This document shows positions 1 to 20,281 of a stretch of DNA of 20,281 bases, in pieces. Source of the stretch: Vitrella brassicaformis CCMP3155 (Eukaryota; Protista; Chromerida); NCBI GenBank assembly GCA_001179505.1, contig CDMY01000787.1, positions 1-20,281 of the forward strand, given 5' to 3'. The notes below the pieces were generated by a model. It worked only from the letters and a program-made list of their open reading frames with translations. It did not search any database and was not told the origin of the DNA. The translations under genes and the position numbers were made by a program. Position 1 is the first letter of the stretch. Every line of letters begins with the position of its first letter.

Positions 1-166
1 ACTTAATCCTTTATCCGGGACTGACCGCCCGGCAGATCCTCTCTTCACCATTCTCCCCGACTCTCTCCCACCTATTCTTACAGATTGAACGCCCTGGCGC
101 GCAGGGGTTGTTGGGGGCGATCTTGGAAAGTCCTCGAACTTTGCGTCTTCCCCAGCCACTGCAGCA

Positions 167-1678
167 ATGGGCGCCCTCCTGTGTGCGGCACGGCCGCTGG
201 ACAAAGCCATCACAGAGGCCTTCAAGTTTCCAGCAGGTCACACTTCCTGCATTGATTTGGGGAGTACATTCATTTGTCATGCTGACAGTGCAGTGCGTGG
301 CTTCTGTGTCATGCGACTGAATGAATGCAGAGAAGATTGAGCGCCACCAAGTCTTCACGCTGTGCCCTACACTCAAGGTGAGCTGCGGTGTGACGGCCTC
401 GGTGCATTGCAATGAGAATGCCCTTTGTGTTTGTCTTCCCTTGCCTGTGTGAAGGGCGACTTGTGGGAGCCGCCCAGGGAGGAACACGCGCCACAGCCCA
501 ACCTGGTGCAAATGGAGCTTGAGCCAACGGTAGGCCGGCTATGTGAGAAGGCCGCACCAGCCCAGTTGGGATGTGTTGCAACTGTGCTGTGTGCAGCCCG
601 AGCTGTACCCGGCATACATCAGCAGCAAACCTCTCCTCCTTGACGACCTTTCTGTAAGCCATACTCCGGAGTCCCATCCACAATAATATATGTCATTGAG
701 CTCCTTTGTGCCATTCAGCAATACAACGAGGTGCTGCTGGTCAACCCCAATCGGCGAAGGGGAGCTTTGCGGCCGAGCAGCAATGTCGTCAAGCGCTTCA
801 TTGCCGTGCGGCTGCAGAAGGGCAAGAGCAGCGAATTCGGCAACCGGGTCTTCGTGCTGTCGACGCTTGTGAGCAAGAGATTCGCCGACAAAACTGCAGG
901 CACGTGACACAGACGGCTGAAATCCACTTTTCGGCTCCCTTATGCGTGTCGGAATGAGCTGCATCTCTCTCTCTCTCTCTCCATCTCTCTCTCTCTGTCC
1001 CTCAGGTGACGACTGCTTTGCCATTCAGACCGTCAAGGTGGGCTACTGAGACACACACGCGATGCGACAGGGGAGGGAAGGAGCCATTTATTTGCTGTGT
1101 GTCGTTGTCGATTCCATCTGGCCCTCCACAGACCTGTCAGACGTATGCTGTGATGGTTGCGGACGATTCCGTCGACTCTTTCAACCGCGTCAAGGAGCTA
1201 TGGTACACAGCGTGGGAAGATTGAGTACAACTCTTAAATCTGTCCTTTTATGGTCTCCTTGGTTGTGTGTCAGGGCGTGCCAGGACGGCTCCATCATGCG
1301 ACGGATGACCATGAAATATCACTCAGGTCCGCGGAGCACCTGCAGCGACAAGACGCACAGCCTCTCCTACTGATAACTTCCCCGCCGTATACATCTGTGT
1401 GTCCGCGCAGAGAAGACCATCCCTTTGATCAAGATGAGATCCGGATCGGTGTCCGACCCACCGGAGAGCAGAACACCATCAAGGACGCACAGCAGAAGGT
1501 CGGGCAGGCCACACACAGACAGGGAGGGAGGGAGGGAGAGAGGGACACACATGCGTCGTGAACTGGTGTCTCTCGCCCATACTCACAGGTTCTCCAAGCT
1601 GATGGTCAACGAGCTGGGTCTCCCAGAAGGCCCATCACCAGCGAAAGCCAAAGAAGTACGTCGGACACACACTCACAC

Positions 1679-1709
<31 letters not shown>

Positions 1710-2006
1710 TGGCTGCAGGCGTGGACGAGTCCCATGATAGGCAACAGCCCCGCACCATTCGGCAGCGCCCCGTCGGACGCGAGAAAGAAGCGGCAGCCAA
1801 GGAAGCGCCACACAGTCATAGTTGAAATGAAGCACAGCGACGCCTCACCGGGCAGCGACTCTGAGACGCCTCGAGGCATCACAAGCGCCCGCAAGAGCGT
1901 GCCTACGGTGTTGGAGACGATCAGGGAGCCCAAAGATGTGGATAATTCCCACTCGGTCAAGATGGCGCGGCGGCGGCTTTCGACTATCGCTGTGGCCATG
2001 GAGTGA
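167..2006 (+). CDS. Uncharacterised multi-exon protein with N-terminal MGALLC (myristoylation/palmitoylation-type) motif, possible PH-like core and disordered basic/Ser-rich tail
   Basis: ATG 167 in gcagcaATGg context. Exons joined in phase: 167-236, 331-377, 455-529, 597-653, 719-899, 1006-1037, 1132 onward, through to TGA 2004-2006. Translation: MGALLCAARPLDKAITEAFKFPAEKIERHQVFTLCPTLKGDLWEPP...QYNEVLLVNPNRRRGALRPSSNVVKRFIAVRLQKGKSSEFGNRVFVLSTLVSKRFADKTAGDDCFAIQTVKTCQTYAVMVADDSVDSFNRVKELWACQDG...RRRLSTIAVAME*. High GC3 in the chosen frame. One intron needs a GC donor (900). Confidence 0.7.
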
Positions 2007-2046
2007 CTCTGCATGAATATGGCTGTGCTGTGCGTGCGTCGGGGGA

Positions 2047-2047
<1 letters not shown>

Positions 2048-2072
<25 letters not shown>
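2048..2072 (+). repeat. Poly-G run (25 G) followed by a (TG)n tract in the 3' region between convergent genes
   Basis: Read directly. The (TG)n tract is at about 2123-2160. Confidence 0.9.
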
Positions 2073-2077
<5 letters not shown>

Positions 2078-2320
2078 GGGCTATTTTTCGTCGACTGATC
2101 GGTGCAGGACCGACAGTGTCACGTGTGTGTGTGTATGTGTGTGTGTGTGTGTGTGTATGTGGCGAACGTTGCTGCATTGTATATTGCTCGGCATTTGTCG
2201 CCTGTAAGTAACTTTTCTGAGCGCTTGGTTGTCATGACTTAGGAGTCCGTCCATTCATGTGAGCATCTATTCTGTCAATTCTCTCTCTGTCTCCCCAACG
2301 CAATGCCTCCGTCCGTCCGA

Positions 2321-3877
2321 CTAGGAGGGGTAGTAAGACTGCCCAGTGCGTCGCTCGTGCTCGCCGGGGGTCGTCTTTGCACGATACTTCCAACTCTGCT
2401 TCTTCCAGTGGTCGTCAGGCCGGCCCCCACCAGCAGCAGCAGCAGCAGCAAAGGTGTCAGTAGTCACTGGGACTGGCGGCGGGAGGCCGCCACCGCCACC
2501 GCCACCGCCACCGCCATCACCACCGCCACCGCTATCGACATGCCTCCCATAGGCATGTCGATACGCGACCGCCCCCGTCGTCGCTCCGGGCGACTGTGAC
2601 TGCGCCACCCCGGCCCCGTATGTCGCTGCTTGCTGATTATACCCAGGCGGCACTGACACACACAGACACACACAGACACACACATAGAGGGACACTGAGA
2701 GACACTGAGATAGTGGTCGACACGTACGCGACTGAGAGGTTTGAGCGTCATAGGTATGTCTTGGCTCCAAGACGCTCACGTTGGGCTGCCCCCCCGCCGC
2801 GGGATGGTGAATTACGACGGTGACATACGACTTGGACGGAGCGCCCTGGGTGCCGTAGTCCCACGCACCCGGACCCGCCCGCGGGCCGGTGTACTGGTGC
2901 GTGTGGGGGTGGGGAAGAGGAGGAGGAGGAGGAGGAGGAGGTGGCGGCTGTGGCTGTGGCTCCACATGCACACCATAGGCCGCCGGCTGGGGTGGGGGTG
3001 GGGGTGGGGGTTGGGGTGCTGGTTCGGGTGCGGGTGCGGGAGGCTGCGGATGGACCACCTGCTGTGGCTGTGGTTGTATCTGTGGCTGCGACTCGTAGGT
3101 GTAATGGTATTGGGTCTGCAGCTGTGGCTGTGGCTGTGGCTGTGGGGCAGGTTGAGAGGGGCAGCCGAACCTGATCTTCCAGGTGCTGACGTTGTTTTCG
3201 TCGTACAGCCACCACTGGTCCTTCTTGGCACAGTGGCCGCTGGCCGACGCCTTGTCCTTCCAAAACAATGCGCCGCCCCGCTTCCTCGACACCGCCGGGT
3301 AGCCTTGGAGGTCGGAGGCGTCCCGACGCTGGATGTCTCGGTTGTTGGCCTTGGTCGCCTCCTGGCACTGCGTAATATAATGGGAACCTTCTGGCATGCA
3401 CTGCCCGGTGCCGCAGCAGCAGAGGGGCCGCTTGTCGGTGCAGTCGTCGCCCTTCCGGCAGTAGCAGTCGCCCTTCTCCTCGGCAAGGCTGTACTTGGCG
3501 GGGCGGTGGCACTGGTGCGGCCACTTGCACTCGCCTTCGCACCCCTGGTTGACATCGAAGGCGTCGCAGCAGCAGGACTTGACGTGGGCGCACTGCTTCT
3601 TGAGACGGCAGAGCCTCGTGTCAGACTCTGAGCCGAAAAGGCGTGACGCCACGGAAATGGTCACTGTCTGGTTGGCCGCCGATCCACTGCAGACGTAGAC
3701 GGCCAGAGTCAGAAGCAGAAATGCTCCCAGTGAGAAGGAGAAGCCGTCAGTGACTCGCCGAGACGCTGGCCGAGACGGCCTTCTGCAATGGTGTGACGCC
3801 CCGGGGCGTGCTGAAGGGGCCGTGGGGATGGGGGGGCTGATTGGATTGGCCGTGGGTGGAAAATGGTCAGCGCTCAT
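2321..3877 (-). CDS. Putative secreted or signal-anchored Cys-rich, Pro/Gln-rich (extensin-like) protein
   Basis: 518-aa ORF with gccATG start, hydrophobic segment FSFSLGAFLLLTLAVYVC, 18 Cys in about 150 aa, then PQ/PPPP repeats and a Gly/Ala-rich tail. It contains an in-frame 75-nt intron (2727-2653, GTACGT...TGTGTCAG) that explains the VCVCVCLCV stretch. Confidence 0.75.
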   Translation of the reverse strand: MSADHFPPTANPISPPIPTAPSARPGASHHCRRPSRPASRRVTDGFSFSLGAFLLLTLAVYVCSGSAANQTVTISVASRLFGSESDTRLCRLKKQCAHVKSCCCDAFDVNQGCEGECKWPHQCHRPAKYSLAEEKGDCYCRKGDDCTDKRPLCCCGTGQCMPEGSHYITQCQEATKANNRDIQRRDASDLQGYPAVSRKRGGALFWKDKASASGHCAKKDQWWLYDENNVSTWKIRFGCPSQPAPQPQPQPQLQTQYHYTYESQPQIQPQPQQVVHPQPPAPAPEPAPQPPPPPPPQPAAYGVHVEPQPQPPPPPPPPPPLPHPHTHQYTGPRAGPGAWDYGTQGAPSKSYVTVVIHHPAAGGQPNVSVLEPRHTYDAQTSQSRTCRPLSQCLSVSLYVCVCVCLCVSVPPGYNQQAATYGAGVAQSQSPGATTGAVAYRHAYGRHVDSGGGGDGGGGGGGGGGLPPPVPVTTDTFAAAAAAGGGRPDDHWKKQSWKYRAKTTPGEHERRTGQSYYPS

Positions 3878-4396
3878 GGCTGGCAGGGTTTCTTATGATC
3901 AGTCGAACGGAAGATGCGGCGAATCGGGATGGGGGATACTGGGGGCCGGAGAGTCTCCCGTTGAACGGACTCGGATGACAGATAACGCACCAGCGGTTGG
4001 ACGGATGGGGAAACTGCCAGGCATGTGTTGTCTCTTGCCGCGGCTAATGCCGGCTGCTACCGACGCATAAAACGCAATGCCATGCAGTCTTCACACGTTC
4101 ACACCCTCACTACCTACCTACACGTGAATTGAATTGTGTAGTATCTTTACCCAGTCAGTCCTCCACCCCAGCCCCCCCCCAGCCGCCAACCCGCCCTTAA
4201 TTACACTTAGCACACATACAGACACCCACAGCTACACAAACAGACACCAACTTGAAGGAAGCTATAGACACCCACCCTCCGGTCCCTCCCTCCCTCCTTC
4301 AGGCGCAGATCCATCCATCCATCCACAGCCACACACACGAAGCCTGCCCCTCTCTCTACTCACTGCTTCCTCTTCCTCCCTCACACGATCGTGTGA

Positions 4397-6275
4397 TCAC
4401 AGCTCCTCGTGGACAAGCCGCTCGTAGTCGATCTCGTCGCCCTCACCCATATCGTCATCGTCGTCGGTCCCGTCGTCTACCACGGGATCGGGCGTCGGCG
4501 CCGGCGGCACCAACGCCGGGTCCTCCATACTCAGCTCCTTGCGCATCCCTGCACACCCACACACACACACACACACCCACACACACAGGTGCCATTCTTC
4601 TCCCTGATGGTGTTGTGGGTGATTGAGTCGGTGAAGGGGATGTGATCTTGCCTGGCAGCGGTGGCGGGTTGTACTCGTCGTAGACGGGCGGCACGTGTCC
4701 GTCGGGGTATGTGCGCACCCAGCCCTCGTCATAGGTGACGCCCTTGATGCCCAGAAGCTCGACGGTGAAGAGGAGCACCTCGTGGCCCTTGATCTTGTCG
4801 CCCTGGCCCCACTCCTCGTACCCAAGGGCTGAGGGGATGTACAGCTGCCACTTGTCGCCCACAACCATCAGCTGCAATGCCTCAGCCCTACACACACACG
4901 CCTTAGGTGTGTGTGGTGTGTGTGTGGTGGAGTGGGGGTGTTATGCCACTTACCATCCCTTGACGACGTGTGTGGTTTGGAACTCTTCGGGCTCCCCCCG
5001 GTCATAGGAGCAGTCGAACACATCGCCGTCAGTCAGTGTGCCGTTGTAATGCACCTGCAGTGGGGTGCACATCACAAACCCAGACAGACAGACAGACAGA
5101 CGCACAGACAGTCACGACAGACACACCTTGTGTTGTGTGTGCGTCGGGATGGGTGAGGGTGTGGGTGAGGTTTGGTGTGGCCTACCGACCTTGACCGTGT
5201 CGTTCTCTGATGGGCGTATGGTGCCGTTGCCCTTGTGGAGCACTTTGTACTGAAGACCACTCTCTGTCACTATGATGCCCTCCTGACCATACATACCATC
5301 ACAACCACACACAGATCAGATAAGATCACATCAGATAATAAGGGAGGGGATCACCCACTCCACTCCACTCCACTCCACTCACCTGTTGCTTATTCTCTTC
5401 CAGCCACTTTGGCCCCTCAACCTCATTCCTCTCGGACGGGGTCAGCCTGCCACCACAACACAACACAACACAACACAACACACCGAGAGGGAGGGATGGA
5501 TGGATCGCCGGCCGCCTCGTGGGTCCTCCTCAGACAAGAAGCAGATCGATGTGTGTGTGAGTGGATGTGCGTGTGGTGACGCGCACCTCACCTCCTCATG
5601 GGTTCGTCATCTTCCGGCCAGAGTGGCTGCTGCTTGCACATCTTGGGACACAACTTCTGACTTATCTGGTTAAAAAACAGACAGAGCAACACACAGAGCT
5701 CTGTATGCTCGTCGGGTCGGTGCACCGCACTGACTCCCCAACCTTGTGGTGCTCGACTTCTTGCCCCAGCAGCGCCTCAAGACCGTCCTGGTAGCCAGAG
5801 TCGTCCAACAGACGCCTGGACAACACACACACACACACACTAAGTGCTACACATCCGTCTCTCTGCCTGTGGTGTGCCGCACCTGCAGGCCTTGACCATG
5901 TCGTAGATGTGCAGGTTGTCGGCCCTCTCAGCGTACTCCTTCCAAGTGCCCCACTCGCACGCCCGCAGCCCGTCCACCCAATCAGACACCACCACATCCC
6001 TCTCGCCCTTCTTGGAACCCTCCGGCAAGTTCTCCTGACACACACACAGACACACAGACACACAGACAGACAGACAGACAGACGCCGTCAGTACAGTGCA
6101 GTGCAGTAGATCTGCTGTTTGTGTGTGTTAGTATACCCACCTTGACTCTGAGGTCTATGTGGTAGGCGATGGTCTGGCAGACCTCACAATCGAGCTCACG
6201 CGTCTGCTTCCCTCGCAGGCCGCTCACTGGAGGCCACAGAGAGGCCGCCACACACACCAGCAGACCCAACCCCAT
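4397..6275 (-). CDS. ER-luminal FKBP-type peptidyl-prolyl isomerase fused to an N-terminal saposin/canopy-like domain; C-terminal HEEL
   Basis: Exons 6275-6141, 6034-5883, 5815-5743, 5665-5592, 5446-5383, 5282-5190, 5054-4954, 4887 onward, and a last exon ending TGA 4399-4397. Signal peptide MGLGLLVCVAASLWPPVSG. Six-Cys pattern CEVC...C...KAC...LCPKMC. Mip/FkpA-type NEVEGPKWLEENKQQEGIIVTESGLQYKVLHKG. FKBP core VHYNG, VFDCS, VVKGWAEALQLM, LYIPSALGY, LLFTVELL. The junction near 4550-4670 is ambiguous. Confidence 0.9.
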
Positions 6276-6533
6276 CGCCACAAGCGCCAGATCTGAGGAA
6301 AAGACCTCTCACGCCTGCACGGGATATGCGAGCTTGGAGCCGATATGGGATGACCAAGATGGATGAGTGATTATGGGCTTGTTGGGACTCCCTGGAGCCC
6401 TTGCAGCCGAAAAATAGCGTGGATCAGCCTTTCCATGCCGTCTTCAGCCCCACTCACTCATGGCGCACTCATCGCCGACCTGTTTGAGGCCTGATCTGGC
6501 GGACAAGGAGCCTCAGCCTCTCAACTACTGATA
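6276..6533. promoter_or_regulatory. Short head-to-head intergenic region, likely a bidirectional promoter/5' UTRs
   Basis: 258 bp between divergent start codons at 6275 (-) and 6534 (+). No specific motif identified. Confidence 0.45.
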
Positions 6534-8212
6534 ATGGCCCGCAGCCGACCATTCGTGTGGCTCTCCATCCATATCCATCTGCTGCTGGCCATCTCTGCCT
6601 TTTTCACCTCAGCATCCGCTCAGCAGCCAGGCTACGGCTCCGTCTTCCCCTCCGACAGCTGCACTGCAGACGACACCAACGGCGCAGCGGCCCAGCAGCC
6701 GGACCACCTGCTCTCGTTCGATACCGTCACGCTCACGTGCATCGACTGCACCAGATACGACCCTGTGGCTGTGGCTGACGCTTCCGGAGAGGCCTGCACG
6801 TGCCCATGGGGCTATAGGGTTGTCAGAGGGTGGGCGAGGGCGCTCTCCTGTTTCCCCTGTCCGGACGGGGAGGCGCCCACACTCGACCAGAGCGAGTGCA
6901 TGGCCTGCGGCAATGGGACTGTCTATGACGCGTCTGTGAAGGAGTGCGTGTGTCCTGCCGGGGCTGTGACCATTGAGAGAGACCTGTCGTACGGGCTGCT
7001 CGAGGGGGGCAAGGCCTGCCAGCCGTGCGACGACCCTCAGAGGACATTTCCTGGGCCAACACAGCCGGCGAGAGTCTACGAGTAAGGAAGACTGGCATGC
7101 ATCCGTCCATCCATCCATCCATCCAGCCATCCACACAGACGTGGGTTTGTGTGTGTGTGTGTGTGTGTGTGGTGCAGGTGTGTGCCGTGCGGTGACGAGC
7201 ACATGGCTTATGAGCCTACCAGTGACCCGCGCCAGCCCTACCGCTGTGTGTGCGACGAGAAGGCTGGCTACCGAGCCGCCGGGGCGGGGTGTGTGGAACA
7301 AACACTCTACCAACAAGTCGATGGCACTTACCCTGTCGCTGCTGCAACCGAGGTGTGGACACACAGAGGGAGAGAGGGAGAGAGGGAGAGAGAGGTGTGC
7401 CTGTGTGGTTGTTTTGCAGGTGATCTACCGTGATTTCATCGACGACGACGATCGTCGTGAGCTGCTGCGGTCGGACACCCTGAAGCACCTCTACATCTGG
7501 TGTGCCGTGGGGTGCATCAAGAAACGCCCAGAGGACTGCCACTGCCTCGCACACCTGTGCGCCCTCCAGCTCTATGAGACACGAGCGACCGTCTGCAGAT
7601 ACCTTGACGTACACACCAACAACAGGACACCGACACACACACACAGAGAGAGAGGGAGAGGGAGGGAGAGGGACAGCTCCTCTTGCCGTGCGTGTGTGCC
7701 ACATTCATTCAGGTGTTGAACCGGAACTCGACGATGCGGGCTGGTGCGGTGGATCCTGGTCAGCTGGAGGGGCTGCCGTGGGTCTACTACCGCCGAAGCA
7801 ACGACCTGGTGCTCAAGGACAAGAGCGTCCAGTGGGAGTACTCATTCAGACACGACGTCAAGAACCAACGTCTCAGGTCAGCCACACCCGACAAATATGG
7901 ACACACTCACCTCACCCGGATGGCCGTCTCACCCACCACACAAACATCATCAGGTTTTGGCTGGCGCGTTATTCGCTAGAGGGCGAGTGGCTGGGCTGGG
8001 TGCCGCTGGGCAGCCACCTGACGCTCTGTGACGGCGGCCCCACCAGCCCGACCCAGCACAGCCCTCGCTGGACCGAATTCGGGGGCAGCTTCGAGCAGAA
8101 GTGTGAAGTGCCCCTGCAGCTCATTCTCGACTGCGGGAGGCACCCGGAGCTCTATGACCTCTTCATCGAAAACCCCAAAGGCCTGCGAGCCACACACACA
8201 GAGAGGGAGAGG

Positions 8213-8244
<32 letters not shown>

Positions 8245-10069
8245 GCCCACAAGACAAGACACCCATCCCCCTCTCTGTTGGTCGTCATGGCGCATGCAAC
8301 AGGTGAGCTGATAGCCGTGCCGGTGCGTGTGGTCAACCTGCTGGACTTCGAGGGCGAGCCTAACAAGAACAAGCGGCCGAGCGACACCGACGACGACATC
8401 CTCGTGAGGCGCTTCTTCGTGTGCGAGGCCGTCACGGGCAGAACCGGCGCAGGCGCTTACCAGTCCGCCGACGTGCCGCAGATCGTCAGATGGGCCTCCA
8501 AAATCAGCGTTGAGGTAGCCATCCATCAAGGAGAAGAAAGGAGCCGCCCAGAATCCGTCTGTCGTCTGTGTCTGTGTGTCAGATTGTGACTCAAGAGGAC
8601 AATTCCCGCAAGATCTATGTGCCGGTGGTGAACCTGGCATACAGCGAGCACCGGCTCGACGCCGCCATCTTCACCAACCAAGACGATTCATCCTCCTCAT
8701 CGTCATCGAATGGCGGGGACACCTCGGCAGCAGCAGCATCGTCCTCCTCCTCCCACCCACGAGTCACCCGCTCCACCAAACGGCTCCCCGCCGAGTTTCG
8801 CGCAGAGTTCGCCACCGACTCTGAAGAATTCTGGACGGTGTTCTCTTCCCTAACCGGTGTGGGTGGCGGCCTGGCGATGGTGCTGTGCCTCTATATCGTC
8901 ATGCAGTACTATAGGAGGAACCCTGCGGACCCCGCCGCGGGGCTGAATCCGGAGCCGGCGCAGGGCTTCTATCGCGCATTCCCGCCGGCTCTCTTGTGCT
9001 CGCTGCGGAACTTTTTCGCCTGTCTGGGGCTGTTTGTGTTTGGGTGGCTGCTGATTGTGTCATCATACTGGCTGTTCTTCTACAAACTGCAGGTGGGTGG
9101 GATGGGGGGGTGGGGGGTGGNNNNNNNNNNNNNNNNNNNNNNNNNNNNNNNNNNNNNNNNNNNNNNNNNNNNNNNNNNNNNNNNNNNNNNNNNNNNNNNN
9201 NNNNNNNNNNNNNNNNNNNNNNNNNNNNNNNNNNNNNNNNNNNNNNNNNNNNNNNNNNNNNNNNNNNNNNNNNNNNNNNNNNNNNNNNNNNNNNNNNNNN
9301 NNNNNNNNNNNNNNNNNNNNNNNNNNNNNNNNNNNNNNNNNNNNNNNNNNNNNNNNNNNNNNNNNNNNNNNNNNNNNNNNNNNNNNNNNNNNNNNNNNNN
9401 NNNNNNNNNNNNNNNNNNNNGGGTGGGGGGTGGGGATGGATGGATGGATGGGGAGTGTTGCTCGTTCTGCGGTGTGGTCAGGAGGAGCCTTATGTGTTGC
9501 TGCCGTCGGGTCTGATGGGTGGCTCTGGCCGGGCGTATCTGCCCTTTGACGTGACGCTCATCCTGGGCTACTGCTTCTGCTTCCTCGCCACCCTATTCGC
9601 CATCCTGCAACAAGTAACTCACGAACCACCCCCACCTCTACCCACATGCATTCTTTGCCTCTCTCTCCCCCTCCCACACACACATGTCAGTCTCAGGCGT
9701 TCGTGGTGGTGCTCGACCGCGAGCCGTTCCACCGCCCGGTGAGCAATGTGCCGCCGTCACCCGCAATGCGGCTCAGCACACCCATACACCCATCTCAGCA
9801 GCAGCAGCTCCCACAGCCGAGCAAGGACGAGGGGACCAGGCAGCAGCAGCAGCAGCAACAGCAACAAGTAGCAGGGGGGACCGGGGGAGTGGCTGGGGGA
9901 GGTGGTGGGGCTGATGTGGGAGGGGCCGGGAGGGGCCCTTCTGCGTGGCGGTCGCTGTTTGTGCTGAATGAGCTGAATGAGCGGCAGACCTTCACCTACA
10001 CCAACCCACAGGTCACATGGATGGCCGTCTTGTTCTTCCTTGAAGGTGCCTTTCACTCACTCACTCACT

Positions 10070-10102
<33 letters not shown>

Positions 10103-11941
10103 GAGGCCATGTGTGTGTGCGGTGTATGTGTGTGTGAGTCTGTTGTGTGTGTGTGTGCTGCACAGGTCTAGAGTGGAAGAACGCGGGCAGATGGCGGCCG
10201 CAGATGGACGACCTCAGCCACGGCAACGCGCCTTATAACCCTTTCCTACAGGCAAGACAACCACAAGAGAACCACCGCAGCAGCCACAGTGCTCCCTCCT
10301 ACCATGCCTTTCGTGTGCGTGATATGCATACAGATAGCGATAAGCGGTCTGGTGTGGGTGCTGGTGGTGCTGTTGGAGCTGGTCGGGCAGCGGCTGCTGT
10401 CGGTGATCGTGCCCAACCCCCTTGACATGCTAGTGGACCTCTGCGCCCTCTCCAACACATCGCTGCTCATACTCAACGAGCCACAGCATGGCTGGTACAC
10501 ACACACACATACAAAGAGGGAGGGAGGGACGGAGGGAGAGGGGGAGACACCGTGGGTATCTCTGCATCTCTGTCGTCTGCCTGTGTCTGTCTGTGGCTGC
10601 TCTCACACATAAACACATCAGGTACATCCACGGCGCCGCCCCCGGCGGCATCAGCGACGTCCCCACAGCCGACCTGCTGGTGTTTCTCAAGCAGGAGGGC
10701 GGCGGCCTGCTGCTGAAGCGGGGCCTGGTGCCCGACGACGCCCACCGCGCCACCCTCCAGACCTTCGAGGTCTTCCTCACTGTAGAGTTCAAGCGCTCTT
10801 TCTACTCGGTAGGGTAAAGCCCCCCCCCCCCCNNNNNNNNNNNNNNNNNNNNNNNNNNNNNNNNNNNNNNNNNNNNNNNNNNNNNNNNNNNNNNNNNNNN
10901 NNNNNNNNNNNNNNNNNNNNNNNNNNNNNNNNNNNNNNNNNNNNNNNNNNNNNNNNNNNNNNNNNNNNNNNNNNNNNNNNNNNNNNNNNNNNNNNNNNNN
11001 NNNNNNNNNNNNNNNNNNNNNNNNNNNNNNNNNNNNNNNNNNNNNNNNNNNNNNNNNNNNNNNNNNNNNNNNNNNNNNNNNNNNNNNNNNNNNNNNNNNN
11101 NNNNNNNNNNNNNNNNNNNNNNNNNNNNNNNNCCCCCCCCCCCCACACACACAACACAATTCGTTCTATTGTGTCAGGTGAGCGGCACTCTCTTCTCCCA
11201 TCGGCAGCGGCAGAAGCAGCAGAAGAAGTCGCCAGGGGCATCAGCAGCAGCGGCAGCGGCAGGAGCGTCCTCCCCCTCCCTCCCAGCCACAGAGGCCCCC
11301 CGCGCGAGAGCGTCGTCCATCCACGGGGGTGCGCCACTGGACCGTCTTTTGGCGGCGGACGACCCGGTGCGTCAGGAGCAGTGCCGGCAGGCGCTGCAGG
11401 GTTTGGTGGGGGAGACGATCGAGGATGTGGTGAACCAGCGGCTGACACAGATCCTCAAGATGACGGGCGTGCAGAAGATATGGAAACCGGCGCCAGACGT
11501 ACGTACGTTTGGATGAGTGGGTGGATGGCACACATGCTCTCTCTCTGTGTGCGTGTCTGTGTGTCTGTGTGTCTGTGTGTGTATGCAGATGCGTGTGTTC
11601 AGCATGCCCCTGTTCTACGAAGATCGGGGCGGCCGTGGGTGGACGTCCGTCCTGCTGGCGGGAGGCGAGGGTGTCTTTGTGGCGACGCAGATCCTGCAGT
11701 TCTGGGTGGTCTTCCGCTACGGCCAGTCGCCCTTCGTGGCCGCCGTGTGCAGCTACATCCTCGACCGCGTCCTCAGGTGGCTGCGGCGGTTCCTGGGCGC
11801 CAAGAACATGGTAATGAGAGAAGAAAGACGGTGTGTGTTAGTGTGTGAAGGATACGATACGTGTGTGCGTGTGGGTGGGCGTGGGTGTGGTGTGGGTTTC
11901 AGGCGTTCAAGTGCCTCCCTGATGACCGGTTCTTGCTGTAG
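6534..11941 (+). CDS. TMEM67: Meckelin (TMEM67/MKS3), ciliary transition-zone membrane protein
   Basis: Signal peptide and Cys-rich CxxC/CxC ectodomain. Meckelin-like motifs CHCLAHLCALQLY, LPWVYY, FWLARYSLEGEWLGW, LVRRFFVCEAVTG, FFYKLQ|EEPYVLLP, SAWRSLFVLNELNERQT, GWYIHG, RGLVPD..QTFEVF, LFYED..WTSVLLAGGE, RWLRRFLGAKNM. Terminal exon 11903-11941 AFKCLPDDRFLL* resembles the family ending KTLVDERFLI. Confidence 0.93.
9121..9420. other. Assembly gap (300 N) inside a meckelin intron
   Basis: N run flanked by G-rich sequence. The flanking exons join in frame (YKLQ|EEPY). Confidence 0.97.
10046..10165 (+). repeat. Intronic compound microsatellite (CACT)n-(CA)n-(GA)n-(TG)n, representative of many introns in the window
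   Basis: Read directly. The intron runs GTGCC...CACAG between exons LFFLEG and LEWKNAG. Confidence 0.9.
10833..11131. other. Assembly gap (299 N) inside a meckelin intron
   Basis: N run flanked by poly-C on both sides. The flanking exons join in frame (RSFYS|VSGT). Confidence 0.97.
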
Positions 11942-12210
11942 GGGAGGGAGGGAGGGGAGGGGAGCGTTAGATGGTCTGGTTGGTGCGTCCACACGCGTGT
12001 TCATAACAATCAATCGTGTCTGTCTGTCCATCGTGTGTGTGTGTATACGTATCGTTGAGTGTATAGACCCTGTCCGTCCATGCGTTGGGTTCATGTACAC
12101 AAACAAATGTCCGCATACTCACTCACTGGCCACCCACCAATCATGTCATGAACCAACCTCCCTTAGTCGGATCGACAGACAGACAGTAAACCGGTCACTC
12201 ATCGGATTAA

Positions 12211-13996
12211 TCAATCAGTCAAATCAATGCACTCCTGCCCTGCAGCATCGGCACTTTGACCACTTGCCGATGGCCCGCCACCACCACCGCCAGCAGCAAC
12301 AGCAGCGGCACCGCCACCAGCCGTCGGTCTCAGCTGCACGACGAGTGGGCAGTGGTCGCTGCCCATGAAGCCCTCCATTCCGCCCCTCGCCGTCCCCTTG
12401 CCCGTGATGCGCACACTCTCCACCCGACCCATAAGTGATTCCGACACCAACTGCAGCCAGCCACCACACGCACACACATGGACAACGGCTCGGTGTGCGA
12501 ATGTGTGTGTGTGTGTGTGTGTGTTCGTACGATGTGGTCGATCCTCATGCCCTTGTTGGCGTATTTGCCCCACCCCCGCCACGAGAAGCACGGCGACTCC
12601 GCAGACGGGGCGCCGCGCGGGTGCATCTGCCGATAGGCGTCCACCTGACACACACCACCCCACCCCTCGCCCATCCATGCCATGCGGCCACCCATTCGTG
12701 TCGTGTGTGTAGTTGCCGTCATTCGCTCACGAGGCTGCCGGCCTTGAGGATCTCCCGGAAGTCCGCCCGTTCGCCGTCGGTGCAGCCCGGCTGACCCACA
12801 TACTTCGGCGGCGGCCTGGCCGGCCCCTCTGTCTGCTGCCGAAACCACCTCTCGTCACCAGGGGACAGATCGAGATCAGTGGCCGCACAGTTGAGGTCGC
12901 CTGCGATGATGAGGGGCTTGCCGCTGCTGGTGGGAGGGGCGTCGCTGCTGCTGGCCTCTCCTGCTGACGTGCTGTCAGTGGTGAAGTGCTTGACGAACTG
13001 CTGGACGTCCGTGTCGAACCGGTGCCGCCGTGAGAACTTCTCCGTCTGCCAACCTGACACACCAAACCAAACCTGGATGGATGGACGGTTGACGCCTTCT
13101 TGTGGCGCGGGTACCGTTGTTCGGCGTATACCTGATGGGACACACACAGGCAGGCAGGCAGGCAGACACAGACACGATATAAGGTGGCTCATGTGTGTGA
13201 GCGTAGCTGTTTTCCGACTGACATACACACATGTTCATGACGGCGAAGCTCTCGAACTCCGCCAGGATGACGCGGCCCTCCTCGTGGTGCACTGACTGCA
13301 GCTTGTCCGGCAACAACAGGCTGTACCGCACAGACCGCACGTGGATGTCCTTCCTTGCCATCATCAAACAGCCTGCACCACCACCACACACCACACACCA
13401 CACGCACATCCATCCATCCATCCATTCATTCAAGGCTTTTCCATGCCTGCATATCGCCAGTCGGCAAGTGACCAAAAGAGGCTGTAGGAGGACAGCACCG
13501 GGCTGCTCTTGAAGGCTCTGTTGACCCGGTCGGCGTCCTCTCGGGTGGATGCGTCGTTGTCCCGCAGCTGGCCTCGGTCCCGTGGCCGCCCATCGCCCTT
13601 CTTGGCACCTGCATGCATCGGCACAGGGGACACCCGGCCGACCTCTCACCAATTGCCGCATTGTGCGAATCTCTTCTGGTCTTGCACGCCCACCTGGGGG
13701 AGCCGCGGCGCAGAGTTTGATCTCTTGCAGACACACGACATCCTGCAGCAAAGCGGCACACACACACACAGGGCAGGATACACACATGTTCAGATCTCTT
13801 GAAAGCTTCTCTGTTTGGCACATGTGGACGATACCGGCTTCTCTGTTTCCATGAAGCTCTCGAAATCCTTCCACTGCTTGTGGTCCTTGATGCGTGTGGT
13901 GAGGCCGTTGACGTTCCACGTCACGATCTTCAGCGGATCTGACCGCTTGACCCTCTTCTCTGCTGCCGCCGAGGCTGCCTCGGGTAGACGCTTCAT
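12211..13996 (-). CDS. Exonuclease III / AP endonuclease (EEP fold), APE1L-type
   Basis: Spliced motifs IVTWNVNG, DVVCLQEIK, FWSLADWRYAG, EGRVILAEFESF, YTPNNGW, LIIAGDLN, GQPGCTDGER, VDAYRQMH, GKYANKGMRIDH, EGFMGSDHCP. These closely parallel Arabidopsis APE1L motifs as recalled (WWSLADSKYAG, DGRVILAEFETF, YSPNNGW, GQPGFTPSER, EGFHGSDHCP). ATG 13996, stop 12213-12211. Confidence 0.94.
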
Positions 13997-14224
13997 GTTG
14001 ATTGCTGAGGTCACGACCAAAACAGCGAGGATGCAAGAGGATGCAAAGGGAGGGGAGTCGGGAGGCAGTGGATGGACTTCTGTGTCCTTCTCTTCTCTGG
14101 TGGGCCCGCCGTCGAGAATTCGGTCGAGACGAGACGGCGATGATTTTTCATTTTTTTCGCAGAAAGTCCCGCCTCAGGCGAGGGAAGAAAAACGTGGCGA
14201 GCACGCCCACGTGTGATGACCTGT

Positions 14225-14361
14225 CCGTCGTGTGATGACCTGGCTGCGAGTCGGGCCTTGGTCCGCGCCCCCTCTCGTTAATTGGCGTGACTGCGTACCT
14301 ACCTTCGTGGCTGGTGCAGCCGCGAGGACTACCTCCAGAGGGGGTCAACTGAGGACGACGG
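14225..14361 (+). ncRNA. Candidate C/D box snoRNA
   Basis: Box C GTGATGA 14232-14238, box D CTGA 14349-14352, and a 7-bp terminal stem CCGTCGT (14225-14231) / ACGACGG (14355-14361). No guide target identified. Confidence 0.3.
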
Positions 14362-14377
14362 GTGCCCGTACAGCTGA

Positions 14378-15596
14378 ATGGTACGTACAAGGGAGAGGTC
14401 GCGCATCTGTCATCTGTCTTGTGTGCTTTGCAATCAGCGCCGACCAGCGTTCGACGTTGCATCCGCGGAGCAGGCGTCACCGACACCGACAGCCTCACCG
14501 ACAGGTGACCGGTATCGGGTCGGCTTACTCCCCTTTTCTGCTGCTGTCCGCCAGCAGGCGCGCGTCTGCTGCCTTCTGGCGGGAGTTTGTCCAGGCGTTT
14601 GTCCACGTGGTTCTTCCGTCGTGTGGTGGACACCCGCAGGTCCATCGGGGCGTGCCAGTGCGCGGCCGTCTGCATGACGTACGGGGTGGTAACAGTCGCG
14701 GGTGGCGGCTCTCGGGCTTTTCTGCCTGGGGATCTTGGACATCAAGCTCTGGACCAGTCCGTCCGCCGCGCCCTTCTCGCTGAATGCGACAGTGCCTGGT
14801 AGGCAAGCAAGCAAGCAAGCAAGCAAGCAAGGAAGCAAGGGAGGAAAAGACCTTGACAGCCTCATCGACAGCCTCACAACGACCACTTCCTCTATCTCCC
14901 CTTTGCTGCTGGCAGGGAAATACTTTGCCGTGAGCTTTTTCGGCACAAATCAAAAATTGCATCTTCTCGACCCACCTGAGGACCTAGACGAGGAAGGCAA
15001 ACGCCTCATTGCAAACGAGATAGCCCGGGAGCGGGGTGAGGAGCTTCGCCAAGTGTGGAAAACTCGACTCGAGATCAGTCCCGGAACAATCACCATCAAG
15101 CTCGACGAATACCACAGCAAAAGGGCAACACAGGAGGAGATAGCCTCAGGAGCTAGACCAGCAACACGTTCTCACTGAATCGGACGTATTCTCAAGTATC
15201 GGTCTTGTGTCAACAAATCAGACTTGTTGTGTTTGCCTAATGGACACGCCAATCGATTGAATGCACCATATGTGTGTCTCTCTTTCCATTCATGTAAGAC
15301 AGAGACAGAGAAAGGGGAAAGTCAGGAGGCAGAGCACTTTTGGCAGGATGCCTTGAATGGGACACACAACACTCGCGTTAGTGGGCTGCTTGACAGTCTA
15401 TCTGTTCACATTCAGTATCTCTACTATACGACCGCGTAAGGAAGAGGGAGAGGGAGAGAGAGAGAGAAAGCCCAGACATGAAGAGAAGCGTGCTGATGCT
15501 GCGCTGTCCGTCTGTCTGTCTATCAGGCACCGTGAGAAGGAGCTGGAAATGCATGGTGCTAAGTTACGTGTTTTGTGGCGATCTCCTGGCTCGTGA
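14378..15596 (+). CDS. Uncharacterised spliced gene (exon structure uncertain; may be two genes or degenerate)
   Basis: Plus-strand introns with a typical signature (14381-14437, about 14798-14913, about 15437-15526). In-phase 3' join ...HIQYLYYTTA|HREKELEMHGAKLRVLWRSPGS*. Protein-like exon ...EEGKRLIANEIARERGEELRQVWKTRLE.... A continuous frame could not be rebuilt with confidence. Confidence 0.4.
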
Positions 15597-15728
15597 TGTG
15601 TGTGTGGATGGATGGATGGATGGATGAGTGAGTGAGTGAGTGATTGGGAGAGGAAAGAGGGATCGCTGTCCACATTTTATATTCGACGAGCCTCATTGCG
15701 ATGTGATATCCATGCGCTGTTTGACACT

Positions 15729-16598
15729 TCAGTCAGTCGCTAGCTGGACGAGACGTGTTTTTGAATATGCCTCTCGCAACACACACAGACGTGTCACCAA
15801 TCTCACCTCAAAATACAGGGGATCAGTCCAGACAGCGACCGAGTGGAAGAGCCATGCAACTGGGTCATGGACTGGGGGATGGACAGGGAGACAGACAGAC
15901 AGACAGAAAGGACAAACAGACACGGGCTGCCCATGGCTGCCTACGTTTTTTATCTGTGTGCGTCTGCTTGGATGACTGAGCGACAAACATCATTACATGG
16001 TATCAAATGCGTCTATATATATGCAGTCAGCCGCCTCCTCTTTGACTCCGATCCACGCATCCATCCAGCCAGCCAGCCAGCCAGCCACGCACCCTCATAA
16101 ATGCACACAGACCTCAACCAAGTCGCCGACCACACCGAAAACCCACTCATGCATCGCATCAAACCACTGTGTATCCACTCGGTGTGCATCCGCACCTCAA
16201 TGATGTCTGTCGGCTTACGGCCCCTCATATTCCAGCCCATACCGCCCCACACAACGCGCCTGGCCCCACAGAGAGGCCTGCCAGACACACACAAGGACAT
16301 GACGGGTCTATGAATGAGAAGCAGCTCATGGGGCCGTCTTCGAATTCGCGCACCTGCTTCAAAAAGTCGCCCCAGGTGATGCCCTTCGACTGACACACAC
16401 ACACACACACACACATGCACTCACACGAATCTACCAGCATCGATCGATGGGCTGACCTTGTCGGAGGCCGTGACGGCGGGTGTGAGCAGGGTCGTCTGGT
16501 AGCCTCCGGACTCACCCGTCCTGTACTCGTGCACGCACTTCTCAAACACCTCTGCAGGCACACACGCAGCCCATCAGTCCGGGCCGGGGCCGGCCCAG

Positions 16599-16629
<31 letters not shown>

Positions 16630-16856
16630 AGAACAGGCGTACGAGTGGTGACAATGATGGACTCGTAGGGATACACGACATCGTCCTTGCGCTTCTCGTG
16701 CCGCTCCTTTCCTCGGGGCTCATGAGCATCTGATTCAGTCTCCTCGTGCCACTCAGGTTCCTGGATACCGCTCAGGTTGATGCTCCTCGGCTCATTCGGC
16801 CGCTTGGCCTTCTTGACCTCCTTGAGCACCTCCTGCGGCTTCTTCTCGTGGTCCAT
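15729..16856 (-). CDS. Uncharacterised spliced gene; 3' end uncertain
   Basis: ATG 16856, MDHEKKPQEVLKEVKKAKRPNEP...DDVVYPYESIIVTT|QVFEKCVHEYRTG...SDK|SKGITWGDFLKQ|ASLWGQARCVGRYGLEYEG..., with (TG)n-CAG acceptors on the minus strand. Downstream exons are ambiguous. Confidence 0.5.
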
Positions 16857-17152
16857 CGGGCTGTCCTTCTGCCGGGGCACCGCACCTCATTTGTGTATGC
16901 GGCTATGCTGCAGAGCTCATTGTGGCTGATCTGGATTTGTGTGCAGCAGAGCGACTGATGTAGACCAATGCCCTGGCAGAATGGCAACGCAGATCTTCGA
17001 CCTCAAGGAAGCTTTGAGCTCGCAGATCTGACCTTCCCCTTCGCGGTTACGAAACGACAGGTGAGCCTGCAGAAGTGTATTGATTCATCTTCAGACGTGG
17101 CCGTTTGCATGTCTTGTATTGTCTGTCTTGTCACCCACATCGGGCTGCTTCG

Positions 17153-18225
17153 ATGAGTCCCGCCCCTCCAAAAGGGTGGCCAGAGTGTGTGGGTGGGAAC
17201 CCAGATAGTCCGTCCTTCTGCCTCAGCTGCTCCGGCCTCATTACCTTTTTCATCGGCTTCGGTGTGCTGACCATCTATCCCCTCATCGCCTCCAAGTGGC
17301 GGATTGGCGGCGGCACCGCATCGCCCACCTATGTGCACACGGAAGTGGAGCAGAACATGGGCCTTAAGTTCTACACTCTCTGGGTGGAGCTGCCCCACTA
17401 CTGCCACCATAACCAGACCGACTGCCTGATAACGGGAGATGTGAGGTGCCACCAAGGAAAAGTGAAAGCGCCGCTCTTCGGGGAACTTGCCTTTGAGAAG
17501 TGCGGGCGGGAAGAAAGCTATCGGACGACCTTGCCCCATGCGGTGTGGTGTAGATGCTGGCCGAGTTATGGTTTCTTGCGCGACAAGGCGGCCGAACGTG
17601 GAGACAAGCGCATGGAGAAAATGTGGAATGATGCCAAGTGGTCCGGCATTGCTATCTCCTGCGCGGCAGGCATGGCCTTCGTGCTGGCCGCCGCGGCACT
17701 CGTCTTCCATTGCTCGAAACCCACAAATGTGTGGTTAAGTGCTCTCAGCGTCTTGCAGCTGACTGCAGGTGTGGTTGCGATGATGGTCGTGTGGTTCAGC
17801 GTCTGGCGAAACGGGACGCGGTCTCTCCGGTGAGGCATCGACAGACAGACAGACAGACAGACAGACCTCACGATGATGTGTGGGTGGTGGCATGCAGGTG
17901 CTTCGGAGACGATGACATGCACGGCGGGGGCTGCCAGCTCCATCACGTCTGGAACTTTTCCATCTTCGTTTTCTGCGTCCTCGCCGTTGGTGTGGTGTGC
18001 TCGTGGGCCGGGACGGGTGCTCTGGTATACGAGCGGCACGAGGCAGCCAAGCGCTCAAGGGCCGTAGGTCAGCAACAGCCGCCGGCAGTGACAGTGACTG
18101 TGGCATCGACACAGCCTCAGCCCAATCCCCAGCCGCCAGCTGTTGCAGTGGTCGCCGCGCTGCCCGCCCCCCTCCCAGCTATCGTGGGCAATGCTATAAG
18201 GGACTCGACCGGCGGGGACTGGTAA
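17153..18225 (+). CDS. Four-TM protein with claudin/PMP22/amastin/SUR7-like topology
   Basis: Two exons (intron 17830-17897, GTGAGG...GCAG). TM1 ends ...YPLIASKWR, then a large Cys-rich loop with an NQT sequon, TM2, TM3, a short loop with NGT and a Cys pair, TM4, and a Pro/Gln/Ala tail ending GGDW*. Confidence 0.72.
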
Positions 18226-18909
18226 TACGTGGCCTTGCAAGGCAGTGTATTATAGACGTCGCAAGGATCGCTGTTGTCATTCGTTAGGCAGCTGAACGGA
18301 CTGCACTCACTTCACATGTGCCTGATGTCATGCCTGCCTGCCTGCCTGCCTGTGTTTCTCTCTATCTGTCTGTCTGTGTGGTTGGTATGTGTGTAGTTGG
18401 TATGTTTGTATCGTCGCTTTTATCTATCTATATGGGTTTTGTGTTTGTGTGTGTCTGTGTGTGGCGAGGCGGGGTGGTTGCCGGCATGCCGGCAGGCACC
18501 GGCAGGCAGGCGGGTAACGAATGACTGTCCGATGTCATGTGTCTGTAAGCGGAGAGACAAAATGCGACGGCTTGATTCTGGATGTCGGCCTTCCTGCCTG
18601 TAGAATGGCGAGTGGAGATGTTGTGTGTGGGTGTGTTGTGTTGCGGGTCCCTTCATCGGCTTGCCCATGTCGCGAGCAATACGATGCATACTGCCACACC
18701 GTGTGTGTGCGCGAGTAATGCGACGCTCATGGAGCATCAGTGACCGAGCACAACAGCAAGTCTCAGATAGATAGATAGATAGATGCATTCAGTCAGAAGG
18801 ACCAGTAGGGAGAGTCTATACACACACAGAACGACAAACCAACAACAGCAGCAAACCAAACGCGGCGGCTTTGCTGTCGTCAGTTACCACCTCACTCACA
18901 GTCAGTCAG

Positions 18910-19461
18910 TCAGTCGGCTTCATGGCCGCCCAGGAAGTGCTCAAACACGGCCGATCCGATGCCAAAGGCAGCACACCCTCCGAGCATCGCCCCCGGACCA
19001 GACTTATACGCCAGGGCCGCCCCTGTGGCACATCCCGCATACACAGAGTTGTTGATGTCGTGGGCTGCCCGCCCCTTCTCGATGAAGCACTCCACCAGGG
19101 AGAAGATGAACCCAATCTTCGCAAACGACTTGGCCGACTGCACCACCTCTGGAATGAACCCCTTGTAGGACTGCTTGATCTGCTGCCACATGGGGAGCGT
19201 CGTGTCGATGTCAACAGGCCTCATTGTGAAGAAGAAACCGCCGAACAGCAACCCCAGTCCGCCGCCCGCAATACCCATGAGGCAAGAGCGTGACAGGCAC
19301 CCCTCAGTGAAGAACTGCTGCACCTTCAGAGGGTTGATGGGCGGGATCTCGTCGCCGAAGGGGTTCTTGATGAGCCGCAGGGACGTGTAGCGGTCAGAAA
19401 GGAGGACGTCCATGAAGGAAGAGAGAGGACGAGCGGCGGCTTGAGCAGACTGAGGCTCCAT
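18910..19461 (-). CDS. TIM22: Mitochondrial inner membrane translocase subunit Tim22 (Tim17/22/23 family), intronless
   Basis: FTEGCLSRSCLMGIAGGGLGLLFGGFF, SAKSFAKIGFIFSLVECFIEKGRAAHDINNSVYAGCATGAALA, and GPGAMLGGCAAFG. The two Cys positions typical of Tim22 (EGC, VEC) are present. The start could be 19461, 19413 or an upstream in-frame ATG at 19587. Confidence 0.9.
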   Translation of the reverse strand: MEPQSAQAAARPLSSFMDVLLSDRYTSLRLIKNPFGDEIPPINPLKVQQFFTEGCLSRSCLMGIAGGGLGLLFGGFFFTMRPVDIDTTLPMWQQIKQSYKGFIPEVVQSAKSFAKIGFIFSLVECFIEKGRAAHDINNSVYAGCATGAALAYKSGPGAMLGGCAAFGIGSAVFEHFLGGHEAD

Positions 19462-19553
19462 CGGCCAATCAACCTTGCAGATCTGAAGATGCCCAGTCGC
19501 GATGGAAGGGATGGATGCGGCAGACGTCCTGCGACTCCTGCTTTCAACGCGCC

Positions 19554-19633
19554 GGCCCCATGGCCGAGTGGTTCGCCACGGAGTCATGTGAGCCGGTCAC
19601 CATGGGTTCAATTCCTCCAGTGGACCCATGGTG
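19554..19633 (+). pseudogene. Degenerate tRNA-like sequence / Pol III type-2 promoter (A box + B box)
   Basis: A box TGGCCGAGTGG 19561-19571 and B box GGTTCAATTCC 19605-19615. T8-to-T54 equivalent spacing is 46 nt, as in tRNA. Acceptor, D and anticodon stems pair poorly. Confidence 0.5.
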
Positions 19634-19959
19634 CAAGTTTCGGGCGGAAGTCTAGACTAGCTACCCTAAGGATCTCACTGGACTGTCTGCAAAACGGATT
19701 TCACTGGGCGCGCGGCGAGGACCAGCCGAGGAGTGGCACTAGGATGCGTAGGGTAGCTGCCGAAACCGTGCAAAGGCTGAGGATACAGAGGTGTGCGTTC
19801 GGTCGATCGGAGTGTGATCGTGCGTGGCCGGTGTACACCAATCGGACTCACAAAAGACTCGGGAGGAGGGGGGGAAGGGGTTCACTAACGCAACCACCAC
19901 CACCACGCGTCGCGATCGGGATTTGCGAGCTCAAGACAATCTGTACGAGAGGGGCTATA

Positions 19960-20281
19960 CATGCAAGGTGTCGAGCCAGGAAGGAGTGCAACAGGGCGAT
20001 CCTGGGGGTGGGCGTCGTATGCGTGTGGGCTGCGTGGGGTGCTGGAGAAGATCAGGACGGCGCTGCCTGACCGGCTGGTGGTCGCCTTCGCGGACAACAT
20101 CTATATCGGCACGACGCAGGACAAGGTGGCGCACGACTTCGACATGGCCGAGAACGAGCTGGCGATCGTGCGGCAGAACCTCGTGCGGGAGAAGTGCGAG
20201 GTGTGGGGCAAGCACTTCACCAAGGGCATGGACCGGCCGGCAAACATGCCCAGCGGTGTGTGCGTGCGCGACGAGGGGCTG
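19960..20281 (+). mobile_element. Degenerate non-LTR retrotransposon reverse transcriptase fragment (CRE-like), continuing beyond the window
   Basis: KVSSQEGVQQGDP (GVQQGDP at 19983-20003), then a frameshift into ASYACGLRGVLEKIRTALPDRLVVAFADNIYIG...NLVREKCEVWG...RDEGL. This matches the GVQQGDPLG, (Y/F)xDD and KCEVW-type RT motifs. Confidence 0.82.

What the first reader, a model, noticed from the sequence alone, without database searches (positions are those of the whole stretch)
4397..6275. Saposin/canopy-like domain fused to a Mip-type FKBP with an ER-retention signal
Seen only after splicing about 9-10 exons: signal peptide, six-Cys saposin-type pattern (CEVC/C/KAC/LCPKMC), bacterial Mip/FkpA-like pre-FKBP segment, FKBP domain retaining the active-site equivalents (Y in VHYNG, FD in VFDCS, W in KGW, Y in LGY, F in LLF), acidic tail, HEEL*. 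Known: canopy (CNPY) proteins are ER saposin-like proteins with KDEL-like tails, CNPY3 is a GRP94 co-chaperone, and ER FKBPs normally carry EF-hands or repeated FKBP domains. I do not know this combination as a described architecture. Inference: a single-chain ER foldase coupling client or Hsp90 binding to prolyl isomerisation.
Basis: partly seen in the sequence, partly recalled or inferred. Interest (0 to 1): 0.75.

Follow-up and report, generated by a model that had tools for sequence, protein, structure and literature searches.

The report
ER FKBP with extra cysteine-rich domain
This is a real, expressed nine-exon gene of the alga Vitrella brassicaformis for a protein-folding enzyme (a Mip-type FKBP) kept in the endoplasmic reticulum. 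It carries an extra six-cysteine helical front domain seen in no other organism searched, and that domain resembles the canopy/saposin family only weakly.

Summary
A minus-strand gene of nine exons (6275..4397, 359 codons) is matched block for block by two public transcript contigs and equals public protein CEM33532.1 of Vitrella brassicaformis.

**FKBP half.** It is solid and Mip-type:
- Pfam FKBP_C scores 4.6e-26.
- The last third of FKBP_N scores 3.4e-8.
- Legionella Mip is the best solved relative (1.7e-34).
- Nearly all residues invariant in 36 Mip-like relatives are kept.

**ER residence.** The signal peptide, acidic tail and HEEL end fit it. HEEL is the documented retention signal of FKBP65, and the alga's own GRP94-like HSP90 ends in HDEL.

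**Front domain (residues 20-135).** It has six cysteines in saposin order and is predicted helical. Its only family hit is a sub-threshold one to DUF3456, the canopy/MZB1/CRELD domain (E 0.02-0.06; 14-15.6 bits against a cut-off of 21.1). No relative turned up in any search, and the structure models were unusable. "Canopy-like" is therefore plausible, not shown. A diverged Mip dimerisation domain was tested and not supported.

**Closest FKBP kin.** These are protist proteins built as signal peptide, short helix, FKBP and xEL tail, without this domain. It therefore looks like a lineage-specific addition.

The verdict is a new variant of a known kind, of moderate interest. The proposed GRP94 coupling is untested.

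The parts
4209..6315 (-). Transcribed region of the gene (5' UTR, nine exons, eight introns, 3' UTR)
   Evidence: Transcript contigs L003 and L004 align from 6315/6312 down to 4271/4209 in nine 100%-identical blocks.
6141..6275 (-). Exon 1 (residues 1-45): signal peptide and start of the Cys-rich domain, including C30-x2-C33
5883..6034 (-). Exon 2 (residues 46-96): Cys-rich domain with C71 and C95
   Evidence: It is single-copy in the genome.
5743..5815 (-). Exon 3 (residues 96-120): Cys-rich domain
5592..5665 (-). Exon 4 (residues 121-145): end of the Cys-rich domain (C126-x3-C130) and linker
5383..5446 (-). Exon 5 (residues 145-166): remnant of the Mip-type connecting helix (WLEENK)
5190..5282 (-). 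Exon 6 (residues 167-197): end of FKBP_N and first strands of the FKBP domain
4954..5054 (-). Exon 7 (residues 198-231): FKBP domain (VHY, FD, KGW)
   Evidence: FKBP_C 4.1e-6, profile 13-47
4652..4887 (-). Exon 8 (residues 231-310): rest of the FKBP domain (LGY, LLF) and Pro/Tyr-rich extension. It is followed by the GC-AG intron.
   Evidence: FKBP_C 2.2e-9, profile 50-94..
4397..4548 (-). Exon 9 (residues 310-359 plus stop): proline-rich and acidic tail, HEEL, TGA
6219..6275 (-). Predicted signal peptide (residues 1-19)
   Evidence: Hydropathy about 2.5 over residues 1-14, with V-S-G at positions -3 to -1. The cleavage site is inferred.
5621..6218 (-). Six-cysteine helical front domain (residues 20-135, interrupted by introns 1-3)
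   Evidence: Cys at 30, 33, 71, 95, 126 and 130. Five helices are predicted at low confidence. No relatives were found.
5639..5911 (-). Stretch with the sub-threshold DUF3456 (canopy family) match (residues 87-129, interrupted by introns 2-3)
   Evidence: E 0.022-0.064, 14.1-15.6 bits, profile positions 104-146 of 150
5241..5442 (-). FKBP_N remnant (residues 147-180, interrupted by intron 5)
   Evidence: 3.4e-8, profile positions 64-97 of 97
4752..5219 (-). FKBP_C catalytic domain (residues 188-276, interrupted by introns 6-7)
   Evidence: 4.6e-26. Legionella Mip 1.7e-34 to 2e-35.
4400..4411 (-). C-terminal HEEL, a KDEL-type ER retrieval signal
   Evidence: Read directly in the sequence. HEEL is cited as the ER retention sequence of FKBP65.

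Best explanation
The gene encodes a soluble FKBP-type prolyl isomerase of the Mip/FkpA/FklB subfamily that resides in the ER lumen.

**Route and retention.** A signal peptide takes it into the ER. The C-terminal HEEL is read by the KDEL receptor and keeps it there. The Pro/Asp/Glu-rich tail resembles the acidic tails of other ER residents.

**Family.** It belongs to a group of protist proteins built as signal peptide, short FLEENK helix, FKBP domain, C-terminal extension and xEL tail.

**What is particular to Vitrella.** About 115 residues lie between the signal peptide and that helix. They form a helical domain with six cysteines, presumably three disulfides, in the order CxxC...C...C...CxxxC. 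It is most probably a very divergent DUF3456/SAPLIP (canopy, MZB1, CRELD WE-domain) module.

**Proposed role.** The domain sits where bacterial Mip and FkpA carry their dimerisation and chaperone domain. By analogy it would hold a client or partner protein while the FKBP domain isomerises prolyl bonds.

**Shown:** the gene structure, the single transcript, the FKBP identity with conserved pocket residues, the HEEL tail, and the absence of detectable relatives of the front domain.

**Inferred:** ER residence, disulfide bonding, the SAPLIP fold, and the binding role.
For: - Transcript contigs match all nine exons, and the product is public protein P0151 of Vitrella brassicaformis.
- Pfam gives FKBP_C 4.6e-26 and FKBP_N 3.4e-8.
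- The best solved relatives are Legionella Mip (1.7e-34), T. cruzi MIP (2e-26) and FkpA (6e-22).
- Read, all but two of the columns invariant in the FKBP part and connecting helix of 36 Mip-like proteins are kept. The exceptions are Ser to Cys212 and one Gly to Glu.
- In the tree, Vitrella sits on the same side of a branch as the xEL-tailed proteins, one of them dinoflagellate, against 57 bacterial-type rows (SH-aLRT 86). Those relatives have no front domain.
- HEEL is a documented ER retention signal, and Vitrella's GRP94-like HSP90 ends in HDEL.
- DUF3456 is the only family that recurs when the front domain is scanned alone. It appears in four ranges at E 0.022-0.064.
- DUF3456 proteins are ER-lumenal six-Cys saposin-type folds with a redox-inactive CxxC. 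The domain also occurs as an N-terminal module of a multidomain ER protein, CRELD.
Against: - The DUF3456 match is below Pfam's cut-off, covers only profile positions 104-146, disappears in the whole-protein scan and in a 61-residue fragment, and may be driven by two aligned cysteines.
- SapB_1 and SapB_2 never appeared among the Pfam hits of the front domain.
- No canopy or saposin chain appears in the PDB sequence search.
- The structural neighbours of the ESM Atlas model are unrelated helical proteins with TM at or below 0.54.
- AlphaFold models have pLDDT 39 and 46, so their fold searches are meaningless.
- The Cys spacing (37, 23, 30 and 3 residues) matches neither saposins nor canopies, as far as I recall their spacings.
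- ER residence has not been tested experimentally.
Confidence: 0.55

Rival explanations
1. The front domain is an orphan, lineage-specific disulfide-bonded helical domain unrelated to saposins or canopies. The DUF3456 hit is a chance or cysteine-driven match. The protein is still an ER Mip-type FKBP, and the role of the extra domain is unknown (binding or oligomerisation).
For: No relative of the domain was found:
- in 5.8 billion protein clusters by word search, over candidate lengths 72-628 aa
- in JGI metagenome contigs
- in the alga's own genome
- in PDB sequences
- in the ESM Atlas

The DUF3456 score is below the curated cut-off.
Against: Of 24,736 Pfam families, the only one that recurs is the ER-lumenal six-Cys family that fits the signal peptide, the xxEL tail, the CxxC start and the helical prediction. 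The hit is stable across four sub-ranges.
Confidence: 0.28
2. The front domain is the strongly diverged N-terminal dimerisation/chaperone domain of a full-length bacterial-type Mip/FkpA, with an insertion and added cysteines. There would then be no domain fusion at all.
For: - The domain sits where Mip and FkpA carry FKBP_N.
- BLASTP with Bacteroidota FKBP P0246 runs through it and puts 'TIAYHIDLRVKENL' on the 'SVSYAIGMDVARNV' motif.
- HMM and hhalign choose the same register.
- The FKBP domain is 55-61% identical to bacterial full-length proteins.
Against: - The match is not significant. An HMM of 124 Mip N-terminal parts against residues 20-146 gives E 0.28 for a single target.
- hhalign gives probability 0.4% and E 0.17.
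- The Pfam FKBP_N hit stops at profile position 64.
- About 60 extra residues would be needed.
- The tree places Vitrella with protist proteins that lack any N-domain.
Confidence: 0.12
3. The protein is not retained in the ER. It travels onward, either secreted like T. cruzi MIP or routed to the complex plastid or another compartment. HEEL would then be non-functional in this organism.
For: The signal peptide alone only shows entry into the secretory pathway. The one other Vitrella ER-type tail I read is HDEL, not HEEL. Mip-type FKBPs of trypanosomes are secreted (from my own knowledge, and the name of 1jvw).
Against: - HEEL is an accepted KDEL-type signal.
- Related protist FKBPs end in KEEL, KDEL, HDEL, EEEL or REEL.
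- No transit-peptide-like stretch follows the signal peptide. The folded Cys domain starts about ten residues after the predicted cleavage site.
- The acidic tail is typical of ER residents.
Confidence: 0.08

Closest known systems
Bacterial Mip / FkpA / FklB FKBPs (Legionella pneumophila Mip, PDB 1fd9/2uz5; E. coli FkpA 1q6u)
   Same: - FKBP domain plus the end of the long connecting helix: E 1.7e-34 over residues 149-279.
- 55-61% identity to Bacteroidota and Verrucomicrobiota homologues.
- Pocket residues kept.
- Two-module logic: an N-terminal module joined by a helix to the PPIase.
   Different: - FKBP_N positions 1-63 (the dimerisation helices) are not detectable.
- The N-terminal module carries six cysteines.
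- A eukaryotic signal peptide replaces the lipobox or periplasmic leader.
- It has an acidic tail and HEEL.
- The gene has eight spliceosomal introns.
Protist ER-type Mip-like FKBPs with xEL tails (unnamed transcript-derived proteins such as P0062, P0036, P0078, P0217 and dinoflagellate P0136) and T. cruzi MIP (1jvw)
   Same: - Signal peptide, FLEENK-type helix, Mip-type FKBP, C-terminal extension (poly-acidic in P0062) and a KDEL-like end.
- Same side of the tree.
   Different: In those proteins the signal peptide runs straight into the FLEENK helix. None has the roughly 115-residue Cys-rich domain.
Canopy / MZB1 (pERp1) / CRELD WE domain = Pfam DUF3456 (SAPLIP superfamily)
   Same: - ER-lumenal, with signal peptide and KDEL-like tail.
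- Six cysteines beginning with a CxxC.
- Helical.
- A weak DUF3456 match at residues 87-129.
- In CRELD the domain is likewise the N-terminal module of a multidomain ER protein.
   Different: - The score is below the family cut-off.
- The N-terminal two thirds are unmatched.
- The last pair is CxxxC.
- The spacings are shorter than I recall for canopies.
- No FKBP fusion is reported for this family.
Animal ER FKBPs (FKBP2/13, FKBP7, FKBP9, FKBP10/65, FKBP14)
   Same: Signal peptide, FKBP domain(s) and an H/K-D/E-EL tail. FKBP65 ends in the identical HEEL.
   Different: The FKBP domain here is of the Mip subtype. There is no EF-hand and no repeated FKBP domain.

Membership tests
FKBP-type PPIase, Mip/FkpA/FklB subfamily | FKBP_C domain above Pfam's gathering score | tested here: met
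   91.4 bits against a cut-off of 21.1, E 4.6e-26. Exons 7 and 8 also pass separately.
FKBP-type PPIase, Mip/FkpA/FklB subfamily | Conserved pocket and catalytic residues (Tyr of VHY, Phe-Asp, Trp, Tyr of LGY, Phe of LLF) | tested here: met
   Alignments to Legionella Mip and to P0246, read against the invariant columns of 36 homologues. The only changes are Ser to Cys212 and Gly to Glu after the LGY Tyr.
FKBP-type PPIase, Mip/FkpA/FklB subfamily | Connecting helix before the FKBP domain (C-terminal part of FKBP_N) | tested here: met
   FKBP_N scores 34.7 bits against a cut-off of 22, profile positions 64-97. The Mip alignment starts at residue 149.
FKBP-type PPIase, Mip/FkpA/FklB subfamily | N-terminal dimerisation helices (FKBP_N positions 1-63, SYAIG motif) | tested here: not met
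   HMM of 124 N-terminal parts: E 0.28. hhalign: probability 0.4%. Only a non-significant 'AYHID' against 'SYAIG' register appears.
FKBP-type PPIase, Mip/FkpA/FklB subfamily | PPIase activity inhibited by FK506 or rapamycin | not testable with these tools
   Needs recombinant protein.
Canopy / MZB1 / CRELD-WE (Pfam DUF3456, SAPLIP) | Match to PF11938 above the gathering score | tested here: not met
   14.1-15.6 bits against 21.1, E 0.022-0.064, profile positions 104-146 only. No hit in the whole-protein scan or exon by exon.
Canopy / MZB1 / CRELD-WE (Pfam DUF3456, SAPLIP) | Six-cysteine signature starting with CxxC | tested here: met
   Cys at 30, 33, 71, 95, 126 and 130. Number and order fit the signature described. 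The spacing differs and the last pair is CxxxC.
Canopy / MZB1 / CRELD-WE (Pfam DUF3456, SAPLIP) | Saposin-type helical fold with three disulfides | tested here: inconclusive
   AF2 single-sequence models have pLDDT 39.4 and 45.8. Foldseek best E is 1.2 and the best VIA Z is 4.7. Atlas neighbours are unrelated.
Canopy / MZB1 / CRELD-WE (Pfam DUF3456, SAPLIP) | ER-lumenal: signal peptide plus KDEL-like tail | tested here: met
   Sequence features only. In this protein the tail lies after the FKBP domain.
Canopy / MZB1 / CRELD-WE (Pfam DUF3456, SAPLIP) | Binding to GRP94 or clients | not testable with these tools
   Only the presence of a GRP94-like HSP90 with HDEL in the genome was shown.
Classical saposin B-type domains (SapB_1/SapB_2) | Pfam SapB_1 or SapB_2 match | tested here: not met
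   Neither family appeared in any Pfam scan of the protein at E up to 10. Neither was detected exon-wise anywhere in the genome.
Animal-type ER FKBPs (FKBP7/9/10/14) | EF-hand motifs or tandem FKBP domains | tested here: not met
   One FKBP_C stretch and no EF-hand family in Pfam.

The most novel reading that the evidence does not exclude
The front domain is a true, very divergent canopy/MZB1-type SAPLIP domain. The protein would then be a natural single-chain fusion of a GRP94- or client-binding co-chaperone module with a Mip-type prolyl isomerase. That would be canopy-type ER chaperoning in an alveolate alga, physically coupled to prolyl isomerisation.
Probability: 0.25. Interest if true: 0.55.

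Novelty: new variant of a known kind. Interest (0 to 1): 0.38.

Why it matters
ER FKBPs and canopy/MZB1 co-chaperones are both poorly understood helpers of secretory-protein folding. A natural fusion would argue that the two activities work on the same clients, and it would give a compact model for testing that. It also shows how a bacterial-type Mip FKBP, after losing its own chaperone/dimerisation domain in protists, can gain a different front module by exon addition. The weight of the finding is limited: the domain's identity is unproven, and the fusion is seen in one species only.

Tried and rejected
**Handling of the spliced model.** The joined product was used only as public protein ids (P0001, P0151) and as the natural transcript contigs L003 and L004.

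**Searches that found nothing useful**
- Exon-wise Pfam found only the FKBP pieces.
- Word searches for relatives of the front domain, at two length ranges, were blank.
- The whole-protein word search gave only FKBP-part relatives.
- Two metagenome pattern scans gave no relative, or only FKBP-part relatives.
- The ESM Atlas gave nothing usable.
- PDB sequence searches of the front domain gave only chance hits, such as caspase-2 at E 0.6.
- DUF3456, SapB_1 and SapB_2 searched in the alga's own genome found nothing. Exon splitting makes this weak evidence.

**Structure modelling**
- The second, on the front domain alone, was no better (pLDDT 46).
- Foldseek and VIA searches with that model are meaningless.

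**Ideas tested and rejected**
- A diverged FKBP_N origin of the front domain was not supported.
- A gene-model chimera of two genes is rejected by the transcripts.
- Membership in the degenerate FKBP-like exon cassette family noted elsewhere in this genome is rejected. This FKBP is canonical, split over three exons, and its exon 8 is single-copy.

**Choice I would change.** I used the one exhaustive HMMER job on exon 8, to obtain the protein id, rather than on the front domain. Remote relatives of the front domain were therefore not sought without a word index.
Full report
**What is in the sequence**

Reading 6500..4200 on the minus strand and checking frames by script gives a nine-exon gene. 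The exons are 6275-6141, 6034-5883, 5815-5743, 5665-5592, 5446-5383, 5282-5190, 5054-4954, 4887-4652 and 4548-4397. They total 1080 nt, or 359 codons plus TGA. Seven introns are GT-AG. Intron 8 has a GC donor (gcaag). The introns are full of microsatellites.

Exon-wise Pfam finds FKBP_C on exon 7 (4.1e-6, profile 13-47) and on exon 8 (2.2e-9, profile 50-94). It finds the end of FKBP_N on exon 6 (0.025) and nothing on exons 1-5 or 9. NCBIfam agrees on a bacterial-type FKBP.

**Organism and transcript evidence**

The assembly has 72.7 Mb in 1064 contigs. Earlier notes of this scan name it Vitrella brassicaformis. The exhaustive HMMER search with exon 8 returned a 353-residue protein, P0001, at 100% identity.

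Its cluster mate P0151 has 359 residues. It is CEM33532.1 / A0A0G4GSE3, "peptidylprolyl isomerase" of Vitrella brassicaformis CCMP3155. It lies on a 20281-base contig and also matches an MMETSP transcript flagged complete. P0001 is my nine-exon product minus the first six residues.

Both proteins lie on short JGI contigs, L003 (1246 nt) and L004 (1305 nt). These contigs have no introns. They align to the window in exactly nine 100%-identical blocks at my exon borders, from 6315 to 4209. One mRNA therefore carries both halves, and the GC-AG intron is real. From here on I used P0151 and sub-ranges of L004 as references.

**The FKBP half**

- On the whole protein, Pfam gives FKBP_C at 4.6e-26 and FKBP_N at 3.4e-8. 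The FKBP_N match covers only profile positions 64-97.
- The best solved relatives are Legionella Mip (1.7e-34, residues 149-279), T. cruzi MIP (2e-26) and E. coli FkpA (6e-22). They rank ahead of FKBP12, FKBP51 and FKBP2.
- The region is 55-61% identical to bacterial Mip/FklB proteins over about 130 residues.
- Read against the invariant columns of 36 such proteins through the pairwise alignment, Vitrella keeps GLQY, VHY, FD, R, GW, E, L, M, P, the LGY Tyr and the LLF-region residues. It changes only a Ser to Cys212 and a Gly to Glu.

"Mip-type FKBP with an intact pocket" is confirmed at the sequence level.

**ER residence (inferred)**

- Residues 1-14 are strongly hydrophobic, with V-S-G before residue 20.
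- The last 80 residues hold 14 Asp, 9 Glu and 13 Pro and end in HEEL.
- HEEL is cited as the ER retention sequence of FKBP65 (PMC2132569).
- In Vitrella, one of four HSP90 loci ends in an acidic tail plus HDEL, as GRP94 does. Another ends in MEEVD, the cytosolic form.

**Nearest kin and the origin of the front domain**

Eighteen of the fetched relatives end in K/H/R/E-D/E-EL. Those compared with Vitrella are built as signal peptide, "GTN.EGLKFLEENK" helix, FKBP domain, C-terminal extension (poly-acidic in P0062) and xEL tail. One of them is from a dinoflagellate.

In a quick maximum-likelihood tree, Vitrella lies on a long branch. It falls on the same side of a branch as these proteins, against 57 bacterial-type rows (SH-aLRT 86, not decisive). 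None of them has anything between the signal peptide and the helix. No fetched relative resembles the Vitrella front domain. The simplest history is a protist ER Mip-like FKBP that gained exons for about 115 residues in the Vitrella lineage.

**The front domain (residues 20-135)**

It has six cysteines, at 30, 33, 71, 95, 126 and 130. This is the order CxxC...C...C...CxxxC. Five helices are predicted, at low confidence.

No relative was found anywhere:
- word searches over candidate lengths 197-628 and 72-229 aa
- metagenome scans
- the alga's own genome, where exon 2 is single-copy
- PDB sequences
- the ESM Atlas

Scanned alone, by reference to the transcript, the domain gives one recurring Pfam hit: DUF3456, the canopy/MZB1/CRELD-WE family. 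Residues 87-129 match profile positions 104-146 of 150, at E 0.022-0.064 and 14.1-15.6 bits, in four different sub-ranges. This is below the 21.1-bit cut-off. The hit is absent from the whole-protein scan, from the N-terminal half alone and from a 61-residue fragment.

The literature describes this family as ER-lumenal six-cysteine SAPLIP domains. It reports a saposin-type fold with a redox-inactive CxxC in MZB1. In CRELD proteins the same domain is the N-terminal module of a multidomain ER protein with a KDEL isoform. The context therefore fits well. Still, the sequence evidence is sub-threshold, and it rests partly on the same cysteines that prompted the idea.

Both AlphaFold jobs, run without homologues, gave unusable models (pLDDT 39.4 and 45.8). 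The fold searches on them are noise. I put the chance of a saposin/canopy-type fold at roughly 55-60%.

**The rival I raised myself**

BLASTP with a Bacteroidota FKBP ran through the front domain. It laid "TIAYHIDLRVKENL" on the "SVSYAIGMDVARNV" start of the Mip dimerisation domain. Two tests followed:
- an HMM of 124 Mip N-terminal parts against residues 20-146 scored E 0.28 for a single target
- hhalign of a 36-sequence alignment against the domain gave probability 0.4% and E 0.17

The register repeats but is not significant, and the protist kin lack the domain. I keep this reading at about 12%.

**Mechanism**

Most likely this is an ER-lumenal prolyl isomerase whose catalytic domain is tethered by a short helix to a disulfide-stabilised helical module. 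That module would bind clients or a partner chaperone. The layout is analogous to Mip, FkpA, trigger factor or SurA, here with a SAPLIP-like module in place of the bacterial one. A link to GRP94 is possible, since the gene exists, but nothing here tests it.

**Novelty**

The protein is already in public databases, annotated only as a peptidylprolyl isomerase. The front domain is unannotated. The combination was found in no other sequence and in no paper of the library. I class it as a new variant of a known kind, an ER FKBP with a lineage-specific and possibly canopy-like front module. Interest is moderate and depends on proving the domain's fold.

Noticed in passing
window 6534-12368 (+): A multi-exon Meckelin/TMEM67 homologue lies head to head with the FKBP gene. 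Three ORF pieces hit Pfam Meckelin: 7505-8311 (profile 125-229), 8571-9515 (profile 302-423) and 11520-12368 (profile 743-814). Only about 220 bases separate the FKBP transcript start (6315) from the first plus-strand ORF (6534), so the two genes may share a promoter region.
   Followed up: partly
window 18913-19587 (-): An ORF with a Tim17/Tim22/Tim23/Pmp24 family domain, 4e-22.
   Followed up: partly
window 2321-3877 (-): A 518-residue uninterrupted ORF lies directly downstream of the FKBP gene on the same strand. It has no family match apart from a weak, probably compositional Chorion_2 hit. Its function is unknown and I did not check whether it is expressed.
   Followed up: no
window 4549-6140, introns of the FKBP gene: The introns consist largely of microsatellites such as (TG)n, (CTGT)n, (GGAGT)n and (TGTTG)n. 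Intron 8 (4651-4549) uses a GC-AG splice pair, confirmed by two transcripts.
   Followed up: yes
G000:C185 about 11100-13440 (-), locus L014; G000:C270 about 32800-35100 (+), locus L010: Vitrella has a GRP94-like HSP90 whose acidic tail ends in HDEL, and a cytosolic HSP90 ending in MEEVD. Two further HSP90 loci lie on C396 and C450.
   Followed up: partly
proteins P0062, P0036, P0078, P0081, P0136, P0217, P0232: A group of marine-protist, transcript-derived Mip-type FKBPs carry a signal peptide and KDEL-like tails (KEEL, KDEL, EEEL, REEL). One is from a dinoflagellate. None carries a name beyond generic FKBP labels, so they may be an under-described ER Mip-like FKBP family of eukaryotes.
   Followed up: partly
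window 9001-10000: GC content falls to 0.43 against about 0.58 elsewhere, inside the Meckelin gene region. I did not examine this further.
   Followed up: no
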